This document shows, one piece after another, positions 1-64,000 of a stretch of DNA of 64,000 nt. The notes under the pieces are model-generated. The model did no database searches and was not told the origin of the DNA. It saw only the letters and a program-made list of their open reading frames with translations. The stretch spans positions 1,061,443 through 1,125,442 of the forward strand of contig OY970181.1 of NCBI GenBank assembly GCA_963708045.1. The letters run 5' to 3'. The translations under genes were made by a program, and so were the position numbers. This DNA is from an uncultured bacterium (GTDB lineage: Bacteria > Patescibacteriota > Patescibacteriia > CAIQCM01). Position 1 is the first letter of the stretch. Each line of letters begins with the position of its first letter.

Positions 1-1621
1 ACGAAGCGGCGCTTGACATTGAATTGGCAAAAATAAGCGGCGACCAAACAAACCCCGGCGTGCCGCGATACCAATTGGGCGGATTTTTATCCAATCCTTC
101 AAAAACCTTTGCCCATTTGTCGGCGACGCCAAAAATCATCGCGTACGGAAGATAGTCGGAAAAAATATTTTCTTTTTCCTGCCACTTGGCGCGATATTTT
201 TCCGCTTTGCCGATAAATTCCTTAAAGCCGAGCATTTTCATATAGGCCACGTTTCCAGCCACGGTTCTGGAAGGCATAAAGTAACCAAAAATCGCAATCA
301 AAATCGCCGGCGCAAAAAGCGCGACATAACCGGTTGGACCAAAATTTAAATCTGTCCACACCTTAAGAAGAACAAACGCGACAATGGCATAAGACGCCGC
401 CGCACCAAAATACCCTCCCCGGATCCGCGCAGGCGACCCCTTATACCAGCCACGCGCAACCACCGCGTCCGCCATCGCCAACTTGATTGACGGCAGGGCT
501 GTATAAAATTTGTTTTCTAGATCGCTAAGCTTAACCCGCTCCCCGACCTTACCAACGAAAATGCCGTCCAGAATTTTAATCTCAAAATCTTTTAGCGTTT
601 GATCGGAGGCGAATTCTTTTTTAAGCTCAAAAATATAACTATGCGATGAGCCAAAAATATTTTTCTTTTCCGTTTCCTCAATCACCAAACAACCTTTTAC
701 AGCTAAGTGCACGATGGTCGCCGACACTTCAGACATTCCAACTTGTCCTTTTTCCAAAACCGAAAGCTCGGCCGGCGCCGCGCCTTCGTATGGCTCGTAT
801 TCCACAACCATTGTCTTTGTCATCAAGGGATCGCGACCATATTTCCACCAGCGCCAAAAAAGAAAAGCAAAAATGATAAACGGCCACAAAATTATCCAGT
901 TGTCGCCAAGCCAAGCCCAAATATTTTCAAAAACCGTCGGCGGCTGAACAATTCCCTTTGGCCAACCAACGACAATCGTGAGGACGGTTGTTTGATAAGG
1001 AATTACTTTTAATGTACTCCTACTGCTTTTAAAGGTTACGCCACTCGCCGACTTGGAAATATCACAGATTTCCGATGCATTCTGACCAAGTTCGGTAAAA
1101 CATTTTGTTTTAATACTATCCGCACCAACCGAGGCAGGAAGCGTTACGCTTGCGCTCACCGCGTCTGGCCAACCAAGGTCACCCCAGGGCTCGGAAGATA
1201 CGTTCCAATAAAGCTCGTCGTGGTCAAGAAGAAACAAAAGCGCCCGCGACACGTTATACGAAATCACATACTCTTGTTTGCCGGTTATAAGTTTATCAGC
1301 ATCCCCGATTTGAATTCGCAGACGATCGCCGTTTCGCGAAAGCGCGTACGTAAGCGGCGCGCCGTTTTTATCGGTAACCGAATTAACCGTTATTTTTGTT
1401 GAAAAAGGATTGCCGGTATCGGTTTTGTATTTAACGGGAAGATCGCGAAAAATTCCGTGCTTCATTACGTCAAAATCAACCACCGCCGTTTCTGTAATAT
1501 GAAACGTCCCGTCGGCATTAATTTTAATCTGCTGATCCAATGAATTAAAAGTAGAAGCCAGCGCTGGTGTAGCCGCCGCGATCATTAATGCCGCGATTGC
1601 GATAATAAAACTTTTCCGCAT
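1..1621 (-). CDS. DUF2207-family membrane protein (partial; 3' end runs off left edge, so absent from ORF track)
   Basis: Hand translation of minus strand from ATG at ~1621 gives MRKSFIIAIAALMIAAATPALAS (signal peptide). A long extracytoplasmic region follows, then TM helices and a KWAKVFEGLDKNPPNWY-type C-terminal motif recalled for DUF2207. Confidence 0.5.
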   Translation of the reverse strand, partial: MRKSFIIAIAALMIAAATPALASTFNSLDQQIKINADGTFHITETAVVDFDVMKHGIFRDLPVKYKTDTGNPFSTKITVNSVTDKNGAPLTYALSRNGDRLRIQIGDADKLITGKQEYVISYNVSRALLFLLDHDELYWNVSSEPWGDLGWPDAVSASVTLPASVGADSIKTKCFTELGQNASEICDISKSASGVTFKSSRSTLKVIPYQTTVLTIVVGWPKGIVQPPTVFENIWAWLGDNWIILWPFIIFAFLFWRWWKYGRDPLMTKTMVVEYEPYEGAAPAELSVLEKGQVGMSEVSATIVHLAVKGCLVIEETEKKNIFGSSHSYIFELKKEFASDQTLKDFEIKILDGIFVGKVGERVKLSDLENKFYTALPSIKLAMADAVVARGWYKGSPARIRGGYFGAAASYAIVAFVLLKVWTDLNFGPTGYVALFAPAILIAIFGYFMPSRTVAGNVAYMKMLGFKEFIGKAEKYRAKWQEKENIFSDYLPYAMIFGVADKWAKVFEGLDKNPPNWYRGTPGFVWSPLIFANSMSSAAS

Positions 1622-1687
1622 AAAGATATAGGGTCTAGGGTCTAGGGTTTAGTGATTTTCTATACCCTATACGCTATACCCTTGACC

Positions 1688-2677
1688 CTACTTAAGGTAC
1701 TTCGCCTTCATCTCATTATGTTCGTCCAGCGTCCGCGAATATATGACGACACCGTCTTTGGTTGTAAGAAAATACCAAAACGAATTGGTTTTCGGTTTTA
1801 AAACGGCGTTAATCGCCGAAAGGCCAGGGTTGGCAATCGGCCCTGGCGGCAAGCTGGCATTTTTATAAGTGTTATACGCCGAGGCAACAGCCAAATCGTT
1901 CGCGTTTAGTTTAAGTTCGCTTTTATGAAGCGCATAATTTACTGTGGAGTCGGCCTGGAGCGGCATTCCGCTTTTAAGCCGGCGCAAGAAAAGATCGGCA
2001 ATAAGGGCGCGATCGTCGGCGGTTGGCACTTCTTTTTCCACAATTGAGGCCAAAATGAGCGCGTCAAATTTTGGACTAAGCGCCGTTGTTTTGACTTTAA
2101 ATTCATCCAGCATTTTTATAATGACATCAAGCGCTGGACTGTTTTCGTAAAAACGGTATGTGTCGGGAAAAAGAAAACCTTCTAAATTTGGTGCGCTTGT
2201 GAGAAACGGATAATTCTTAAGCAAGTCGGTTGCTAATGATATTTTTTCTCCTGGTTTTCCGGCGACCGCATAAAAATCATCAACATTTTTTATAACCTTT
2301 AGAGAAACGAGACGCTCAGCGATTTCAGTCAGGTTATAACCTTCCGGAATCGTCACGCTCACTTCTTTTTTGCCAACATAACTTAAGGTCGCGAGAATAT
2401 CGGAAATAGACATTCCTTTTTTAAACACAAAACTGCCAGGATGAATTTTTTTCGCTTCGCCGTATAGTTCGGCAGCAACGGCAAAAAGCGTTTTTGAAGA
2501 AATCACCCCCGCCGCTTTAAGCTGAACCGCGATTTCGTCAAGGGTTTCTCCGTTCGCAATGGAAACGGTTTTTTCCGGAGCGCCCACGGAAGGCGAACGC
2601 AGATACATTTCGTAAGCCCCAGCACCCACGCAAATAAGAATAAAGAGCGCAACCAGTTTGCCGAACAATTTTGTCAT
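1688..2677 (-). CDS. mltG: endolytic murein transglycosylase MltG (YceG family)
   Basis: 329 aa with N-terminal TM. Motifs TIPEGYNLTEIAERL, ASIVEKE, QADSTVNYAL, YNTYKN..LPPGPIANPG are typical of YceG/MltG. Confidence 0.85.
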   Translation of the reverse strand: MTKLFGKLVALFILICVGAGAYEMYLRSPSVGAPEKTVSIANGETLDEIAVQLKAAGVISSKTLFAVAAELYGEAKKIHPGSFVFKKGMSISDILATLSYVGKKEVSVTIPEGYNLTEIAERLVSLKVIKNVDDFYAVAGKPGEKISLATDLLKNYPFLTSAPNLEGFLFPDTYRFYENSPALDVIIKMLDEFKVKTTALSPKFDALILASIVEKEVPTADDRALIADLFLRRLKSGMPLQADSTVNYALHKSELKLNANDLAVASAYNTYKNASLPPGPIANPGLSAINAVLKPKTNSFWYFLTTKDGVVIYSRTLDEHNEMKAKYLK

Positions 2678-3228
2678 AGGGTTATTTCTTTAATCTTGTT
2701 TTTCAAAATAAAATGTGTTAGCCGATGGAGGGCAAGCGCGCTTGCCGCTCCGAGCACCATACCAAAAATAATGTCGCTCGGGTAGTGGACGCCGACTGCG
2801 ACCCGGCCAAGCGAAACCAAAGCGGCCATTGCCAAAAACACCGTTCCCCATTTACGATTCCACAAAAAAAGACCAAAAGCGAGACCAAAAACAGCCGAAG
2901 CATGGCTAGAGGGAAAAGATTTTGAAAAATCAGAAACATTAATAAGCAAATTACTGCCGGCGATTTCCAAAAACGGGCGCGGGCGATAATAAAAAACGCC
3001 GACAAGATAATTGATTCCCAAAGCGACAAACGACGAAGCAAGGGATGAAAAAAATGGAATCAAGCGAATTTTTTTATTTTCCCAAAAGTAAACGCCGAGC
3101 GCGGCAAACATAAAAAAAACAAGAACCGTAGAAAAGAAAACCAAGACGCCATCAAGAATACTGAATCGTCCAGCAAGCGCATTTATCGCTTTAAAAAGCG
3201 TGATATCTATTTTTAACAAATACGCCAT
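2674..3228 (-). CDS. PAP2-family membrane phosphatase (PgpB/undecaprenyl-diphosphatase-like)
   Basis: PAP2 motifs YRPRP ... PSSHAS ... SLGRVAVGVHYPSDI, multi-TM. Start moved from track ORF (3435) to internal Met (MAYLLK...) so that it abuts the stop of the upstream ABC gene. Confidence 0.65.
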   Translation of the reverse strand: MAYLLKIDITLFKAINALAGRFSILDGVLVFFSTVLVFFMFAALGVYFWENKKIRLIPFFSSLASSFVALGINYLVGVFYYRPRPFLEIAGSNLLINVSDFSKSFPSSHASAVFGLAFGLFLWNRKWGTVFLAMAALVSLGRVAVGVHYPSDIIFGMVLGAASALALHRLTHFILKNKIKEITL

Positions 3229-3229
3229 G

Positions 3230-4072
3230 CTAATGCTTATGGTTATGTTCGTGGTGATGATGCCCGCTATGGTCGTTTGTCGGCAAAAAACTAATCCCCT
3301 GCCGGGCGGCGAGCGTGAGTGCTTCGCCTTCCAAAAATTTTTTTGGGTCGGTCGGCGAACCAACCGCGCAATGCAGACACATAAGCTTATTGACTTTGTG
3401 TCCGATAATATCCAGGTCATGCGTAACGATGACAATCGTCATTTTCTTTTTTTCATTCAAATACTGAAGCAGGTCATAAAATTCTTTTTCCGTCGCCACG
3501 TCAACGCCCAGCGTCGGCTCGTCAAAAAACAAAAGCTCAGGCTCGGAAACAATTGCGCGGCTGATTAGAACGCGTTGTTGTTGGCCGGTGGAAAGTTCGC
3601 CGATTTTCCTGGTAGCGAATTTTTCCATTCCAACTTCGCCAAGCGCTGTCGCAACCATAGCGCGATCGCTTTGACGGCGACTTGCGGACGCAGCACGTTT
3701 TCCAGCCAAGCCCGAAAGCACGACTTCAAAAACCGTGGCTGGAAAATTTCGGTCAAAATGAGTAGCGCGCTGAGCCAAATAGCCGATACGCCCGCCCAAA
3801 ACCGCCGCCGCTGGTTTTTTTCCCCAAAAAGAAACGTGGCCGGCGCGCGGTTCAATAAGACCGAGCATAATTTGCACGAGCGTTGTTTTGCCCGAACCAT
3901 TCGGCCCGACGATTCCAAAAAAATCACCGGCATTAATTTCAAAATTAACATTTTTCAGAATCGGTTCGTTCGCACGATAATAAAAACTAACATCTTCCGC
4001 CTTAACGACAGGTTCAATCACATTTACTGGACTAGCGATTACTTTTGGTTCTATTTTTGACTTTTTTCTCAT
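3230..4072 (-). CDS. metal-type (Zn/Mn, ZnuC-like) ABC transporter ATP-binding protein with His-rich C-terminus
   Basis: Walker A GPNGSGKTT, ABC signature LSTGQQQRV, Walker B LLFFDEPTLGVD. C-terminal HSGHHHHEHNHKH tail. Confidence 0.8.
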   Translation of the reverse strand: MRKKSKIEPKVIASPVNVIEPVVKAEDVSFYYRANEPILKNVNFEINAGDFFGIVGPNGSGKTTLVQIMLGLIEPRAGHVSFWGKKPAAAVLGGRIGYLAQRATHFDRNFPATVFEVVLSGLAGKRAASASRRQSDRAMVATALGEVGMEKFATRKIGELSTGQQQRVLISRAIVSEPELLFFDEPTLGVDVATEKEFYDLLQYLNEKKKMTIVIVTHDLDIIGHKVNKLMCLHCAVGSPTDPKKFLEGEALTLAARQGISFLPTNDHSGHHHHEHNHKH

Positions 4073-4083
4073 AAGTACGCGGG

Positions 4084-5685
4084 TTAAGGACTAACTTGCT
4101 CCGCTTCTGGCGGAACGGTAACCGGCCGAACCGGCAAATCGGCGCTGATAATTTCCGGCTTGGTAACATTACTTAAGTCCAGTGGATATGATTCGGTTTT
4201 CCAATAGCCAGGGTGAGTAACTGTCACATAATATGTATTTTTCCCGACCAAAAAATAATATCGCCCGCGGCGGTCAGAAATTTGCGTTTCCACAAGTTTG
4301 TTATAAGGCAAAGAAAACAAGCGGACAACGGCGTGGGCGATCGGCTTGGATGTAACTTCGTCCGAAACCACGCCCCAGCGGCCGCGATTTTTTACTTTTG
4401 AAAGCCGCTTTAAAAATAAATAAAAAACCAGTTGTAACCCGAGAATCACCCCCATATAAATTCCCGGTTTAGCGGCAAAAGAAAAAGCCGCCAAACAAAA
4501 ACTTGAAAGCGCGACGATGTTCCCAATTTTGTTCTTTAAATATTTTTTAACCAGAACGACATCGCCGACTGCTTCCGCCGCCGCGTCAACGGGAATTGCC
4601 GGGCTAACCGCCGTTTGTTCGCTCGCGCCAAATTCCGAACCAAAATACAGCGCGCCAAAGTCAGGATCGCTTTCGGCGCCCGCCATATTTTTTGACGGAA
4701 AAGAAAACCCCGGCTTGGTAACTTCTAGGCGATATTTTCCTTGTGGCGCCAAAAACATAAAACGACCGCTCGTGTCAGTGACTTTTGTCGCAATAACGCG
4801 ATTGGTCGTGGCGTCAACTAAACGCACGATTGCGAGATCAACCGGCAATCTGGTTCCAGAATTAAACACCACGCCCCAAGCCGCTTGGCGGCGACGGCGG
4901 CGAAAAAATAACGCCGGCTGAGTAAAAAACAGATACAAATAAAATCCGTATTGCGCCGTTGGCACTGAGCTCGCAGCAACGGCGACAACCGCAACCGTGC
5001 TCACTGGCGCCGCCGCTACTTCGGCCGTTGTTTCCACAATCGGATTATCTAAAACAACGCGCTTCGTAAGAATAATGGCGTTTACCGCGGGCATAACCGC
5101 CGTACCAACGGAAACCGCCGCCTCTTGTGTCACTCTTTTTTGCGTCGCGGCGGCGACCGCAGGCGGCGGATCAGCAAAACCCGACGGTGTTTCTATTTGC
5201 GCGCCAGCTTTTTGTCCGGAAAAATCGGTTTCTAAATAAAAACTAACGCGATAATTTAGACACGGCGACGCGTTACAGGCTGTGCCGTCAGAATTTAATG
5301 ATTCGTAAAGATAGTCCGCACCAAACGGTCCGGGGTTTTTGGGAACGTTAGAAAGATACACTTCGTCCTGCGGTGAATCGGTAAAACCGGCGGACGTTAA
5401 ATAATGACTGCCCGTTCCACCAAGAACCAAACCACCATCACCTCTAACGCCATCGGTCGGATACCCACCTGTGTCGTTTACGGAATATTCCAAAGCCTTA
5501 TGGATTGTATCCAAATTTGCAATCCGCGCCACGTCGCGCGACTTAGCACGGACGCTTTCATAAGAAACCGTAGCAATCGTGCTCATCAGTCCAATGATGC
5601 TGATGACGGTTAAAAGCTCAACCAAGGTAAAACCGCGATGATGCTTAGGTTGTAAGTTGTTGGTTGTAAGTTGTTGGGAAAACAT
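4084..5685 (-). CDS. type IV pilin-like protein (prepilin N-terminal methylation motif) with internal TM helices and carboxypeptidase-regulatory-like beta domains
   Basis: N-terminus ...RGFTLVELLTVISIIGLMSTIATVSY is a class III signal/pseudopilin motif. Two GRFMFLAPQGKYRLEVTKPGFSFPS / GRYYFLVGKNTYYVTVTHPGYWKTESYP segments resemble CarboxypepD_reg folds. Confidence 0.65.
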   Translation of the reverse strand: MFSQQLTTNNLQPKHHRGFTLVELLTVISIIGLMSTIATVSYESVRAKSRDVARIANLDTIHKALEYSVNDTGGYPTDGVRGDGGLVLGGTGSHYLTSAGFTDSPQDEVYLSNVPKNPGPFGADYLYESLNSDGTACNASPCLNYRVSFYLETDFSGQKAGAQIETPSGFADPPPAVAAATQKRVTQEAAVSVGTAVMPAVNAIILTKRVVLDNPIVETTAEVAAAPVSTVAVVAVAASSVPTAQYGFYLYLFFTQPALFFRRRRRQAAWGVVFNSGTRLPVDLAIVRLVDATTNRVIATKVTDTSGRFMFLAPQGKYRLEVTKPGFSFPSKNMAGAESDPDFGALYFGSEFGASEQTAVSPAIPVDAAAEAVGDVVLVKKYLKNKIGNIVALSSFCLAAFSFAAKPGIYMGVILGLQLVFYLFLKRLSKVKNRGRWGVVSDEVTSKPIAHAVVRLFSLPYNKLVETQISDRRGRYYFLVGKNTYYVTVTHPGYWKTESYPLDLSNVTKPEIISADLPVRPVTVPPEAEQVSP

Positions 5686-5737
5686 TAATAAATTGTACTA
5701 CAAATATATCCTATTCCCTAGTCCATAATTTTTAACA

Positions 5738-5778
5738 ACAAAAACTGGCCACGCCTAGGCGAAACCAGTTTTTGTTAT
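5738..5778. terminator. bidirectional intrinsic terminator hairpin
   Basis: aaaactgg-ccacgcctaggcgaa-ccagtttt hairpin flanked by A-run and T-run, between two minus-strand genes. Confidence 0.45.
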
Positions 5779-5793
5779 CGTGTCAAAATAAAC

Positions 5794-6300
5794 TCAGGAA
5801 ACCAGAACCGGTCCAAGCGCCATTACTTCTTCAGCGTCTTTTTTAGTTATAACTTTTTTATCAGCCAATTTAACCGCCAGCAGATCAACTTTATCGTTGG
5901 TATTCATAAAACCATCGCGCATCTCTGACCGAAGCGAGCCGATCTCGGTTCTAACCGAAGAAATCTCAGAATGGAGTTCGTTACGAAGCCCGGATATCTC
6001 CGACTTAAGCTCAGTGCGTACAGCCGATATCTCCGACTTAAGTTCAAGACGAACCGAGGACAGTCTAGCATCGACCCCGGCAATATCATTCTTAAGCTCA
6101 GTGCGCAAGATATCAACCTTTTGATTAACATCAACAATATCTTTACCCACCTGATCAAATCCAGCCTTAACGATCGTCACCAAATCATCAATAGCCGCGG
6201 CATTTTCTTTAATGGCGACAGAGTTTTCTTTGATAGCCAAAGCGCTTTCTTTAACTAGAGCGGCCAATTCGTCAATTTTTTCGTTTGTTCTCTTTTCCAT
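5794..6300 (-). CDS. coiled-coil protein with tandem 11-residue repeats
   Basis: 168 aa. Repeats RLELKSEISAVRTELKSEISGLRNELHSEISSVRTEIGSLRSEM are mirrored by ~33-bp tandem DNA repeats at ~5985-6100. Confidence 0.5.
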   Translation of the reverse strand: MEKRTNEKIDELAALVKESALAIKENSVAIKENAAAIDDLVTIVKAGFDQVGKDIVDVNQKVDILRTELKNDIAGVDARLSSVRLELKSEISAVRTELKSEISGLRNELHSEISSVRTEIGSLRSEMRDGFMNTNDKVDLLAVKLADKKVITKKDAEEVMALGPVLVS

Positions 6301-6322
6301 ACAAAAACCATTCTACACCTTT

Positions 6323-7324
6323 TTAAGTCCTGTCAAAAGCCTCGTTGTTTAATATCATATTTTGCAAACTTTGTGTGTCCCCGTGGCTCAAAAGTCCCAG
6401 ATATGACTTGATTGTCGCTTTGCTCGGATGCTCGGCAATGCGCTTAAACATTCGCCGTTCAGTCGTCTTTCGCAAAACGCGATGATCGGAGAAATGCGTC
6501 CACCCCAAAAAATCAACGCCTGAGCCAAAGGTCTTGAGAATTATCTTGTCCGGATGCATCGTTAGCCGTAAATTGTTTTGGAGATAATCGGATACAATCG
6601 GCAAAATCGCCAGCAACTCATTTTTATACGGTGACAAGAAAACAAAATCATCAGCATAGCGAATGTAATGTGAAAATCGTAAATACTGTTTCACAAATAA
6701 ATCCAGTTCATTCAAATACACATTGGCAAAAAGTTGCGAAGTCAAATTTCCGAGCGGTATACCAACACCCGATCGTCCGGAATTAAAACTACCAACAATA
6801 TTAACGAGGAGCAAACAAATATCGTCATCAGGTATTCGTTCAAAAAGAAGTTTTAATAATATCGTCTGATTGACGCTCGCAAAGAACTTGCGAATGTCGC
6901 ACTTCAAAACCCAAACTGTGCGCGTATGATTTTTGCCAACTTTCAAAGCAAGATCGCGAAACCGGTTCAAGGCCGCGTGCGTGCCTTTGTCTATTCGGCA
7001 AGAAAAGGAATCCGCTACGAAAATTCTATCAAAGAATGGGTATAGTAAACGGTGTACGGCATGGTGCAAAAGGCGGTCGCGCACCGAGGCTTTATGAATC
7101 TGCCGCGGCTTGGGGTCGGAAATGCGAAAGGCGCGGTAGCCGCCATGACGATATTTATGCGTAGTCAAATCTTTGTGAAGTTGTAAAATATTATCCATCA
7201 GGTTATCGGAGAACTCTTGCACATCGGTCTTGCCTCGTTTTCCGGCGGCGAATTCTTCCCAAGCGGCACATAAATTTTCAAGTGATGTAACTTCATCAAA
7301 GCTATGGATCAAAATCTTTTTCAT
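6323..7324 (-). CDS. diversity-generating retroelement (DGR) reverse transcriptase
   Basis: 333 aa RT with YADDFV catalytic motif. DGR-specific motif 4 IPLGNLTSQLFANVYLNELD (I/LGxxxSQ replaces the QG of group II/retron RTs). A TR/VR pair lies immediately adjacent. Confidence 0.85.
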   Translation of the reverse strand: MKKILIHSFDEVTSLENLCAAWEEFAAGKRGKTDVQEFSDNLMDNILQLHKDLTTHKYRHGGYRAFRISDPKPRQIHKASVRDRLLHHAVHRLLYPFFDRIFVADSFSCRIDKGTHAALNRFRDLALKVGKNHTRTVWVLKCDIRKFFASVNQTILLKLLFERIPDDDICLLLVNIVGSFNSGRSGVGIPLGNLTSQLFANVYLNELDLFVKQYLRFSHYIRYADDFVFLSPYKNELLAILPIVSDYLQNNLRLTMHPDKIILKTFGSGVDFLGWTHFSDHRVLRKTTERRMFKRIAEHPSKATIKSYLGLLSHGDTQSLQNMILNNEAFDRT

Positions 7325-7333
7325 AATTCTAGT

Positions 7334-7697
7334 ATGTTACCCCCCCCCGACGGATTTCAAGGAAATTCCAATTTTGCGACGAGCGATAGACGCATACAAA
7401 CTTTGGCACAGCTTTCTTAATGCCATGCCACGAATGACAAAGTACACTTTGGGATCGCGAATTGACGGCCTTTTTGGCGACTTGATTGAAAACTTATCAG
7501 CTGCAGGATATGCGATAAAAGAAAACAAGATATCATTTCTCAATTCCGCAAGCGTAAACCTTGATCTAGTCAAATTATTTCTGCGTCTTGCTTGGGAAAT
7601 AAAAGCTCTTGACCATAAAAAATACGCCGCAGTCTCGGAACCAATAAACGACATTGGGCGAATGCTTGGTGGTTGGCGAAAACACCTTATTACTTAA
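7334..7697 (+). CDS. avd: Avd-like four-helix-bundle accessory protein (start uncertain; ATG at 7334 is out of frame unless the C9 tract at 7340-7348 is one C shorter)
   Basis: Region ...FKEIPILRRAIDAYKLWHSFLNAMPRMTKYTLGSRIDGLFGDLIENLSAAGYA...FLNSASVNLDLVKLFLRLAWEIKALDHKKYAAVSEPINDIGRMLGGWRK matches the four-helix-bundle (bAvd / 23S IVS protein) family pattern. Alternative in-frame start TTG ~7374. Confidence 0.55.
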
Positions 7698-7735
7698 CAC
7701 CCTTGAACGTTGTCAAGGGTGTTAACTGAAAAGAG

Positions 7736-7873
7736 TTGCTGACGGCGAGGAAGAACCAGTTCGCGTTCCACTGATTGCTGGGGTCGTCGTAGTTGAGGTT
7801 GAGGTTCCGTTCGCGATCGTTCTCGTTCAAGTACGCAACGTGGAGATGATCACCGAAGCGAGCGACCGAGCCG
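7736..7873 (-). repeat. DGR template repeat (TR), 138 bp
   Basis: Near-identical to VR at 8210-8347. All 11 mismatches are plus-strand T (= minus-strand A) in this copy versus C (10) or A (1) in VR. Noncoding copy, rich in AAC codons when read in target frame. Confidence 0.8.
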
Positions 7874-8127
7874 TCTGAATATGTTCAAAACCGTCCGCAC
7901 CACCACCCCTTGAATTCTCTTGGGGTTGAATTTTATACCGAGCCCTTGCTCGCTGATTTTGAACACCAAGTATTTTCAGTTTCGCACGACGATGATGCTC
8001 TAATCAGCGGCTTGCCGCTAGATTATTCTGACCCGTCGTTCGCGCGCAGATTCGGCCGCCTGAAACCTTAGTCGCAAGCAGATTTGCCTAATCCAATTAT
8101 AATTATACACCAAAAATAAAAATCACC

Positions 8128-8156
8128 CCGCACAACACGAATGTTGTGCGGGGCCG
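8128..8156 (-). terminator. hairpin/terminator downstream of DGR target gene
   Basis: ccccgcacaac-acgaat-gttgtgcgggg stem-loop followed on minus strand by TGATTTTTATTTTT, ~50 nt after target stop. Confidence 0.4.
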
Positions 8157-8205
8157 AATGATCCAAGGGTACCGACCAAGCACCAAGTACCAAGAACCCA
8201 AGTGG

Positions 8206-8865
8206 TTACTTGCTGACGGCGAGGAAGAACCAGTTCGCGTCCCACTGAATGCTGGGGTCGCCGTAGCTGAGGCTGAGGTCCCGCTCGCGATCGTCCCCGC
8301 TCAAGTACGCAACGTGGAGATGACCACCGAAGCGAGCGACCGAGCCGAGGGCAGCAATCAGATGCCTCCTTTGCTCATCTGGATACTTACTCGCAAAAGC
8401 GAGTAGTTCCTCGTAGAGCGCAGGGCGCAAACCAACTGCGTCCATAGCTTCAAGAATTTTCTTGGTCGTCATTTGACGGTCAATCCTGAAGTATTGGAAT
8501 ACTACGTCGCCAGCCGTCCGAACAATGCTCTTACATCGCTCAATTGGCTCGAACCGAGCCTTGGCGTAATCGGGGTTCACCCAATCAAACACCTTACTGA
8601 GTTCTTCGAACGACGGCTGAAGGTATTTCACGAGGGCTGTGAATACTTCAACTACCTTTTCGTTTACAGCCGCGAGTGCAGCCAGTGCCGCCGTAACCAT
8701 AACTTTGCCAAGAGCTGGTTTCTCGCCCACCGCCACAAATAGTTCTTCGGTCATACCTCCACCATTAAGCGAGGCCAGAAATGGACCCAATCCGCCGAGT
8801 TCTGTTTTGAATAGGTTTGCCATTTTAGCTACCCTACCCTTTCTTAACCGTCCCGGTACATTCAA
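8206..8865 (-). CDS. DGR variable (target) protein; VR encodes the C-terminal 46 residues
   Basis: 219 aa (alternative start MANLFK at ~8823 has a GGGTAGG-like RBS). C-terminus ...GGHLHVAYLSGDDRERDLSLSYGDPSIQWDANWFFLAVSK. Variable positions correspond to AAC/GAC/AAT codons of TR. Confidence 0.75.
   Translation of the reverse strand: MNVPGRLRKGRVAKMANLFKTELGGLGPFLASLNGGGMTEELFVAVGEKPALGKVMVTAALAALAAVNEKVVEVFTALVKYLQPSFEELSKVFDWVNPDYAKARFEPIERCKSIVRTAGDVVFQYFRIDRQMTTKKILEAMDAVGLRPALYEELLAFASKYPDEQRRHLIAALGSVARFGGHLHVAYLSGDDRERDLSLSYGDPSIQWDANWFFLAVSK
8210..8347 (-). repeat. DGR variable repeat (VR)
   Basis: 138 bp matching TR, lying at the 3' end of the target ORF (stop at 8206-8208). Substitutions N to S/D/G/I relative to the TR-encoded peptide. 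Confidence 0.8.
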
Positions 8866-9029
8866 ACAAACGCACCACGCGCTGGTTTAAATTTCCCTGA
8901 TTTAAAAGGACGCACTTAATTTCATCATTTTAGAGACAAAAACAAATGCGTACTTTTTAAGCTCTCAACAAATGAAGATACCACAAAACAACGATTTTGT
9001 CAAGATTTCGCTTTGATAAATGTATATAT

Positions 9030-9057
9030 TTGACAAAAATGTATAGTTTTGTATAAT
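9030..9057 (+). promoter_or_regulatory. sigma70-like promoter TTGACA-N16-TATAAT
   Basis: tTTGACAaaaatgtatagttttgTATAATttagttaaatATG. The -10 element ends ~10 nt before the ATG of the HTH-GHKL gene, so the mRNA is near-leaderless. Confidence 0.5.
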
Positions 9058-9067
9058 TTAGTTAAAT

Positions 9068-9805
9068 ATGAGTAGATTAGACAAAAAACTATATACTATT
9101 AGCGAGGCGGCCAAATATCTTGGCGTTTCAATGGTCACACTCCGTCGCTGGCACAAAGACGAGTCTTTTAAGGCGTCTTTTGTTTCCCCTGGGGGTCACC
9201 GATATTATTCCTTGGCCGATCTTGAAAAAAAGACTCGCGGTATTTTTCAAATTGCCCGCGAATGGGCCGCTTCGGAAACGCCATTTGAACAAGCAAGCGA
9301 ATTTTACGCATCAACGAGCGACCGTTTTAAAACAAGACAAGGAAGAATGGACACGGAAATGAACGCCGCGCCAAAACCGGAAAAAAATATTTCTTTGATA
9401 TCCGCGTCCGTTGGAGAAATCGGAAATAATTCTTTTGACCACAACCTCGGTAATTGGCCAGATATTCCCGGAGTATTTTTTGCTTATGATCTTGGTAAAC
9501 GAGTCATCGTCCTTGCCGACCGAGGTGTCGGAGTCTTGGAAACATTAAGACGGATTAGACCCGGATTAAAAGATCACAACAGTGCGCTACTTGCCGCATT
9601 TACGGAGATACTTACCGCTCGCGCGCCGGAACATCGCGGCAACGGATTAAAATTCGTTAAAGAAGCACTAACGATTGCCGGAGCAAATTTATCTTTTCAA
9701 TCCGGCAATGCTATTGCCGAAATAAAAGGATCAAAACCCGAGTTAATAATTAAAAACGCGGACTCGTTCATTCGCGGCTCTCTCGCATTAATTGAATATC
9801 AATAA
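9068..9805 (+). CDS. MerR-type HTH fused to GHKL (anti-sigma-factor-like Ser kinase/ATPase) domain
   Basis: N-terminus YTISEAAKYLGVSMVTLRRWHKD is a MerR-like HTH. C-terminal half carries N-box EIGNNSFDHN, G1 ADRGVGV and G2 HRGNGLKF. Paralogous to the 62159-62671 protein. Confidence 0.7.
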   Translation: MSRLDKKLYTISEAAKYLGVSMVTLRRWHKDESFKASFVSPGGHRYYSLADLEKKTRGIFQIAREWAASETPFEQASEFYASTSDRFKTRQGRMDTEMNAAPKPEKNISLISASVGEIGNNSFDHNLGNWPDIPGVFFAYDLGKRVIVLADRGVGVLETLRRIRPGLKDHNSALLAAFTEILTARAPEHRGNGLKFVKEALTIAGANLSFQSGNAIAEIKGSKPELIIKNADSFIRGSLALIEYQ

Positions 9806-10097
9806 TATGATTATTGAAATAAAAAAATTTGGCACTGTGCTTACCTCTCGCCAATCAGGCAAAGAGGCCTATTCGGCTTTTTTGCCAATCTTAACAACAA
9901 CCAAAAAAAACGAAGAAATCATCGTTGATTTCGCTGGCGTTAGTGTTTTTTCCCCATCATGGGGCGACGAATTTTTAACGCCACTCCAAACGACTTTTGG
10001 AAAATACTTGACGCTAAAAAATACAGACAATCCTTCGGTTGCGCTAACAATTTTAACTTTGGAAAAAATCAACGAAGAAAAATTTAAAATCGTTTAA
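9792..10097 (+). CDS. DUF4325 (STAS-like) domain protein, partner of the GHKL protein
   Basis: 101 aa. FGTVLTSRQSGKEAY ... IVDFAGVSVFSPSWGDEFLTPL matches the DUF4325 pattern (DF.GV...SSF.DEF). Overlaps the upstream gene by 14 nt. Paralog at 61804-62082. Confidence 0.7.
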   Translation: MNINNMIIEIKKFGTVLTSRQSGKEAYSAFLPILTTTKKNEEIIVDFAGVSVFSPSWGDEFLTPLQTTFGKYLTLKNTDNPSVALTILTLEKINEEKFKIV

Positions 10098-10179
10098 TCG
10101 CGGACACAATCTAGTTTACGGTTCCGTAGATTGGATGTGAGCAAGTCCAACCCAAGTACAAACTACAACACAACCAAAG

Positions 10180-10252
10180 ATCTCAATGTCTCAAGCAAAC
10201 TCCAAGATTCCTCGCCTTAGACAAAACGACCAGACAGGCTCGGAATGACGCC
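10180..10252. repeat. intergenic repeat, Y-module copy
   Basis: agattcctcgccttagacaaaacgaccagacaggctcggaatgacgcc is similar to the Y module at 62941-63003 and, in reverse complement, to 11169-11231. Confidence 0.45.
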
Positions 10253-10275
10253 GTGGTAAAAGTTATTGATAATGT

Positions 10276-11103
10276 TTATTTCTGGCACACGGGACACCAA
10301 AAAGTGCCGCGGCTGGCGAGTTTGGTTTTTTTAATGACTCCCCCGTCGCGACGCAAACACGGCTCGCCTTCGCGGCCGTAAACTTTTAAATTTTTAACAT
10401 TGGTTCCCGCTACACCGCGCGCATCAACATAAGCATCGGCCGAAGTGCCGCGATTTTTGATGGATTCAGAAAGAACTTTTCTTATCCCCTTCCACAATTC
10501 TTTTTGCTCAGAAGGCGCTAGTTTTCCAGCCGGACGGTCGGGACGAATGCGCGCGAAGTAGAGCGCTTCGGCGGCATAAATATTTCCAATACCAGCGACG
10601 ACCTTTGGGTCCATAAGCAGTTGTTTTATTTTAACGCGCGGCCTTTTGTCCAAACGCGCCTGAAGCGCCGCGACGTCAAAATCCGCATACAGTGGTTCGG
10701 GGCCGAATTTTTGCGATTCAAGATAATCGGCGAGCTCGGCTGCGGTAAATAATTTTAAAAAACCAAAACGACGATAATCTTCCCACATTATTTGCTGGCC
10801 GCCCGTGAGATGAAAAATTACAAAAGTATGTTTGGCTGGTGGTTCATTTTTATCTTTTATAAGTACGCGCCCGGTCATTTTAAGGTGAATCACAAGTGCG
10901 TGATCGCCCGCAAGATCAATCATTAATAATTTGGCACGCCGACGCACCGCAACAATTTTTTTGCCGACGGTGGCGTTTATTAAAACACCGGCAGATACAT
11001 TCAGCCGCTTGGTTGATAAAACTTCGGTCGCAACAATTTTTTTACCGCGTACCACACTTTCAAGCTGACGGCGGATTGTTTCTACTTCTGGCAACTCTGG
11101 CAT
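10276..11103 (-). CDS. mutM: formamidopyrimidine-DNA glycosylase
   Basis: N-terminal MPELPEVETIRRQL (catalytic Pro2/Glu3), H2TH region, C-terminal zinc finger CPVCQK. Confidence 0.9.
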   Translation of the reverse strand: MPELPEVETIRRQLESVVRGKKIVATEVLSTKRLNVSAGVLINATVGKKIVAVRRRAKLLMIDLAGDHALVIHLKMTGRVLIKDKNEPPAKHTFVIFHLTGGQQIMWEDYRRFGFLKLFTAAELADYLESQKFGPEPLYADFDVAALQARLDKRPRVKIKQLLMDPKVVAGIGNIYAAEALYFARIRPDRPAGKLAPSEQKELWKGIRKVLSESIKNRGTSADAYVDARGVAGTNVKNLKVYGREGEPCLRRDGGVIKKTKLASRGTFWCPVCQK

Positions 11104-11119
11104 ATGTTTATAAACACTT

Positions 11120-11277
11120 AGAGACTTTGAGTTCCCTCATCGCTTCGGCTCTTCGGGATGACGCCACCCTTGCCGTCATTCCGAGTCCGTGCTGTCGGTG
11201 CGTCTAGGACGAGAAATCTCGGAGCATATTAAGAGACTTTGAGTTCCCTCATCGCTTCGGCTCTTCGGGATGACGCC
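11120..11277. repeat. composite intergenic repeat element (X-Y-X modules, inverted relative to 62895-63003)
   Basis: Two direct 46-bp copies of agagactttgagttccctcatcgcttcggctcttcgggatgacgcc flank a Y-like module. The X 3' end and Y 5' end can pair (cgggatgacg / cgtcattccg). Confidence 0.55.
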
Positions 11278-11312
11278 AACGGATTAGATATTAGAAATTA
11301 GATATTAGGTAT

Positions 11313-12902
11313 TCAAATCAACGCCCTTCCCGTCATCTCAGGCGGCTGAGCAAGACCCATTACTTTTAAAATTGTCGGGGCGACGTCGCCCAAAACGCCG
11401 ACCGGCGGAATAAGCGACAAGTCGGCGCCGACACCTTCGGGAAGCCCTAGCGCTTGACCTTCAAAGCTTTGTGCAACGATAATAAAGGGTACGCCGTTTG
11501 TGGAATGTTCTTTGTCCATACCGCCGGTTTGCAAATTACTAACCTCTTCGGCATTGCCGTGGTCCGCTGTTATAAAAACCACGCCACTTCGCGCAAGGGT
11601 CGCGTCCACGATTTTTCCCACGCACTCATCGGTCGCCTCAACCGCTTTTATTGTCGCCTCAAGATTTCCCGTGTGCCCAACCATATCCGGCGCCGCCAGA
11701 TTAACAACGACAAAATCGTAATTTTCGTTTTGAAGCGCCTTAACCACCTTGTCCGTTACTTCGTACTCCGACATTTCCGGTTTTTGGTCATAACTGGAAA
11801 CGCGCGGCGACAAAACCAGAACACGATCTTCGTTTGAAAAAGGCGCTTCGCGCTGACCGTTAATAAAAAACGTGACATGTGCGTATTTTTCTGTTTCCGC
11901 CGCGTGCAGTTGACGAAGTCCGGCGTCGGAAACGACTTTGGCCAAACAGTCATTAATCAAATCTGGCTCATAGGCAACATTCACGGGCAGTCCCTTTTCG
12001 TATTCGGTCATCGTCGCAAAATATAAATTCTGAATTTGTTCGCGGGCAAAGCCCTTAAAATCAGGAAGAACAAACGCTTGGGTAAGTTCGCGCGCGCGGT
12101 CTTCGCGAAAATTAAAATAAATCACCGCGTCCCCGTTTTCAACTTTTGCGAGCGGCTTTCCGTTCTTGCCGACGATCGCAACCGGTTCAAATTCTTCGTC
12201 AAAAACTTTTTTTTCATAAGACTCACGCACTGCTTCGGCCGGATCTTTGGCCAGCATCCCCACGCCTTCGGTCATTAACCGATACGCTTTTTCCACCCGA
12301 TCCCAGCGATTGTCGCGATCCATTGCGTAGTAGCGTCCGATAAGCGTGGCGATTTTTCCAACTTTAAATTTTTTAAGCACCGCCGCGGTTTGATTTATAA
12401 AATCAACACCCGAATTCATCAGCGTGTCGCGGCCGTCCAAAATACAATGGACATAAACATCCGTGACTTGGTTTTGAGCGCACATTTCTAAAAGCTTCCA
12501 CAGGTGCTCCATATGCGAGTGAACGCCGCCTGGGGAAACTAAACCCACCAAATGAATTTTTGATTTATTTGTTTTTACGTGTTCAAAGGCGTCTAAAAAT
12601 ATTTTATTCTTGGAAAAGCTTCCTTCGGAAATAGCTTTGTTGATTCTCGGCATCGCCTGATAATAAACGCGGCCAGCACCAATATTTAGGTGGCCAACTT
12701 CGGAGTTACCCATTTCTCCCCAATTCTGACCGACTTCAATAGAGGCGGCCGAAAGCACCATTGCCGGATAATTGGCAATATAACGATTGATATTCGGTGT
12801 TTTGGCGAGAGTTATGGCATTGCCATCCCCGGGCGGCGCTACCCCCCACCCATCCATAATCACGAGAACCGCCGGCTTGATGCCAGTTTTTTCATTGAGC
12901 AT
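11313..12902 (-). CDS. gpmI: 2,3-bisphosphoglycerate-independent phosphoglycerate mutase
   Basis: 529 aa. VLVIMDGWG, metal-binding DGRD/HGN motifs and overall iPGM architecture. Confidence 0.9.
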   Translation of the reverse strand: MLNEKTGIKPAVLVIMDGWGVAPPGDGNAITLAKTPNINRYIANYPAMVLSAASIEVGQNWGEMGNSEVGHLNIGAGRVYYQAMPRINKAISEGSFSKNKIFLDAFEHVKTNKSKIHLVGLVSPGGVHSHMEHLWKLLEMCAQNQVTDVYVHCILDGRDTLMNSGVDFINQTAAVLKKFKVGKIATLIGRYYAMDRDNRWDRVEKAYRLMTEGVGMLAKDPAEAVRESYEKKVFDEEFEPVAIVGKNGKPLAKVENGDAVIYFNFREDRARELTQAFVLPDFKGFAREQIQNLYFATMTEYEKGLPVNVAYEPDLINDCLAKVVSDAGLRQLHAAETEKYAHVTFFINGQREAPFSNEDRVLVLSPRVSSYDQKPEMSEYEVTDKVVKALQNENYDFVVVNLAAPDMVGHTGNLEATIKAVEATDECVGKIVDATLARSGVVFITADHGNAEEVSNLQTGGMDKEHSTNGVPFIIVAQSFEGQALGLPEGVGADLSLIPPVGVLGDVAPTILKVMGLAQPPEMTGRALI

Positions 12903-12926
12903 ATTGTGTTAGTATATATAAAAAAT

Positions 12927-13121
12927 ATGTCCCAGCCAATTGATCCTCAAATTTTAGCACAAGCTAGCGATGCCTATAAGGTTTTTATGAGTGAGATCAA
13001 GTCTATCCGACTTGATCTGGATCAGCTTTTGCGCGACATTGTCGCCCGCGTTGACCGCGAGCGTTTGAACGAATTATATAAAAAAATTGAAACAATTAAA
13101 TATGGAGACACCAAGCAGTGA
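12927..13121 (+). CDS. small hypothetical ORF (64 aa) overlapping start of the giant gene
   Basis: ATG at ~12927 in frame with track ORF 12690-13121. Helical-looking MSQPIDPQILAQASDAYKVFMSEIKSIRLDLDQLLRDIVARVDRERLNELYKK. No homology recognised. Confidence 0.25.
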   Translation: MSQPIDPQILAQASDAYKVFMSEIKSIRLDLDQLLRDIVARVDRERLNELYKKIETIKYGDTKQ

Positions 13122-16100
13122 AGAACGACCCGGAGTAGATCGCGTTGAATTACCACCAACCGAACGAGATGGCGACGAACCCGATTATGACGCAATGGAA
13201 GCTCGCGCCGACGAAGCAACAGCCGAAGCAGAAGCGGCAGCAAGAACTGTTAGCGAACTAAAAGTTGACGGCAATGCCGTAGAACTAACTGACGAAGAAA
13301 AAGCGCGTCGCGAAAAAAGCACCGGCGCGATTGAAGAAAAAACCGGCTGGTTTAGACGACACTTCCCTAAAAAAGAAAAAGTCTTTAACGAGGGACCAGA
13401 TTTTAAAATTGACGCGCCAGTGGTCGCCGGCGAATTTACCGCGACGGAAAAAGAATTTTTTGGCAAAACCAATGAAGTTAGCGCTGCCAACGCCGAGGAA
13501 GTTGAAAACATCGGCCAAGAAGAAAAACCCGCCGAAATAATGGCGACGAGTGGCCTTACCGGAAACGAAACGCAGGTGAGACGAAAATTAGAAGCGCTTT
13601 ACGAAGAATTTGCGCGCCGCCGCGACGAAAGTTCGGCCGAAGCAGACGAACGACACCCCCTTTCCAAAAAAGAGGCGGCAGCTTTACTTAGTTTGGTAAA
13701 AAAAGGCGACGAGAAAAAACTTTCCAAATCAAAACGCGCCACTTTAGGAAAAATGAGCGAGCAGGAAGATTTTAGCGCCGCGGAATACAATCAAATGAAA
13801 ACCGGCGAAATACCTTGGAAAATGAACGCCGTTTGGCAAGCGCTTCAAGAATTAAATTCCAGCAAACTAACTTGGCCAAACCAAGAGGAAGGAAAAAGAT
13901 CAACTTCGGGCACGATTGACACCACGACAAAAGCCGCCCTCGGCGCGGCCGCGATTGGCGGCGGCGCTGCTGCGATTCACAGCCTTGGCAAAACAGCCGA
14001 AACCGGCGCATACAACGAGTACGAACTTAGCGTTAACGCCGACCCGACCATTGAACGCAATCTAAAAGAACTCATGACCAGTTACGAACAAGAACTCGCG
14101 AAAACAGATGCGCCCAAAGAAGAAATTATGCAAACGATGAGGGACAACCTAGCTGCCTACAAAAATAATTTTGTAGAGGCGGTTTGTAAAAACCTTCCCC
14201 CAAACGAAGCCGCAGAAGTGCGACGCGCCACGATTTCTCCAATTGAACAACAAAAATTTATTGTGACTTTGGAGCTTGCTTTGGGTGATGCCGAAACAAG
14301 TTATGTTGCGGAGTCGGAAGCCATGATCGCGGGGATAAAAAAGGAACTAAGCGAATACCAAACAATGCTAAGTCAACTCAACGATGATGTTGATATTTTT
14401 AATAGCATCAGCAACGATCCCACGAAACGCCCAGCAGAACTAATGAACAATTTGGCAATGCTTGTAGAATATGATCAATCGTATTCTATTGGCTTATCCC
14501 CCGCCGAGTATCAAGACAAACTTTTAGAGCAACTCGCGGCAATCCCCGACGAAGCGCAAAAAACGGAATTTTTGGAAGAAAAATTTAAAAGCGCAAGACG
14601 AGCCATTGATCAATTGGAGGATACCGTAAAAACCGATATTGCATACAGAGAAGAATCTATCGCCAAACAAGAAGCTTTGCTGGCCGCGGAAAAAACCAAA
14701 ATGATCCGTCCGCCAGAAGGCGCCGCGACGAGCGGCGACGAATACGACAGTATTGAGATAGACGGCGGAGGGGCCGAGCCAACACCTACCACATCATCTC
14801 CCGACGCGGGTGCGGACGACGAGCACTTGTTGGAAGCGGTGGAATATGTCAAAGACAGGGCAGAAATTAGCGCCAAGGGAATCCAGAAGCGATACGGAAT
14901 CGGTCACGACCGCGCCGCAAAAATTATTACTCGTTTGGAAGAAATGGGGCTCATTGGTCCGCAGGACGGCACTAATCCGCGCCTTGTTCTTGGCAAAAAA
15001 CCAACCAGTATACCCAAACCTGCTTTGGCAACGCCGGACAGCGCCAAACCAGTCACAACAATAGAAAAAAGAACACCTGACGAAATAATGAAAACCGCCG
15101 CCGATTATCTCCTTCAAGCCCAAGCAAAAACATTTAATAATATAGATTCTATTTCTCTTGATGATCTTGAGCAAAAACTTAGAGCCGTAAAAGCAATCAA
15201 CAACCCAAAACAAATCCGCGAACAGCTAAAAGCTGATCCTGAATTGTTCGGTCTAAAAAAAGAAGATGATATTGATGCGCTAAGTGACAACCAAGCGACA
15301 AATTTTAGAAAACGCTTGGAGCAATTTATTGAAGCGCAAATTCAATTTAAAAAAGATCGTCTTGCTAAAAAAACAACTGAACCAAAAACGCCCGACGTTA
15401 TTAGAAAAACTCCGGCCGAATTATTGAGAGAAATAGAGGCGGCGCTTCACGAAAAACAAAACAGGGAAATGGGAAATATATCCCCTGTTGATCTTAGGGT
15501 TCTTGAGGCAAGAGCAAAAGCTATCCAAGCACTTCCCGACAACGCAAAACAAGCCAGAGAAACAATTAGCGCAAATCCGGAAGTTTTCGGCCTTGATCCA
15601 AACTTTGACCTTGCGACGTTTGATGATAAACAACTCGGAGTTATTGTGGACAGAATTGAAAATTACACTCAAGCTCTCATTGATAGAAAAAATGCCGAGA
15701 TCATTAAAACAACGCCGAAGGCAAAGCCTGCCGCATCAGCGCCAGTGACCGCCCCAAAACCCCCTGACGTAGTCGCAGCGGTTCTGCCGCCAGTCACGAC
15801 AGAACCAAAACCACCAATTATTGTTAGCGCACCCCTGACACCCCCAGCGGCAAAAAAACCAGTTGAAGTAAAAATAGTTTCTCCCGAAGAAAAATCAGCA
15901 GCGGAAAATTTAAAAAAACGAGTAAAAAAACTTAGCGATATTAATCGTGAGTTAGACACAAACATTAGCGATGCCGAGAAAAAAACAATGAGCGATGAAA
16001 ATTATAGATTGATCGTCATTGCTTATGAAGAATATCAAGCCGAGAAACAAAAGAGACCGCTTGCAAAATTGGAACTTATTAAACGATATAAGGCTGAGAT

Positions 16101-16575
16101 TCAAAAATTACTAAAACCAACAGAATTACCAAAAGCGCCGACGGCTCCAGAAAAACCCGTCGCGGCAAGCGTTGAGACAAACGAAGCACCACCGCCGCCA
16201 AGCGAATTTGCCACAAAAAAACTACCCGACGCGTGGCTTGATTATGCAACTGCTGATGATGGAATACACAAAAATGATCCCGTATTTCTTGAACAATGTC
16301 TTAAAAAACATTTAGGCGATGCACTAGAACGTGTTATTATTTTTGATCGCGAAAACATAGCTATTGCCGTAATCGTTGGACCAGATAAAAAACGTGAAGC
16401 GCTTGGTATACCGATTTTTGACAGCTACAGTACTGTCGTTAAAAACTTTGGTGATAAAAAACATTATCGTTATGGAAAAATAACGCGTGTTAGTCGCGCG
16501 GCAATCTTTAAACCAGAATCAATTGACAGCGCTCTTGGGCCGGAATTGATTACATTAGGAAGTATTATTCAGTAA
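13087..16575 (+). CDS. giant (1162 aa) K/E/A/P-rich low-complexity protein with FtsK-gamma-like winged-helix domain
   Basis: Segment EAVEYVKDRAEISAKGIQKRYGIGHDRAAKIITRLEEMGLIGPQDGTNPRLVLG matches the FtsK gamma (KOPS-binding wHTH) pattern. No P-loop motor. Internal duplicated segments (ADPELFGL.../ANPEVFGL...). Globular C-terminal ~150 aa. Confidence 0.7.
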   Translation: MKQLNMETPSSEERPGVDRVELPPTERDGDEPDYDAMEARADEATAEAEAAARTVSELKVDGNAVELTDEEKARREKSTGAIEEKTGWFRRHFPKKEKVFNEGPDFKIDAPVVAGEFTATEKEFFGKTNEVSAANAEEVENIGQEEKPAEIMATSGLTGNETQVRRKLEALYEEFARRRDESSAEADERHPLSKKEAAALLSLVKKGDEKKLSKSKRATLGKMSEQEDFSAAEYNQMKTGEIPWKMNAVWQALQELNSSKLTWPNQEEGKRSTSGTIDTTTKAALGAAAIGGGAAAIHSLGKTAETGAYNEYELSVNADPTIERNLKELMTSYEQELAKTDAPKEEIMQTMRDNLAAYKNNFVEAVCKNLPPNEAAEVRRATISPIEQQKFIVTLELALGDAETSYVAESEAMIAGIKKELSEYQTMLSQLNDDVDIFNSISNDPTKRPAELMNNLAMLVEYDQSYSIGLSPAEYQDKLLEQLAAIPDEAQKTEFLEEKFKSARRAIDQLEDTVKTDIAYREESIAKQEALLAAEKTKMIRPPEGAATSGDEYDSIEIDGGGAEPTPTTSSPDAGADDEHLLEAVEYVKDRAEISAKGIQKRYGIGHDRAAKIITRLEEMGLIGPQDGTNPRLVLGKKPTSIPKPALATPDSAKPVTTIEKRTPDEIMKTAADYLLQAQAKTFNNIDSISLDDLEQKLRAVKAINNPKQIREQLKADPELFGLKKEDDIDALSDNQATNFRKRLEQFIEAQIQFKKDRLAKKTTEPKTPDVIRKTPAELLREIEAALHEKQNREMGNISPVDLRVLEARAKAIQALPDNAKQARETISANPEVFGLDPNFDLATFDDKQLGVIVDRIENYTQALIDRKNAEIIKTTPKAKPAASAPVTAPKPPDVVAAVLPPVTTEPKPPIIVSAPLTPPAAKKPVEVKIVSPEEKSAAENLKKRVKKLSDINRELDTNISDAEKKTMSDENYRLIVIAYEEYQAEKQKRPLAKLELIKRYKAEIQKLLKPTELPKAPTAPEKPVAASVETNEAPPPPSEFATKKLPDAWLDYATADDGIHKNDPVFLEQCLKKHLGDALERVIIFDRENIAIAVIVGPDKKREALGIPIFDSYSTVVKNFGDKKHYRYGKITRVSRAAIFKPESIDSALGPELITLGSIIQ

Positions 16576-16586
16576 AAATTCTATAA

Positions 16587-17540
16587 ATGGCAAAAGAAAA
16601 ACAAGAAAAACCTAAACTAGAACTTGCACCGACGGTTTTAATAACACCGGAGTCGGCGGAACTTGATTTGGAAAACGAACCAACGGGCGAAGAAACACCC
16701 GAGACAGCTGCGGCTAAATTAGCGCGTATAGAAGCAGCCGCCCTTAAAGCCGACCACGAACTAAGTGCCGCGGTTCTTCAGGTAGAACGCCTTAAAACAA
16801 CCGCCGCCGAAAGCGCGCGTGTGGACGAGATAAAAGAAAAAGAACAAACGCTTTTTTCCGGATTAAAAGACGTTCTCGGAAGAGCTTATTGGAAACTACG
16901 CAGTATCGGCAAAGCACCAGAAACGGTTGAAGCAATAAAACTCATTGCCAAGGCCCAACAAGGCAAGAAAAAACCTAAAGAAATGTCCGAGGTTGAACGT
17001 ACGCAGATGATGCTTAAAAAAATATCACAGCAAACACACGAAGAGTACGGTTTGATAAATCCCAAGGCGAAAAAAATTGAAAGTGGTTCATCGCTTATAA
17101 ACTATATTGAAAATTGGACGCCCGCCTTGTCTGACGACGATGAAGAGGCGGCCGAATGGCTTGCCAATATAATGGTAAAATTTAACTCGGCACGCGATGT
17201 ATATACAAAAAATCCGGATTCGGAAAACGTAAAAAATGAATTAAAAACTATTTTGGAAATTACTGGCGCGGCGCCGGCGACCGAGGAAGTTGTTGAAGAA
17301 ATTTGGGCGTCGGGCAAAGCAGGCGCGATTATCAGAGCCGGCGAAACCAGAATTGACGACTATTTTCACGAAGCCGTACGGGCTTATCCGCAAGTTTTGA
17401 TAGAAATAAATAAAAAAAATATAAATAGAAGTTTTGGAATAGAACAAGACAAAAAAGCAGGCGCCAATAGCGTCGTTACGGTTAGAAAAACTGTACGCAA
17501 AAAGCCACCCGCGTCAAAAGACAACCAACTTGAGGCATAA
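16587..17540 (+). CDS. hypothetical acidic/Lys-rich protein, probably co-transcribed with the giant gene
   Basis: 317 aa. Starts 12 nt after the upstream stop. No recognisable domain. Confidence 0.5.
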   Translation: MAKEKQEKPKLELAPTVLITPESAELDLENEPTGEETPETAAAKLARIEAAALKADHELSAAVLQVERLKTTAAESARVDEIKEKEQTLFSGLKDVLGRAYWKLRSIGKAPETVEAIKLIAKAQQGKKKPKEMSEVERTQMMLKKISQQTHEEYGLINPKAKKIESGSSLINYIENWTPALSDDDEEAAEWLANIMVKFNSARDVYTKNPDSENVKNELKTILEITGAAPATEEVVEEIWASGKAGAIIRAGETRIDDYFHEAVRAYPQVLIEINKKNINRSFGIEQDKKAGANSVVTVRKTVRKKPPASKDNQLEA

Positions 17541-17543
17541 AAA

Positions 17544-17575
17544 CATCCCCCACTTTTAAAGTGGGGGATGTTTTA
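17544..17575. terminator. intrinsic terminator (first of three hairpins between convergent genes)
   Basis: catcccccac-ttttaaa-gtgggggatg followed by TTTTAG. Further hairpins ccctcccttt..aagggaggg and ctctttt..aaagag lie upstream of the eno stop. Confidence 0.5.
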
Positions 17576-17757
17576 GTAAGGAAATAAAAATTGACTAGCC
17601 CCTCCCTTTGGTAAAAGGGAGGGTGGCCGAAGGCCGGGAGGGTTCTGTTTATTACGTTAAATTATTTACGGCGAAACGAACTCCCCCTACCCCCTCTTTT
17701 GCAAAGAGTGGGCTAAGATTTTTCCAGCCACACAATAATTTGGTGTTTTTGTTATTT

Positions 17758-19041
<1,284 letters not shown>

Positions 19042-19127
19042 CTAAAGCATTATAACCGATTCACCCGCAAAGAAGCAAAAAAATACCCCCAGTTTAAAAA
19101 CTGGGGGTATTTTTGTTTAATTTATTT

Positions 19128-19943
19128 TTATTGCATCTCAAAGGTCAGTGTGACGTTGGAGGTGACATCAAGCGATCCAGTTTCAATTGACGGTGCGGCC
19201 GAGGCAGAGCTTCCCATACTATCCTTGGCATAGCTCAAATACGGCATTGGCGCATAACCATTATTTGATTCGCTAAAATTAACGACCTTGGAAAATTTAA
19301 TACCAAGTTCTTTGCTAAGCGTTGCGGCTTTGGCCGTCGCGTCAGCAATCGCTTTTTCCCGAGCGCTAGTTTGAAGCGTTTCCGGATTATCAATCGTGAA
19401 ATTTAAACCCGACACTTGGTTGGCGCCAGCGCTCGCGGCGGCGTCCAAAACCTGGGAGACTGCATCAAGCTTGCGAACCTTAACGGTCACGCCCTGATCA
19501 GCAGTATAACCAATTATGGTTTGTCTGGAACTGGAGTAATCGTAGTTTGGATAAACGTTAAAGCGTGACGTTTTAATGTCAGCCGGCAAAACACCAACCG
19601 TTTTAAGCGTCGCGATAAGCGCGTTCATTTTTTCGTTGTTTTTCTTAAGCGCGTTTTGAACATTGGCGTCCTGAGTCGTCATTCCCATATCAACCGTGGC
19701 GATGTCTGGCGTACCGACGACTTTGCCCGTACCGTTAAACGAAATTACTTGACGCTCGGCCGGCGCTTTGCCGATGACGCCAGTTTTGATGGTTTCGTTT
19801 CTAATGACCACGGTCAAAAAAACCAAACCGTAAACGAGTAAGATGGAAACAAGAAGCGCAAAAAGGCGATTCTCTTTCCAGTGCGGCCAAAAGCTGCAGT
19901 GTTTGCCGCAACTTTCGTCGGATGACTTGCTTGTGAAAGCCAT
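19128..19943 (-). CDS. SIMPL/DUF541-domain (YggE-like) exported protein
   Basis: N-terminal TM anchor. Periplasmic domain with RFNVYPNYDY...TADQGVTVKV typical of SIMPL family. Confidence 0.7.
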   Translation of the reverse strand: MAFTSKSSDESCGKHCSFWPHWKENRLFALLVSILLVYGLVFLTVVIRNETIKTGVIGKAPAERQVISFNGTGKVVGTPDIATVDMGMTTQDANVQNALKKNNEKMNALIATLKTVGVLPADIKTSRFNVYPNYDYSSSRQTIIGYTADQGVTVKVRKLDAVSQVLDAAASAGANQVSGLNFTIDNPETLQTSAREKAIADATAKAATLSKELGIKFSKVVNFSESNNGYAPMPYLSYAKDSMGSSASAAPSIETGSLDVTSNVTLTFEMQ

Positions 19944-19944
19944 A

Positions 19945-20030
19945 TTTTTTAACTTTTAAGTGTTAGCTTTTAACTTTTAGCCGCTAAAAAGCAATGCTAA
20001 AAGTTAAAAGTTAAAAGTTAAAAGTTTTTT
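19945..20030. repeat. (TTAAAAG)n inverted-repeat hairpin element, locus A
   Basis: T6-cttttaacttttagc..loop..gctaaaagttaaaagttaaaagttaaaag-T6. 3' arm ends 2 nt before the ATG of the SIMPL gene on the opposite strand and overlaps the last codons of pgk. Confidence 0.5.
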
Positions 20031-21226
20031 AGCTTGCCGTAGAGCGGCTTAACGCCGGGCAAAATTTTCCCTTCCAAATATTCAAGCATTGCGCCGCCGC
20101 CGGTTGAGATATGATCAACATATTGACTCATTCCCGATTGTTTAACCGCTTCAACCGTTTCGCCGCCGCCAACCACACCCATCGCACGCCCCTTGCTTCG
20201 CGCGGCAATTATTTTTGCGAGCGCCATTGTGCCATGACTGTAACGCGAATCTTCAAACATCCCGACGGGGCCATTCCAAACAATCGTTTTTGCTTTTTTA
20301 AAAAGCATTGCCCAGGCCAAAATTGTCCGCGGACCAATGTCGTAAACCGCTTCATTTTTTAGACAGATGGCAAACGGATCTTTGGTCGCAACGGGAACGA
20401 CGCGAGCGCGTCCAGGGCGCCCGCTCGCCGGACCAACAACAACATCAACTGGCGTTTGGACATTTTTGAAACGCAGAATTTTTTTTGCCGCTTTTTCTTC
20501 GTCAGCGTCCACACCCGATTCGCCAACACCAAAGCCACGCGCCGTAAGCAAAGCGTTTGCGAGTCCGCCGCCAACAAAAACAATTGAAAACTCTTTTGCC
20601 AATTTGCTAATGAGACCAATCTTGGTGTTAATTTTAGCGCCGCCGATCATGGCAATGGACGGCTTTTCCGGTTTTCCGGCAATGTGTCCCAAAACAGCAA
20701 GTTCGCGCTCCATAAGCAGGCCAGCATACGAAGGAAGGTAGCGGGTAATGGCCGAGACCGAGGCGTGTGCCCGATGCGACACGGCAAAACCGTCGTTAAC
20801 GTAGACATCGGCAAACGAGGCGAGAAGTTTGGCAAACGAACCGCTGTTTGATTCTTCGCCGCGGTCAAAGCGCAAATTTTCCAACATAAATATTTGTCCG
20901 GAAACAGCAGAAGAAAGCGCGGTGGGAATTTCTTTGTCAGAAAACGATTGTGGCAAAAAGGTAATTATCTTTCCGGAAATTTGCGCCAAGCGTTTGGCAA
21001 TGGGCGCGAGCGAAAAGTTTTTTTCTCGTCCGGTCGGACGGCCAAGGTGGGAAATAATCACGGTTATTGCGCCGCGGGCAGAAAGATACGAAAGCGTCGG
21101 CAAAATTGCCCACAGACGCTCGGCGTCGGCGACCTCGCCCTTTACAAACGGAACATTGGCGTCAACGCGCAAAAGAACCCGCTTGCCGCGGAGATCCTTA
21201 ATTTCGCGAATCGTGCGAAGGTTCAT
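20018..21226 (-). CDS. pgk: phosphoglycerate kinase
   Basis: 402 aa. N-terminal RVDANVP substrate motif, hinge and C-terminal nucleotide-binding GGGA motifs. Confidence 0.95.
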   Translation of the reverse strand: MNLRTIREIKDLRGKRVLLRVDANVPFVKGEVADAERLWAILPTLSYLSARGAITVIISHLGRPTGREKNFSLAPIAKRLAQISGKIITFLPQSFSDKEIPTALSSAVSGQIFMLENLRFDRGEESNSGSFAKLLASFADVYVNDGFAVSHRAHASVSAITRYLPSYAGLLMERELAVLGHIAGKPEKPSIAMIGGAKINTKIGLISKLAKEFSIVFVGGGLANALLTARGFGVGESGVDADEEKAAKKILRFKNVQTPVDVVVGPASGRPGRARVVPVATKDPFAICLKNEAVYDIGPRTILAWAMLFKKAKTIVWNGPVGMFEDSRYSHGTMALAKIIAARSKGRAMGVVGGGETVEAVKQSGMSQYVDHISTGGGAMLEYLEGKILPGVKPLYGKLKNF

Positions 21227-21301
21227 AGTTTAATATTATATCACAAAAAACAATTGAGTAACGCGCGGTCGCCTTCGTGACGGAACCCGCTAATCCTAAT
21301 T

Positions 21302-21784
21302 CTAGAAATTCAAGAAGCGTCCGACCGCACTAATAAACAAGTCTGGAGTATGACGCAACGCGCCTCGCAACTCCGTCACCGTGAACCATCTTACTTCGGC
21401 GACTTCCTCATATGCGATTCTAAAATTACACGCTGGCTCGTCCATCTTGCCATAGAACCACTGCAAAAAGTACGTTGTGTCACGTTCAACAAGCTCTTTC
21501 ATTCCTGGAACTACTTGTATCGAAACGACGCCAAGTTCCTCCTGGATCTCTCTAAGCATATTTTCCAAATACGACTCGCCTTTTTCCACCGTCCCAGTTA
21601 CTGCCGGTCCCCATTTACCCGCACCCTGTCTTTTTTTCAACGCTCTCTTGGCCAGCAGGACATCTCCCTTTGAGTTGGTAAGCCAGAGGGCGGTGACGCG
21701 GTATATTTCATCGCGGCCAATCGCGGTCCTTTCCTTGCTCCCGACTAACTGGTCATGCCTATCAAACAATGGAATTTCCGACAT
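21302..21784 (-). CDS. NUDIX hydrolase
   Basis: Nudix box GTVEKGESYLENMLREIQEELGV. Confidence 0.8.
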   Translation of the reverse strand: MSEIPLFDRHDQLVGSKERTAIGRDEIYRVTALWLTNSKGDVLLAKRALKKRQGAGKWGPAVTGTVEKGESYLENMLREIQEELGVVSIQVVPGMKELVERDTTYFLQWFYGKMDEPACNFRIAYEEVAEVRWFTVTELRGALRHTPDLFISAVGRFLNF

Positions 21785-21834
21785 ATAATATGCAAATGCA
21801 GATCTGTATTATATCATTGTTACACATGGGATGT

Positions 21835-21869
21835 ACAAAAAGCCGTCCAAGGAGAGCCTTGGACGGCTA
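21835..21869 (-). terminator. intrinsic terminator after the 102-aa gene
   Basis: gccgtccaagg-agag-ccttggacggc hairpin with T-run on minus strand. Confidence 0.4.
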
Positions 21870-21885
21870 CGAGGATTGTCGTGCA

Positions 21886-22194
21886 CTACAGGGTAGCGAT
21901 GTCGACGCCTAGGTCAGCACGAAGTCTTGGCGCAACTCTGCCGAGGACCGCAATCCCATTCTTAGAAGAACAATATCGCGCCGATGTCCCGTTTGACCGG
22001 GTGACTCGTACCCATCCGCGACTCTCCAAGACCTCAAGGACATCCTGGAACCCCAGATTCCAGGGTAAAACAAAAGGTACCTCGGGGTGGGCCTGGCGCA
22101 GGGACATGATTGCTTGGGCGATTTGGTCAATGGTTCGCTCGTCCTTACGGATCGATGCAAGAAGCAGATAAGGCGTTAGCTCTACGTCGCTCAT
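21886..22194 (-). CDS. hypothetical small protein in GC-rich islet
   Basis: Strong RBS (GGAGGGAG N6 ATG). Local GC clearly above flanks. No recognised domain. Confidence 0.45.
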   Translation of the reverse strand: MSDVELTPYLLLASIRKDERTIDQIAQAIMSLRQAHPEVPFVLPWNLGFQDVLEVLESRGWVRVTRSNGTSARYCSSKNGIAVLGRVAPRLRADLGVDIATL

Positions 22195-22365
22195 GTAAGT
22201 CTCCCTCCTACCCGAACATTAGCGCAGTTTTCTCGCAAACACAAATATCCCCCGACACCAACCAAAGTCAATTCTATCACCCCAGAAGTACCGGTTTCTT
22301 CGCTTTAATTTGGCAAAAACGATAGATGCTGCCGAGCCTTGCTCTCAGTACGGGCGAATATTATA

Positions 22366-23583
22366 TCACAAAACCGACCGGTATATTTCCATTATCTTTT
22401 GATAGTGGTCAGCCGGGTCGTAAAGCTTAATCGCGCGCTCGCGGCCAAGATACCCCATCCGGCGAATTAGCGGCTCGTTTTTGGCGAGATCGCGAATGGC
22501 GTCGGCGAGCGCCACGGCATCACCGGGCGGCGTGAGGATGCCGGTTTCGCCGTTTACCACGTTCTCGGGAAGCGCACCAATTGCGCTTGCAATAACCGGC
22601 TTTCCCATTGCCGCCGCTTCAATCGCCGTCAGACCAAAAGTTTCGTACGAAAGCGATGGCACGACAACAAAACGCGAAGCACTAACTGCTGCAAGCACGT
22701 CGTGATGACTCATTGACCCGACCAATTCCACGTTCTTAAGCCCCGCAGTTTTAATATATTCTTTAAGACGTTTTTCCATCGGCCCCGTGCCAACCACCTT
22801 AAGCCGAACTTCAGGTACGCGTTCCATTGCCGCAAAAAGCGTGCCAATTCCTTTTTCTTCAGAAAGACCGCCGACATAAATTATTTCCGCGCCCGGCTCA
22901 AAATTTGGTTCATAAAATTGCGCGTCTATAAAATGCGGGACAACGGAAATTTTTCCACTCCCCCTCCCCCACTCGGCAAATTTCTTTTTTACAAATTCAG
23001 ACGGCGCAATAAGTTTGGTAACCAGCCGCTCGTCCAAACCAGCCATATAATGATAACGATATGCAGCCGCGTCCAGTGCCGAAGCAACAAACGAATTTTT
23101 TACGCAGCGGTGCAAAATCGCCGCCGAATAATGACGAGGTTTTACTCGCTCGCAAGGCGCGCCGTGATCAAAAAGTCCGTAAGACGGCGAAAGATACGCA
23201 TAATCGTGAAGCGTTTGCACAATTGGAATCTTCGCCTCGTTAAGCGCCACGAGCACCGAAGGCGAAAGTTGGTGATAAATATTATGAAGATGAGCAACGT
23301 CCGGCTTATAGACGCGAATAAGATCAGTAAGTTTGCGTTTGGCCTCAAACGAATAAAAAAGCCGCCCCGAGGCCTTGATCGCATTCCAGCCGATTCGCGG
23401 ATGCTCCAATTCCACGCGTGAAACAAAAAACCGATCCGATTCGGCGCGAACATTTTGCGGATCTTTCATCGCAAACGGAACAACGTAGTGGCCGTTCTTT
23501 TCCAACAAATCTTCCAACGCGAACATATATCGCTCGGCACCGCGTTTTTGAAAATAAAATTTATTTATGGAAAGGATCTTCAC
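22366..23583 (-). CDS. GT4-family glycosyltransferase
   Basis: C-terminal EKGIGTLFAAM...VPSLSYETFGLTAIEAAAMGKPVIAS...GETGIL is the glycosyl transferase group 1 signature. Confidence 0.8.
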   Translation of the reverse strand: MKILSINKFYFQKRGAERYMFALEDLLEKNGHYVVPFAMKDPQNVRAESDRFFVSRVELEHPRIGWNAIKASGRLFYSFEAKRKLTDLIRVYKPDVAHLHNIYHQLSPSVLVALNEAKIPIVQTLHDYAYLSPSYGLFDHGAPCERVKPRHYSAAILHRCVKNSFVASALDAAAYRYHYMAGLDERLVTKLIAPSEFVKKKFAEWGRGSGKISVVPHFIDAQFYEPNFEPGAEIIYVGGLSEEKGIGTLFAAMERVPEVRLKVVGTGPMEKRLKEYIKTAGLKNVELVGSMSHHDVLAAVSASRFVVVPSLSYETFGLTAIEAAAMGKPVIASAIGALPENVVNGETGILTPPGDAVALADAIRDLAKNEPLIRRMGYLGRERAIKLYDPADHYQKIMEIYRSVL

Positions 23584-25121
23584 ACGGAAATTTCTTCGCG
23601 TTTAGCGATAACAAAAATTAACGCGGCAAAAAAGAAAAGATAAAGCGCCAGCGTTCGCACCTCTAGGTACGATCCAAGAAACGCCTGGAACATCACGGCT
23701 GAAAACGCGCCAATGTAGCCCAAAGCCAAACCGCGATTAAACGAATCGTCCGAATGTTTGTAAAGCCGCCATGCGGTTCTGACCATAAACGACATAAGGA
23801 GCACGTATACGATAATACCCATTGTGCCGAGTTCACCCCAAAGCGACATCCAGTTTGAATCTATTTGCCCGTCGGTTCCATAAACGCCGAAAGGAAGGCC
23901 GAGCCGGTCATAAGCAGTTGTATTGTGAAGCGCCGCCGCCGCGCCGCCGCCAAACATTCCCGGACCAAGACCAAAAAATGGCGCAGCGGGAACAACAACG
24001 CGCGGCGTTTGAATGAGCCAATAGACCCGGCCAAGACCGTAATATTCGCCTTGCAAACGTTCGGGCGAAAACGCTTCAAAAAATCTTTCGGTAATTGTTT
24101 GTTGCGGCACATCGGTAAGCAGACGAAGAACAACACGATCATACAAATAAAATGAAACAACAATTGCCGCAAAAATTCCAAGCACAGCCGCGACGCGGCG
24201 ATCACGTTTAATAAAGAGGCCAATGACGACAAAGCCGAGCAGAAAACCAAACCACGAAGCGCGCGAATAAGTTAAAACAAGCGCCGAAATTCCGACCAAA
24301 AAGAAAACCCAAAGCCAGCGGTGCTCTTCCCGTTTTTTAAATTCATAGGCAAAACCCAAACCAATAAGCAGAAAAAAACATAAAAACGTTCCCAGCTGAT
24401 CGTAACGACCCATTGTTGCAAAAATACGTTCGCCAGGCGCCCAAAATTGTTCCACGCCGGCGGTTAATTGAATACTTTCATAAAAACGGCTGCCCGAAGG
24501 AAGAAGAAAAGTATCAATCGCGCCGTGAAGTGCCGCCTGAAGTACACCAAGGATTGATTCAAAAAAAGCAACACCAAACAAGATGTAAACCGTTTCGCGA
24601 ATTCGTTTCTTGGGCGGCGCCAAGTAACTAACCGCAAAGAACAAAATCATATAGCGAATAATCTGCCTTACCCCGAGCGCGGCCACGCCCAAAGGAACAA
24701 GATTAACAATAACCGACGCGGCAAGCGTGACAAGCAAAAGAACAAACGGCAAGTTTAACGGCGTATACGGCACGCTGCCATTTTCAATAACGACGTGAAC
24801 AATAACGAGCACAGCAAGAATATAAACCGCGACTTCGGGGAAATACCGCGCAAAAACATAAAGCTCGTTTGGAACAAACTTTAGAAGAAACGGCTCAAAG
24901 ACAGTCCAGATAGCAATGGCCACCGCGAGAAAATACGGACGGCAAACAGCAAGCGCAATAACGCCGATTGTAAGTATGGCCGCAAGAACCGTATATGGCG
25001 AAACAAATCCAACCGAAGCGCAAAGAACAACAGCACAACCAATAACCGCCCAAAAAATACGGCGTTCAAACGGCGTGCGCAAATTGATTGCTCCGGCTAA
25101 TTTTTCTGATAAATTAGGCAT
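23580..25121 (-). CDS. O-antigen ligase/polymerase-like polytopic membrane protein
   Basis: 513 aa, >10 TM helices, Wzy_C-like loop region. Start overlaps the stop of the GT4 gene by 4 nt. Confidence 0.55.
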   Translation of the reverse strand: MPNLSEKLAGAINLRTPFERRIFWAVIGCAVVLCASVGFVSPYTVLAAILTIGVIALAVCRPYFLAVAIAIWTVFEPFLLKFVPNELYVFARYFPEVAVYILAVLVIVHVVIENGSVPYTPLNLPFVLLLVTLAASVIVNLVPLGVAALGVRQIIRYMILFFAVSYLAPPKKRIRETVYILFGVAFFESILGVLQAALHGAIDTFLLPSGSRFYESIQLTAGVEQFWAPGERIFATMGRYDQLGTFLCFFLLIGLGFAYEFKKREEHRWLWVFFLVGISALVLTYSRASWFGFLLGFVVIGLFIKRDRRVAAVLGIFAAIVVSFYLYDRVVLRLLTDVPQQTITERFFEAFSPERLQGEYYGLGRVYWLIQTPRVVVPAAPFFGLGPGMFGGGAAAALHNTTAYDRLGLPFGVYGTDGQIDSNWMSLWGELGTMGIIVYVLLMSFMVRTAWRLYKHSDDSFNRGLALGYIGAFSAVMFQAFLGSYLEVRTLALYLFFFAALIFVIAKREEISV

Positions 25122-25285
25122 TGAATATTATTATAACATGAAAACAGAGATTAGAGATTGGAGATTAGATGTTAGAAGATGGGTGCAGGTTTTCCATTAT
25201 TTAAATAAAAAGGCGGTGAGAGAATCCTTGAAGGACTCTTTCACCGCCCGCCTTGCGCGCGAATCGCCAAGACTACTTGCGACGA

Positions 25286-27568
25286 CTACGGACTAGCAGT
25301 CGCGTCAATGATGCAACCCCACTTTGGGATTTCCCGACAAACCTCACCCGACGCCGTCCGACACATTCCACAACCCGCGCGAACACAACCGTTAATCGTC
25401 CACGACCGCAGGCCAAAATAAATTCTCTGGCCCGCCGCCGTGATCACGTATGGCGTAAACTTGGTCAACTGAAGACCATCGGCCACAAGCGGCGTGTTGT
25501 TATTGGTTAGCGTGAGATTATCACTCCAAACAATTGGCGACACAACCGTTGTCTTGTGGTAACACGACGACACCCAGCACGAATCCAAATCAGCACCAAT
25601 CCCCGCTCCCACGTATGCCTCCGATACTGGCGGCGCTCCAGCAAGCCCATCAGCGAGCAAGCCTGTCACCACGATCGCCACCCTAATGTGCGGACCTTCG
25701 CGCGTGCAGGTAATTGTTCCCTGTGAAGGTGGCGGCTCACCCCATTCCGGCGAAAAAATAATCCCACCATCGGTAACTTCCGCATCGGCGAAAATCGCGA
25801 CGTCGCTTGTGGCAACGGCATCAAAATTCGCATCTGCCACACTCACATCAACACCGGCATCAGTTGACGAACCGCTACTACCACCGATTCCACCAGTACC
25901 ACCAGCGTCCAACGCCGAACCACCACTTCCACCAGAACTACTTGCTCCGCCAACAGAACCAGCACCACCGCTTGTTCCCCCGGAAACACCACCGGTTCCG
26001 CTTGTTCCGCCACTTGATGTACTTCCGCCGGTTGCCGAACTTCCACCAACACCACCAAGGCCACCGTCAGAATTTACAACAACAGCTTCACACCCATCGG
26101 CCGGATTATTGTTTGCGTCCGTCCAACCTGGCACACAGTGAAAGACAGCGCACTTCCCTAGAACGCAAGCGTCAACCGCCGAATGGCGGCTAAACCCCAG
26201 GTTTGGGAATGAACAATCATTTCCACACGCCCCGCAGTTCTTGGTGTCGTTTTCCAAATCCCATTCCAAGTCATCCACAACACCGTTGCAATCGTTATCG
26301 TGATGATCACACACCCTAACGCCATCTGTCGTCGACAAACAAGCGTACTCGCAACCGTCTTTGGGACGGTTGTTCGCATTCCAATAAAGCGGTTCACATT
26401 TCCCTATCTCACAAACCCCAGCAACACAGAGCGCGACGGCGTGATCAAAATCACACACCTTTCCACACTCTCCGCAATTCTTTGGATCATTTTGCTTGTT
26501 CCAAAGATCATCCACAATACCATTGCAATCATCATCCTTGCCGTTGCAAGTTTCAATTGTTGGGAGAACAACTTTGTTGACGACATCTTTGTCACACTCG
26601 GCCGGCCACACACCTTCCTTGCAGGTCATAATCCCAACACGACACTCGCCCAAGGTCAGAAGTTTCCCAGCCATATCGGTTGCGCCGCACGACCGTTGGT
26701 TACCATCGTGACATTCGCAACCATCATCAACGACACCACTGCAGTTGTTGTCAAGGTTGTCGTCACAACGCTCTTCGCTTGCTTTATTATGCGACCCATC
26801 TGGCGCAACCGAACAAATGACGCCGTTTTTTTCTTCGTTGCATTCATACACCCCGCCAACACAAACTCCAAGTCCATTGCAGGCGATCCCGACTGGGAAT
26901 CCTTCATCAGCAAACCCATTGCAGTTGTTGTCTTTGCCGTCGCAAATTTCTTTGGACGGTTTAGTGTCTCCGGCGCAGTCGGTCCACAAACCCTTAACGC
27001 ACACCTTTGTCCCTTCGTGACACGCGCCGATTTTTGATCCGCAAGCTATCTGTTCGCCTGTATGGAAAACGATGCCGTTTTCGTAACAAGGCGCGTCTTC
27101 GGGCGGAAGAACTTGAGTAACATTGATGATAATGACGCCCGGCGCGTCAGCCGCACCAGCATCCGGCGAAAAAGCAGCAGTACACTTCGTGAAACCTTTT
27201 CCGTCAAGCTCGCAATACTGTTTGCCCGACTCCTGATTTGGCTTATCGCCCGGGCGATAGCAGGCGCGGAACGAACCCGGAACGCAGTCAGACGGGTTTG
27301 CACTCGTCGCTGTTTCCGTTCCTGTTCCAATTATCGCAACCGTGTTGGTAACAACATTAGTTACCGTGCTCGCCGTCGCGATCGCGGAACTCGTTCCCGA
27401 TCCCGTCGCGATTGTTGACGACGTTGACGTTGTCGCCACTCCGGTTTCCGTGGTTGTGCAAATGCTTGTTCCCGAGGACGAGTTTGTTCCAGCTTTGCTT
27501 GTCGTTTTGACTTGTCCTCCACAGCCAATTACGAACACCAAAATTCCAAACCAGTACCTTTGCTTCAT
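25286..27568 (-). CDS. Cys-rich lipoprotein with MopE-like (CxxCxGxDxDCDGxxDE) repeats
   Basis: Lipobox LVFVIGC. Repeats ETCNGKDDDCNGIVDDLW, ERCDDNLDNNCSGVVDDGCEC, EICDGKDNNCNGFADEGF, RVCDHHDNDCNGVVDDLEW. GGS/T-rich linker. Confidence 0.65.
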   Translation of the reverse strand: MKQRYWFGILVFVIGCGGQVKTTSKAGTNSSSGTSICTTTETGVATTSTSSTIATGSGTSSAIATASTVTNVVTNTVAIIGTGTETATSANPSDCVPGSFRACYRPGDKPNQESGKQYCELDGKGFTKCTAAFSPDAGAADAPGVIIINVTQVLPPEDAPCYENGIVFHTGEQIACGSKIGACHEGTKVCVKGLWTDCAGDTKPSKEICDGKDNNCNGFADEGFPVGIACNGLGVCVGGVYECNEEKNGVICSVAPDGSHNKASEERCDDNLDNNCSGVVDDGCECHDGNQRSCGATDMAGKLLTLGECRVGIMTCKEGVWPAECDKDVVNKVVLPTIETCNGKDDDCNGIVDDLWNKQNDPKNCGECGKVCDFDHAVALCVAGVCEIGKCEPLYWNANNRPKDGCEYACLSTTDGVRVCDHHDNDCNGVVDDLEWDLENDTKNCGACGNDCSFPNLGFSRHSAVDACVLGKCAVFHCVPGWTDANNNPADGCEAVVVNSDGGLGGVGGSSATGGSTSSGGTSGTGGVSGGTSGGAGSVGGASSSGGSGGSALDAGGTGGIGGSSGSSTDAGVDVSVADANFDAVATSDVAIFADAEVTDGGIIFSPEWGEPPPSQGTITCTREGPHIRVAIVVTGLLADGLAGAPPVSEAYVGAGIGADLDSCWVSSCYHKTTVVSPIVWSDNLTLTNNNTPLVADGLQLTKFTPYVITAAGQRIYFGLRSWTINGCVRAGCGMCRTASGEVCREIPKWGCIIDATASP

Positions 27569-27794
27569 TGGGCTATCCGATCCTTTCTTTTCGTTACGTT
27601 TGTATCTTTACACATTGCGCCAGGCCAAACGCAATATGATTGTCAAAAAACATATTCTGACCTGATGCACATTCTCCTATTCGCACATCAGACCGCAATA
27701 TTCAGCTAAATATATGGATAGCAATAACGTCAAAATTTACCGCTAAAATGCGTTTGTGTCAAATAACAAAAAATAGCCCGTAGGCTATAAGGCT

Positions 27795-27837
27795 ATAAAT
27801 AAAGAGGCGCGGCAAAGGAGTGTTCCTTTGCCGCGCT
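27795..27837 (-). terminator. intrinsic terminator
   Basis: gcgcggcaaagg-agtgtt-cctttgccgcgc 12-bp stem, T-rich on minus strand after the 27858 gene stop. Confidence 0.45.
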
Positions 27838-27857
27838 CTCGAGAAACGATCGCTAGT

Positions 27858-29654
27858 CTATGGCTGGCGGACAAACCCACCGGTCATTGACTTGCAAATC
27901 CCAGTGACCGCCAACCCCTGAACACCTTCCATTGAATTCTGCAACCAGCGGTCAGCAGTTGCAGGACCGACACCGACCAAGTTGAACACTTGGCCGATGT
28001 TCTGTATCGGCATCACCGGAATTTCGTAGCGAGCCAGGGCTCCCCACGTTGCCGTTGCACAGTAGCTACGACTTCCCCACGTTCCCAGCGCGTCACCCTC
28101 AAAACACACCTGCGTCGGTGTACCGAAAGCGCTGTTTATCCCCTGCCCCATCATATTGTCCGTGGTAAGACCTAGACCTGCGACGCCGTAAAGCGTGATG
28201 TAGACGCTGGATCCAACCAACTGACAATCCAGAGCTGCGACTGCGCCAGCCGGAACCGGTGAAGGTGCCGGGCGACCATCTGTCGTCGCGTCGTGTGACA
28301 CGATTGTGTCTGGACTTCCAGCGTCGGGAGTTGTTCCCGTACCAGTGGAAGTTGCCGTCGCGGTCAAAGTGACCGTTACGGCATCAGGCGTGCCGGCGTC
28401 CACGGTGGTCGCTGTACCCGTGCCAGTTCCCGTTCCGGTTCCGGTACTAGTCGGAGTTGACGTTGTCGTCGTCCCCGTACTTGTCGCCGTGACCGTTGCC
28501 GTCGCTGCTGTACCTGTTCCAGTTCCAGTCGCCGTGGACGTTCCCGATGGTTCACAAACCACCTTAAGAACCCCACCCACCAAACGACACACAAACCGTC
28601 CGTTATAGACTCCAGATGATGGCGAGCATTCCTCACCTTTCCTAACCAAATCCCCATCAAACTGACAGAGTGAGATTCCGGCGTCCACAGTGGTCGCCGT
28701 GCCTGTTCCGGTTCCGGTTGAAGTCGGAGTTGACGTTGTTGACGTCGTCCCCGTGCTCGTTGCCGTTACCGTTGCCGTCGCCGTGATACCTGTTCCCGTT
28801 CCTGTTCCTGTCGTCGTGTTTGTTGGAACGCTTGATGGTTCACATACCACCTTGAGGGTTCCACCAATCTGACGACACACATACCGACCGCTATCAACTC
28901 CCGGCGTTGGCGAACAAGTTTCACTCCTCCGAACCAAATCCCCATCCGCCAAACAGGTCGGAACAACAACTTCAATCCCCGTACCGGTGGAGGTTGCCGT
29001 AGCCGTGACGACTATTGCCGTTGCGATCGCGGTTCCCGTCGTGTTTACACCCGACGGTTCGCACTTCATCTGAAGACCAGACGAAGTCGTTCGGCAAACA
29101 AACCTTCCATTGTCCACTCCCGGCGTTGGCGAGCAGGAGACACCCCTACGAACCAACTCCCCCTCGGCCGTGCAGGGATTTTCAACAACCACGTTGATGA
29201 TGACCGTACTGTCTACGTTCGCTGCACTGTCGGCAGTCTGAACGATTCCGCCGTCAGTAGGACACCCTTTGCACTCACCCCAGACATTCTCCCTGGTGCA
29301 AGTCTTGACCCCAAGTCCACTACCATCACAGTCACACTGCAACGTAGTGTTCGTGGAGCACTGCAGCACGATGATCTGCGCGTCCAACTTGGGCGCGATG
29401 ATCACGGTGTCCGGCGTTGGCGCGGGTGCGTCAACGGTGACGATTGGCGCCGCATCAACGGGCGCATCAGGAACGGTGACGACGATTGGAGCTGTGTCAG
29501 CGGACTGAGTGCCCGTATCAACAGCGACCTTCACGTCACTGCGGCCGGCGTCGGCCTTGGTTGCGGGTTTATCACCCGCGATTTCAGCGCCGCAGCCGAT
29601 GGTCAGGAACAACGAAACGATTCCGAAACACGATACAAGACGATTGGACTTCAT
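27858..29654 (-). CDS. Thr/Gly-rich lipoprotein with three tandem ~45-aa Cys domains
   Basis: Revised start MKSNRLVSCFGIVSLFLTIGC (AGGAGG 5 nt upstream). Three copies of C..GDLVRR...CSPTPGVD.GR.VCR...G.LKVVCEPS. Long (TG)n/TGTGTATAT tracts. Confidence 0.65.
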   Translation of the reverse strand: MKSNRLVSCFGIVSLFLTIGCGAEIAGDKPATKADAGRSDVKVAVDTGTQSADTAPIVVTVPDAPVDAAPIVTVDAPAPTPDTVIIAPKLDAQIIVLQCSTNTTLQCDCDGSGLGVKTCTRENVWGECKGCPTDGGIVQTADSAANVDSTVIINVVVENPCTAEGELVRRGVSCSPTPGVDNGRFVCRTTSSGLQMKCEPSGVNTTGTAIATAIVVTATATSTGTGIEVVVPTCLADGDLVRRSETCSPTPGVDSGRYVCRQIGGTLKVVCEPSSVPTNTTTGTGTGTGITATATVTATSTGTTSTTSTPTSTGTGTGTATTVDAGISLCQFDGDLVRKGEECSPSSGVYNGRFVCRLVGGVLKVVCEPSGTSTATGTGTGTAATATVTATSTGTTTTSTPTSTGTGTGTGTGTATTVDAGTPDAVTVTLTATATSTGTGTTPDAGSPDTIVSHDATTDGRPAPSPVPAGAVAALDCQLVGSSVYITLYGVAGLGLTTDNMMGQGINSAFGTPTQVCFEGDALGTWGSRSYCATATWGALARYEIPVMPIQNIGQVFNLVGVGPATADRWLQNSMEGVQGLAVTGICKSMTGGFVRQP

Positions 29655-29857
29655 GACGATCCTCCTTGAAATGGTTGGGGTTGGCATACCGCCCCTTCTA
29701 TACAGATTGTGATCCACGGTATGCCAACCGCGGGAAATACGAGGCATCTTTTTATGCCCTTGGATAGAGTAAAACCCCCTCCAAACGCACAAAATTAGCT
29801 ATTTTTATAACTCACTAATCTATCACAAAATGACGGATTTGTCAACACCCCCCCGAA

Positions 29858-29889
29858 CTAGGGTTTAGGGGCTAGGGTTTAGGGGCTAG
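29858..29889. repeat. TTTAGGG-like tandem repeat (ctagggtttagggg x2)
   Basis: Direct tandem. A related tagggtctagggtctagggtttag lies at 1628-1651. Confidence 0.4.
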
Positions 29890-29996
29890 TTTTGAATTAA
29901 ATCTAGATATTTTTCTTATTCAAATTCAGTTATAAAAGAAAAGAGGCCTTCATACATTTCTGTATAAAGGCCCCCGCGATTCAAGATCCACTTCTC

Positions 29997-31250
29997 CTAC
30001 AACGGATTGAGGGAGAAAAAGAGCTTGAGGGTTTCGTCGTAGCCGCAGTTTCCACTGCGGACGAGCGCGGAGTTGTTACTCCAGCGCTCCTTGCCGTCCA
30101 CTGTCCTAACCCCAACGACAGTGATTCGGTTCTTTGCCGCCGGCATTGGCAGTCCTTGCCAAGTGTACGTCGTCCCGGCGATGTACGGTTTGCAGAGTGT
30201 CCGCAAGCCTTCCCACCCACCAAGCGGATCACCCACCAGGCACACCCGCGAAATGTCGCCGGTCTGATACAGATTTCCGAGAACGTCGCCGCTCACGGTA
30301 ACTGTACCAACATTCGCACTTGTCACCGTACAACTCACGTAAGCACTTCCACCGTTTGATGGCGGAAGTCCACCCGAGCATACGGTCCAACTCGGCACGC
30401 CATTATCCAGAACACACGTCTGCGTGCAACCAACATTGCCATTCGTACACTGACACGCAACTGTCCAATTGATAGGCGTCGTGCCGCACGTATTACAGCT
30501 GTTCGTGCAACTGCAACCACAGCTTGTGCTTGTTGCCGCCGTCGTGCCGCCAGTTGACGTTGAGTTGCCACCAGCGCCGCCGGTTGCCGGAGGATTTGAC
30601 ACCGCCGACCAAGTAAAGGGCGGAGTGCTCTGGTTCTGCACACAGGTCTGCGTGCAACGATTGGTGCCGTCCGAGCAGGTGACGTTTGAAAGTACCCTGC
30701 CCAAATGCGCCGCGTCACACACGAATGGATCAATGACTGATGTCATAGAACCACCCGTCGCCGTCGTGCCGCCAGTTGCCGTCGTTCCACCCGTGGCCGT
30801 ACTGCCACCCTTTGGCGGACAGATACAGTCACTTACCGGACCACCCACGCCCTCACACTTTTGCACACCACTCTTTTGACCGACATCTCCGGCGCAGAAG
30901 CACTGAATGGTTACGCCTTTTGCAGAACAATCGGTCAAGCCGCCGACCGGTGTGGTCGTCGTGGCCGTCGTGCCGCCGGTTGGTGTCGTGCCGCCCGCTG
31001 CCGTGGTCGTGGCGACCGATGAGCTTCCGCCTGTGGCCGGTGTCGTGGTGCTGGTCGCGGTCGTATTTCCGCCGGTCGGTGTTGAGGTTGAACTAGCCGT
31101 TGCCGATGAACCTCCTCCCGATCCAGCCGTTCCAGCATCAGCCGTCACAACTTTCTTGTTGACCGCTTCCTCGGCGCCGCAACCGGTGCCGACAATGACG
31201 GGGCCGCTGCCCAAGAGAACTGCGAGAACCAAATACCGATACGTGTTCAT
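29997..31250 (-). CDS. Thr/Gly/Cys-rich lipoprotein
   Basis: Revised start MNTYRYLVLAVLLGSGPVIVGTGC. T/G/A-rich linker, many Cys. C-terminal domain weakly similar to the C-terminus of the 27858 protein. Confidence 0.6.
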   Translation of the reverse strand: MNTYRYLVLAVLLGSGPVIVGTGCGAEEAVNKKVVTADAGTAGSGGGSSATASSTSTPTGGNTTATSTTTPATGGSSSVATTTAAGGTTPTGGTTATTTTPVGGLTDCSAKGVTIQCFCAGDVGQKSGVQKCEGVGGPVSDCICPPKGGSTATGGTTATGGTTATGGSMTSVIDPFVCDAAHLGRVLSNVTCSDGTNRCTQTCVQNQSTPPFTWSAVSNPPATGGAGGNSTSTGGTTAATSTSCGCSCTNSCNTCGTTPINWTVACQCTNGNVGCTQTCVLDNGVPSWTVCSGGLPPSNGGSAYVSCTVTSANVGTVTVSGDVLGNLYQTGDISRVCLVGDPLGGWEGLRTLCKPYIAGTTYTWQGLPMPAAKNRITVVGVRTVDGKERWSNNSALVRSGNCGYDETLKLFFSLNPL

Positions 31251-31472
31251 GATGGTACCCTCTTCTTTCTGGACTGTGTCTAGAATCATACCGCCACTAT
31301 GACGGTTTCTTGTCTAGCTGTTTGGTTGTTGGTTGACTGTTTTAGTTTGGATTTTTACAAGGTACGTATGCGCTGGCATTTTTTAATCCCAGAGCGTATG
31401 TATCTTGAAAATTGAGGCGAGGGATGGATAAGTGCGAACCACCTATCCATCCCTCCCTGACGACGTTGGAAT

Positions 31473-32903
31473 CTAGAAGATTCCGCGACCGTCTGCCCGT
31501 GCTCCCTTTGGAGCGGGCTTTTCGTCTTCGTATGGGTCTATATCTTCTTCATCATCTACCGATTCAGCAACAGCCGCTGACGTTGTCTTGACGTTGTTGT
31601 TGTTGTTGAAGAAGCTCGCGCCGATGAAGCCCATGGCTCCGTAAGCGCTTTCAGTGCTAGACCCGCCACTCTTTAGGTGACCTCCCACAAACACTTGCAC
31701 GCCGGGGATGAGCACTACTTTTCCAACACGGATTCGGAAGTCCACACCCGCCACTCCGCCGATTTCCGCGTGAAGGAACTTGAGTCCCTCCGTAATTCCG
31801 ATCGGGATGTACGCCACTCCGAACCGAAGTCCAGCATAGTCGTTCATCCAGTAGCGCAAGCCGCCTTCAACGAGTCCGGAAAAGTACTTCTTTTGTCCGT
31901 TCCCGTTCTCGTCAATGACGAGCTCACCGTTTGCGTCGGTCTTCCTCACGCCAGGAACGCCGATCCCCACTTGTGTGTAGAGATCAAAGTTCTGGGTGAG
32001 TTCAAATGCCCCACCGACTGCCAGAACTGCACCGGAATACTTGAAGCTATTAGACATCATCCCCAAGAACTTGAGCTCCAAGGTGAAATGCGCAACAACT
32101 CCACTCCGTCCGTCCCGACCATCTCTACCATCCTTTCCAACCACTGCAGCAACCGGCTTCACGACGACCGTGGGCTTTGGCACACATTGCCATTTGCCAT
32201 CTATCTGTCCCTCCATCATTCCCGCAACACCGGAACAGTCGCAGCGATCAGCTGGCAGATTTTGCCCTCTGGTGTTTTCGCAGACTGTCTTCGGAACAAT
32301 TGCCGGATCCCAACCCATCTTGGCCAAAACCGAAGGTTGATCAACGCCGCCAACAGTCACGGTTACGGTCACCGTACCCTCGCCACCCTTCTTGTCAAAG
32401 GCAGTGAGCTTTATTGCCTTCTGAGCAACGCCATCAGTGATGAAGTTGCTAAGAATCGCGGTGTCACGAATGGTTTTGCCTTCCGTCAAGCACCCGACAC
32501 AAGACTCGTGAACCATAATGTCCGGATACTTCTTCGCGCCCTTGCCAAGTTTCTGCTTGGCAATGCCGGTCACTCTGAGCTTGAGCTCAACGGTTTTCTC
32601 GTTCGCCACGTTTGACGTAAACTGCGGATCCAGTTGGATCATGATTTCCTCGGGCGGCGGGACAACGACTGGCGCTGCCTTTGGCGCGCGAGGTGCTCGG
32701 GGCTTCACGGCGCGACAAGTGTTCCCGTCTTCGCTGGCTTTAAACCCAGCCGGACATTGACAGTGCGGGCAACCGTTTGGTTGCCACTCCGCGCCGGTTG
32801 CCGATTCCCGACACCTTTGCGAATTGCTCTTTTCGGCACGAGCTGAAGAAACCATCCCCAAAATCACGAACAAAATCACGGACGATAGCGTTGTCTTCCT
32901 CAT
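31473..32903 (-). CDS. secreted Cys-rich protein with collagen-like GKDGRDGRDGRSG segment and beta-rich C-terminal domain
   Basis: Signal peptide MRKTTLSSVILFVILGMVSSARA. C-terminal ~200 aa show an alternating hydrophobic pattern consistent with beta strands. Confidence 0.55.
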   Translation of the reverse strand: MRKTTLSSVILFVILGMVSSARAEKSNSQRCRESATGAEWQPNGCPHCQCPAGFKASEDGNTCRAVKPRAPRAPKAAPVVVPPPEEIMIQLDPQFTSNVANEKTVELKLRVTGIAKQKLGKGAKKYPDIMVHESCVGCLTEGKTIRDTAILSNFITDGVAQKAIKLTAFDKKGGEGTVTVTVTVGGVDQPSVLAKMGWDPAIVPKTVCENTRGQNLPADRCDCSGVAGMMEGQIDGKWQCVPKPTVVVKPVAAVVGKDGRDGRDGRSGVVAHFTLELKFLGMMSNSFKYSGAVLAVGGAFELTQNFDLYTQVGIGVPGVRKTDANGELVIDENGNGQKKYFSGLVEGGLRYWMNDYAGLRFGVAYIPIGITEGLKFLHAEIGGVAGVDFRIRVGKVVLIPGVQVFVGGHLKSGGSSTESAYGAMGFIGASFFNNNNNVKTTSAAVAESVDDEEDIDPYEDEKPAPKGARADGRGIF

Positions 32904-33144
32904 CTTGGTACCCTCTCCTTCTTCTTTTCTCTTTTTGAAGTTGCTCAGCCGACGACGGCTGATTTTTTATTCAGCCGTTTCAGCTGCGAAGTGGCGCGAC
33001 AGGCGACACAGAGAAAAGGAGGGATTTCTAAGATCGTTTGTCACGCCGCTTCAAAGCTGAATTGATAATTTAATTTTCAAAGATTGGATCCGATCGGAAG
33101 AAAGGCAAGATGCACCTTTCTTCCGATCAGTTTTGCGTGCCAAA

Positions 33145-33774
33145 CTACTTTGGCTTGTAACACTTCCCGCAGGTGGGAAGATCGCCGGTGCCGCTACAGT
33201 CAACAATGCATTCGTCTTCGCACTCTTTAGACCCCGTACAACGGACCCCCGTCCAAACATTATCTTTCTTCGAGGCCGCGTCTTCGGTGTTCACCGTACA
33301 AGCTCCGCAGTTAAAAGCTGGTTCTTCGGCCAACCCTGATGTCTGACGATCTGAGTCGTCGGATTCGTCTTCTCCTTGCTCTTGAGTTGCTTGCTTCAGA
33401 GCAAAGTCTAATCTGCTTATTGCCTCTTCCAGCTTGGCAATATCAGCCTTGATTCCTTTCTTCCCAAGCAGGGCGTCCAGAATGTCGTCCTGTTTTTGAG
33501 CAGTCCTCAATCCAACTATCCCCACCGCGGCCAACGTCGTCGCTCCAATGAATAAGCCGACCATCAACAGGCCAAAAAAGTGGCGGACTGCGCTTTCTCC
33601 GACAACTTCTTCGTGGCCTTGTTGCGTCGCTGACACATTTTGTTGATATCTGGCCTTTCGCGCCACGAGCCACTCTTTGAACAGTCGCTTCAGAACGGTT
33701 GTCCAAAGAATGAGAAACATTGTGAGCAACACCAATCCGACCAAAATTTCTTTCCAGTACTTCAACATGAACAT
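33145..33774 (-). CDS. membrane-anchored protein with coiled-coil and Cys-rich C-terminus
   Basis: Two TM helices. C-terminus FNCGACTVNTED...CTGSKECEDECIVDCSGTGDLPTCGKCYKPK. Confidence 0.5.
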   Translation of the reverse strand: MFMLKYWKEILVGLVLLTMFLILWTTVLKRLFKEWLVARKARYQQNVSATQQGHEEVVGESAVRHFFGLLMVGLFIGATTLAAVGIVGLRTAQKQDDILDALLGKKGIKADIAKLEEAISRLDFALKQATQEQGEDESDDSDRQTSGLAEEPAFNCGACTVNTEDAASKKDNVWTGVRCTGSKECEDECIVDCSGTGDLPTCGKCYKPK

Positions 33775-34082
33775 GATATCCCTCCTTGCAAACGTTGTAC
33801 GAACGAAAAATTGTTATCTTAGACGACCAATGCCGTCTTGCGCGTTGGTTTCGGACACATTATCCGAGCAAGCGCTTGCCGCGTTGTTGGTTAAGCCATC
33901 AACAGCTTGGCAAATCCTTGCTTTACGCGCGTTTTTTTAATTTATTCTTAGCTAATTTAGACCAAAACAGAATAGAGCAACTTAGCATAAAATGTCTAAA
34001 GTGTCAAGATTAATTAAGCATCACGCTAAAAACAACAAAAAATACGGCTTTTTGCCGTATTTTATCTTCCTCTTCAAAACAA

Positions 34083-34730
34083 TTATACAAAACTCGGTGG
34101 ATGTTCAACCAAATATTTGCGCGACTTGTCGGTAAGGAGAACGTAGGCAATGCTCAAAAATATACCAACGACAAAACCGATAAAGCCATTCGCAAGTACG
34201 TTGGGCTTAACCGGAAAACGCGAGACCAGCGGCGCGTCAACAAGTTTGATTTGCAAACCCGAGCCGCCAACGTAATTACTTCCGTAAGTGGTCATTACGT
34301 AGGCAATCGCATTGGCAATTTCCGTGGCCTGATCTTTGTCAGTGTGATAAACGGTGATGTTGAGCAAGCCCGAGCCTTGTTCCACGCGCACCGAAACCAT
34401 CTGATTCCACTTTTTGCGACGGCGCGCATCGTCGGTTGGAAAGTATGACGAGTCAATATTATATTTTGACGAGAGCACGCGATTATAAAAATCGGTCGTG
34501 TAAACAATCTGCGCCAAATTTCCACCAACGCTTGCCGAAGCACGAATGGCAGTGTAAGGATCGTAATTAAGCGCCGCCGGCTGAATGATAAGCAGGCGAA
34601 TAGAAGAAGAATACTGGAGCGGCTCAACAAACGATATCCCGCAAGCCAAAACCAAAAGCACGGCGGAAATAACGGTGATCAATTTCCACTTTTTTAAAAT
34701 TATTTTTCCGTAATGCGGGTTGGCCGACAT
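34083..34730 (-). CDS. Wzz-like polysaccharide chain-length determinant (bitopic)
   Basis: N- and C-terminal TM helices flank a periplasmic domain. Resembles short Wzz/CapA N-terminal proteins. Confidence 0.5.
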   Translation of the reverse strand: MSANPHYGKIILKKWKLITVISAVLLVLACGISFVEPLQYSSSIRLLIIQPAALNYDPYTAIRASASVGGNLAQIVYTTDFYNRVLSSKYNIDSSYFPTDDARRRKKWNQMVSVRVEQGSGLLNITVYHTDKDQATEIANAIAYVMTTYGSNYVGGSGLQIKLVDAPLVSRFPVKPNVLANGFIGFVVGIFLSIAYVLLTDKSRKYLVEHPPSFV

Positions 34731-34731
34731 A

Positions 34732-35811
34732 TTATTTTAGCGTTACCGATAATTTGATTTGTTTGCCCGCGCGCATTACCGAGAGTTCAACTTTGGCGCC
34801 CGAAGCATATTCCGCGACCACTTCGGAAAGCGGCGCGTCTTTAGTTATTCTATCACGTTCAACCGCCAGAATCACGTCGCCATCACGAAGGCCGCCAAGC
34901 TCAGCCGCACTTCCAACATTAACGGCTTTGATTTTACCAAGGCCAATAAGTAATGCACCCTCCGACGGAAAACCAGCGGACGGCAAGGCCTTAACATCAG
35001 CAACCGAAACATAGTGAACGCCAAGCGTCGGCCTGATTATTTTTTTGCCCAGAAAAACATCTTTCATCGCTTCGGTAAAATACGCCGCCGGTACGGCGCT
35101 GTTTTCGCTAGTGGCAACGGCGACAATTTTTCCCGAAGCGTCAATAACCGGCGCCCCCAACCCAAGGCCGACGCCCGCGAGAATCAGCCGCCGTGAAAAC
35201 TTTTCCGAAGATTCAATTAGGTCAGCACGCGTCGTTACTGGTGTTTCGCGAACGGCAAAAACCGAAAAAACATTTAACCCGCCGCTTTTTGGCGCGTAAA
35301 CGTTTTCTCCAGGGAGCAACGTTGTATCATCGCCAAACGGCGCAACATTTAAGTGGTCCGATTCAACGCGAACAAAAGCAAGACCGGTCGCCTCGTCTTT
35401 AATCGCCTTTCCCGCCGGCACGGTTATGGAAACTCCGTCAGCAAAAACGGCAACCAACTGATCGCGTCCCAAAAGAACATCCGCACTGCTCGCGATCCAA
35501 CCGTCGGAAGTAAGAACGACGCCTTCGCCAACAATGTCAGTCGGAAGAAAAGCACCATCAATTCTGCTTCCAGAATGATAACGGTAAAAAACTACCGAAC
35601 CGCGAACCGCCGAAGAAACCGCGTCCATATTTGCGACCGAACCAGCTCGGGAAACAGCTGGCGGGCGCATTTCGTTGGTCAAAATAATTTCCGAAACGTT
35701 GGTCGCTGACCTAATCGCCAAGGCCGCGCCAAGCGCACCCGAAGCCAACGAAAGTCCGATCACAACCAAAAGATTTATAATTTTTGTCCAAATTTTTTTA
35801 TCCATATTCAT
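34732..35811 (-). CDS. trypsin-like (HtrA-family) peptidase homologue with C-terminal PDZ, possibly catalytically inactive
   Basis: N-terminal TM. Protease-fold region where the expected GxSGGP is GLGLGAPV (no Ser). Clear PDZ (GALLIGL...GLRDGDVILAV). Confidence 0.6.
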   Translation of the reverse strand: MNMDKKIWTKIINLLVVIGLSLASGALGAALAIRSATNVSEIILTNEMRPPAVSRAGSVANMDAVSSAVRGSVVFYRYHSGSRIDGAFLPTDIVGEGVVLTSDGWIASSADVLLGRDQLVAVFADGVSITVPAGKAIKDEATGLAFVRVESDHLNVAPFGDDTTLLPGENVYAPKSGGLNVFSVFAVRETPVTTRADLIESSEKFSRRLILAGVGLGLGAPVIDASGKIVAVATSENSAVPAAYFTEAMKDVFLGKKIIRPTLGVHYVSVADVKALPSAGFPSEGALLIGLGKIKAVNVGSAAELGGLRDGDVILAVERDRITKDAPLSEVVAEYASGAKVELSVMRAGKQIKLSVTLK

Positions 35812-35885
35812 TAAGCTGTTAACTGTTAACTTTTAACTGTTAGGAAAAACCTAAAAGTTAAAAGTTAAAAGTTAAAAGTTTTTTA
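35812..35885. repeat. (TTAAAAG)n inverted-repeat hairpin element, locus B
   Basis: ttaactgttaacttttaactgttag..ctaaaagttaaaagttaaaagttaaaag-T6, same family as 19945-20030. Confidence 0.5.
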
Positions 35886-36617
35886 ACGCCAGCGCGCTGT
35901 TGCCGTTAGTAAAATTACGGCCGCGGCGGCGGTTAATGCCGAACGCTTTAGTTCGCGCGAAGCGGCGTTTCTGGTAATTCCAATTAATGTATAAGCAATC
36001 GCCGCAAGCAGTCCCGCGCTTACCCAATAAGAAAAAGGAAACAGGTAGATTATAAGATAACTTTCAGCGATGACAACGGCAAAAGCGGCGGCCGCAGGAA
36101 GCGATGGTGCTGGCGAAAGCGTGAAAAGAACAAAGGCGAGAATAACGGAAATTCCGGCAAAAATCAAGAAGGATGAATATTGATTAAAATTAAGAAAAAC
36201 CGTCGCCGCAAACAAGCCAGCACTCGTAAAAAAGATTATAAGGAGCACGCTCCACTCGGAAATAGCGCGAAGTAGGTCGGTGTAATAATTTCTCGCCACC
36301 GCGAACGGCAACTGCTTGATAAGCACAAAAAATAAAAATGAGGCCAACAAAGAAACCGCCAAACGCAAAGAAATTTCTTCAACAAAAAGCATTGCAAAAA
36401 AAGAGCTGGTCGCGAGCAGCGCCGGCAAAACCTCGGGGGCAACTGGTTCGCGCTTTTTAAATGCGAAGACTATAAGCACACCGCTCGTTGCTATAGAAAG
36501 CGCGATGATGCCAAAAAAACTCCACTGAAGCATTGTTGGATAAAACGCCGCCAAAAGCAGCATCGCAAAAAATGCAAGCGAGGCGAAATACGCGATTATT
36601 TTTCTAAAAAATTTCAT
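35883..36617 (-). CDS. polytopic membrane protein, hypothetical
   Basis: 244 aa, ~7 TM helices. Confidence 0.45.
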   Translation of the reverse strand: MKFFRKIIAYFASLAFFAMLLLAAFYPTMLQWSFFGIIALSIATSGVLIVFAFKKREPVAPEVLPALLATSSFFAMLFVEEISLRLAVSLLASFLFFVLIKQLPFAVARNYYTDLLRAISEWSVLLIIFFTSAGLFAATVFLNFNQYSSFLIFAGISVILAFVLFTLSPAPSLPAAAAFAVVIAESYLIIYLFPFSYWVSAGLLAAIAYTLIGITRNAASRELKRSALTAAAAVILLTATARWR

Positions 36618-36621
36618 TGGT

Positions 36622-37026
36622 TTAAAAAGGCCGAACAGCCTTAAGCCACTCGTTCTTATCAGCTAAAGCAATCAACTTATTATATATTTTATCTGACCCC
36701 TTTCCCGACTTAAGAGCCTCGCTATAAGAAGTAAGCTTGGTAACCAAAGCAAAATGGGTTTCTTTTTCTTCGGCCGGAACCACAAGTTCAAGCAAATGAT
36801 CGCGAATAGCCTTGACCGACACTAAATCATCTTTTTTAAAAGACGAAAAAGCGGCAAGCACAGCAATGCGATAGTCAGCATCTGTTAAAACCATTCGTGA
36901 TGGCTTAACCACAACATTTGATGATCCATTCTTAACCACCAAGGTTCGCAAGACAAAAAATCCTCCAGACAAAACAGCGATCGCGAGTCCAACAAAAACA
37001 ATCTTGCGAATATTTTTTTGAAGCAT
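36622..37026 (-). CDS. membrane-anchored hypothetical protein
   Basis: 134 aa, single N-terminal TM. Confidence 0.4.
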   Translation of the reverse strand: MLQKNIRKIVFVGLAIAVLSGGFFVLRTLVVKNGSSNVVVKPSRMVLTDADYRIAVLAAFSSFKKDDLVSVKAIRDHLLELVVPAEEKETHFALVTKLTSYSEALKSGKGSDKIYNKLIALADKNEWLKAVRPF

Positions 37027-37031
37027 AATGC

Positions 37032-38060
37032 TTACCGGTTTGTCCGTTCCAAATACTCGGAAAGAATAACGTTGCCCGCCGTCGCAACCGGAATTGCCAA
37101 AAGCGCGCCAAAAATTCCGCCAACCGTATACCCAATCACAAGCGACAAAATCGCAACAATCGGATTAAGGCCGGTTGTTTTTTGCATCACTTTAGGAACA
37201 AGGATCATATTCTCTAGACGCTGAATAAGGAAGAAGAGAACAAGAACTAATATTGCCTTGGTCGGCGAGGTGGAAGCGGCGAAAATAACCGCCGGAACCG
37301 TTGCCGCGACCGGTCCAACATAAGGAACAACCTCCAAAACGCCCGCTAAAACCGAAAGCAGCAAGGCATACTTAACCCCCAAAATTGATAACCCGGCATA
37401 GGTTACGATGCCGACCGCGAACATAAGAATGAGCTGACCCAAAAGCCATTGCCCGACTTTCTTTTGCATCTTTCCAGCAATATCCAAAACCAGTTGGTGA
37501 TATTTTTTTGGCGCGATCGCAACCGCCATATCGCGAATACTGTTTCGCTCCACCACCATAAAAAATGAGAGCACGAGCACAATGAAGAAAGAAACGATTC
37601 CCGAAAAAACACCAGAAACGGTTGAATATAGTCCACTAAACCAATTAGCGACTCCCGAATTAAACGCGTCCACGCTTTGATTAAAGCTATTTTCAAAACC
37701 ATAATGCGCGCTCGCCGACTGCAAACTATTAAATCCGGAAAGCGCTTTTGTCCATACCGCGCTAAAACCGGCAATGAGATCACTCCATTCTCTTGCAATT
37801 AACGGAACTAGCAACCAGACTAAAGCGCCGAGTAGTGTAAAGAAAACAATATAAACAACGAGCACGGTGAGTGACCGAGGAATTTTCTTTTTTTCTAACG
37901 CATCGGCAATCGGGCTAATCGCAAAGGCAAACAGAATAGAAACCAAAATCGTGCCGACAAGATCGCGAAATAGGTATATTAAAAAAACACCGAGGAGCAC
38001 CAAAACAAAACGAACCATTGTTCCGGTGGACACAGAAATTACGCGTTTTTCTTCAGACAT
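37032..38060 (-). CDS. AI-2E family transporter (PerM/UPF0118)
   Basis: 342 aa, 8 TM. Conserved VLEVVPYVGP and LSILGVKYALLL regions. Confidence 0.8.
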   Translation of the reverse strand: MSEEKRVISVSTGTMVRFVLVLLGVFLIYLFRDLVGTILVSILFAFAISPIADALEKKKIPRSLTVLVVYIVFFTLLGALVWLLVPLIAREWSDLIAGFSAVWTKALSGFNSLQSASAHYGFENSFNQSVDAFNSGVANWFSGLYSTVSGVFSGIVSFFIVLVLSFFMVVERNSIRDMAVAIAPKKYHQLVLDIAGKMQKKVGQWLLGQLILMFAVGIVTYAGLSILGVKYALLLSVLAGVLEVVPYVGPVAATVPAVIFAASTSPTKAILVLVLFFLIQRLENMILVPKVMQKTTGLNPIVAILSLVIGYTVGGIFGALLAIPVATAGNVILSEYLERTNR

Positions 38061-38094
38061 ATTACTTATAATATATAAAAAACTAGGCGTTTGG

Positions 38095-39348
38095 TCAACG
38101 GACGACGAAAAAAGCTACCGAAGCCGCAAACATAACCACGGTTGCACCCCAACCAAAAACTTTTACCCACGAACCATTAACATAACGCCCCATCACCTGT
38201 TTGTTACCAGCAATAAGCAAAATAAGAACCATCAAAACCGGCGCAATCAGCCCATTTAGCGCCGCGGCATAATATAGCAAACGGAACGGCGGCACGCCCA
38301 AAAAATTTATTAATATTCCGATTAAGGTGGCAATGGTAATGATGCTATAAAATCCGTGAGCGTCTTTTAGCTTGCGATAAAGCCCCGAGCGCCAACCCAA
38401 AGTTTCGGCCAAAGCATATGACGCCGATCCGGCAAGAACCGGTATGGCAAGCAGACCCGTACCAACAACACCAAGCGCGAAAATAATTGAAGTAAACGGT
38501 CCAGCCAAAGGCCTGAGCGCCGCCGCCGCTTCGGTTGCCGTTCCGACATTCATAATTCCCGCCCGTCCAAGCGTGGAAGCTGTTGTGGCAATAATAAAGA
38601 ACGCGACCAAATTAGAAAAAATCATGCCCGAAACGGTATCAAAGCGCATTTTTTTAATATCGGTCTTAGTCACTTTGGGCAACCCTTCCCCCATTGCCTT
38701 AAGTTTTCCGCAAACAATTTGCTCTTCATTTTCCTCACTGGTTTGCCAGAAAAATAAGTAGGGCGAAATAGTCGTACCAAGAATGGCCACCAGATTGAAA
38801 AAATATTCTTTGCTTAAAACAATGGTTGGAATAAAAACCGAACGCAAAATTTGCGACCAATCTTGCTTAACGACAAAAGCGGCGGCAACATAAGCCAAAA
38901 GCGACAAAGCGAAATATTTTAAATACCGCGAATATGTTTTGTAGGAAATAAAAATTTCCAAAATTAAAATTACAATCACCATCCCGACAAGCCAAACCAT
39001 AAAATTGCCGCCAAATACTAACTCGGCCGACGAGGCCATCGCGCCGAGGTCGGCGCCGATATTTACCGTGTTTGCGACAAGTAGCAAACCAACCGCAAAA
39101 AACAAAATTGTTTTTCCAAACCGATCTTTAATTACCGCCGCAAGCCCGCGACCAGTTACAAGTCCGATCCGCCCGCACATTTCCTGAATCGCGATCATAA
39201 ACGGCGTCGCAAAAAGCGCGATCCAAAGTTGCGAGTATCCAAACTGCGCGCCGGTTTGCGAGTAGGTGGCAATACCCGACGGATCATCGTCGGCCGCGCC
39301 GGTAATAAAGCCCGGCCCAAATTTTTTCAAAAATTTTTTAAATTTCAT
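38095..39348 (-). CDS. mntH: NRAMP-family divalent metal (Mn2+/Fe2+) transporter
   Basis: GPGFITGAADDDPSGIATYSQTGAQFGY is the Nramp consensus. Revised start MKFKKFLKK (the upstream 43 codons of the track ORF lack RBS support and overlap a promoter/hairpin). Confidence 0.8.
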   Translation of the reverse strand: MKFKKFLKKFGPGFITGAADDDPSGIATYSQTGAQFGYSQLWIALFATPFMIAIQEMCGRIGLVTGRGLAAVIKDRFGKTILFFAVGLLLVANTVNIGADLGAMASSAELVFGGNFMVWLVGMVIVILILEIFISYKTYSRYLKYFALSLLAYVAAAFVVKQDWSQILRSVFIPTIVLSKEYFFNLVAILGTTISPYLFFWQTSEENEEQIVCGKLKAMGEGLPKVTKTDIKKMRFDTVSGMIFSNLVAFFIIATTASTLGRAGIMNVGTATEAAAALRPLAGPFTSIIFALGVVGTGLLAIPVLAGSASYALAETLGWRSGLYRKLKDAHGFYSIITIATLIGILINFLGVPPFRLLYYAAALNGLIAPVLMVLILLIAGNKQVMGRYVNGSWVKVFGWGATVVMFAASVAFFVVR

Positions 39349-39380
39349 TTGTATATTATACCAGAAACGTAAAATTAAAT

Positions 39381-39407
39381 CGCCGGAAAGGTTGTCCCTT
39401 TCCGGCG
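39381..39407 (-). terminator. hairpin terminator between the YkgJ-like gene and the Nramp promoter
   Basis: cgccggaaagg-ttgtcc-ctttccggcg perfect 11-bp stem, followed on minus strand by ATTTAATTTTACG and then TGGTATAAT (extended -10) 6 nt before the Nramp ATG. Confidence 0.4.
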
Positions 39408-39430
39408 ATGGTGCGTTCGCGTTTTTCGGT

Positions 39431-40372
39431 CTAGCGCTCACGAGTGAGCGAATACAAGACCCTTGGATCAAATTCACGCATAAACTGACTTTGCCATTCC
39501 CTAATCTTTCCGGAAAATAACTGCTCTAGCGCACCAGGCTTTTCTAGTCCCGAAAGAAGCGCAAAGGCGTTGTCGCGCAGTTTTGGTTCAAAGCGCTCAC
39601 TCATGAACTTACGGACGGCCGAGGCAAAAACTTGTTTTTTGCCACCCGCGAGTCCAAGCGCTTGCGTATGATCACGGCCGACAAGCAAATCATCATCTTC
39701 CGCCTTTGTCCCAAGCTTCAGAATAACCGCAAGATAACCGCTAACGTCAATTTGAAACGGGGTTCGTCCGAAAAAAAACAAATCGGAAATAGCCGCATCA
39801 ATCGCCATTATCCGATTTACTTGCGGAAATAGTCCGCCGACTACCGAAGATGAAGAACGATTGTCGTCTGTTGCGCAAATAAAACTCCTTGTCGTGAGGC
39901 GCAATCGCAGATCATACGTTTCCGCTCCTCCGCGATGGCCAGCCGCAAAAAACATTTCCGGGAAATTGCGACAAGCGAACGGTTTTTCGTCATGAACTGT
40001 GCAACGACCTTGTTGAAGAAAACGACACGGACGATTTAGTTTCCAACTAAGCTGCCAAGTGTTTGGCACGGGAAACATACCGTCTCGCCAAACTGCATCC
40101 ACGCCAAGACTAACGCTCTGGCCGAAAAACTCTGTCGTCGTTTCGTCGGCAAGCGCCGCCAAAGCCAGAATCTCAAACAAGTTGACGGTGATTTGTGGGA
40201 ACTTGCCAGTACAGCACGGACGAGAACATGAATCCGGACAGGCATTGCGCGAAAACAGAACTTTTTGTGAATTTCGCGCGAACAAAAAAGAGCCAACGCT
40301 CTTCCCAAACTGTTGAATCCACCAATGTTTTTCCATTACGTACTTCCTTTCCGTTGTTATGGCGAACATCAA
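39431..40372 (-). CDS. YkgJ-family (CxxCxxCC, putative Zn/Fe-chelating) protein
   Basis: CPDSCSRPCC plus QGRCTVHDEKPFACRNFP resemble UPF0153/YkgJ motifs. Confidence 0.5.
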   Translation of the reverse strand: MMFAITTERKYVMEKHWWIQQFGKSVGSFLFARNSQKVLFSRNACPDSCSRPCCTGKFPQITVNLFEILALAALADETTTEFFGQSVSLGVDAVWRDGMFPVPNTWQLSWKLNRPCRFLQQGRCTVHDEKPFACRNFPEMFFAAGHRGGAETYDLRLRLTTRSFICATDDNRSSSSVVGGLFPQVNRIMAIDAAISDLFFFGRTPFQIDVSGYLAVILKLGTKAEDDDLLVGRDHTQALGLAGGKKQVFASAVRKFMSERFEPKLRDNAFALLSGLEKPGALEQLFSGKIREWQSQFMREFDPRVLYSLTRER

Positions 40373-40401
40373 AAACTACCACCCCTCCTCAAAAAAGTCA
40401 A

Positions 40402-40437
40402 CCTCCCATCTTTCCACGATCGCGGAAAGATGGGAGG
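40402..40437. repeat. 36-bp palindrome (bidirectional terminator-like), copy 1
   Basis: cctcccatctttccacgatcgcggaaagatgggagg flanked by A6 and T6. A near-identical perfect copy lies at 43391-43426. Confidence 0.5.
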
Positions 40438-40576
40438 GGTAATATTTTTTACAAAACAAACAGCCGTGCCCACGAATGGACACGGCGTCGAGCAGGATTC
40501 TCTCCACGATTCCCGTCGGCAAAATTCAAACGACGAGTATTCCGCAAATGAGCTACCTTTCTTTCCTTTAAGGGCG

Positions 40577-41032
40577 CTACTTCTGCGACGCCCAAAAGGT
40601 TTGCTCCTCGGACAATTTACTGAGATCGAGTCCGAGACGTCCAGCGATCACGCGCGCAAATTCCATCCGAAATCCGTTACACCAACCCACGTGAACAATC
40701 GTGTTCGGCGGCAACTCGCCGCTTGGGGTCGTTTGGTGGTTCGCCCGATACAAGGTGCCTGTCTTCAAGAGCATCAAAGAGATTCCGCAGACCACGTCCC
40801 GAATGTTATAGCCCGAACTTAACACCTCATGCATCGCAGAAAGAGCTTGAAGCAGCCCTCTGTTCACAAAGACGACTTCAGACAAAATTTGACCAGCAAC
40901 TTTGCTTCTGTGGTGCGCCACGACAACAAACAAACTCTGTCCGTTTTTGGGCGTCCTTCGTCCTGTTTTCTTCACGATGTCCTCCTTTGTTAAAACCAAA
41001 CATTTACTGCAACTGCCACCAGATTGGCACAC
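40577..41032 (-). CDS. hypothetical Cys-containing protein
   Basis: 151 aa. N-terminal CQSGGSCSKC, conserved-looking HVGWCNGFRMEFARVIAG. No family recognised. Confidence 0.4.
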   Translation of the reverse strand: MCQSGGSCSKCLVLTKEDIVKKTGRRTPKNGQSLFVVVAHHRSKVAGQILSEVVFVNRGLLQALSAMHEVLSSGYNIRDVVCGISLMLLKTGTLYRANHQTTPSGELPPNTIVHVGWCNGFRMEFARVIAGRLGLDLSKLSEEQTFWASQK

Positions 41033-41123
41033 GTTTTTTTGCTTGTCAATCCATCATTAGCACGATCTCAAAACAAACAGCCGTGCCCACGAATGGACAC
41101 GGCGCCGAGAATTTTTCCTCCTT

Positions 41124-41381
41124 CTACTTGGCTTCGCTCTTTTCGGACGCACCCGCTGTTTTGCAGGGCAGATGCCAACCGCCCAAACCAACGGCATACT
41201 CCCACGTTTCAGGATTTAACTCGCTGAACAAAATTTTATGAGCAACCGTGGTTGGCACAAATCTTGCCGCGAAAATTGCGAGAATCGCAGGCACTGCAAG
41301 GAGCAGAGGATACTCTTCCGCAAGCGGCCCGAGACGAGTCCAGATCAGACGAAACGGCAGACAATGCGGCGTTTTTTTCAT
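41124..41381 (-). CDS. small hydrophobic hypothetical protein
   Basis: 85 aa, one TM. Confidence 0.3.
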   Translation of the reverse strand: MKKTPHCLPFRLIWTRLGPLAEEYPLLLAVPAILAIFAARFVPTTVAHKILFSELNPETWEYAVGLGGWHLPCKTAGASEKSEAK

Positions 41382-41391
41382 TTTATCTCCC

Positions 41392-41925
41392 TCAACGACG
41401 ATTTTTTCCGTGCAACCTATGAGTATGAACCATTACTCGTAGACAAAAATATGCAATTGCCGACAAACTTTGCCCTTGCCGCTCAGCTTCCCCACGAAGA
41501 GTCCAAGCCTCTTTGAAATCGGTGAACGGCGCTGCTCTTTGTGTTATAAGAGCACCTGAATCAAATTGGTTGTTTGGCGTCGTGCCTCGCTTGAACTCGC
41601 CAAGCAGTTGGGTTACTTCCTTTTTATAAGCATAGATAACAATGAACGACGGCTCGCGTTTCTTTTGCAAGAGCTTGAGATCCTCTTTGCTCTCAGCAAT
41701 CTCCAAACAAACTCGCCCAACATTCACTGTCGCCTTTGCAAGATCGTTCCGACCGTCTTTGATGCGCGAGGCAACCAAACGAGCCTCGGTAAGAGTTTCA
41801 AACGGCGTGTGGTCATTTGTTTCAAAACTCTCAGAGTCACTATTTGGATCGTTTACTGAAAGTCCAAAGAGCAAAATCAGCCCATCAACTTCGCAAACAA
41901 TCAAGTATCCTTTGATTTTTCGCAT
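41392..41925 (-). CDS. hypothetical protein
   Basis: 177 aa. Start overlaps the stop of the upstream wHTH gene (ATGA). Confidence 0.4.
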   Translation of the reverse strand: MRKIKGYLIVCEVDGLILLFGLSVNDPNSDSESFETNDHTPFETLTEARLVASRIKDGRNDLAKATVNVGRVCLEIAESKEDLKLLQKKREPSFIVIYAYKKEVTQLLGEFKRGTTPNNQFDSGALITQRAAPFTDFKEAWTLRGEAERQGQSLSAIAYFCLRVMVHTHRLHGKNRR

Positions 41926-42164
41926 TACTTAATTCCTCCCAAAGTAAGTTGTGCGTTTTGTTCCGGCAACACCGTTGGTTGGTCATAGTGCCAACGTGTG
42001 TCAGCACCTTCGTACATTCCAACCTCTTTTACCCCCTCTATCCATCCCATACTTTGCGACACGCCGTTCGTATTAAGACCGGCCTGCTTAGCAATTTCGC
42101 GAGTCGTGGCGGTACCACCAAGATCAAGCAACGCTTGAACAATCTTTCTATGACGTGGTTTCAT
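41925..42164 (-). CDS. small winged-helix DNA-binding protein
   Basis: 79 aa. KIVQALLDLGGTATTREIAKQAGLNTNGVSQSM is an HTH-like helix-turn-helix. Confidence 0.5.
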   Translation of the reverse strand: MKPRHRKIVQALLDLGGTATTREIAKQAGLNTNGVSQSMGWIEGVKEVGMYEGADTRWHYDQPTVLPEQNAQLTLGGIK

Positions 42165-42254
42165 CTTCCCCTCCTTGCGCTCAAGATTATATCACTAATC
42201 TTTTGCCGTCAAACCAATTTTTTGTCGAGGTTTCGCCTCGACAGAAATAACAGA

Positions 42255-43055
42255 TTAGTCGTTTAAAGACAAATATTTATTTTTCTCTTCGGCGTATATT
42301 TTTTCAATGCGCGAGGCGCTGATAGCCGTCCCATAAACTCGGAGATTATCAATATAACCAATGAGCGGAATTCCGTCCCCTGCACAAGATGATCCAATGT
42401 TTGAAACTAAATCGTTTAAATTTAAATTGAAACTGTTGGTAAGCGTCAAATGTCCGTTAAGATAATAGCTAGCCTTAGTTCCTGAACCGCTCCTTGCAAT
42501 AGCCAAATGATTCCATTTGCCATATTGAATATCGCCGATCGCATCTTCCGGACCGGCGTTATAAACGCGCAAATGATTCCCTGGTGTATTCAGATAAACT
42601 GCACTGCTATAACAGCCGGGCGAGCGTTTGCCAATTAGTGTGTTAGAGGCGCCGCTCAATTTATTGAACCAAAAAGAAACCGTACCATCGCCAACGCCGG
42701 AAATGGCGGTTGTTACATACCCCGTACCATTAAGGTTAAGAGCGCAGCCTTGTCCCGATGGCGTATAGTTTTTATTAGTCGTCGCACAAATCCAAGTTGT
42801 GCCGCCGTACAAGGTTGCGACGTTTCCATTACCACTTGCGTCCATGGCCGAAGTTCCGCTACCATCTTCAAAATCAAAAACAGCAACCGCTTCAGATCCA
42901 GCAAGATGCTGGACGCTTGCTTCAAACTGCAGACCAGAAGCAACGGCGGCTTTTTCACGCAAGCCAGAAGTTGCGACAACAGCAATGGTTGAGAGGAGGC
43001 CAATGATAGCGATTGTCACAAGAACTTCTATCAAGGTAAAAGCACGGCGTTTCAT
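42255..43055 (-). CDS. type IV pilin-like protein with LamG/concanavalin-A-like lectin domain
   Basis: MKRRAFTLIEVLVTIAIIGLLSTIAVVA prepilin motif, then a beta-rich ~200-aa domain (TVSFWFN...NHLAIARSG...YLNG) typical of LamG-like folds. Confidence 0.75.
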   Translation of the reverse strand: MKRRAFTLIEVLVTIAIIGLLSTIAVVATSGLREKAAVASGLQFEASVQHLAGSEAVAVFDFEDGSGTSAMDASGNGNVATLYGGTTWICATTNKNYTPSGQGCALNLNGTGYVTTAISGVGDGTVSFWFNKLSGASNTLIGKRSPGCYSSAVYLNTPGNHLRVYNAGPEDAIGDIQYGKWNHLAIARSGSGTKASYYLNGHLTLTNSFNLNLNDLVSNIGSSCAGDGIPLIGYIDNLRVYGTAISASRIEKIYAEEKNKYLSLND

Positions 43056-43077
43056 AAATGATTTATACCATTTATCA

Positions 43078-43338
43078 TCAAGATGTGTAATTACCGCACT
43101 TGACTAAAAATTCTTTTTGCGGCCGAGAAAGTTTTTTTATCTGCGCTTCGCGTTTGCGAGCAACGGACTCGGACACGGCTGATTTTTTCCAAACCAATTT
43201 TACCGGCCGACGCGAACGCGTGTATTTAGCACCCTTTCCCAAATTATGAATTTTAATTCTTGTCGCAACATCGGTTGTAATTCCCGTATATAAACTACCG
43301 TCGCGACATTTTACAATATAGACGAACCATTTTTTCAT
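43078..43338 (-). CDS. stand-alone GIY-YIG nuclease-domain protein
   Basis: WFVYIVKCRDGSLYTGITTDVATRIKIHN (GIY...YTG) plus conserved R/E/N downstream. 86 aa. Confidence 0.8.
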   Translation of the reverse strand: MKKWFVYIVKCRDGSLYTGITTDVATRIKIHNLGKGAKYTRSRRPVKLVWKKSAVSESVARKREAQIKKLSRPQKEFLVKCGNYTS

Positions 43339-43390
43339 ATTTATTCAGTATAACAAATATTCACCAACAATGTTTTCGCATTTTTTAAAA

Positions 43391-43426
43391 CCTCCCATCT
43401 TTCCGCGATCGCGGAAAGATGGGAGG
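43391..43426. repeat. 36-bp perfect palindrome, copy 2
   Basis: cctcccatctttccgcgatcgcggaaagatgggagg flanked by T6AAAA and T-rich sequence. Confidence 0.5.
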
Positions 43427-43460
43427 GGTGTTGTTTTTTAAATTTTTATTAAAATAAAAT

Positions 43461-43482
43461 CGCCCCGATGACCGTCGGGGCG
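43461..43482 (-). terminator. intrinsic terminator after hisI
   Basis: cgccccga-tgaccg-tcggggcg followed on minus strand by ATTTTATTTTAAT. Confidence 0.45.
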
Positions 43483-43517
43483 ACTGAAGACGCCAATTCG
43501 CGTCTTATTGTTGTGCG

Positions 43518-43958
43518 CTAGCTCGCGGGACGTAACGTCATCACGTCACCTTCTAACACAAGCTCGCGATAGTAGCACGATGGCCGGGACTTACCGTCAG
43601 CACCCGGGGTGTGGCAAGCACCGTTGCCCTGCGGGGTCACGAGTATGAGCAACGAATTCTGCTCGCAGTTAACATATACCGCTACAACGGCGAGCGTGTC
43701 GCCCGAGGTAGCACCCTTGACCCAAAGTTTGTTCTTTGATGTTGACCAAAACGTCGCGACGTGTGTTCGCAACGTTTGAAGAAGCGCAGCTTCGTTCATA
43801 TATGCCACGATCAACACTTTTTGTGTGACCGCGTCCTGAACTGCGACCGGGATGACGTTCGTTGTGCCGATCGTCTCAAAGATTGCCCGCAACTTCCCAA
43901 AGTCTATCGCCAGGACATTTCCTTCTTCCAAGGACGTATGCGTGTTGGACATTACCAC
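43518..43958 (-). CDS. hisI: phosphoribosyl-AMP cyclohydrolase
   Basis: IPVAVQD..VLIVAYMNEAAL..T..ATFWSTSKNKLWVKGATSGDT..VV.VYVNCE...LLILV...G.ACHTG..SCYYR matches the HisI/PRA-CH fold motif set. Confidence 0.8.
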   Translation of the reverse strand: MVMSNTHTSLEEGNVLAIDFGKLRAIFETIGTTNVIPVAVQDAVTQKVLIVAYMNEAALLQTLRTHVATFWSTSKNKLWVKGATSGDTLAVVAVYVNCEQNSLLILVTPQGNGACHTPGADGKSRPSCYYRELVLEGDVMTLRPAS

Positions 43959-43961
43959 TCC

Positions 43962-44390
43962 TTATGTGTCCGCGTTGGACAAAATTTGGTGCATTGACGC
44001 TCTGACCCTTTCCGCAAAAGCGTCTACATCGTCAAAGGTTTCCATTGTTGTCTGTACAATTCTCTGCGATTCGGTCATTTGAAGATGGATCAAAGATCCA
44101 TCTTCAAAGCGGACTCTCAAATCCAAAACCGCGCTCGTAAGCAGTCTGAGTATTCCGTCGGTCGTCCTCGTCGGCAAACGATGATTGTCTACGGGTTCAA
44201 GCCGCAAACTAAAACAAGCCGATTCCAAAGAAATCGCGCCGGCTTGAAAGACGACCGTGTAGCTCGGCCACTCCATTTTTAGAAGCAGACGCTCAATCAA
44301 TGCAAGTGCACGATGCGCCCCACTTGAAACAGTCAGAAACCAACGTTCTTTTTCCATTTGCGATCCCTCCAATGTAAAACGAACAATCAT
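43962..44390 (-). CDS. hypothetical protein, translationally coupled upstream of hisI
   Basis: 142 aa. Stop 4 nt from hisI start. No family recognised. Confidence 0.4.
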   Translation of the reverse strand: MIVRFTLEGSQMEKERWFLTVSSGAHRALALIERLLLKMEWPSYTVVFQAGAISLESACFSLRLEPVDNHRLPTRTTDGILRLLTSAVLDLRVRFEDGSLIHLQMTESQRIVQTTMETFDDVDAFAERVRASMHQILSNADT

Positions 44391-44508
44391 TCCACTCTCA
44401 GAACTTGCCCATCTTTACATACGTTAAAATAAAAATCAATCCCGGTCTCTCTCCCAAAAATGGAAAGCGGCCAGGATGATTAATTAACGCTAATTTTAAA
44501 AATATTTT

Positions 44509-45249
44509 TTACCGCAATATCCAACCACCATCAACGACAATGACCTGCCCAGTAATGTAGCTAGATTTTTCCGAAGCCAAAAAGGCGACGGCGTTTGCAA
44601 TGTCCTCGGGTTCGCCCATTCTGGCGAGCGGAATCAGCGCCAAAGTTTGTTTTTGCGATTCTTCGTTCATTCCCGACGACGCGCCTGGCGTCTTAATCGC
44701 GCCTGGCGCAACCGCGTTTACGGTAATTTTTTTATGCGCGAGCTCTAGCGCGAGGGCGCGCGTAAATCCGTTAATGCCGCCCTTTGACGCGCAATAATGG
44801 GTAAGCCCTTCAAAACCAATGATTGACGCGACTGAGGAAATAGTCACAATCCGACCGCCTGGCGGCAATATTTTTGCTGCTTCTTTGGAACACAGAAAAA
44901 CGCTTTTCAAATTTACATCCATAACTTTTTCCCAATCCGCTTCGGTCATTTTTTCAAACGGAACAAACGGATAGATGCCGGCGTTATTAATAAGCGCATC
45001 CAACCGACCAAACTTATCCATTGTCTGTTTAAAAAGTGCCGAGACAGCGGCGGCATTAGAAACGTCGCATTGAACACCAATCGCTTCAACCCCTAACGCT
45101 TGCAAATCTTTTGCCGTCGCGTCGCATTCCGTTTGTTTTAAATCGGCGACAACGATATTAAAACCGTCTTTAGCCAAGGCCACAGCAATTCCCTTGCCAA
45201 TCCCCTTTGCCGCGCCGGTCACGATCGCGATTTTTTTATTTGCCGACAT
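44509..45249 (-). CDS. fabG: SDR-family oxidoreductase (3-oxoacyl-ACP reductase-like)
   Basis: TGAAKGIG Rossmann motif, NNAG, catalytic S...YCASK. Confidence 0.85.
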
Positions 45250-45260
45250 ATTAGTAAAAA

Positions 45261-45869
45261 TTAATTGTTAAATTCTTCTTTAATAATTATTTTTGCTTTT
45301 CTAAGCGCGATGCCGCGATGGCTAATTAAATTTTTTTCTTCTTTGGTCATTTCGGCGTTGGTTTTGTTTAACTCAAGATTATAAAAAATCGGATCATAAC
45401 CAAAACCATTTACTCCTTTTGGTTCTTTGGCGATCACGCCGCGATATATGCCTTCGCACGTCCGCACTTTTTCGGTCGCCGGATCATAAAGCGCGACCAC
45501 CGCGCGAAATTGCGCGCCACGTTTTTCCTCGGAAAAATTTTTAAGTTCATTAAGCAATTTTTTATAACGATCTTCATCGGTTCCTGCGGCATAACGCGCC
45601 GAAAACACGCCCGGACGACCGAAAAGTGCGTCAACTTCCAACCCCGCGTCTTCCGCAAGCGTGAGAAGTCCGGTTTTTCGCCCGTACGCGAAGGCTTTAA
45701 TAAGGGCGTTGCCTTCCATTGTCATTGCCGGTTCTTCAACTTCAAAATCTTTTGAAACATCAGCTTCGTCCAAGCCGATCGTTTCAAAAGAAAGATCATT
45801 CAATTCCAAACTAATCTCGGCGATTTTCCCTTTGTTGCGCGTAGCGATAAGCAGTTTTCTTTTTGACAT
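45261..45869 (-). CDS. rdgB: non-canonical purine NTP pyrophosphatase (RdgB/HAM1)
   Basis: [14 protein letters not shown] ... FGYDPIF ... SHRGIALRK motifs. Confidence 0.9.
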
Positions 45870-45954
45870 ATAATTTATAAATATACTATACCACTTGGTT
45901 TGTTCAAATTGAACTAAACTTGCTATAATTTAACAAGTTTCAATCGCAATCTTT

Positions 45955-46563
45955 ATGACCGAAACAACGCCTTCAACTATTCCAGCCGTAATTGAATACA
46001 TCGCAATTCATCCCAAAACCGAACTTTTGGGATCGTTAACCGAAAAAGAAATCGCCGATTTTAAACGCGACGTTATTCTTCAAGCGCAAGGCGATCCGGT
46101 TATGCTTTCCGACGACACGCCGGCGATTGTTGCCGCGCTTATGTTTGCCGCGGTCTATAATGTTGCAACCGAGGTCGTCCTTTGCCAAAGCAACAAGGCA
46201 ATGGTATTACTCTTTGACCATCAAGCCGTAAAACCTCTGCGCCCAAAAAATGTCAACGAAAAAATTTGGACGCAAATTTTATTAGAAAAAGAAAAAGATA
46301 TCAGCACGAACGATGCTAACCGCGAAAGTACTATTGATCTCCAAAAAATCTGGCAACGCGCCGCGGAAGAAAACGATTTAATAAGTTGCGTTAATTATTT
46401 TATCAAATCTCTTGCCGACCATCTCCAACCTTGTGCAACGCTCCGCCTCCGCGGCACGATCCCTTGTCTGCCCCTCATGGCCGCAATCTACGTTACCCGA
46501 CCATACGGCCAAAATATTATCTACACCGACGCCGATCTAAGAAGCGTCACGCTATTTTCTTAA
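45955..46563 (+). CDS. hypothetical protein
   Basis: 202 aa. Preceded by TTGTTC-N18-TGcTATAAT promoter-like sequence at ~45895-45930. Confidence 0.45.
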   Translation: MTETTPSTIPAVIEYIAIHPKTELLGSLTEKEIADFKRDVILQAQGDPVMLSDDTPAIVAALMFAAVYNVATEVVLCQSNKAMVLLFDHQAVKPLRPKNVNEKIWTQILLEKEKDISTNDANRESTIDLQKIWQRAAEENDLISCVNYFIKSLADHLQPCATLRLRGTIPCLPLMAAIYVTRPYGQNIIYTDADLRSVTLFS

Positions 46564-46572
46564 ACATTTTTT

Positions 46573-48870
46573 ATGGACGGAAGAAGACACGGCGAACCAA
46601 TCCCTGCACCAAATGAAGAACTGTCGCCACGAGATGAACAAAATCGCGCCGACCTTAAGCCGGATTATCCGACCGTGCCAATGGACGAATACCGCGGCGA
46701 AGTTGTGGAATGTATTCGGAGCCACGAAGACGCGGTCATCATTGGCGAAACCGGTTCGGGAAAAACAACGCGCATTCCTGATTTTTTACTTGATGCCTTT
46801 CCCGAGGCAAAAATTGCCATTACCCAACCGCGCCGCGTTGCCGCGCGTTCGGTTTCCAATTTTGTCGCCAAACGCCGCGGCGGCGAAATTGGCGATGAGG
46901 TCGGCTATCAAGTGCGCTTTGAAGACAAAACAACCGAGGGAACGCGCGCTAATTTTATGACCGATGGCATCTTGCTCCGCAAGTTGCAATACGACCCCCT
47001 GCTTCGGGAATACGATATTATTATGGTTGACGAAGCCCACGAACGCAGTTTAAATATAGACTTTGTTCTCGGACTTTTAAAACGTGCCCAAGCTGGACGA
47101 AAACAAAAAGGCCTAAACGAACTTAAGGTTATTGTCACCTCAGCGACAATAGAAAAAGAAAAATTCGCCAATTTTTTTGGCGATGCGCCAACCGTTGAAG
47201 TGCCAGGACGAATGCATCCGGTAAACGTGGAATACGCCGAGCGGAGCGTGGACGACTATCCAAAAGCCGCAGCCACCAAAGTCCAACAAATTGTAATGGC
47301 GAACGAACCAGGCGACGTGCTTATTTTTATGCCCGGCGAAGAAGACATTCGCCGCACAATTTCTGAAATAGAAGAAATGGGTTTGTCGGGAATAGAAGTC
47401 CTCCCCCTCTATGGCGCGATGGCCCCCGAAGACCAAGATCGTATTTTTGAAAAATCGCCAAAACGTAAAGTAATCATTTCCACCAATATCGCCGAAACAT
47501 CGGTAACGATTGACGGCGTTCGTTTTGTTGTTGACACCGGCCTTATTAAGAAAAAAGAATTTAATCCCGCGACCGGCATTGAAGCGCTTGGAACGCAAGA
47601 ACATGCCAAAAGCGGTTGTGAACAAAGAAAAGGCCGCGCCGGACGCACCGCGCCGGGCACTTGTTATCGCTTGTACACCGAAGACGAATATGCCAACCGC
47701 GCCGACTATCAAACGCCAGAAATTTCACGGACAAATCTTGACCATGTTATTTTGCTAATGAAAAAAATCGGCATTGATGATGTCCGTAATTTTGAATTTA
47801 TTGACCGACCAAAAGAACAAGCTGTTGTCCAGGCCATTGAAACTTTAAAAATATTGGGCGCGCTTGATGACAAAGAAAATCTTACGGAAATAGGAAAAAT
47901 AATGGCCGAACTGCCACTGCGTCCAGAAATCAGCCGCATGGTAATTGAAGCGGAAAAATATCATTGCGTTGGAAAAATTTGCACCATTGCCGCAATGATG
48001 GGCGAAAAATCGGTTTTTGTTCGGCCAAAAGGAAAAGAGGCTGAAGCCGACGCCGCTCACGCCAAATTTACCCAAGGCGGCTCGGACTTTTTAAGACTTT
48101 TGGAAGTCGGCAACCAATGGTTGACTTCCGGCTTTTCCGAAAGCTGGGCGCGCGAAAATTTTTTAAACGTTCGCCAACTTTTTGAAGTCCGCGAGGTAAG
48201 AGCCCAACTGATGCGCGACCTAAAAAATCAAGGCATTGCCGCTGATGACGTAAACGGCAACGATCCCGAAGCGATCCAAAAATGCGTTGCCTCCGGTATG
48301 ATTCAATCTTTAATGATTGCCTCGGGCGACCATTCATACAAGCGTGTCGCGACAAATGCCGGCACGACCAAAGTTGATAATATTTATATTCATCCTTCCT
48401 CGGCCGCTTTTCACCGAGCAACCGAAATAATGATCGGCGCCAAAATCGTTGCCACGACAAAAACATTTGCGCGCCAATGTCAGCCAGTGCCACCGGAGTG
48501 GCTTCCCGAAATTGCGCCGCAACTTTTGGATGTTTACCGTGAAACCGCGAGCTATGACCAATTTGAAGATGTTACAACCAAAGAATTGCCTACTCTCTTA
48601 AAGGCAGTAAGAAGACTTTGTTTGAAAAAACACTACCCATTACCGACCGCGCTCGCGCCGAGGAGGTCTTTGCTCACGCCTTGGCTGACGGATTCATCCT
48701 CACTCCAGCCACCGAACGCAACAATGCTATTACTCGCGACCTTCAAACACTACGCCTTCGCTCTGGCGGGCGTGTTCAAGTGCCAAATCTTTTTACTTGG
48801 TACAAAAAACAGGCCGCGGGCGCGGCAAGCAGAAAAGACGCAATGGCGATTGACGAACGCTTGCGCTTAA
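46573..48870 (+). CDS. hrpA: DEAH-box ATP-dependent helicase HrpA-like (helicase core + HA2/OB). The last ~80 codons look like out-of-frame read-through.
   Basis: GETGSGKTTRIPDFLL, DEAHERS, SAT, TNIAETSVTI, QRKGRAGRTAPGTCYRLYTEDEY. Sequence after ...KAVRRLCLKK is low-complexity junk. Confidence 0.8.
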   Translation: MDGRRHGEPIPAPNEELSPRDEQNRADLKPDYPTVPMDEYRGEVVECIRSHEDAVIIGETGSGKTTRIPDFLLDAFPEAKIAITQPRRVAARSVSNFVAKRRGGEIGDEVGYQVRFEDKTTEGTRANFMTDGILLRKLQYDPLLREYDIIMVDEAHERSLNIDFVLGLLKRAQAGRKQKGLNELKVIVTSATIEKEKFANFFGDAPTVEVPGRMHPVNVEYAERSVDDYPKAAATKVQQIVMANEPGDVLIFMPGEEDIRRTISEIEEMGLSGIEVLPLYGAMAPEDQDRIFEKSPKRKVIISTNIAETSVTIDGVRFVVDTGLIKKKEFNPATGIEALGTQEHAKSGCEQRKGRAGRTAPGTCYRLYTEDEYANRADYQTPEISRTNLDHVILLMKKIGIDDVRNFEFIDRPKEQAVVQAIETLKILGALDDKENLTEIGKIMAELPLRPEISRMVIEAEKYHCVGKICTIAAMMGEKSVFVRPKGKEAEADAAHAKFTQGGSDFLRLLEVGNQWLTSGFSESWARENFLNVRQLFEVREVRAQLMRDLKNQGIAADDVNGNDPEAIQKCVASGMIQSLMIASGDHSYKRVATNAGTTKVDNIYIHPSSAAFHRATEIMIGAKIVATTKTFARQCQPVPPEWLPEIAPQLLDVYRETASYDQFEDVTTKELPTLLKAVRRLCLKKHYPLPTALAPRRSLLTPWLTDSSSLQPPNATMLLLATFKHYAFALAGVFKCQIFLLGTKNRPRARQAEKTQWRLTNACA

Positions 48871-50222
48871 ACTCCGACGAATATTGTTCACCAGAAACAA
48901 GAAGGGAAATTGACCAGCTTTATCCCGAAACTATTCAAGTACAAGGACGCGCTTTGTCCGTGGAATATAGTTTCCGTCCGGCCAATGCCGACGAATGGGC
49001 ATCAGAAAATCGTGAAGAATTTAACGCGACAATTACAATCCCACCCGACCTTCTTTTTAGAATTAAAACCAGCGATATTCCAAAAATCGGCGCGAGCGGG
49101 CGACCACAAGTTCTTTGTCGCGCCGAAGGCTTTAGACGATTATACGGTCTTAACGAAAACGCGTTTATAAAAGAAAATTTGGACGACCTTCAAGCCTTTG
49201 CCGACAACGAGCGTCTTAAAAGTGTTTGGTATCGATTTGAAGCGCCAAAAATTTCAACCGAAAAACCGCTTCCCAAGGAACCGCTCCCCCCACTTGAAAG
49301 CTTGGGCGTGTTTCCGATCGCTTATGCAAAAAACTTTAAAGGCGATGACGTTTTTGCCTATCCAGCTTATGATGCTAATAAAACTTATAATTACGACCGA
49401 GGAGAGTACACCTACTTTTATGAGATTAAATATTTCCGCACCAAAGACGAAGCTGATGAAAGCAACAATCACGCTTTAGAACTTAAAGAACAAGAAATCA
49501 CTCTGGCTCAAGCCAATGAAACCGTAGCAAAAAAAATTATTGCTCCCGCGACAACAACCAGCGAAGATTATGGATACGAAACCGAAACCGAAACCAAAAC
49601 CAAAACCAGATCGTTTTACTCTGACCCCGGCGCAACAAGCGGGTTTGGTTCTATTTTAGACCGCCACTTTAGCAAACAAAAAACACCATCAACAAAAGCA
49701 GAAAAACCAGCCACGCCTGTGACCGAAGCCAAACCAAAAGAAAAAGAAAAAATAACCACAGAACTTCGTGCGACCCTGGAAAATGACATTGCTAATGCTA
49801 ATTTCTTTTTAAACGCCGTTCGTGCCATTCCCGAGCCTGATCCTAAAATGAAAAATGCCGACAAAATATCAAAAGTCCGCGCGCGCGCCATTGAAATACG
49901 ACGCAGTTTAAATATTGCCGAACAAGATCTTGGTGTTACCGATAACGCCGAGCAAGCGCGCGATCGCATCACTGGCATTATGCGTAATGCCGAACGCGCC
50001 GCCGCGGAAATGGCCAAACTTCAAAACAGCCGTGAAGATTGGCCAAGCCGTTTTAAAGATTTTATGGCAACACTCGCGACAATGGCCAAAACTTTGGAAA
50101 CGAACTTAGATAGTACAACGTTAGAAAAAATGAAACCCAAAGTCGCCGCGCTCGCGCAAAATAAACGTGACCCTGCTGACTTAAATGCCGAGCTGGAAAA
50201 AATAATTTTTGATTCTTTATAA
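48618..50222 (+). CDS. hrpA: probable C-terminal portion of HrpA (different frame; TTG-initiated in track)
   Basis: Protein-like sequence begins exactly where the upstream frame degenerates. Adding one A to the A6 run at ~48625-48630 fuses both into a ~1215-aa HrpA-sized protein. Confidence 0.5.
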   Translation: MFEKTLPITDRARAEEVFAHALADGFILTPATERNNAITRDLQTLRLRSGGRVQVPNLFTWYKKQAAGAASRKDAMAIDERLRLNSDEYCSPETRREIDQLYPETIQVQGRALSVEYSFRPANADEWASENREEFNATITIPPDLLFRIKTSDIPKIGASGRPQVLCRAEGFRRLYGLNENAFIKENLDDLQAFADNERLKSVWYRFEAPKISTEKPLPKEPLPPLESLGVFPIAYAKNFKGDDVFAYPAYDANKTYNYDRGEYTYFYEIKYFRTKDEADESNNHALELKEQEITLAQANETVAKKIIAPATTTSEDYGYETETETKTKTRSFYSDPGATSGFGSILDRHFSKQKTPSTKAEKPATPVTEAKPKEKEKITTELRATLENDIANANFFLNAVRAIPEPDPKMKNADKISKVRARAIEIRRSLNIAEQDLGVTDNAEQARDRITGIMRNAERAAAEMAKLQNSREDWPSRFKDFMATLATMAKTLETNLDSTTLEKMKPKVAALAQNKRDPADLNAELEKIIFDSL

Positions 50223-50293
50223 TTTTTTAAATTAAAAACGAGCCTCCCCCAAAAAGGAGAAGCTCGTCAATGTGCTCGCGTCCGTTACCAAAC

Positions 50294-50683
50294 CTAATTG
50301 GTGTTGGACACGATTCCGACAGGCGGTGCGATGTCGTCGCATCCAGGGACGCCGCTCACGGTAAGAACCGTAAAGGCGTCTTCAGTAACGACGACTTGAA
50401 AGTCCTTGCGAACCTCCGCACCAAGATCGGTTTGAAGCGTCACGCTAATGCGACGCGGCTCGCTTGAGGCGAGCAGACCGAAATACGGAGCGCTTTCACC
50501 TGGTGCAATGACTTCCTCGCACTTGGGATATTCCGACATTCCGGTCGCAACATCGGTGATGCCGCAAGTGGTTTGATTGACCACCCGCAGATTGCCGACG
50601 GGGCTTGTTTCAAAAACGTTGTTTTCGTACTCGCAGGCCGGAGCCAGAACGAGTAAAAACATAATAAAAAAGATCTTGTTCAT
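50294..50683 (-). CDS. small lipoprotein
   Basis: Lipobox LVLAPAC. 129 aa, four Cys. Confidence 0.5.
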   Translation of the reverse strand: MNKIFFIMFLLVLAPACEYENNVFETSPVGNLRVVNQTTCGITDVATGMSEYPKCEEVIAPGESAPYFGLLASSEPRRISVTLQTDLGAEVRKDFQVVVTEDAFTVLTVSGVPGCDDIAPPVGIVSNTN

Positions 50684-50734
50684 GGCTCCCCTCGCTTTCT
50701 TTGTTTGTAACCAAAAACATCAGCTATAAAAAAG

Positions 50735-51073
50735 CTACACGTTTTCGCGGTTTTTGTCAATAACCGCGGAAGACGCTTTCATCAAAAAAGCATTTAACCT
50801 GTCTTGAACAACTTGCCGATCTTCTGGCGTTCCAATCTTCATCTCATCCATAAAACGAAGCACCGCTTCGTGATCCCCTTTTTCTTCCATTCTTTCCACC
50901 TCTTTTAAACCAAAACGCTGAATGATTATTTCAGGAATGCCAATAAGGCGCGCTTTTTGAATCGTGATGATCGGTACGTTTTCACTTTTAAGCGTTTCCC
51001 ACGCTTCGCGATCATACCCGACTTCTAGCTGAATATCAATTTCTTCTTCTGGTAGTCCATCATCTTGAAACAT
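50735..51073 (-). CDS. hypothetical acidic protein
   Basis: 112 aa. No family recognised. Confidence 0.45.
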   Translation of the reverse strand: MFQDDGLPEEEIDIQLEVGYDREAWETLKSENVPIITIQKARLIGIPEIIIQRFGLKEVERMEEKGDHEAVLRFMDEMKIGTPEDRQVVQDRLNAFLMKASSAVIDKNRENV

Positions 51074-51163
51074 AGATTGCTGATTAGTATTTTAATATTA
51101 TTGCAAAATGTTTATTAAAGTTTAACATAAAACCCGCGCCTTTCACTAGCGCGGCGCACATAG

Positions 51164-51191
51164 TTGACAAATCTTTTCGTTACTGTATGAT
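51164..51191 (+). promoter_or_regulatory. sigma70-like promoter TTGACA-N16-TATGAT
   Basis: tagTTGACAaatcttttcgttactgTATGATg ~110 nt upstream of the 51304 ORF. Leader contains aaggggg...ccccctt hairpin and an AGGAG RBS. Confidence 0.4.
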
Positions 51192-51303
51192 GTTTCGTTC
51201 AGATGGATCAAGCGACAAAAGGGGGTTGTTGCTTAATCCAAGCACATTCCACCCCCTTCGCAATCAGCCGAAAGCTGGTAGATCCATTTCCTAGGAGATT
51301 CGA

Positions 51304-51690
51304 ATGCACCCACAGTTTCAGTTTCGCCCGATGAACGAAATGGTCATAGTCGTCTGCGCGCCTCATGCCGACCAAGCCGCGGTTGATACACTACTTCACG
51401 AAATCAACCAAGCGGGTTTTGACGCCACCTACGGCGACAGCACGATCAGCACGCCCGCGATGGTTATGAGGACGAAACCAATCGGCGCCGTCTTTGTTGG
51501 TTCGCCAGGATTTCTGATCACGCAGTTCCACGCGCAAAACCCGCAAGTCGCGGTCGTTGCCTTTGGGACGCGCCGCTCGGACGTTCCCGGCAAGATTTGC
51601 TGCCTTAGCAGTCCAAAAGCGATCGCTATGAACCTTGAGAGAAATATCCGTCGCGCAACACCCAGAACAACGTTGCACGCCGCGGCATAA
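51304..51690 (+). CDS. hypothetical protein in GC-rich islet
   Basis: 128 aa. Good RBS (AGGAG N7 ATG), own promoter and terminator. Confidence 0.45.
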   Translation: MHPQFQFRPMNEMVIVVCAPHADQAAVDTLLHEINQAGFDATYGDSTISTPAMVMRTKPIGAVFVGSPGFLITQFHAQNPQVAVVAFGTRRSDVPGKICCLSSPKAIAMNLERNIRRATPRTTLHAAA

Positions 51691-51713
51691 AAGTCCCGCT
51701 CTTCTGCAAATTA

Positions 51714-51748
51714 GCGTCCACACTCCCTTGGGAGCGTGGACGTTTTTA
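51714..51748 (+). terminator. intrinsic terminator
   Basis: gcgtccac-actcccttgggagc-gtggacg followed by TTTTTAATTT. Confidence 0.45.
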
Positions 51749-51850
51749 ATTTACACAAACAACGAACAAGATAAGAATATTGTTTATAAAAAAATGACGC
51801 CACCCCGAGAAATTCTCAGGATGGCGTTAGGAAGTGTGGTCGTTGGCGTT

Positions 51851-52690
51851 CTATGGTGCCGAGCGTACCGATATGATGCTTGGTGCGCCACAGGAATTAA
51901 TCGTTCCGCAGCCGGAACAATTTCCATTGTCGCACTTCAGACAACCGTCAAAGACGGTGGTCGTTTCGGCCTGCGTGCAATCCGGATTGATCACCATTGT
52001 TGTCGTAATCAGCTTGTGAGAACAGGTCGTCGTGTCGGCGGGAAGGGTGATCACAAACAGCCCGTTCGCGTACGTCGTTGACGCACTCGCCTGACTCATC
52101 GTGTTACACGTCTGTCCCGTAAGCGGATCATTCTTAAGGTATGGACCCATCACCGATGTAACGACATATTGTCCTGGAAGAGACTCCGTAACCACCATTT
52201 TCGCAGCGGTTCGTGCACCACTCGGACAACCCGAAGGCCCCAGATCCGCAATCCATGTTCCAAGCGGGCAAGCCAAACCGGTCGTAGTCGTCGTTCCTGT
52301 GCCGGTACCAGTATTTCCGCCACCGGAGTTTCCAGTCTTGCACGCCACGCCGCATGATGCCGCATTCATACAACTGTTGAGCGCATCAAACGCGGTCGCG
52401 CAGTTCGCGCCGTCTTGCCCAGCACAGGTACTCATGCCGCCGTTAGTGCTGCCCGTGGCGCACGAGCAGGTCATCAGATTTGGGCATTGTCCCCCATTGT
52501 AGTTGCCGGTTGCGTAGCCCGAACCAAAAGCCGCCACTGCCTGACTATTGCACGACCCTGCAACACAGGCAACGCACGCCGCCGAAGGCAAACATTGTTG
52601 CTCTGTCGTATTGCCGGGTGCTGGGTTGCTGTTCCCTGAACCGCAACCAATAACGAGCGTCGCTAAAACGTACAAGAACCCTTTTCGCAT
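51851..52690 (-). CDS. Cys/Gly/Thr-rich lipoprotein
   Basis: Revised start MRKGFLYVLATLVIGC with GGAGG RBS. Numerous Cys, GNTGTGTGTTTTTG linker. Confidence 0.6.
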   Translation of the reverse strand: MRKGFLYVLATLVIGCGSGNSNPAPGNTTEQQCLPSAACVACVAGSCNSQAVAAFGSGYATGNYNGGQCPNLMTCSCATGSTNGGMSTCAGQDGANCATAFDALNSCMNAASCGVACKTGNSGGGNTGTGTGTTTTTGLACPLGTWIADLGPSGCPSGARTAAKMVVTESLPGQYVVTSVMGPYLKNDPLTGQTCNTMSQASASTTYANGLFVITLPADTTTCSHKLITTTMVINPDCTQAETTTVFDGCLKCDNGNCSGCGTINSCGAPSIISVRSAP

Positions 52691-52937
52691 TAGAGAACCT
52701 CCAATTGACGACAAGCCGAGACAGCAAAGCTATCCCCAAGTTTATTCACTTGCCGCTATCTCTGAAAAATCAGAAACAGGCGCAAACAAAGAAAATTAGA
52801 ACGGTTAAAAAATACAACCTTTCTTGCAAAATGTCAAGATTGAATGAAGCAGAGGGATGGCGGTGTATGTCGTAAGTTAAACCTATGACATTAAAAAAGC
52901 GCCACCCCGAGAGGCCGGGGCGGCGTTGAATTGATCC

Positions 52938-54056
52938 CTAGTTACGTTTCACCACGCAAAAGACCACCCTATCGCCGACCATAACAGCTACAACACTATA
53001 CAGCTTGCCGGAAGCATCAATAACGAGGGAGGCGTAATCCATACCAGGGCGGCCGATTTCGCTCCAGGTGGAGCCGTTCCATTCGGCCACAAAGAAATGT
53101 CTGTCAGCGTCGGTAGATTCTCCCATGACATAGATGTTGCCGCTCATAGGATCAATGGCAATACTCTCAATTCCACTATTCGCATTCATGATGCCAACTT
53201 CGCTCCAGGCCATGCCATCCCATTTTGCCAAGTATCTTGATCCACTCCACGAATTGACCCCATTAGTGAAGCTACCACCAGCATATATATTGCCACCGGC
53301 ATCAATAGCGAGGACATCGATGTCGTTATTTGCATTAAGGTTGCCAAGTGCACTGACAGCGTTGCCATCCCACCGAGCCACATACTTGTATCCACCCTCA
53401 TCAGTGGCGCCATTGGAAAATTCTCCTGCGGCATATTGGATACTGCCCGACGCATTGGTTACGTAAGTTTTGATACGGCTGTTCGGCGCGAATCCGGTAA
53501 AGATGGTGCTCCATGCGGTCCCGTTCCATTTTTTGTTGCCGTTATAAACATTGCCGACGGCATCGGCGATAATATACAAGGTGCTGTCGCCGCCCCTGAT
53601 TTCGCTCCAGGCCGTGCCATCCCACTTTGCCATAAATTTGTATCCATCAAAATCATAAAAATCTCCGACGGCATAGACATTGCCAGCAACATCGGTAGCA
53701 ATGGAGAAGATGGTGCCATTTGCATTAAGGCTGCCGAGCTCACTCCATGAAGTGCCGTTCCATTTGGCTACATACTGGTATCCGCCGGCATTGGTGAAGG
53801 ATCCTGCGGCATAGACATTGCCAGCAGCATCAGTCGCGAGTTTCCAAATCGCGCCATTAAACGAAGTACCCAACTTGGCCCATCCAGTGGGGATGCATTC
53901 CCCATTGCCACTGTCATAGGAACCACTGCTGCAGAATTCGCCGTCGCCAACACCTACTCCACCACCGCCATATCCAGGATCGTCGTTCGGCGTCTTAGTC
54001 AAACTGCAACCTATGGTCAACATAACGGCAATAATCAAACATACCCAGTTTCGCAT
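52938..54056 (-). CDS. lipoprotein with SBBP-like beta-propeller repeats
   Basis: Revised start MRNWVCLIIAVMLTIGC. Repeats of ~50 aa: AGNVYAAGSFTNAGGYQYVAKWNGTSWSELG (x6-7). Confidence 0.65.
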   Translation of the reverse strand: MRNWVCLIIAVMLTIGCSLTKTPNDDPGYGGGGVGVGDGEFCSSGSYDSGNGECIPTGWAKLGTSFNGAIWKLATDAAGNVYAAGSFTNAGGYQYVAKWNGTSWSELGSLNANGTIFSIATDVAGNVYAVGDFYDFDGYKFMAKWDGTAWSEIRGGDSTLYIIADAVGNVYNGNKKWNGTAWSTIFTGFAPNSRIKTYVTNASGSIQYAAGEFSNGATDEGGYKYVARWDGNAVSALGNLNANNDIDVLAIDAGGNIYAGGSFTNGVNSWSGSRYLAKWDGMAWSEVGIMNANSGIESIAIDPMSGNIYVMGESTDADRHFFVAEWNGSTWSEIGRPGMDYASLVIDASGKLYSVVAVMVGDRVVFCVVKRN

Positions 54057-54377
54057 CTTGGTATCCTCCAATTGTCAACAAGCCGAGACAGCTAAGCTAT
54101 CCCCAAGTTTTTTACGCTTGCCGCTATCTCTGAAAAAACAGAAACAGGCGCAAACAGAAAAAATTAGAACGGTTAAAAAATACAACCTTTTAAGTAAAAT
54201 GTCAAGATTGGCTAATATAAAAAATCCTACTTTGATCAGCAGTATTTTGTACAAAACACCCAAGGTTCAAGTTGTAACAACGGTGCTATTTTATAATATT
54301 TAAAAAAGGTCGGGTAAGCGCTATAAGGCGCAGACCCGACCTTGGTAGAATCGATAACCCCGATTTAGGGTTCTTCT

Positions 54378-55076
54378 TTATCCAGGTACACGAACGAGCT
54401 CGCGATAGCGCTGAACGATCTTGAGACCCTCCAAGTCTGGACAAAAACTCGCAGCATGGTCAATGGCACCAACATTGACAAGTGTGTCATCGTCAAGTGC
54501 GAGCGCTGGGATTGCGTCGGTCTCACCATGCTCCAGCTGGCGGACTAATCCTGCTCTGATTTTGTCCATCTCGTCAAGCCAGTCGCCGCTCGTGGAGTAT
54601 AGATTGCGAAAGATGACAATGACATCATCGCTGTGCACGACCTCCTTGGGCTTGGGTAATTCTTCGGCCCACAACCAAGTCAGGTAGTCGCGGAAGTCTT
54701 CGTCGGTGCCCTCGCCTGGTGAGAACTCATCAAAGAGCCGCACCAAGGTGATCGCCTGAACGGTCGTGGCAACCTTGGAGAACGCTTCAAAAAGGTCGTT
54801 GAAGTTGATCATGGGGTGAGTGAAAACAAACTCCATGCCAAGCTCGGAAGTGAGAACCAAAACCGCGAAGTCAGTGAACTTGTTCTCCTTTTTGAATCTA
54901 TCCACGAGCCGCTGCCAACCCCACACTGGAACCATCGAACGGTACTCCTGGTTTTGAAAGGCCCTAAACCTCTCAAACAGATACTCCCTGTCTCTCTCGT
55001 TTAGTTGCATCTCTCTGCCTCCTTTTCTAAACTCTTGATGCTTTTTCTTTTCACACCAAGCCGTAAAAATTAACAA
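54378..55076 (-). CDS. hypothetical protein
   Basis: 232 aa. Probable true start MQLNERDREY. No family recognised. Confidence 0.45.
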   Translation of the reverse strand: MLIFTAWCEKKKHQEFRKGGREMQLNERDREYLFERFRAFQNQEYRSMVPVWGWQRLVDRFKKENKFTDFAVLVLTSELGMEFVFTHPMINFNDLFEAFSKVATTVQAITLVRLFDEFSPGEGTDEDFRDYLTWLWAEELPKPKEVVHSDDVIVIFRNLYSTSGDWLDEMDKIRAGLVRQLEHGETDAIPALALDDDTLVNVGAIDHAASFCPDLEGLKIVQRYRELVRVPG

Positions 55077-55188
55077 AAAACAACACCTATGTCAAGTCAC
55101 GACGCCAACCATTTTTGGAGTGACTTAATTACAAAAACACCAGTCCAAAAGGACTAGTGTTTTTGTAGCGGTTATTAATATTAGAATA

Positions 55189-55635
55189 TTACTTCTCGAG
55201 CGCCTTTTTTAATTCACCGATGACTGCTTTTTCCCAGTACTTCATTGAATACCAGCGGATAAGCGGCGTTGCGACTATGCGTAGCCATGCCTTATGAATT
55301 GAAACGCGATAGGTGTAATCAATTAAAGTTCCTTCGAGAGCTTTGGAAAGTCGCACCTCTTCGTGTCCGGAAGTTCCAAATTTTAAACTGTCGTTGTCCG
55401 AAATAAATCCTTCCCCGGGAAGAATGTTTGTTTTCATTTGTACTGGAAATTTTTTGCCGAACGATCTGACCATTGCTTCCATTTCTAAATAATTTCCTTC
55501 TCGTTTCTTCACCTGTACCGATTCGGCAACCTTTGGGAAATACTTAGGAAATTTCTCAAAGCCTGTCATCATCTTAAACACATCTTCAATAGGCGCTTTA
55601 ACAAGCCACTGATCGTGAAGTGTAATTTCTTTCAT
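55189..55635 (-). CDS. SRPBCC (START/Bet v1/polyketide-cyclase-like) family protein
   Basis: 148 aa. VKAPIEDVFKMMTGFEKFPKYFP pattern typical of SRPBCC ligand-binding fold. Confidence 0.6.
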   Translation of the reverse strand: MKEITLHDQWLVKAPIEDVFKMMTGFEKFPKYFPKVAESVQVKKREGNYLEMEAMVRSFGKKFPVQMKTNILPGEGFISDNDSLKFGTSGHEEVRLSKALEGTLIDYTYRVSIHKAWLRIVATPLIRWYSMKYWEKAVIGELKKALEK

Positions 55636-55644
55636 ATTTATATA

Positions 55645-57018
55645 TTAATATCTTGCCGGGCAACCCTTAAGGCGCGACGCGAATTCTTCCAAGTATTTCG
55701 GGTTTATGTCGTAAGATGTGAAAGAACCGCCTATATGCGCTTTATTTCCAAGACCTTCGATATCAACCGCATGCAGCAATTCATGAATAATGGTGTTCTC
55801 ACGCCACACGCTGGGATCAGTTTTTGACATATTGGATGCGTTAATACTGTGACAGGCGTAGATTTGCCGTTCCGGCGAGAACTCACAAACATCCGCTGGA
55901 TTATTCCGGCATTCGCCCTTCGTAGGCTTATCACTTACTCTTTCGTTTCCCGGAAAAACCATAAAATTGTAGCCGCAGGCACCGACCAGATGATCCCAGT
56001 CAACGAGAGCAATGGTCGCATGACGCTGAGCTTCGGAGTTGGGCATCCAAAACCCAAATTCATTGCAATACGCAGTATCGGCCGGCGCCGGCACCCATTG
56101 CGAACCTCCGCCCATGCTCCAGCCGGAGCCCATCTTAGAAAAGACAATGAACGCCTCCGGAGGATCAGACGTGCGCAAGTATGCGGATGCCCAATTCACC
56201 ATATTTAAATATCCTTCGTCGGCGGTGATCTCCGTTCCGAACGAAACGCGGATTATTTTCTGCAGTTTCAATTTCACGCTCGCCCTCTGAGACAACGAAA
56301 GCTGCACACCGCTCATGACTTTAAGTACATCATCGTCGGAAAGGTAACCAAAACCACCCCACCGATGGTTGTCCTGCAGATAGGTTGAAGTATCGATGAC
56401 CACGAGGGCATCCAGAGCGTGATCGTTCTGGGCACAGACCACGTCCGCGGATCCACAAGGAGGTTTCGCAGGCTGAATGGCAGGAGCGGAGGTTGGGGTG
56501 TTAGGACGTGGTATGACATCTAAGACGCCAAGGTCGGCCAATCTCCCTTCTTCAATTTTGTTGAGGTCGCTCGCGTTTATGCCCAAACCCAAGAGTCGCA
56601 TTGCATGGTAAGCCACCACTCCATCCTTAAGATACATCGCGCGGCATTTGGTCGGATCGACATACCAGGCTTCGCCATGCTGTTGCACCTGCAGGAGAAT
56701 GCGACCCTTCTGCCGGTTGGCGAACGGATTAGCCGCGCAGGCCGAAGACGAGGCGTTCATGGCCGCCGCGTCGGCAACAACAGAGATCTTTGAAAGGTCG
56801 GCGTCGGTGATGCCGAGCCCGGATGAACGCATCAGCTCAAATGCGACTGAACCATCCTTGAGGTAATAACGCCGCGAATCCACCGGATTAACATACCAGG
56901 CTTCGCCATGTTGTTGCACCTGCAGGAGGATACGGCCACGTAAACGTGCCGCCAAAACGGAATCATAAGCACTCACGCCGGTTATGGGAACAAGCGATAA
57001 TCCCATGGCTGTTATCAA
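55645..57018 (-). CDS. secreted protein with two ~50-aa repeats (GRILLQVQQHGEAWYV...YLKDG...GLGI) and C-terminal HExxH (zincin-like) domain
   Basis: Repeats shared with the 59281-60726 protein. TIIHELLHAVDIEG motif near C-terminus. Confidence 0.6.
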   Translation of the reverse strand: MITAMGLSLVPITGVSAYDSVLAARLRGRILLQVQQHGEAWYVNPVDSRRYYLKDGSVAFELMRSSGLGITDADLSKISVVADAAAMNASSSACAANPFANRQKGRILLQVQQHGEAWYVDPTKCRAMYLKDGVVAYHAMRLLGLGINASDLNKIEEGRLADLGVLDVIPRPNTPTSAPAIQPAKPPCGSADVVCAQNDHALDALVVIDTSTYLQDNHRWGGFGYLSDDDVLKVMSGVQLSLSQRASVKLKLQKIIRVSFGTEITADEGYLNMVNWASAYLRTSDPPEAFIVFSKMGSGWSMGGGSQWVPAPADTAYCNEFGFWMPNSEAQRHATIALVDWDHLVGACGYNFMVFPGNERVSDKPTKGECRNNPADVCEFSPERQIYACHSINASNMSKTDPSVWRENTIIHELLHAVDIEGLGNKAHIGGSFTSYDINPKYLEEFASRLKGCPARY

Positions 57019-57067
57019 AATAAATAACCGTGCGACTTTTTTTAGAGATTCAGTAAGTAAGTGCGTA

Positions 57068-57514
57068 TTATTGGATTAACAATTTTCTTTGAACCATTTC
57101 GTTGAACAATTTAAAATTTTTGCCGGATAATTTCAGCCTGACAATCCCCGCTTCCGACCATGACTTTTCTTTACCGTTGGGAAAAACGATCGTGCCTCCA
57201 ATGATCCCTTTCTTTATTTGTATTTGTGCAAGCGTGTTTTTTGAAAAAACAAAATGCTGCATTGAACCATTCAAGACAGCATCAAGGTTTTGTTTCACCG
57301 CCTGTTTTGAATCATGCGACGCGACAATGTCGCTAACCACGCTCGCCACTACCAAAAGACCACTGCCTACGCCCACCCCCACCGCCGATCCAGTTTGGAC
57401 AAAATAAATACTGTCGCCTGTTTCCAGAATCGACCAATAGGCCATGGTTACAATTCCGGAAACTTTTATATTCGCGATCGTTGAAAGAATAGCTTGCTGA
57501 TTAGTTTCTATCAT
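57068..57514 (-). CDS. hypothetical protein
   Basis: 148 aa, one hydrophobic segment. No family recognised. Confidence 0.4.
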   Translation of the reverse strand: MIETNQQAILSTIANIKVSGIVTMAYWSILETGDSIYFVQTGSAVGVGVGSGLLVVASVVSDIVASHDSKQAVKQNLDAVLNGSMQHFVFSKNTLAQIQIKKGIIGGTIVFPNGKEKSWSEAGIVRLKLSGKNFKLFNEMVQRKLLIQ

Positions 57515-57557
57515 GTTGAGTAATAAAATAATAACCTCTTAAAGACTCGCGTGTGAT

Positions 57558-58061
57558 TTATTTTTTCTTCAGACCCCAATTGGCCGTAAACGGAACCCAA
57601 GCTCTGCTTACCAATTGATATTTAGCATAAAATACGACTCTCACAAAAGCTAATCCGACCAAAATCGTTAAAATTATGACCAAGCAGATGGTTGCGACAG
57701 TATCGGTGCGAGCGTTTTCCGGATTTTTTTTATCATAGACAACCTTCTTTGTATCTCCGACAACCGGTCTAGTTAATGGGAACGGAGAACTTTGGATGTA
57801 GTATTGTTTCCCGTCAGCCGCAACAAAACTGATACCCATGAGGATATCGCTTCCCTTGGTAGAAGCGCGCTTCTCTATACCAATGATCGTCCCCTGCGCC
57901 GTCGCGCCATTCGCATCAAATAAATAAAGTTGGCTAGCCCAATATCCACCCCCAACAATGCTTATGATACCTAATATTCCAAAACCTATTCTTACAAACA
58001 ATCTGACTGGTTTGTAGCCGTACAGAGGCTTGTTGGAAGTGCGTAAGGTCAAATTTGACAT
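57558..58061 (-). CDS. DUF3592-like membrane protein
   Basis: Two TM helices flank a beta-rich domain (GTIIGIEKR...YYIQSS...VYDKKNP), the architecture of DUF3592. Confidence 0.5.
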   Translation of the reverse strand: MSNLTLRTSNKPLYGYKPVRLFVRIGFGILGIISIVGGGYWASQLYLFDANGATAQGTIIGIEKRASTKGSDILMGISFVAADGKQYYIQSSPFPLTRPVVGDTKKVVYDKKNPENARTDTVATICLVIILTILVGLAFVRVVFYAKYQLVSRAWVPFTANWGLKKK

Positions 58062-58317
58062 GTTCGTATTATACCAAATTTACAAACCATGTCTCGTACC
58101 GATGAACGAGTAGAGACAAAAAATCACCCTTTTGCGGAATACGCAGTGGCCAATATTGACAAAAAGCTAATTTTATAGTATCCTACTCGGTTATCGGTGC
58201 CCTGCTGAATTACGAGAGAACCCTCTCTTAATTCAGAAGGTCATCGCCAAATTTGTTATCACCCGGCTTAACGGGCGACAGAGGCGGCATGATTCTTCGC
58301 CGAACAGGAGAACGGAA

Positions 58318-58728
58318 ATGGAAAACAGATATCTGCGCGCCGGACTAGCGACCAGCGGACAACTGTATGGTGAAAAAGTCGTGCCCGAACATCGCGACAT
58401 CACCATTGGGTGTTCGGCAAAAGCCGACTACGTAATCCCTGTCGGTCAAGACACACCGCTCGCGGCACAACACGTACTTTTCAGGCACACGAGCGAAGGA
58501 TATTTTCTGCAGACCACAGAAGAAATGACCGGTTCACTTGCCAGTGACTCCGAAACGCCCCGACAAATCACTGACCTTTCCAAGACAGCTGACCGCAAGA
58601 ACGGTTTCTACCAGATTCCGCTCGGCGACAACGCACGAGGCATGATCAAGATCGGTCAGGTCAAAATTCTCTTCCAGGTTTTAGAGTACACGCCACCCGC
58701 GGAGAGGGCGAAGAGAGCGCACAGTTAG
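58318..58728 (+). CDS. small FHA-like protein
   Basis: 136 aa. ITIGCSAKADYVIP...AAQHVLFRHTSEGYFLQ resembles an FHA core. Long structured 5' leader. Confidence 0.4.
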   Translation: MENRYLRAGLATSGQLYGEKVVPEHRDITIGCSAKADYVIPVGQDTPLAAQHVLFRHTSEGYFLQTTEEMTGSLASDSETPRQITDLSKTADRKNGFYQIPLGDNARGMIKIGQVKILFQVLEYTPPAERAKRAHS

Positions 58729-58908
58729 AACAACACAATAACAATCTCGCAACCCTGCACACGGTGCAGGCAACACTCCTTTGTGATGAATTCATAGAGG
58801 AGTGTTTTAATTTATCAAACTTTTTACCAAACCAAAAAACACACAGAGCAATGACAGCCCATTTTTTAGAATGACTTGATTACAAACGATTTGAATTTAT
58901 TAGGGTCA

Positions 58909-59154
58909 TTATTTTGGCTCAAGATACAAATACAAGATGCCGTTACCATCAATACCGCCCATAGACGCGGACCGAATCGGGAAGTAGCCGTCGGGCGGCA
59001 TGACGCCAACATTATGGAAACCTTTCGCAACTTCCGTGCAGATATCTCCATTATAATTAACCGTGTAGGGTATAATGCGCCCGCTGTCGAGCTCTTCAAT
59101 TGTCACGAAGACCGGTTTTTTTGTGATTTTATCCCTCACGCAAACTAGATTCAT
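58909..59154 (-). CDS. small beta-rich ORF, possibly a detached C-terminal fragment of the upstream gene
   Basis: 81 aa. Lies 126 nt downstream of the 59281 gene stop. Confidence 0.25.
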   Translation of the reverse strand: MNLVCVRDKITKKPVFVTIEELDSGRIIPYTVNYNGDICTEVAKGFHNVGVMPPDGYFPIRSASMGGIDGNGILYLYLEPK

Positions 59155-59280
59155 ACCGCGTTCTTGAAAGGTTTTACCTGCGACCGCGGTCGATTCGTCT
59201 AGGGTGCTATAATCTATCGTTAGGCTGGCCGTATATCCGCTCGGGGCTTCGAATTGGAAAAGGTCCTGACCGAGCGAAAT

Positions 59281-60726
59281 TCAATACGATCCATTGACCG
59301 GCAGAACGATAGTCACTTGGCCAGCGCTATCTGTCGCGGCAAATGCCGTTTCTCGGTTTGTATTTGTTACGATCGGCCCTGTGGCGTAGATCACCGTGTC
59401 GGCCTTTGGTAACCCAGACGCATCTTTATATGTAACGGCTGATTGCGTCTTGTTGGCGGAATTTTTTGCATAAGTAACTGCCGGGAAATACAATTTTTGC
59501 TCGGAGTTAACCGGCTGTGGATCTACTTGGACGATAATATTATCGCCCGGCTTAATGTTCATTACCGGATCGTAATTTAGCCAATCAATCCTTTGCGCGC
59601 TGAACGTAGCTGTTTCGCCGTCCGCGATTTCCAAAGTTATCTCACCGTTTATACTACTCTCTAGCACATCGCCGTTGGAGCAGCCACCACATCGGATATT
59701 GTGCCCGGGAATCACCAAGCCGGTCTTTTTATTTATTAATTTTACAGTTGCCGTACCGGTCTGCGGTTCGGGCAACGGATCAATCCTAATATCCCTTATC
59801 AAAAACTTCTGTTCCCCTCGGCCGCCATCACTCTTATTCCACGCGAGGGTGATGTAATTTGTTTTTGCGTCAGGCAAGCACTTGGCGTAACCATATAAGA
59901 TTATTTCTTTCTGGCTTAAGCTAGTGCCGAATCCTTCCTCGGGATTATAAGTCTTGCACTTACTATTCTCAATATTTTTGCTCGTAATACTCAATAAATT
60001 GGAGCCTTTAATGGTTATGGCGACACCTTCGGTATACACCAGATTAACCGCAAATGGAGATCCACTACCCGAAGATACATTGCCCGAAGATCCGTCATTT
60101 GAAGACGCATTCACTCTGGGTATTCTGGCTAAATCCGTGTTGGTAATACCGAGTCCCTGATAACGCATAATCGTGTAAGCCGCAGCGCCATCTTTCAGGT
60201 AATAACGACGGAGGGTAACTGGGTTCACATACCAGGCCTGGCCGCTCCTTTCCACATCCAGCAGAATCCGTCCGGAAAGGCGGCGCGTCTGGGCGCTGTC
60301 TGTCGCAATCTTGGTCTTTTTGGAAGACATCGGGTCGTAGCCGCCCCGTACCTCAACGCCGTCGGGGAATCCGTCATTGTCGCTATCAGCATTGTTCGGG
60401 TTGATTCCGATTGCGCGCTCAAACGAGTCGGACAAACCATCGCCATCGGTATCAGTGTCAACAAAACGGTCTTCAATTCCGATCGGTATTAAGGAGAGGT
60501 CGCGACCGGTTATTCCAAGACCATCCGACCTTAATAAGGAAAAAGCGGCATCGCCATTTTTAAGATATACCCGTTCCTGCGTGACCGGACTGACGTACCA
60601 AGCCTCGCCGGCAGATTGAACCTGCAGCAAAATACGGCCGATCGTATTGGTCGGCGCCGCGGCCGAGGACAGGGCGGGCGTCGCGATCATGGCACATAAC
60701 ATTATTAAAAAAATCGCTTTTCGCAT
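59281..60726 (-). CDS. secreted protein: two GRILL-type repeats separated by a TSP3-like Ca-binding D-rich linker, then Ig/CarboxypepD_reg-like C-terminal domains
   Basis: Signal peptide MRKAIFLIMLCAMIATPALSSAAA. DTDGDGLSDSFERAIGINPNNADSDNDGFPDGVEVRGGYDP. Repeats match those in the 55645 protein. Confidence 0.65.
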   Translation of the reverse strand: MRKAIFLIMLCAMIATPALSSAAAPTNTIGRILLQVQSAGEAWYVSPVTQERVYLKNGDAAFSLLRSDGLGITGRDLSLIPIGIEDRFVDTDTDGDGLSDSFERAIGINPNNADSDNDGFPDGVEVRGGYDPMSSKKTKIATDSAQTRRLSGRILLDVERSGQAWYVNPVTLRRYYLKDGAAAYTIMRYQGLGITNTDLARIPRVNASSNDGSSGNVSSGSGSPFAVNLVYTEGVAITIKGSNLLSITSKNIENSKCKTYNPEEGFGTSLSQKEIILYGYAKCLPDAKTNYITLAWNKSDGGRGEQKFLIRDIRIDPLPEPQTGTATVKLINKKTGLVIPGHNIRCGGCSNGDVLESSINGEITLEIADGETATFSAQRIDWLNYDPVMNIKPGDNIIVQVDPQPVNSEQKLYFPAVTYAKNSANKTQSAVTYKDASGLPKADTVIYATGPIVTNTNRETAFAATDSAGQVTIVLPVNGSY

Positions 60727-60784
60727 ATAAAACCGATACGTTAATAATATGATTATATTATTGCAAAGATGCCAGATGGTGTGT

Positions 60785-61249
60785 TTACAGCATGCACTTA
60801 GCGGACAGACCCATCACCTTTCCATCATTCAACTCCCAACCAGATTCGCAATTTGCCATTTCCATTTTTTGACATTGCCCGATCGGCTTAAGCGCGGCGC
60901 AATCAAAGCCCTTGTCCAGTTTGACGCATTGATTAAGGATCCCGTAGTTGCCAAGGATGATGTCAGGAGTATTGGGCATAGCCGGAGAAGCGACGAGACA
61001 ATGCCCGCTGCAGTCAGAAGTTCTAACGCAACTCTTTCCCCCGTCTCGATACGGCACGACGCATTTATATGAACAGCCGCCGATACCGCAGCCGGCTTCA
61101 ATCGTTGTTCCGTGGCGAGCTTTGCAGGTGGTTTCTGAAACGAAATTAAAAACAGGTTCAACTGTTGTGCGCGGCAGGCTGAACAACACCACCGCCCCCA
61201 CAACAACAACGGCGATAACGATAATTAATGGGATAATTTTAGTTTTCAT
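60785..61249 (-). CDS. small secreted Cys-rich protein
   Basis: Revised start MKTKIIPLIIVIAVVVVGAVVLF (TM anchor). The upstream 50 codons of the track ORF overlap a terminator and candidate RNA. 10+ Cys. Confidence 0.5.
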   Translation of the reverse strand: MKTKIIPLIIVIAVVVVGAVVLFSLPRTTVEPVFNFVSETTCKARHGTTIEAGCGIGGCSYKCVVPYRDGGKSCVRTSDCSGHCLVASPAMPNTPDIILGNYGILNQCVKLDKGFDCAALKPIGQCQKMEMANCESGWELNDGKVMGLSAKCML

Positions 61250-61340
61250 AATTGATCCATTATATAACCCTTCTATCAAAAAAGAAACGCGAATAGCAGG
61301 ACATCTCTGCCACCATTGCAACAAATTAATTCCAAAGATA

Positions 61341-61638
61341 AAAAAAGACCCGCGGCTCGATAGCTTTGGGTCTCGGCGGTTGGCAAAGTGACTTACCAAC
61401 GTCGTTTGTGAGTTCGGTACCTTTGTACCAAATCTCTTTGCCTGATGGCTGAGCTGGATTCAGATATCACTGTCTGATCGGCTCGTTTTGCCGCACGCTT
61501 TGGGATAGGTACCAAAGAGTCGGCTTCAATTGTGGCTTTTGCCACTGCACGATAAGCTACTGCCTATCATCTTATCGCGCAACTAACGGTTGTTCGTCCA
61601 GGATCCCCTGCGACGATCAAGACGCGATTGCATCCTGA
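61341..61638 (-). ncRNA. candidate ~300-nt structured RNA or long 5' leader (class not identified)
   Basis: Near-consensus promoter TTGACA-N17-TATGAT on minus strand at 61645-61673. No ORF. Nested inverted repeats (ctctttg/caaagag, tcaga/tctga, gagc/gctc). Terminator hairpin + T7 at ~61341-61372. Confidence 0.35.
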
Positions 61639-61730
61639 CAAAGAATCATAGCATGAATCTATGAAAATGTCAAGACTGCCAGGACACCCCCGCGTTCCAC
61701 AACCAATGCACCATAAACAAATTTAGAAAT

Positions 61731-61763
61731 CAAAAAGCCAGCCGTGAGGCTGACTTTTTAAGC
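61731..61763. terminator. bidirectional intrinsic terminator
   Basis: A5-gccagcc-gtga-ggctgac-T5, downstream of the minus-strand STAS gene and upstream of the ncRNA promoter. Confidence 0.45.
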
Positions 61764-61803
61764 GGGGCATCTGGGAGGCGGTTAGAATTATTTGTAAAAA
61801 ACT

Positions 61804-62082
61804 CTATACAGTGGCCGATGCATTAATCGTTTGAAAAGTCGTTTTTACGCTAAGGTTATCGCCTTCGATGATCTTTATCTTTGATGCGCCAAAATCGTTT
61901 TTTAGACCGGTAACGAATTCATCGGCCCATGACGGAGTAAGGACATTAACTTTGGAAAAATCCAATTCAATCGGCTCGTCGCCGTCTTTGGGAATATTAT
62001 AAGCGCGCGCACTTAAATACGCTTCGCGTCCGGCGGGGCGGGAAATAAGAGTTGTACCAAATTTGCTAATGTCGATTCTCAT
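61804..62082 (-). CDS. DUF4325 (STAS-like) domain protein, paralog of 9792-10097
   Basis: FGTTLISRPAGREAY ... LDFSKVNVLTPSWADEFVTGL. Confidence 0.7.
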   Translation of the reverse strand: MRIDISKFGTTLISRPAGREAYLSARAYNIPKDGDEPIELDFSKVNVLTPSWADEFVTGLKNDFGASKIKIIEGDNLSVKTTFQTINASATV

Positions 62083-62158
62083 ATATTTTTCTTAACCGAT
62101 AATTCTATATAGGTTCCATTGACCGATGTTTCCGATTCCGCAATATACCTAAACATGT

Positions 62159-62671
62159 CTATATTGTCCATATATGGCCAGTCAGTTTTAGTTCTGCATT
62201 GCCTGATATAAATATGAACGATTCCATTCCACGAAGAAGATCAAGCGAGCGAACCACGAATTTTAATCCGTTACCGCGCTGTTCCGGCGCGCGGCCGGTG
62301 ATGGTTTCGGTAAAGGCGACTTTGATCGCCTCGCTGTCATCTTTAAGACCGGGTCGCACCTGCCTAAGGGTCGTTAAAACCCCGCGACCCCGATCGGCGA
62401 TCTTCATTCGAAAAACATTTCCTTTAATTTCATATTCAAACCAGCAACCAGGGACATCGGGCCAATTTCCAAAATTGTGGTCAAAACAATTTCCCGTCAA
62501 TTCGCCGGCCATCGCCGCAAGCAACCCTGACTCATCATCCGACCAATTATGAGCAATAAATTCAGGCCGCATCTTTTCAACCCGCGCCTGCGCCACATCA
62601 CGCGCCTCGCAATAAAATTCCGACGCAGGACGAACTCCCTCTTTGGATTTTGCCCAATCTAATGCTTTCAT
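62159..62671 (-). CDS. GHKL (anti-sigma-factor-like Ser kinase/ATPase) domain protein, paralog of the C-terminal half of 9068-9805
   Basis: ELTGNCFDHNFGNWPD, ADRGRGVL, QRGNGLKFV. About 55-60% identical by eye over the ATPase domain. No HTH. Confidence 0.7.
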   Translation of the reverse strand: MKALDWAKSKEGVRPASEFYCEARDVAQARVEKMRPEFIAHNWSDDESGLLAAMAGELTGNCFDHNFGNWPDVPGCWFEYEIKGNVFRMKIADRGRGVLTTLRQVRPGLKDDSEAIKVAFTETITGRAPEQRGNGLKFVVRSLDLLRGMESFIFISGNAELKLTGHIWTI

Positions 62672-62734
62672 ACGGGTATATTGATACTACTTCAAAATAC
62701 ATAAAAACTCCAGTCTTTTTGACAGGAGTTTTTA

Positions 62735-62813
62735 TGGCGGGTGCGATGGGATTTGAACCCACGATCTTCTCCGTGACAGGGAGACGCGTTGAGCCGGGCT
62801 ACGCTACGCACCC
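62735..62813 (-). tRNA. tRNA-Asp (anticodon GTC)
   Basis: Hand-folded cloverleaf: acceptor GGGTGCG/CGCACCC, D-stem GCGT/ACGC, anticodon stem TCTCC/GGAGA with loop CTGTCAC, T-stem GTGGG/CCCAT with loop TTCAAAT, discriminator G, encoded CCA. Confidence 0.85.
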
Positions 62814-62894
62814 CCGCGAATTTTTTCTAACGCCTCTTTAAAATACACGAACTTACGATTTAAGTAAAGAGGGTGAGGTGAGCAGAAATCCGCT

Positions 62895-63003
62895 GGCGTC
62901 ATCCCGAAGAGCCAAAGCGATGAGGGAACTCAAAGTCTCTAAATAATCTCAGCGATTCCTCGTCCTAGACAAAACGACTAGACGGACTCGGAATGACGGC
63001 AAG
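62895..63003. repeat. intergenic X-Y repeat element (inverted relative to 11120-11277)
   Basis: ggcgtcatcccgaagagccaaagcgatgagggaactcaaagtctct + aaataatctcagcgattcctcgtcctagacaaaacgactagacggactcggaatgacggcaag. Confidence 0.55.
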
Positions 63004-63053
63004 GAGAAACTAAAAATCACCCCAATTGCTCGGGGCGATTTTTAAATTTTGAT

Positions 63054-63401
63054 TTACTTTTTTACTTCAGCAAAGATTTTGGCAAAAACAGCTGGATGTT
63101 CCAAAGCGATATTCGCGAGAATTTTGCGATCCAATTCAACATTCGCTTTTTTAAGAGCGTCAATAAATTTGGAATAGCTCATCCCCTGTTCGCGGGCGGC
63201 AGCATTAAGGCGGATCGTCCAAAGCGAACGGAAGTCGCGCTTCTTTTGCTTGCGACCAGAAAATGCGTTAACGCCAGCTTTAAGAACGGCGGTTCGCGCA
63301 AGTTTGATTTTTGATTTGCGTCCCCACTTGTAGCTCTTGGTTCGGGCGAGCAGGTAGCGGCGGCGTTTGGCATGCATGATGCCACGTTTGACTCTGGACA
63401 T
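63054..63401 (-). CDS. rplT: 50S ribosomal protein L20
   Basis: MSRVKRGIMHAKRRRYLLARTKSY... is the canonical L20 N-terminus. Confidence 0.95.
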   Translation of the reverse strand: MSRVKRGIMHAKRRRYLLARTKSYKWGRKSKIKLARTAVLKAGVNAFSGRKQKKRDFRSLWTIRLNAAAREQGMSYSKFIDALKKANVELDRKILANIALEHPAVFAKIFAEVKK

Positions 63402-63402
63402 A

Positions 63403-63597
63403 TTAGTTTGGCATTAAATCAATAAGCGACCGGCGCACCGTGCTGGTCATTTGTCTTTGTAAGCGTTTAGCGCGAGTCACCTTTCCGGTTTCGCGAGAAT
63501 TAAAGTGATCCTGTCCGGCAACCTTTTTCATAAACTTGCCGGTCTTGGTCTTATTAAACCGTTTCGCGGTTGCTTTGTGGGTTTTTAGTTTGGCCAT
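63403..63597 (-). CDS. rpmI: 50S ribosomal protein L35
   Basis: MAKLKTHKATAKRFNKTKTGKFMKK... is the canonical L35. Confidence 0.9.
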   Translation of the reverse strand: MAKLKTHKATAKRFNKTKTGKFMKKVAGQDHFNSRETGKVTRAKRLQRQMTSTVRRSLIDLMPN

Positions 63598-63720
63598 ATT
63601 TAAACTTTTAGCTTTTAACTTTTAACTGTTAGATACAACAATTGCTGATTAAAAAATAGGCTTTCGCCTCATTTCTTAAAAGTTAACAGTTAATAGTTAA
63701 CAGTTAAAGCTTTGATTATA
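63598..63720. repeat. (TTAAAAG)n inverted-repeat element, locus C
   Basis: aacttttagcttttaacttttaactgttag ... ttaaaagttaacagttaatagttaacagttaaag between infC and rpmI. Confidence 0.45.
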
Positions 63721-64000
63721 TTACTTCTTTGCGACCACTACTGTCAAGCGTCCGCCTTGGCGCGAGAACGGCTGGTCAATTTTAACGCCAACGGCTTCAT
63801 CTAGCCCTTTTATAAAGCCATCCATCACTTGGCGAGCCAAATCCATAAATTGCCGCTCCCGACCGCGCAAAATAACCTCAACCTGAACGCGATCGCCGCC
63901 ATCCAAAAACTCTTTGGCTTTGTCTAAACGTACATCGCGATCGTGGGCGCCAATTCTAAGAGAAAGACGAATTCCCTTAACTTCCACCTTATGGGCGTGG
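63721..64000 (-). CDS. infC: translation initiation factor IF-3 (partial; N-terminus beyond right edge)
   Basis: C-terminal domain ...RGRERQFMDLARQVMDGFIKGLDEAVGVKIDQPFSRQGGRLTVVVAKK. The reading frame stays open to position 64000. Confidence 0.85.
   Translation of the reverse strand, partial: HAHKVEVKGIRLSLRIGAHDRDVRLDKAKEFLDGGDRVQVEVILRGRERQFMDLARQVMDGFIKGLDEAVGVKIDQPFSRQGGRLTVVVAKK

Follow-up and report, generated by a model that had tools for sequence, protein, structure and literature searches.

Gene content and order of the locus

In the 64,000-nucleotide stretch of DNA analysed here (the window), positions 6323-8865 hold a target gene, a TR, an avd gene in reversed orientation and a reverse transcriptase (RT) gene, in that order. 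A first-pass annotation of the same sequence had called this region a complete diversity-generating retroelement (DGR), and each part expected of one was located: an RT, an Avd, a TR, and a target whose C-terminus is encoded by the VR. The parts had been named correctly, but order and strand needed revision: avd lies between TR and RT and is read from the + strand, whereas RT, TR and target all have the other orientation. This layout matches architecture B3, TR-(avd)-RT, which is typical of CPR DGRs (Wu et al., 2018, PMC5758913), with avd reversed, the target upstream and a CPR host. Both the B3 order and the reversed orientation of avd are seen in 67 of 69 related loci, and the architecture is kept in L001, L002, L004 and many further loci. 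The homologues bear names such as Patescibacteria, Uhrbacteria, Magasanikbacteria and similar, and CPR/Patescibacteria DGRs correspond to DGR clade 2 (Roux et al., 2021, PMC8144416). Within the 64 kb window, no second target and no second RT or Avd was found. The sequence almost certainly represents a DGR of the Patescibacteria (CPR) lineage with adenine mutagenesis of its target, and very probably an intact one. It is a DGR type already common in ultra-small Patescibacteria.

The RT gene (6323..7324, - strand) encodes 333 aa. Its ORF, read from 7324 to 6323, contains IPLGNLTSQLFANVYLNELD and YADDFV; motif 4 reads IPLGNLTSQ, which fits the pattern [ILV]GxxxSQ, and YADD is also present. In Pfam the product matches RVT_1 at 66.7 bits. 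Among solved structures, the nearest is that of the Bordetella phage BPP-1 enzyme, bRT (8ub7, E 1.8e-43), which is far closer than the next match, a group II intron-type RT (E 1.4e-17), and closer than retron RTs, in agreement with the DGR type first proposed. The Arg74 of bRT is conserved and its Ile181 is replaced by Leu. The RT had been placed within 1 kb of the repeat pair, and the TR is in fact 412 nt from the RT start.

The avd accessory gene (7374..7697, + strand) encodes 107 aa from a TTG codon, with AAGGAA at 7359-7364 ahead of this start at 7374. The label "Avd-like" stands, as the product matches Pfam bAvd (PF22296) at 54 bits, above the cut-off of 40. Its match to NCBIfam DivGenRetAVD, at 76.7 bits, is just short of the cut-off of 80.

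The target (variable protein) gene occupies 8206..8823 on the - strand. The ORF had been given as 219 aa, a length that it does reach from a TTG codon (8865..8206), but a start at ATG 8823, yielding 205 aa, is more probable. The recorded protein length is 205 aa, and the N-terminus that begins at ATG 8823 is common to homologues.

The target is predicted to carry a C-type-lectin-like domain

In the target, neither a known domain nor a TM segment or signal peptide is recognised. Pfam, NCBIfam and PADLOC gave no matches to it, and an HMM sequence search of its family profile against the PDB returned nothing relevant. Its AlphaFold model (pLDDT 86) matches C-type-lectin/FGE folds only, though weakly, and the earlier description of the target as atypical and not CLec-like is not upheld. 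From this model we predict a helical N-terminus followed by a C-type-lectin-like domain at about residues 57-205, in which the VR lies, with weak scores. Because the fold-match scores are weak, the protein may represent a divergent CLec sub-type. At 205 aa it is very small, little more than a CLec-like domain preceded by a short helical stretch. The family to which it belongs has 84 members and no Pfam family, and minimal CLec-like variable protein of DGRs would now be a usable annotation for it.

TR and VR differ only at adenines

The TR (7736..7873, - strand) and the VR (8210..8347, - strand) are each 138 nt long and 474 nt apart, with 11 mismatches between them. The VR is contained in an ORF, as had been stated, where it makes up the final 46 codons of the target gene (160-205 in the 205-aa ORF); the end of the copy lies 1 nt ahead of the last sense codon of ORF 8865..8206. 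The TR had been described as noncoding. A 46-aa ORF is present there, but it merely echoes the reading frame of the VR. Within the 64 kb window, a 27-mer taken from the repeat's 3' end is found in TR and VR only.

All 11 mismatches fall at T on the + strand of the 7736-7873 copy, which is A in the target sense, and span 7850..7767. As the TR contains 32 adenines in 138 nt, the hypergeometric probability that every difference would fall on A is 2.2e-8. The 106 non-A positions are identical between the copies. Retabulation of the mismatches (11/11 at TR adenines, 0/106 elsewhere) thus reproduced the pattern first noticed, and the TR and VR translations quoted with it proved correct on recomputation. 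The substitutions in this VR are ten A>G and one A>T. Ten of the 11 are non-synonymous, the exception being a silent GAA>GAG, and codon position 1 or 2 is hit in ten, mostly in AAC/AAT codons. The TR 3' end holds a 19-nt A-free stretch (7759..7741), and this GC-rich 19-mer stands near the 3' end of both copies, which are identical to the end of the repeat; the IMH/IMH* sequence difference is absent at the TR and VR 3' ends.

The same specificity is seen across the clade. In ten loci with this architecture, 170 of 175 TR/VR differences are at A, and in 45 loci the count is 481 of 492, with A>T and A>C included. Two related MAGs (L013 and L018) have identical TRs and VRs that differ at 21 positions, all 21 of them A-templated. 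The bias toward A>G (10/11 here, a 63% share clade-wide) is stronger than misincorporation at random would give; selection or a bias of the enzyme may lie behind it.

It is barely worth entertaining that the repeats arose by simple segmental duplication, with a general A>G (T>C) mutational bias behind their differences, and that an unrelated retron, group II intron or defence RT lies nearby by chance: the changes are mostly transitions and the best NCBIfam match of the RT is a group II intron RT/maturase model (135 bits, far under its cut-off of 300), but the strand- and base-specific pattern (P = 2e-8) recurs in 45 independent loci, the RT is 26 orders of magnitude nearer bRT by E-value and carries the DGR-specific GxxxSQ motif, Avd adjoins, and searches of the region returned no RNA family of introns or retrons.

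A probable terminator and a pentamer array follow the target gene

Five CTTGG pentamers at 7-8 nt spacing (8163..8202, - strand) lie between the target stop codon and an intrinsic terminator. In the 75 nt after the VR, the density of CTTGG across ten loci is 0.055 per nt, compared with 0.0025 per nt elsewhere. The array follows the VR and not the TR, and its motif differs among subclades (CTCAG, CYTGG, CTTTG). The putative terminator of the target gene (8115..8154, - strand) consists of a 13-pair GC-rich stem followed by UGAUUUUUAUUUUU, at a position that is conserved in relatives. GC-rich inverted repeats after the VR are present in 34% of DGRs (Wu et al., 2018, PMC5758913); the one described here seems to be a terminator because it lies 55 nt downstream of the VR and has a U-run.

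A structured RNA is predicted around the TR

Directly after the terminator lies TATAAT (8102..8107, - strand), the probable -10 box of a dedicated TR-RNA promoter, and a second TATAAT is found at 8101-8096. Among 42 aligned relatives, conservation of T2 and A3 of this box reaches at least 90% and T7 does not vary (a TAnnnT signature). A promoter scan gave TATAAT no score because no good -35 is present. Downstream, we have high confidence in the secondary structure of a clade-wide RNA of about 415 nt that comprises a 230-nt leader, the TR, its 3' flank, and a hairpin with a U-run. That this RNA is a stand-alone transcript ending at the hairpin 3' of the TR is a less secure proposal, which we favour on balance.

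The leader folds into two predicted domains. Domain 1 (8001..8095, - strand) contains helices H0, H1 (a UNCG/UAAG-type tetraloop hairpin) and H2; in helices 2-5 of this domain, 94.8-98.4% of cells are paired and nearly every pair covaries. Domain 2 (7881..7966, - strand) ends 7 nt ahead of the TR and is built on a 12-bp helix, H3 (7966-7955 with 7892-7881), which encloses hairpins H4 and H5. Ten of the 12 pairs of H3 show compensatory changes, and 97.4% of its cells are paired. Between the domains, the segment 7967..7981 (- strand; AACUGAAAAUACUUG), with its nearly invariant ACUUGG, forms the 5' strand of a long-range helix, and columns T137-T144 of the alignment, on this strand, are invariant or at least 90% conserved. 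Its partner in the RNAalifold consensus of the 42-sequence alignment (A5) is 7724..7738 (- strand; CAACUCUUUUCAGUU), that is, the last 3 nt of the TR and 12 nt of 3' flank. Of the 13 pairs in this helix, eight are changed on both sides. Its share of paired cells, 87.9%, is the lowest among the long helices. A connection of the leader's ACUUGG with the post-VR CTTGG array found no support, as the array motif shifts between subclades and the leader motif is constant.

Directly 3' of the TR flank is a 13-bp stem-loop (7694..7725, - strand), which overlaps the avd stop codon (7695-7697) and is followed by a U-rich stretch. A stem-loop stands at the same place in all relatives, with differing sequences and mostly with GUUUUGUUUU after it; five of the seven pairs of this helix (helix 12) are changed on both sides. 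It is probably the 3' end of the TR RNA, an Avd-binding stem-loop, or both. Because the U-run here (GUAAUAAGGUGUUUUCG) is weaker than in most relatives, there may be read-through into antisense avd and on to RT.

Of 50 RT-anchored loci with 1 kb or more of upstream sequence, 48 contain the leader. Its alignment yields 40 pairs in RNAalifold, 34 of them with compensatory changes. The full-length alignment yields 69 pairs, in which 91.5% of cells are paired, compared with 74% after shuffling and 39-49% when the partners are slid. The covariation score, 0.593 versus 0.246, was reached by none of 500 shuffles. Compensatory changes affect 55 of the 69 pairs, for which selection on RNA (or single-stranded) structure is the sole explanation. 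MFE folding of the whole of 7325-7900 was uninformative (z = -0.4). Rfam at gathering threshold reported only a tRNA (62738-62813) in the whole window, and with E up to 10 it gave chance-level matches only in 7300-8300, with no RT-1..19 motif among them.

It is very improbable that the 230-nt region lies outside the functional DGR RNA and is conserved as a DNA promoter or operator, as a gene for a small protein or as the target transcript's 3' UTR. A stop-free frame does run through most of the leader in many relatives, and an ORF caller placed 40-aa ORFs there in L002. The open frame is inconsistent between sequences, however, all codon positions take substitutions in equal measure, and the length is no multiple of 3 in 430 of 497 pairwise indels; on these grounds we rejected a coding leader. 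In addition to the compensatory changes, the terminator of the target gene stands upstream of the region, and the region accompanies this RT clade across different types of TR and target. We therefore retain the reading of the leader as a structured part of the TR RNA.

The cassette could also be a fossil, a once-active DGR that is now dead, with its TR/VR differences frozen. Just 11 of the 32 TR adenines differ, ten of the 11 changes are A>G, and one relative (L014) looks decayed, with only RT residues 125-245 aligning and non-A mismatches in its VR. We nevertheless consider a dead element improbable. The three ORFs are intact and the catalytic motifs present; drift would have eroded the identity of the 106 non-A positions; the leader RNA, the hairpin and the repeat tract described below are all in canonical form; and the VRs of close relatives have diversified independently. 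An intact DGR remains the preferred reading.

A candidate phase-variable repeat separates avd and RT

The 49-nt spacer between the divergent start codons of avd and RT contains a homopolymer tract, C9 on the + strand and G9 in the RT sense (7340..7348), within the series TTGAAA, 6 nt, G9, TAACAT. This is the only G/C run of at least 8 nt in the window. Across loci, 63 such runs occur in the avd-RT spacer versus one in 417 kb elsewhere. G6-G14 is present in the spacer of 69 of 78 loci, and four of the other nine have (GT)n, (TC)n or (GA)n. Two contigs, L001 with a G9 tract and L002 with G11, otherwise show 2 differences in 3300 nt. It is non-coding, and in the RT frame a TAA comes after it. A placement of the poly-C inside a longer avd ORF (155 aa, from TTG 7230) was discarded, as an upstream in-frame start is found in 25 of 70 loci, about the chance level.

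Repeats are known to drive promoter phase variation elsewhere, as with poly-C in Bordetella fim, poly-G in Neisseria porA/opc and (TA)n in Haemophilus hif (also PMC1891110). Like these promoters, the spacer has a G/C homopolymer of 8-11 nt between divergent genes and near -35/-10-like hexamers, and its tract length varies between near-identical genomes; it is a candidate slipped-strand switch. We give about even chances to the proposal that the tract is a phase-variable expression switch for RT and/or Avd.

Alternatively, the tract could be a fixed structural or binding element, such as a spacer that needs a certain composition, whose length differences are assembly or sequencing noise; this we judge rather unlikely. 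Homopolymers are error-prone in sequencing, and the flanks lack a clean, conserved -35/-10 pair. Against this reading, the tract recurs in sequences that many projects assembled with many assemblers, hardly occurs in 417 kb of other sequence, and differs by 2 nt between two otherwise near-identical contigs. Dinucleotide repeats occupy the same spot in four lineages, which points to selection for repeat instability and not for a G-specific structure. Slippage remains the reading that we favour, under which a hypermutable G/C tract would switch or tune RT and avd expression by slipped-strand mispairing.

A model for diversification at this locus

Taken as one explanation, a DGR with a leader RNA very probably accounts for the locus, the spacer repeat switch being its less certain part. 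The target gene would terminate at its own terminator (8154-8115), and TATAAT (8107-8102), just downstream, would start a separate non-coding RNA of about 415 nt, the hairpin and U-run of which (7725-7680) would overlap the end of convergent avd. Leader positions 7981-7967 would pair with 7738-7724, the last three TR nucleotides and 3' flank, in a 13-bp helix. As this long-range helix joins the leader to the TR end and 3' flank, the TR would form a closed loop whose 5' end lies right beside helix H3 and whose 3' end is kept next to conserved nucleotides of the leader. On the model of the Bordetella phage RNP, RT-Avd may bind the TR RNA, with cis-priming near the TR 3' end; we suggest only tentatively that the 5' leader supplies the priming nucleotide. 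cDNA synthesis would misincorporate opposite adenines and stop at the helix by the TR 5' end. The cDNA could then replace the VR by homology, anchored by the A-free GC-rich 3' segment, and so recode mainly AAC/AAT codons of a predicted ligand-binding face.

Extended by analogy to B3 DGRs at large, the model becomes speculative, and we think it doubtful that all of it will hold: a rearranged RNA in which the 5' 230-nt domain replaces the roles of the BPP-1 accessory RNA Sp and ACUUGG aids cis-priming, together with phase-variable hypermutation machinery. If true, the protein-binding, priming and stop elements of Sp are supplied 5' of the TR in a separate RNA of about 415 nt, and the conserved ACUUGG beside the long-range helix presents the TR 3' end for cis-priming. 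The slippery G/C (or dinucleotide) tract would then turn RT and/or Avd expression on and off, and phase-variable RT/Avd would make targeted hypermutation a stochastic, heritable on/off trait.

As a DGR alone, the locus adds one member to a clade catalogued in thousands and has little importance; its value is as a way into that clade, in the most DGR-dense group of cellular organisms, the CPR. The reversed avd leaves no space for a 3' spacer RNA like the one by which cDNA synthesis is primed and controlled in BPP-1, the sole mechanistically understood DGR, and the covariation-supported RNA model offers a testable answer for where these functions may reside. The RNA family has at least 48 members, could enter Rfam and could help to find TRs. 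The repeat tract suggests a route for the control of DGR activity, about which very little is known for any DGR.

Comparison with known DGRs

By the searches available to us, the structured RNA around the TR and the spacer repeat tract, both clade-wide, looked new. CPR DGRs were reportedly first surveyed by Paul et al. in 2017. In the accessible CPR DGR literature, we found no description of a structured leader RNA, a long-range helix, a spacer tract or post-VR pentamers, and no report of a repeat tract of this kind in any DGR was found in the accessible literature. The locus shares with CPR DGRs its basic anatomy, host group, small target, C-terminal VR and AAC-rich TR, and small targets without known domains have already been reported for this group. 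The fold of the CPR VR classes UVR1-6 was left open (Wu et al., 2018, PMC5758913), whereas the target here is predicted to be CLec-like. It differs from known DGR variable proteins of C-type-lectin fold in that it has no HMM-detectable sequence similarity against the PDB.

The BPP-1 DGR (mtd-avd-TR-brt) provides the closest mechanistic comparison. The two RTs are homologous over 290 residues, with Arg74 kept, and both systems have an Avd partner, adenine-specific mutagenesis, a target of CLec fold (here predicted with weak scores) and a C-terminal VR. They also share a duplex of TR-flanking sequences (predicted here) and a stem-loop just 3' of the TR. Among 278 Avd-containing DGRs, 207 have a predicted upstream-downstream duplex (mean 13 bp) and a stem-loop 3' of the TR (Handa et al., 2024, bioRxiv 10.1101/2023.10.23.563531). 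BPP-1 has its accessory RNA, Sp (about 140 nt, Rfam RT-10 motif), on the 3' side of the TR, where it is co-transcribed with avd and brt. At our locus, by contrast, the RT-10 motif is not matched, the TR-RT interval is filled by avd in antisense orientation, and the 3' flank is only about 55 nt. Unlike BPP-1, the locus instead has a 230-nt structured domain 5' of the TR, behind its own putative -10 box.

The cassette and its relatives

The cassette in the window is a real, complete diversity-generating retroelement (DGR), and most likely an active one, as judged from its sequence and that of its relatives. The two 138-nt copies at 7736-7873 and 8210-8347 form the sole long direct repeat in 5000-11000. 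Compared base by base, the template repeat (TR) and the variable repeat (VR) differ at 11 positions. At all 11 the TR copy (7736-7873) reads T on the + strand, hence A when read in the direction of the target open-reading frame (ORF), and our recomputed count (11/11) thus bears out the first-pass annotation, which had claimed that every difference is an adenine in the noncoding copy. Adenines account for 32 of the 138 TR nucleotides; P for 11 random differences all falling on them is 2.2e-8, and the non-A positions are identical between the repeats without exception (106/106). The changes from TR to VR are ten A>G and one A>T, and ten alter the target codon while one is silent (GAA>GAG). As also annotated, the VR lies within an ORF (8865..8206), running to 1 nt short of its last sense codon, and the TR and VR translations quoted there were correct. 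Within the repeat there is no IMH/IMH* difference between TR and VR; in both, the last 19 nt ahead of AGCAA are GC-rich and A-free.

The reverse transcriptase (RT) gene (7324..6323) encodes 333 aa matching Pfam RVT_1. Its nearest solved structure by far is the Bordetella phage DGR RT (8ub7; E 1.8e-43, residues 9-299), and the runners-up, at ~1e-17, are group II intron-type RTs, which their depositors named retron-type or group II. NCBIfam holds no DGR RT model, and the best match there is a group II intron RT/maturase model, far under its cut-off. The gap between 8ub7 and the runners-up places the protein nearer to DGR RTs than to those of group II introns or retrons. LGNLTSQ, the DGR-specific motif, and YADD are both present; relative to bRT, the RT of Bordetella phage BPP-1, the equivalent of Arg74 is conserved and Ile181 is replaced by Leu. 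The + strand gene for the accessory protein Avd extends from TTG 7374 to 7697 and is preceded by AAGGAA. Its product is above the Pfam bAvd threshold and scores 76.7 against the NCBIfam DGR Avd model, for which the cut-off is 80. The earlier description of a complete DGR with RT, Avd-like protein, TR and target therefore stands, with a single correction: avd is encoded on the opposite strand.

Related loci share this layout. On the contigs with the nearest target homologues (L001/L002 and L004), the order is target, TR, reversed avd and RT, and the 138-nt TR/VR pairs have 18 and 14 differences, respectively, all at TR adenines. Target-family members are encoded at 33 loci of species-representative genomes, all from Patescibacteria lineages, some of which carry a wrong 'Gammaproteobacteria' label from automated submission; every one of these loci with an RT within 4 kb has the same architecture. 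Scanning metagenome contigs with an RT profile gave at least 593 relatives, 80 of which were retained. Of the 69 loci that were long enough, 67 have a reversed avd gene placed between TR and RT. Pooled TR/VR differences fall on TR adenines in 170 of 175 cases (10 loci) and 481 of 492 cases (45 loci). Two related MAGs (loci L013 and L018, ~95% identical locally) have identical TRs and 21 VR differences, all of them A-templated, which is evidence of active elements in this clade.

Across the 45 loci the TR-to-VR spectrum comprises 301 A>G (63%), 101 A>T (21%) and 79 A>C (16%), beside 10/11 A>G in the window (7767-7850). The A>G skew could reflect either an enzyme bias or selection on the AAC -> GAC/AGC/GGC outcomes. 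One further relative, L014:4335-5808, is an apparently decaying DGR, with only RT residues 125-245 aligned, poly-G reduced to G6, TR/VR homology cut to 97 nt and 2 of 14 mismatches at non-adenines.

The target protein

The probable target start is ATG 8823, which yields a protein of 205 aa, as in the public protein collection; the N-terminus, MANLFK, is common to the closest homologues. Pfam, NCBIfam and PADLOC gave no match to it. Its family has 84 members, all uncharacterised and almost all from Patescibacteria MAGs and from groundwater or soil metagenomes. They share a conserved core (GLRPALYEELLAF..KYPDEQRK.PIVALGS), after which comes a hypervariable tail ending in RFLAVRK. The first-pass annotation rated the element highly for an atypical variable protein with no obvious CLec or FGE fold. 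That reason does not hold. The B3 architecture is defined as TR-(avd)-RT (Wu et al. 2018, PMC5758913), and a DGR clade restricted to Patescibacteria (CPR) has targets that typically are without a transmembrane or other recognisable domain, with uncharacterised VR domains predicted to be new C-Lec variants (Roux et al. 2021, PMC8144416). On this definition and description the cassette is a typical CPR DGR, and the traits called atypical are the known norm (Wu et al. 2018; Roux et al. 2021). The target is best read as a minimal, divergent variable protein of probable C-type-lectin fold and not as a new fold.

Target-family genes also occur in tandem arrays that lack RT and avd genes within 4 kb, at L016:4001-6892 (5 copies), L030 (3), L024, L027 and L005. 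A DGR located elsewhere in the genome may target these copies from a distance, or they may be non-diversified paralogues.

Five CTTGG pentamers (8202..8163, minus strand), spaced by 7-8 nt, lie after the target stop codon and before the terminator of the gene. CTTGG is ~22-fold enriched at this place (10 loci), and other subclades have arrays of CTCAG, CYTGG or CTTTG instead. Because no such array follows the TR, the pentamers might mark the VR as the recipient.

Flanking genes

The window holds no second VR, target paralogue, RT or Avd. Cellular genes for a pilin-like protein, an ABC ATPase, Fpg/MutM and phosphoglycerate mutase flank the cassette. The flanking genes of relatives differ from these, so the cassette occupies different chromosomal places.

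Beside the target, on the opposite strand, two + strand genes at 9068-10097 overlap by 14 nt behind a strong sigma-70-like promoter (9030-9057). The first encodes 245 aa with an N-terminal MerR/HTH_17 domain and a weak PADLOC mad1 match confined to the HTH, and the second, of 101 aa, a DUF4325 (STAS-like) protein. Together the two could act in regulation or defence as a small pair. Next to the RT gene on its downstream side, 5794-6300 encodes a 168-aa coiled-coil protein with imperfect 33-nt (11-aa) repeats, LKSEISxVRTE (direct repeats 5989-6105), for which the Pfam matches are low-score coiled-coil only. The 533-aa product of 4084-5685 has an N-terminal methylation motif like that of type IV pilins; SdrD_B and CarboxypepD_reg domains and hydrophobic segments come after it. 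The 5' end of its gene contains a perfect 14-nt tandem duplication (GGTTGTAAGTTGTT x2, 5648-5675).

A hypervariable repeat tract between avd and RT

As a DGR, the cassette joins a well-described group. Its interest rests on what appear to be two novel, clade-wide features, a TR RNA with a 5' domain and a hypervariable repeat tract.

The tract is a homopolymer at 7340-7348, C9 on the + strand and G9 in the RT sense, within the 49-nt spacer that separates the start codons of the divergent avd and RT genes. No other G/C homopolymer of at least 8 nt exists in the 64 kb window, and across all loci there are 63 G/C runs of this size in the spacer versus 1 in 417 kb elsewhere. Of 78 loci, 69 have the tract, at lengths from G6 to G14 (mode 9-10), and four of the nine loci without it have (GT)7, (TC)n or (GA)n at the same spot. 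Its length varies between near-identical elements: between L001 and L002, from samples ERZ27245409 and JGI 3300031711, there are 2 mismatches in 3300 nt besides G9 versus G11, and other close pairs differ by one G. A coding role was rejected, the tract not being within any conserved reading frame.

The tract looks like a contingency locus, in which slipped-strand changes in length would switch or tune expression of RT, avd or both. We propose this role for it with about even confidence. In the window, TTGAAA and TAACAT flank the tract with a 15-nt spacer, which becomes 16-17 nt with G10-11; clade-wide, the flanks are too variable to fix a promoter. Our search of the full-text literature on DGRs with homopolymers or phase variation found no report of such a tract.

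A predicted structured RNA around the TR

The question of how the TR is expressed with avd antisense to it led us to this predicted RNA. The intrinsic terminator of the target gene (8154-8125 plus U-run) is followed directly 3' by TATAAT, in which the T, A and final T reach at least 90% conservation or are invariant among 42 relatives. This putative -10 box of the TR RNA is doubled in tandem in the window (8096-8107, TATAATTATAAT) and single in relatives. The ~230 nt of non-coding sequence after TATAAT are conserved among relatives with RTs just 52-64% identical. An nhmmer profile of this leader detects it at 48 of the 50 RT-anchored loci whose upstream sequence extends for 1 kb or more, immediately 5' of the TR and on the same strand as the RT. 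As coding sequence the leader was rejected: substitutions fall equally on all three codon positions, sequences do not agree on the open frame, and most indels are not multiples of three. No Rfam family matches the leader/TR region.

RNAalifold predicted 40 pairs from 42 non-redundant leaders, 34 of them with compensatory changes. Extending the alignment through the TR and its 3' flank independently added two elements. One is a 13-pair long-range helix between leader positions 7981-7967 (AACUGAAAAUACUUG) and 7738-7724, the latter strand comprising the last 3 nt of the TR and the 3' flank; the other is a hairpin, after which most sequences have GUUUUGUUUU. Over the 69 pairs, 91.5% of cells hold a standard pair, versus 74.4% after shuffling and 39-49% with partners slid. 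Changes on both sides occur in 55 of 69 pairs (shuffled, 41.4), and the covariation score is 0.593 (shuffled, 0.246), a value reached in 0 of 500 shuffles. The long-range helix has 8 of 13 pairs changed on both sides and is 87.9% paired.

These covariations support a clade-wide TR RNA with a putative 5' accessory domain, of which we found no description. It would be a separate transcript converging on avd, because the hairpin overlaps the avd stop codon (7695-7697). The predicted RNA starts near 8095 and ends near 7680 on the minus strand, apart from the target mRNA, whose end is expected near 8115. The invariant ACUUGG beside the TR 3' end is a candidate primer source.

A stem-loop just 3' of the TR, bound by Avd in BPP-1, and a 'cPRT stop' duplex between upstream and downstream sequence (mean 13 bp) have been predicted in 207 of 278 Avd-containing DGRs, CPR included (Handa et al. 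2024, bioRxiv 10.1101/2023.10.23.563531). That analysis took in only 40 nt upstream of the TR and so would have missed the 230-nt leader. The upstream duplex strand in the window is ~95 nt before the TR, beyond a domain formed by leader helices H3-H5. Whereas in BPP-1 the accessory RNA functions lie 3' of the TR, in the B3 DGRs considered here they may have shifted to its 5' side.

Follow-up and report, generated by a model that had tools for sequence, protein, structure and literature searches.

A variable-length C-run in the 5' end of a divergent avd gene as a possible slippage switch of a CPR-type DGR

Results and discussion

Organization of the DGR cassette

We studied a CPR-type DGR cassette of an uncultured member of the Patescibacteria, located in a 64-kb stretch of genomic DNA (from here on, the window). 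Its elements follow the order target/VR, TR, avd (on the opposite strand) and RT. As the earlier note on this DNA had stated, the reverse transcriptase (RT) gene of 333 aa (6323..7324, start ATG 7324-7322), the template repeat (TR, 7736..7873) and the target gene of 219 aa (8206..8865), which belongs to no Pfam family, all lie on the minus strand, and so does the variable repeat (VR, 8210..8347) at the 3' end of the target ORF. The RT matched Pfam RVT_1 (E 3e-18) and had more than 7,700 homologues at E<=1e-80, all of the CPR DGR family; those checked sit in cassettes bearing TR and VR, and in most relatives the N-terminus MKKILIH can be aligned from residue 1. TR and VR form a 138-nt repeat with 92% identity, and all 11 mismatches fall at TR adenines (10 A>G and 1 A>T, read on the minus strand). 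The locus therefore presents a DGR-lineage RT, an adenine-biased TR/VR pair, a VR at the target 3' end and an Avd-type protein (see below), four of the features by which a DGR is recognized.

Two hairpins were found in the cassette. A conserved stem-loop (7686..7733, inverted repeat I1, foldable on either strand) abuts the avd stop codon and, read on the minus strand, closely follows the 3' end of TR; its 13-bp stem has an MFE of about -22 kcal/mol on both strands and is preserved through compensatory changes in four related loci (L001, L003, L085 and L086). The other is a strong terminator-like hairpin on the minus strand (8125..8154; 13 bp, 8 of them GC, followed by a T-rich stretch), about 50 nt past the target stop and VR. 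A potential long-range inverted-repeat pairing between 7345-7362 and 7908-7925 (I9) is also present in the sequence.

The divergent position of avd had been taken as an unusual layout for a DGR, but it corresponds to the published architecture B3, TR-(avd)-RT with avd on the reverse strand, which is typical of CPR/Patescibacteria (Wu et al. 2018, PMC5758913); a CPR-restricted DGR clade 2 has been described as well (Roux et al. 2021, PMC8144416). We compared the cassette with 80 scored loci, the best-scoring 80 of more than 563 GTDB loci and hence a non-random sample of CPR DGRs. RT and avd were divergent in all 77 related loci having an RT hit, and TR followed the avd stop in 77 of the 80. Scans with DNA patterns for near relatives returned only an already known contig from metagenomes and none from genomes.

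The Avd body is conserved

The plus-strand ORF in the frame of 7350..7697 (TDFKEIPILRRAIDAYKLW ... GGWRKHLIT; stop TAA 7695-7697) matched the Pfam family bAvd (PF22296) with 54.8 bits, over a cut-off of 40, and its AF2 model was a four-helix bundle with a pLDDT of 94.6. A sequence search of the PDB with the Avd alignment found no Avd, so that a fold search was needed; with Foldseek the model aligned both to 4DWL, the Avd of a Bordetella phage, and to the Avd chains of 8UB7 (TM 0.81-0.87). The reading of this ORF as a bAvd-like four-helix bundle was thus borne out, its likeness to 4DWL being seen at the level of fold and not in the PDB sequence search.

The dN/dS of the Avd body relative to its relatives was 0.03-0.08, which indicates strong purifying selection. 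The value was 0.03 even between two lineages in which the body is out of frame with its start (see below), with dS saturated at 2.5. In all the loci the body was recovered intact, as a single tblastn segment.

A C9 tract separates the conserved avd start from the Avd body

Position 7334 had been considered the only ATG upstream of helix 1. We found another one in the same frame at 7304, and its product, MDQNLFHNSSMLPPP, begins in the same way as the closest homologues (MEQNIFHNTSMLPPPP...). By this comparison ATG 7304 is the predicted conserved start of avd. The segment that it opens (MDQNLFHNSSML, 7304..7339, plus strand) corresponds to homologue N-termini of the forms MEQNIFHNTSML.. and MxQLNFH.. 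The avd and RT starts overlap head-to-head by 21 nt: ATG 7304-7306 is antisense to codon 7 of RT and the RT ATG to codon 7 of avd, both of which encode His. An ATG at the RT start minus 20 was present in more than 30 related loci. A longer ORF opening at TTG 7230 (155 aa) was discarded as the avd gene; its first 48 aa result from translating, in antisense, the region that encodes the conserved N-terminus of RT, and no such N-terminus occurred in any of the avd homologues compared.

Twelve codons after ATG 7304 there is a simple-sequence repeat of nine C (7340..7348, plus strand), which would encode Pro-Pro-Pro. With C9 the Avd body is in frame +1 relative to ATG 7304 and ATG 7334, and translation from 7304 yields a product of 38 aa (MDQNLFHNSSMLPPPDGFQGNSNFATSDRRIQTLAQLS, 7304..7420) that ends at the stop codon 7418-7420. 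Either C8 or C11 would bring the body in frame, C8 giving MLPPPTDFKE... from ATG 7334. The position of the tract, the one-nucleotide offset between ATG 7334 and the FKEIPIL... frame, and the effect of C8 all agree with the earlier note, to which C11 can be added. The tract is the sole C/G run of at least 8 in the 64-kb window and is, for this reason, not attributable to chance.

A repeat occupies the same site in most related loci

In 67 of the 80 loci a repeat was found between the conserved start and helix 1: C8 in 8 loci, C9 in 19, C10 in 22, C11 in 11, C12 in 3, C13 in 1 and (GA)n in 3. Across 687 kb of related loci, 64 of the 74 C/G runs of at least 8 were at the avd site, always with C on the avd sense strand. 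The sequence type of the repeat changes between lineages, and the site stays constant: (GA)7-18 was present in L041, L049 and L060, (AC)9/12 in L110-L113 and G8 in L100-L102. These substitutes encode ER, TH and G repeats, which rules out poly-proline as the selected feature.

Relative to the upstream ATG, the Avd body was in frame in 14 of the 67 repeat loci, at +1 in 28 and at +2 in 25. The 13 loci lacking the repeat were in frame in 12 cases (13 if the nearest ATG of L076 is used), a clear difference from the repeat loci (Fisher p = 1.7e-6). Four of these 13 presented instead a repeat inside RT, at about residue 184-192 ((GA)13 in L028, (GA)15 in L074, G10 in L071 and G9 in L076), and in three of the four the reading frame of RT is broken; no repeat was present there in any of the 67 loci with the avd repeat. 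Adenine-biased TR/VR pairs accompanied in-frame (ON) and out-of-frame (OFF) alleles alike.

The length of the tract differs among close relatives of the window: L085 has C9 and L086 C10, both OFF, L001 and L002 have C11 and are ON, and L003 is ON with C9 and a flank shorter by 1 nt. Differences were also found at the level of strains, behind identical RT proteins. P0094 was associated with C11 out of frame (L103 and L106) and with C10 in frame (L104 and L105), the upstream 600 nt of L103 and L104 being identical except for the single base of the C-run, and P0097 was associated with (AC)9 and (AC)12. The C10/C11 pair could come from disagreement between assemblers on the same or related reads. 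The consensus length can also be stable, since one Yanofskybacteria strain had C9 in 10 of 10 assemblies and one Harrisonbacteria strain had C8 in 3 of 3.

The tract thus resembles a contingency locus in several respects. It lies in the 5' coding region and has a length prone to slippage (G/C runs of at least 7-8), and among the relatives its length changes the frame of an otherwise intact ORF. It also appears to be kept by selection and not by codon usage: the C-run persists although synonymous sites are saturated, 64 of the 74 runs are at this one site, and other repeats replace it.

A putative switch on Avd and its alternatives

The comparative data point to a conserved slippage switch on Avd, and hence on DGR activity, which in the window would be in the OFF state; on sequence comparison we give this reading modest confidence as the probable one. 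Translation of avd would start at ATG 7304, head-to-head with the RT start, and cross a hypermutable C-run 12 codons in, where gain or loss of C would decide in which frame the ribosome enters the four-helix Avd body. Slipped-strand mispairing at replication would be the principal route, to which RNA-polymerase slippage on the same run possibly adds. The C9 allele of the window (+1) would return to ON by loss of one C or gain of two. Avd is an obligatory partner of the DGR reverse transcriptase, so the C-run would gate mutagenic retrohoming. Switching would presumably be reversible and frequent, OFF alleles would yield little or no functional Avd, and DGR activity would be expected to follow the state of the switch.

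Three explanations had been offered in the earlier note for the frame break, namely a homopolymer error, a switch and a non-ATG start, and the comparison favors the switch, makes an error unlikely and leaves the third a possibility in the window. Homopolymers are the main class of error in long-read assemblies, the contig of the window is a single 1.19-Mb piece, and two Rifle assemblies (L026 and L058) have N runs beside the tract, all of which would fit a true run of C8 or C11 in an ordinary intact avd. Yet the Logan assembly of ERR12035931 repeats the 50-nt spacing from the RT start to the TTG at 7374 and the 107-aa call, L085, from a different organism (SRR22388041), carries the identical out-of-frame C9+GACGGAT, and the frame is broken at this very site in 53 of the 67 loci, which come from many studies and assemblers. 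Variable slippery repeats at the same spot in most relatives argue for a built-in switch rather than an error, which we regard as very improbable. Least probable of all is that avd is a pseudogene of a dying DGR: its frame is indeed broken relative to the conserved start, but the breaks are confined to the repeat, the body is constrained and in one piece in all loci (see above), RT is intact, and every TR/VR mismatch is at an adenine. Nor is there much to recommend the idea that the run acts from the opposite strand, as a G-run upstream of RT that tunes RT expression in the manner of a promoter spacer or a 5'-UTR element, with an incidental effect on the avd frame. On the RT strand of the window subclade the run does have TTGAAA on one side and a -10-like hexamer on the other, and this 33-nt stretch is identical in the window and L085 despite saturated synonymous sites elsewhere. 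However, the run has such hexamers on both sides in only 8 of 66 loci (3.2 +/- 1.8 in shuffles), and five of these 8 belong to the window subclade, which rules out a -35/-10 spacer for RT as a general function; the distance from the run to the RT start varies from 3 to 44 nt, which likewise rules out a Shine-Dalgarno for RT. The (GA)n, (AC)n and poly-G variants place no G-run on the RT strand, and the repeats internal to RT would be left unexplained, so that we consider this role highly unlikely.

Two further explanations seem to us unlikely but less so. Avd may be made from TTG 7374 as a protein of 107 aa, the C-run and upstream ATGs being a leader or short uORF and the frame break harmless. 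An SD-like AAGGAA (7359-7364) precedes TTG 7374-7376 by 9-10 nt (candidate start region 7359..7376, plus strand), the public annotation P0001 starts there, and the shorter protein would still cover the Pfam bAvd profile except for about 3 positions. The combination AAGGAR+TTG occurs in all three out-of-frame members among the close relatives (window, L085 and L086) and in neither in-frame one, and in the Yanofskybacteria strain a plain ATG stands at the corresponding place, right after the run. Some OFF alleles may, on these grounds, still make Avd internally. The TTG proposed earlier is a candidate for the window but not a general solution, since 20 of the 53 out-of-frame loci have no ATG, GTG or TTG between the repeat and helix 1; start codons are no more available in OFF (33/53) than in ON loci (10/14), and an SD-like motif was found in only 5 OFF loci. 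The repeat-less loci keep the upstream ATG in frame (12-13 of 13), which implies that the N-terminal extension is normally translated, and an internal start does not explain why a repeat is conserved whatever its sequence. Recoding at the RNA level, by polymerase slippage or ribosomal frameshift on CCC-C, would in turn make the repeat an attenuator, not an on/off switch, that allows a constant small in-frame fraction at any length of the DNA run, which we also judge improbable. RNA polymerases slip on runs of about the length of the RNA:DNA hybrid, comparable to the 8-13 seen here, and CCC-C is a +1-prone ribosomal sequence. The stable consensus length in the 10 and 3 assemblies of two strains is consistent with recoding, as is the scarcity of in-frame alleles (14/67 against an expected 1/3, binomial p = 0.018). 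Programmed ribosomal frameshifting takes one fixed direction across homologues, however, and the parity of +1 and +2 offsets (28 and 25) argues against a directional frameshift. Transcriptional slippage agrees with the length of the C-runs but not with the dinucleotide variants, which certain lineages have in place of the homopolymer; both (GA)n and (AC)n are classic substrates of DNA slippage and are not known to serve as recoding sites. Length differences at the DNA level within strains also speak against recoding.

Extended to the whole CPR-wide DGR clade, the slippage switch would be heritable and reversible, an SSR in the avd 5' end, or in some lineages in a loop of the RT, toggling targeted hypermutation, with most populations OFF and only sub-populations diversifying the target. 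We hold this wider version tentatively, as a serious possibility slightly short of probable. If true, a hypermutator would here be under the control of a contingency locus. Little is known of how DGRs are controlled in nature, and a conserved repeat on which an intact avd or RT depends would represent a concrete mechanism, readable from sequence, that operates in the largest cellular DGR clade. In most of these genomes avd is shortened or overlooked by gene callers. Metagenomic reads could directly reveal whether a DGR is ON or OFF, and this state could be correlated with VR diversity in the same sample.

Comparison with known systems

The cassette shares gene order, orientation and a Patescibacteria host range with architecture B3 and DGR clade 2. 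Neither PMC5758913 nor PMC8144416 describes the 21-nt head-to-head overlap of the two starts or a repeat in the 5' end of avd, and neither mentions a homopolymer or frameshift in this gene. A full-text literature search that did not cover the principal paper on CPR DGRs (Paul et al. 2017, Nat Microbiol) found no report linking DGRs with homopolymers, SSRs or slippage in avd or RT.

The DGR of Bordetella phage BPP-1 (mtd-avd-TR-brt) has an Avd of similar fold (TM 0.81-0.87 with 4DWL and 8UB7) at about 20% identity, and the two systems are alike in having all mismatches at TR adenines and VR at the target 3' end. The avd of BPP-1 lacks a repeat and points in the same direction as TR and brt, whereas the one studied here is divergent, overlaps the RT start and depends on the C-run for its frame; unlike in BPP-1, RNA 3' of TR would be antisense to avd.

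The repeat itself is closest to the poly-G/C contingency loci of Campylobacter, Neisseria and Haemophilus (PMC4965091, PMC5084427), where, too, 8-13 G or C stand in a row early in the coding region, ON and OFF alleles differ by +/-1 nt, the ORF is intact apart from that, and the tract has been retained in the face of codon drift. The genes under such control are mostly those for surface structures or restriction-modification enzymes of host-adapted pathogens, and the gene concerned here is a predicted component of a targeted hypermutation machine in CPR. Phasevarion methyltransferases and repeat-switched mutator alleles of mismatch repair are cases in which a repeat switches an enzyme that alters many phenotypes or the supply of mutations. 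The putative avd switch would follow the same two-tier logic, its effect being a hypermutation confined to one target gene.

Organization of the DGR locus

The plus-strand ORF ending at the stop codon 7695-7697 is Avd, in agreement with the earlier note, which had recognized an Avd-like four-helix bundle. It scored 54.8 bits against Pfam bAvd (PF22296, cut-off 40), and its AlphaFold model (32 homologues as input, pLDDT 94.6) was a four-helix bundle that matched Avd of Bordetella phage (4DWL) and the Avd chains in the 8UB7 structure of a DGR ribonucleoprotein with TM scores of 0.81-0.87; a PDB search by sequence alone did not recover 4DWL or 8UB7 for the window Avd. The remaining parts are located on the minus strand, opposite avd, as had also been described for RT, TR and target: the RT (7324..6323, Pfam RVT_1), the TR (7873..7736), the VR (8347..8210) and the target ORF (8865..8206). 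All 11 mismatches between TR and VR within the repeat correspond to TR adenines.

Several other elements were seen around these genes. A 13-bp stem-loop (7686-7733) includes the stop codon of avd and, on the opposite strand, closely follows the 3' end of the TR; it is kept in the related loci L001, L003, L085 and L086 by compensatory changes (ACACCC/GGGTGT vs GCGCCC/GGGCGC) and could be a bidirectional terminator or a DGR RNA element after the TR. An 18-nt inverted repeat, 78% complementary, joins 7345-7362 with 7908-7925, about 35 nt upstream of the TR (minus strand). Chance or long-range pairing in a TR-RT transcript could account for it. Immediately downstream of the RT are two minus-strand genes: 5794-6300, for a 168-aa coiled-coil protein with internal direct repeats of 33-87 nt, and 4084-5685, whose 533-aa product combines CarboxypepD_reg domains with an N-terminal methylation motif like that of type IV pilins. 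The region 9020-9110, adjoining the upstream region of the target, holds a perfect sigma-70 consensus (TTGACA-16-TATAAT, 12/12) with nested inverted repeats and precedes a MerR/HTH-family gene (9068-9805).

A search of one genome per GTDB species yielded at least 563 relatives of the window Avd, nearly all labelled Patescibacteria/CPR; the loci analysed are the best 80 of these by score, not a random sample. In all 77 loci with an RT match the RT was upstream of avd on the opposite strand, and in about 74 of them immediately adjacent, with the N-termini facing. A TR-like copy started 0-40 nt past the avd stop in 77 of 80 loci with enough downstream sequence, with most of its mismatches at positions that read T on the avd strand and A on the RT strand, and the VR followed about 450-500 nt beyond. 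In L051 the RT lies 1.6 kb from avd while an N-terminal RT fragment is still beside it, with C11 at both places (3349 and 4982), and L084 carries a 360-bp exact repeat (5327-5686 / 8998-9357) and a second C11 (8642). In both loci this arrangement points to duplications or insertions where RT and avd meet.

Start of avd and frame break at the C-run

The sequence order in the window is CAT AATTCTAGT ATG TTA CCCCCCCCC GACGGATTTCAAGGAAATTCCAATTTTG, and past a plus-strand run of nine C (C9, 7340-7348) the ORF continues as TDFKEIPILRRAIDAYKLW up to the stop. No other C/G run in the 64-kb window reaches a length of 8. C9 does set ATG 7334 one nucleotide out of frame with the Avd body (from 7350 to the stop), as the earlier note had read it. 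That ATG, however, is not the only one upstream: ATG 7304 gives MDQNLFHNSSMLPPP, matching the N-termini of the closest homologues, MEQNIFHNTSMLPPPPTDFKQIPIL (protein P0002) and MSPPPDDFKSIPIL (P0003), and was missed because it shares the frame of ATG 7334. Many more distant Avd homologues start MxQ(L/N)xFH... followed by a proline-rich stretch, and more than 30 related loci have an ATG at the identical position relative to the RT start. By these comparisons ATG 7304 is the conserved avd start. ATG 7304-7306 is antisense to RT codon 7 (His) and the RT ATG (7324-7322) is antisense to avd codon 7 (His), so the two genes overlap head-to-head by 21 nt (7304-7324). Read from 7304, the C9 allele leaves the Avd frame and ends after 38 residues at a stop codon at 7418-7420; eight C would connect this ATG to the Avd body, as the earlier note had said for ATG 7334, and so would eleven.

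Conservation and polymorphism of the repeat

A repeat was present between the upstream ATG and helix 1 in 67 of 80 scorable loci: C8 in 8, C9 in 19, C10 in 22, C11 in 11, C12 in three, C13 in one and (GA)n in three, namely (GA)11, (GA)7 and (GA)18 in L041, L049 and L060, respectively. Over 687 kb of related loci, 64 of the 74 C/G runs of 8 or more were at this site, always with C on the avd sense strand. The Avd body was in frame with the upstream ATG in 14 repeat loci, +1 in 28 and +2 in 25, in-frame alleles being rarer than one third (binomial p = 0.018), vs 12 of 13 repeat-less loci in frame (13/13 with the nearest ATG in L076; Fisher's exact p = 1.7e-6); in a few loci, chiefly the (GA)n ones, it is ambiguous which upstream ATG should be taken. 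Frame breaks were limited to the repeat, and the Avd body was one unbroken tblastn segment in every locus. The strain with RT P0089 has G8 right after the ATG. The repeat sequence itself is not the conserved feature, and the (GA)n, (AC)n and poly-G variants encode ER, TH and G repeats, not prolines.

In four of the loci lacking the avd repeat, the RT ORF itself contained one, each time ahead of the GIPLGN motif at RT residues ~184-192: in RT sense, (GA)13 in L028 (510-535), (GA)15 in L074 (4398-4427) and G10 in L071 (651-660), all with a broken RT frame, and G9 in L076 (4426-4434), with the frame intact. None of the 67 avd-repeat loci had a repeat at these RT residues. A second homopolymer carries a frameshift in the RT of L033 (~4518-4560): it is T7, and T6 would bring back the conserved CDIKKFFASINQ motif. 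In L077 a stretch some 2 kb away from the DGR (7335-7510) contains runs of G13, A21, C32, C21 and C28; it resembles either a low-complexity assembly artefact or an extreme repeat region.

Run length varied among close relatives of the window, where C9 is followed by GACGGAT (out of frame, +1). L085 (SRR22388041) is in the identical state and L086 (SRR33586837) has C10 (out of frame, +2); L001 and L002 (JGI 3300031711 and SRR9009750) are in frame with C11, and L003 (ERZ27247850) is in frame with C9 and a flank 1 nt shorter (GACGAT). Variation also occurred under one identical RT protein, P0094: C11, out of frame, in L103 and L106 (JGI 3300039445, 3300039478), and C10, in frame and reading MTQLTFHINSSDTVPPPRRNLTILQKLVGVYKLW, in L104 and L105 (ERZ923673, ERZ27262750), although these contigs may stem from overlapping read sets. 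L103 and L104 were 100% identical over the RT and downstream, and their upstream 600 nt differed by that single C only. Of four assemblies of the strain with RT P0097, three had (AC)9 and one had (AC)12. Consensus run length can also be stable, as in a Yanofskybacteria strain (C9 in 10/10 assemblies) and a Harrisonbacteria strain (C8 in 3/3). Runs of N abut the C-run in two Rifle groundwater assemblies, L026 (~4978-4992) and L058 (~4970-4986), suggesting that assemblers have trouble at the tract and that assembly broke or was scaffolded there.

When the out-of-frame alleles of the window and L085 were compared, dN of the Avd body was 0.081 and dS 2.48 (saturated), a ratio of 0.03; other pairs gave 0.05-0.08. 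Such low ratios show that the Avd body is functional even where a lineage has an out-of-frame consensus allele. The C-run persists despite complete turnover of synonymous sites.

Alternative explanations

Pseudogenisation of avd was rejected in view of the confinement of breaks to the repeat, the intact body and the purifying selection on it (dN/dS 0.03-0.08). A sequencing error private to the window is unlikely because a Logan assembly of ERR12035931 agrees with the window both in its 107-aa avd call and in the 50-nt distance from this call to the RT start. Directional ribosomal frameshifting at the run is at odds with +1 and +2 classes of equal size (28 vs 25). RNA-polymerase slippage is consistent with homopolymers and inconsistent with the dinucleotide variants, and may still contribute.

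The non-ATG start near 7374 suggested in the earlier note is credible for the window genome: TTG 7374 has AAGGAA 9-10 nt upstream, the AAGGAR+TTG combination occurs in three out-of-frame members (window, L085, L086) and is absent from the two in-frame close relatives, and in the Yanofskybacteria strain a plain ATG occupies the equivalent position. As a general answer it fails, since 20 of 53 out-of-frame loci have no ATG, GTG or TTG before helix 1, start codons are no more available there than in in-frame loci, and an SD-like motif occurs in only five out-of-frame loci. An action of the run on the RT strand, as promoter spacer or SD, was rejected as a general explanation. In the window subclade TTGAAA and -10-like CATACT/TAACAT flank the run on that strand (7331-7362, minus), and the 33 nt around it are identical between the window and L085, against saturation of synonymous sites elsewhere. 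In this subclade an RT promoter might also be tuned by run length; the pattern was not seen clade-wide.

Proposed mechanism and relation to known systems

We propose that avd translation would start at 7304 and have to cross a slippage-prone repeat, whose length would be altered by replication slippage so that the Avd body is connected or disconnected. Because Avd is an obligatory partner of the DGR RT (Handa et al. 2018, PMC6182149; structures 8UB7), the repeat state would gate mutagenic retrohoming. The window allele would be OFF (+1), possibly leaky via TTG 7374. We infer that switching is reversible, and likewise its rate; OFF alleles would lose Avd, and repeat state would be expected to affect VR diversification. 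If true, the repeat would be a physical basis for alternating DGR activity.

Full-text literature searches, with Paul et al. 2017 outside their scope, returned no paper that ties DGRs to a homopolymer, a repeat or slippage in avd or RT, and the relevant passages in Wu 2018, Roux 2021 and a 2024 survey make no mention of such a feature in these genes. DGRs, architecture B3 and repeat-based phase variation are each already known. The divergent avd, which the earlier note had taken for an unusual layout, is the norm for the clade: Wu et al. 2018 (PMC5758913) define B3 as 'TR-(avd)-RT', parentheses meaning reverse strand, and give it as 90% of their CPR set, and Roux et al. 2021 (PMC8144416) place one DGR clade exclusively in Patescibacteria. 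With B3 standard in CPR and all 77 RT-bearing loci alike, the window layout counts as unusual only against the Bordetella prototype DGR.

Follow-up and report, generated by a model that had tools for sequence, protein, structure and literature searches.

The closest described counterparts of the locus studied here are the SpoIIAB-SpoIIAA and RsbW-RsbV pairs of Bacillus, in which a gene for a small GHKL serine kinase-like protein lies beside a gene for a single-domain STAS protein. In the canonical partner switch, these adjacent genes are accompanied by a linked PP2C/SpoIIE-type phosphatase and a target sigma factor (PMC8256260). A PP2C phosphatase is likewise part of the SiaB-SiaC, SypE-SypA, BtrW-BtrV and HsbA systems, whose output is a separate protein, for example a diguanylate cyclase (PMC7647112, PMC10120452, PMC8256260). 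In Streptomyces, the WhiJ-BldB-AbaA system genetically couples an HTH factor that binds direct repeats to an anti-sigma-like HATPase and a small partner (PMC10294661), and BldC, a stand-alone MerR-like minimal HTH protein of 68 residues that has no effector domain, binds to direct repeats in a head-to-tail arrangement (PMC5859096).

The present locus, pair 1, lies in a window of 64,000 nt (the whole stretch of DNA that was analyzed) and encodes an HTH and GHKL fusion protein, A1, followed by a DUF4325 protein, B1. Its host belongs to the Patescibacteria (CPR), which make up a large and mostly uncultured share of bacterial diversity and have genomes of about 1 Mb. To our knowledge, these genomes hold very few recognisable regulators, and the control of their transcription is almost unknown. 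The pair is defined here in hundreds of CPR species, together with a likely cis-element and a testable mechanism. Our preferred reading, held with moderate confidence, is that pair 1 is a self-contained autoregulated operon and a lineage-wide regulator of Patescibacteria, in which a partner switch has DNA, contacted through the fused HTH, as its output. The features of pair 1 are as follows.

9068..9805, plus strand: A1, HTH and GHKL fusion protein of 245 aa (ORF list, domain search and structure model)
9089..9229, plus strand: MerR/BldC/excisionase-type HTH of A1 (residues 8-54)
9299..9802, plus strand: GHKL (Bergerat-fold) domain of A1, SpoIIAB/RsbW type (residues ~78-245)
9413-9445, plus strand: N-box of the A1 GHKL domain
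9518-9532, plus strand: G1 of the A1 GHKL domain
9635-9652, plus strand: G2 of the A1 GHKL domain
9807..10097, plus strand: B1, DUF4325 STAS-fold partner protein of 96 aa
9951-9962, plus strand: codons of the S49-P50-S51-W52 motif of B1

In the ORF list B1 starts at TTG 9792; the true start is ATG 9807 because P0240, a database protein of the same sequence, has 96 aa. The sequence-only reading of this DNA had described two paralogous gene pairs, and all four of its ORFs (A1 and B1, with A2 and B2 of copy 2) were found in place. Their paralogy holds, with 45% identity over 163 aa between A1 and A2 (E 2e-46) and 42% identity between B1 and B2 (E 1e-19).

Compared with SpoIIAB-SpoIIAA and RsbW-RsbV, the pair shares the gene adjacency, the N-box, G1 and G2 residues and the best structural matches of both partners. 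However, the kinase gene here precedes the STAS gene and encodes an HTH in fusion with the kinase, the STAS protein is a DUF4325 rather than a PF01740 member and appears to have a proline at the phospho-serine position, neither a sigma factor nor a PP2C phosphatase is encoded alongside, and sequence-level similarity to SpoIIAB and SpoIIAA is lacking. The fusion also sets the pair apart from SiaB-SiaC, SypE-SypA, BtrW-BtrV and HsbA, since the output domain is part of the kinase. WhiJ-BldB-AbaA resembles it in linking an HTH on direct repeats, a HATPase and a small partner, but consists of three separate proteins with an XRE-type HTH and with BldB/DUF397 in place of a STAS partner, and no homology of the pair to its components was detectable.

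The HTH of A1 exceeds the Pfam cut-offs for PF00376 (30.9 bits against 28.2) and PF13411 (28.2 bits against 21.6), and such MerR/HTH_17 matches occur solely in A1, in agreement with the claim that only the first copy has a MerR-type HTH. The closest HTH structure is that of BldC, from which A1 differs by bearing a GHKL domain and having a dedicated partner protein. MerR, CueR and BmrR share the N-terminal winged HTH (Pfam MerR, MerR_1), but A1 has neither their C-terminal ligand-binding domain nor their long coiled-coil dimerisation helix; in the model, two short helices lead into the GHKL domain. This kinase-like domain forms a Bergerat alpha/beta sandwich whose best structural match in the structure model is SpoIIAB. 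The N-box, G1 and G2 motifs read from the sequence are all present and are the sole invariant columns (E117, N121, H125, N126, G135, D151, G153, G155, R190, G191, G193 and L194) in a set of 61 diverse relatives drawn mostly from 50%-identity representatives. The N-box, G116-E117-IGN-N121-SFD-H125-N126, contains the E-x3-N-x3-H pattern, whose Glu is catalytic and whose Asn binds Mg in GHKL ATPases of this type, and G1 (D151-R-G153-V-G155) and G2 (R190-G191-N-G193-L194) contain D-x-G-x-G and G-x-G-L; the segment of the flexible ATP lid at residues 188-190 has low pLDDT in the predicted structure. SpoIIAB residues E46/N50/H54 correspond to A1 E117/N121/H125 in an alignment that falls short of significance.

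Of the domain assignments that the sequence-only reading had put forward for HMMER searches, MerR (A1) and DUF4325 (B1 and B2) scored above their cut-offs, but no HATPase profile reached its curated threshold in A1 or A2, and only sub-threshold matches were seen in 3/61 relatives. The GHKL domain of the window proteins found no match in Pfam, NCBIfam or PADLOC models, a PDB profile search returned only HTH proteins and no GHKL protein, and hhalign comparisons with SpoIIAB and SpoIIAA sequences were not significant. Homology to SpoIIAB and SpoIIAA therefore rests on predicted structure and motifs. By this evidence the two products have HTH-GHKL and DUF4325 domain identities, and the ATP-binding motifs of the kinase-like domain are intact.

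Both partners are DUF4325 proteins, as had been proposed (PF14213; 29.7 bits for B1 and 39.1 bits for B2 against a cut-off of 23). A DUF4325 profile search of the PDB gave nothing useful; the structure model shows a STAS alpha/beta fold with SpoIIAA as its best match. In B1, the helix spanning residues 50-67 begins at the invariant P50, S51 does not vary either, and residue 49 is Ser or Thr throughout. When the secondary structures are matched without gaps, the phospho-serine of SpoIIAA (Ser58) falls on Pro50, and any acceptor would therefore have to be the residue at +1 or -1, unless none exists. The last case leads to an alternative that we consider improbable, namely that A1 is a GHKL ATPase other than a kinase: ATP-driven dimerisation or clamping, as in Hsp90, MutL and GyrB, would juxtapose two HTHs on adjacent repeats, and the unphosphorylated STAS protein would modulate the nucleotide cycle or sense a ligand. 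The invariant proline fits such a scheme, as do the top Foldseek matches, which are Hsp90/TRAP1 N-domains, and the fact that some STAS proteins function without phosphorylation, among them MlaB, whose type of STAS chain is found among the structural matches of B1. No PP2C phosphatase was found among the Pfam-annotated neighbours of the pair at the loci looked up, which is also in keeping with a non-kinase and leaves the reset step unaccounted for in the partner-switch reading.

The survey of gene neighbourhoods suggested by the sequence-only reading shows that the pairing is conserved. A DUF4325 gene lies directly downstream of the kinase gene in 78/80 species-representative genomes, with a median gap of 7 nt; these 80 loci are mostly labelled as Patescibacteria lineages, and relatives are encoded in at least 563 genome stretches. 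No third conserved gene accompanies the pair (no neighbour family occurs in more than 5/80 loci). The module had been called partner-switching-like without being a canonical RsbW/RsbV circuit, and this description is upheld by the SpoIIAB and SpoIIAA matches and by the lack of a conserved sigma or phosphatase neighbour. In the window, the 20 flanking ORFs contained no sigma or PP2C domain, as had been stated, and among the other loci examined a Sigma70_r2 gene was seen in one only, 3 kb from the pair and unrelated.

Could the target nevertheless be a sigma factor encoded elsewhere? In a canonical anti-sigma arrangement, the GHKL domain would sequester a distant sigma factor (e.g., the housekeeping one), B would be its antagonist and the HTH would only autoregulate the operon. 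We regard this as rather unlikely, although bona fide anti-sigma kinases and their antagonists are the best structural matches. Sequestration of the housekeeping sigma factor has been proposed for RsbW of Chlamydia, and a partner switch that acts on sigma-66 in a reduced genome has been described (PMC8256260). HTH-less paralogues exist and are likewise paired with DUF4325, so a DNA-binding domain is not required for the core to work. However, the same core has repeatedly gained different HTH types (MerR HTH in 23/61 relatives, with wHTH, XRE HTH or no N-domain in the others), an argument for DNA binding as an integral part of the output, and a conserved sigma gene is lacking next to the pair. 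The preferred reading, with DNA as output, finds further support at the promoter, where the following features are found.

9030..9057, plus strand: sigma-70-type promoter TTGACA-16-TATAAT, 12/12 matches
9021..9031, plus strand: putative operator repeat 1 (TGTATATATTT), by family consensus, PWM 14.4, abutting and overlapping the -35 element
9040..9050, plus strand: putative operator repeat 2 (TGTATAGTTTT), exact consensus in the -35/-10 spacer, PWM 19.3, starting 19 nt after repeat 1
9050..9059, plus strand: putative operator repeat 3 (TGTATAATTT), including the -10 hexamer, PWM 12.0, starting 10 nt after repeat 2

A near-consensus leaderless promoter had been predicted for copy 1, and the prediction stands: the ATG is only 10 nt past the -10 element, so the A1 mRNA is effectively leaderless, and the same 10-nt distance recurs in Uhrbacteria-type loci. 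Promoters of HTH-bearing members contain two to four phased direct repeats of TGYATAGWTTT that overlap the -35 and -10 elements at spacings of 10 or 19-21 nt. In the same loci in which the repeat had first been noticed by eye, the coding strand of 75 upstream regions of 120 nt contains 128 exact copies of TGYATAG (14.2 per kb) and the opposite strand 4, compared with 0.052 per kb in the flanks, a strand-specific enrichment of about 270-fold upstream of HTH-bearing members. Repeat clusters occur at A promoters only, and in a PWM scan of the window the sole phased pairs are those at 9019/9038/9048, where 0.18 pairs would be expected by chance. The repeat was not found upstream of the HTH-less members checked (L089, L091, L092, L098, L099 and the window's A2), and members in which a winged HTH replaces the MerR HTH have a different 14-nt repeat.

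Because the repeats lie upstream of HTH-bearing and not of HTH-less members, they point to a putative operator of the A1 promoter and hence to autoregulation. The conserved direct repeats also lend support to the earlier proposal of a direct coupling of the kinase to DNA through the HTH. Weighing against an operator is the -10-like stretch within the repeat itself (TGTATAAT). As with MerR, CueR and BmrR, one copy of the putative operator sits in the -35/-10 spacer, but this spacer is 16 nt instead of 19-20 nt and the repeats are direct instead of inverted. A 9-nt inverted repeat (TTTTGTCAA/TTGACAAAA) was also considered as an operator and was rejected, as it is formed by the -35 boxes of two divergently oriented promoters, those of A1 and of a 219-aa ORF. 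The putative repeat operator at HTH-bearing promoters, like the frameshift in copy 2 presented below, is newly described here.

How might such a switch operate? We hypothesize that the HTH of A1 binds the phased TGYATAGWTTT repeats, and since these border the -35 element, occupy the spacer and extend over the -10 element, binding would repress A1's own leaderless promoter; other targets are presumably located elsewhere in the genome. The GHKL domain would bind unphosphorylated B1, as SpoIIAB does SpoIIAA, and this binding would alter the oligomeric state or DNA affinity of A1. ATP-dependent phosphorylation of B1 by A1, at Ser51 or Ser/Thr49 by the N-terminus of the STAS helix, would then release B1. 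Through the fused HTH, DNA would take the place that a sequestered sigma factor has as output. A bolder version, which we put forward only tentatively, is that the pair is a sigma-independent switch whose kinase is itself the transcription factor and a lineage-wide master regulator of Patescibacteria, such that the ATP/ADP or stress state of the cell, sensed by way of the kinase-STAS cycle, would set the occupancy of the TGYATAGWTTT array and HTH-less paralogues such as copy 2 would titrate shared STAS partners. Literature on DUF4325, and on CPR together with partner switching, yielded no description of this system. A partner switch wired straight to DNA, if true, would extend the repertoire of kinase/STAS signalling and give part of DUF4325 a function, and the operator consensus would make regulon prediction possible in any complete CPR genome.

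The best reading of the module is that it is regulatory and not a defence system, and the suggestion of a conflict-type module in the sequence-only reading is disfavoured. For a defence, abortive infection or toxin-antitoxin-like module that lies beside the DGR by chance, which we judge very unlikely, one can cite the match of the HTH to the PADLOC model mad1 (E 2.9e-10) and of the GHKL core to phrog_3364 (E 1.1e-11), a phage family without known function. Distant relatives (30-35% identity) occur next to the CI/Cro region of a Coprococcus phage and on plasmids of Aminobacter and Skermanella, where they share an operon with a STAS-like gene and DUF499, and DUF4325 has been coupled to a PIN/VapC group (PMC5499597). 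However, the GHKL core, A2, B1 and B2 have no match in PADLOC-DB 2.0, tblastn against 50,697 phage records gave no match, and a relative is found on 1/2.9 million viral contigs as opposed to the genome stretches counted above. The family is moreover compact and slowly evolving, and its genes lie in varied, for the most part housekeeping surroundings (MurJ, DnaG, Mur ligases, BipA and glycosyltransferases).

The surroundings of both copies agree with what had been read from the window. Copy 1 lies divergently beside the DGR target, the 219-aa ORF, with the RT at 6323-7324 and bAvd at 7230-7697; tRNA-Asp (62735-62813, minus strand), the single Rfam match in the window, adjoins A2; and a 45-nt intergenic repeat is present near both copies (10206-10250 and 62954-62998). 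This repeat is 89% identical over 45 nt, with about 70 nt alignable, and has neither a stable RNA fold (z about 0) nor an Rfam match. A conserved link to the DGR was considered and rejected, since Uhrbacteria have an unrelated divergent neighbour of 220 aa and no neighbour family, the DGR included, recurs in the 80 loci. The adjacency to the DGR, tRNA and intergenic repeat is not conserved and is therefore incidental. Copy 2 has the following features.

62159..62671, minus strand: A2, GHKL paralogue without HTH, cut to 170 aa by a frameshift
62168..62176, minus strand: frameshift site CATATATGG, net +2 nt relative to an intact homologue (DNA alignment and frame translations)
62079..62171, minus strand: out-of-frame remnant encoding the lost A2 C-terminus (ending in DNIDMFRYIAESETSVNGTYIELSVKKNI and a stop), the stop overlapping the B2 ATG (ATGA)
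61804..62082, minus strand: B2, DUF4325 STAS-fold partner of 92 aa, apparently intact (Pfam DUF4325 39.1 bits)

The HTH-less copy 2 is a member of a sister subfamily in which the pairing with DUF4325 is likewise invariable. The idea of a duplicated module is correct in that a paralogous second pair exists, but the duplicate is not intact. Homologues of A2 that lack the frameshift are 194-198 aa long, and two independent Logan assemblies (ERR15459707 and ERR12035931) likewise yield the 170-aa product as a gene call. Because the +2 nt shift recurs in this way, the A2 kinase gene is probably defunct through a 2-nt insertion. Cross-regulation of copy 2 by A1 was considered and is unsupported, as operator-like repeats are absent upstream of A2 and the other HTH-less members. 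The frameshift had been overlooked in the earlier description. The 4-nt overlap between the kinase stop and the DUF4325 start is likewise seen in the intact locus L089.

Two paralogous gene pairs lie in the window, as the sequence-only reading had described, each with a putative GHKL protein (Bergerat-fold ATP-binding domain, SpoIIAB/RsbW type) followed by a STAS-fold DUF4325 partner:

9068-9805, plus strand: A1, 245-aa ORF of pair 1
ATG at 9807 (MIIEIKKFG), plus strand: B1, 96 aa, pair 1, starting 1 base past the A1 stop
62159-62671, minus strand: A2, 170 aa, pair 2
61804-62082, minus strand: B2, 92 aa, pair 2

A1 and A2 share 45% identity across 163 aa (E 2e-46), and B1 and B2 share 42% (E 1e-19). 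The mechanical ORF of B1 begins at TTG 9792; all homologues and an identical database protein (P0240, 96 aa) begin at ATG 9807. The MerR and DUF4325 assignments were borne out by Pfam, with HTH_17, MerR and MerR_1 matching residues 8-54 of A1 over curated cut-offs and DUF4325 matching B1 and B2 over its cut-off. The C-terminal 190 residues of A1, and A2, have no Pfam match, and NCBIfam and PADLOC return nothing beyond HTH-level matches for the pair proteins.

What, then, is the C-terminal domain of A1? An AlphaFold2 model built from a 37-sequence alignment (mean pLDDT 86.5, pTM 0.79) contains neither a long coiled-coil nor a MerR-type effector domain. Foldseek returns GHKL domains among the matches to this model, and the predicted domain is closest to anti-sigma serine kinases. 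In a conservation alignment of 61 diverse relatives, mainly representatives of 50%-identity clusters, the sole invariant columns are E117, N121, H125, N126, G135, D151, G153, G155, R190, G191, G193 and L194. By motif these correspond to the Mg-ATP-binding boxes of the GHKL superfamily (N-box, G1 and G2), and their invariance argues for strong selection on the ATP site. HATPase matches occur in just 3 of the 61 relatives, all sub-threshold, and hhalign against SpoIIAB was not significant, the motifs nonetheless aligning as expected. The GHKL assignment made from the sequence is thus upheld by predicted structure and motifs but not by sequence profiles.

B1 was modeled with a pLDDT of 96.1, and by these predicted structures the A and B gene products each independently find one half of the same known complex. 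A phosphorylatable Ser/Thr had been proposed as something to look for in the DUF4325 protein. Across 34 DUF4325 relatives, the motif D41-F42…P50-S51-W52-x-D54-E55-F56 never varies, and every one has Ser or Thr at position 49. In canonical STAS proteins the phospho-serine lies in a conserved loop where the corresponding helix begins (PMC8256260). In the B1 model, P50 opens helix 50-67. In a gapless register with SpoIIAA, Ser58 of SpoIIAA falls on P50, so that the candidate acceptor of B1, if there is one, would be S51 or S/T49. A proline at the canonical acceptor position and the absence of a phosphatase from the pair's vicinity speak for a non-kinase, ATP-driven dimerization clamp with an unphosphorylated STAS modulator, a reading that we consider unlikely.

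A word-indexed protein search with A1 gave 4780 matches, the named ones being Patescibacteria (CPR) or Uhrbacteria, and scanning a single genome for each GTDB species gave at least 563 stretches with a gene for a relative. Among the labeled genomes are Uhr-, Woese-, Ames-, Staskawicz-, Morani-, Peregrini-, Kerfeld-, Falkow-, Magasanik-, Berkel-, Colwell-, Nealson-, Lloyd- and Terrybacteria. The titles 'uncultured Gammaproteobacteria bacterium' and 'Bdellovibrionales', borne by many TPA MAGs that have a CPR-type operon (L011, L013, L015-L018 and others), are probably placeholders or taxonomically wrong. Relatives found by running phmmer exhaustively against 1.84 billion representatives form just 297 clusters, which fall into two length classes, ~240-255 aa with a ~60-residue N-terminal extension and ~190-200 aa without it. 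Of the 61 representatives, 23 have a MerR HTH at the N-terminus, ~5 a winged HTH (wHTH) and 1 an XRE HTH; in most others no N-terminal domain is recognized.

The pairing inferred from the window is conserved: of 80 loci kept, 78 have a DUF4325 ORF next downstream on the same strand, and one of the two exceptions ends at a contig end. From A stop to B start the median distance is 7 nt, with 63 of 72 loci at ≤20 nt. DUF4325 also follows wHTH and HTH-less forms; at one such locus the next ORF is 90 aa with no Pfam match on record. Clustering of all remaining flanking ORFs yields no family shared by over 5 of the 80 loci, and the Pfam-annotated neighbors are housekeeping genes, different at each locus. 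The module therefore consists of two genes only. The earlier remark that no sigma factor or PP2C phosphatase is nearby holds across the loci examined; the diversity-generating retroelement (DGR) noted beside copy 1 adjoins it in the window, with no conserved link to the pair. A conventional anti-sigma factor would have to act on an unlinked sigma factor, its HTH serving autoregulation only, and we hold this to be improbable.

To what DNA would the HTH bind? When the 110 nt upstream of A genes were aligned on start codons, 2-4 direct copies of TG(T/C)ATAG(A/T)TTT appeared in nearly every locus, distant CPR lineages included. At A1 they are arranged as follows:

9021-9031: repeat copy 1, abutting the -35 element of the A1 promoter
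9030-9057: A1 promoter, perfect TTGACA-16-TATAAT
9040-9050: repeat copy 2, filling the -35/-10 spacer
9050-9059: repeat copy 3, containing the -10 element

In the 120 nt upstream of A at 75 species loci, exact TGYATAG heptamers number 128 on the coding strand (14.2 per kb) and 4 on the opposite strand. The rest of the flank (887 kb, both strands) has 0.052 per kb, which makes the enrichment ~270-fold, for a motif discovered and counted in the same loci. Copies start 10 nt apart in 13 cases and 19-21 nt apart in 40, equal to one or two helical turns, and conservation of the T-rich tail is 81-98%. Where the exact heptamer is missing, lineages carry near variants such as TGTATAC, TGTATAT, TGGGTAG and TGAGTAG. 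Clusters occur at A promoters only, and a whole-window PWM scan finds phased pairs only at the A1 promoter (chance expectation 0.18 pairs). No such motif lies upstream of the HTH-less members examined (L089, L091, L092, L098, L099 and A2), and two wHTH loci related to each other, L096 and L097, have a different 14-nt repeat, ATAGTGTATAATAC; the repeats thus vary with the DNA-binding domain, both with its presence and with its type. The ATAGTGTATAATAC repeat, in tandem with a 14-nt period (L096 2455-2495, L097 1285-1325), covers the -10 element and transcription start of these wHTH members' own promoters and retains a TGTATA core. Because the repeats track this domain and BldC binds direct repeats head-to-tail (PMC5859096), the most economical reading would be autoregulation through the HTH of A. 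Repression is suggested by the position of the putative operators, which cover the -35, the spacer and the -10 of an optimal promoter.

We hypothesize, with somewhat more belief than doubt, that pair 1 is a partner switch whose output is the fused HTH. A1 would sit on its own repeat array and repress its own promoter, unphosphorylated B1 would dock on the GHKL domain and alter DNA binding, and ATP-dependent phosphorylation of B1 would release it. The parts are of known kinds (GHKL anti-sigma-type kinase, STAS protein, BldC-like HTH); a literature search found no description of the fusion, its spread over many Patescibacteria lineages, the missing sigma and phosphatase partners, or the operator. 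Database names are 'helix-turn-helix domain-containing protein', 'excisionase family DNA binding protein' or 'hypothetical', and JGI labels a few HTH-less members 'anti-sigma regulatory factor'.

The sequence-only reading had allowed for either a regulatory or a conflict-type module, and only the former is favored here. Evidence for conflict is confined to distant relatives: a phage family of no assigned function (PHROGs phrog_3364) matches the GHKL core (E 1e-11), a relative in a Coprococcus phage (L095, 3066-4070) adjoins a CI/Cro-type switch, and a 274-aa relative with sub-threshold HATPase_c_2 on Aminobacter plasmid pMET2 (L093, 1556-7917) shares an operon with a 189-aa 'STAS-like' protein, a DUF4417 protein and a 1007-aa DUF499 protein. 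However, the family is nearly absent from viral data, PADLOC matches are lacking, and the pair is present in the genomes of many CPR species, amid housekeeping genes, which makes a conflict role for it very improbable. Outside CPR, the association of GHKL and STAS-like proteins may belong to mobile, defence-like contexts. In Francisella prophage KIRK, a DUF4325 gene beside the CI repressor is immediately preceded by a hypothetical gene of 293 aa (PMC7924643).

The duplication itself is real as to the second pair but not as to an intact second A gene. The close homologues of A2 have 194-198 aa, and the ORF in the window ends at 170 aa. The lost C-terminus, DNIDMFRYIAESETSVNGTYIELSVKKNI, is readable in another frame, and its TGA overlaps the B2 ATG with the same 4-nt overlap seen in the intact locus L089, against which DNA alignment places a net +2 nt at CATATATGG (62168-62176). 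The 170-aa product is also called in two independent Logan assemblies from different runs, one of which has the 30-codon remnant too; therefore the frameshift belongs to the organism and not to one assembly. What is lost corresponds to the final beta-hairpin in the fold (A1 strands 207-243), and A2 is probably non-functional; B2 looks intact.

The DGR beside pair 1 spans 6323-8865:

6323-7324, minus strand: reverse transcriptase (RVT_1)
7230-7697, plus strand: bAvd-like ORF
8206-8865, minus strand: 219-aa ORF, no Pfam match

At its C-terminus (…DLSLSYGDPSIQWDANWFFLAVSK) the 219-aa ORF is similar to a short ORF at 7690-7830 (…NLNYDDPSNQWNANWFFLAVSN), and the two look like a TR/VR pair; the promoter of the 219-aa ORF (9003->8975) diverges from that of A1. 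A 45-nt intergenic repeat occurs in the same orientation downstream of B1 (10206-10250) and between rplT and tRNA-Asp (62954-62998), at 89% identity with ~70 nt alignable; it matches no Rfam family and folds no better than shuffled sequence. The HTH-less A2-type pair lies just downstream of a tRNA gene (62735-62813) and a terminator hairpin, and at L091 a tRNA-like 3' end (~3800-3850) apparently has the same placement upstream of an HTH-less pair, so this site may be a recurrent position of that form.
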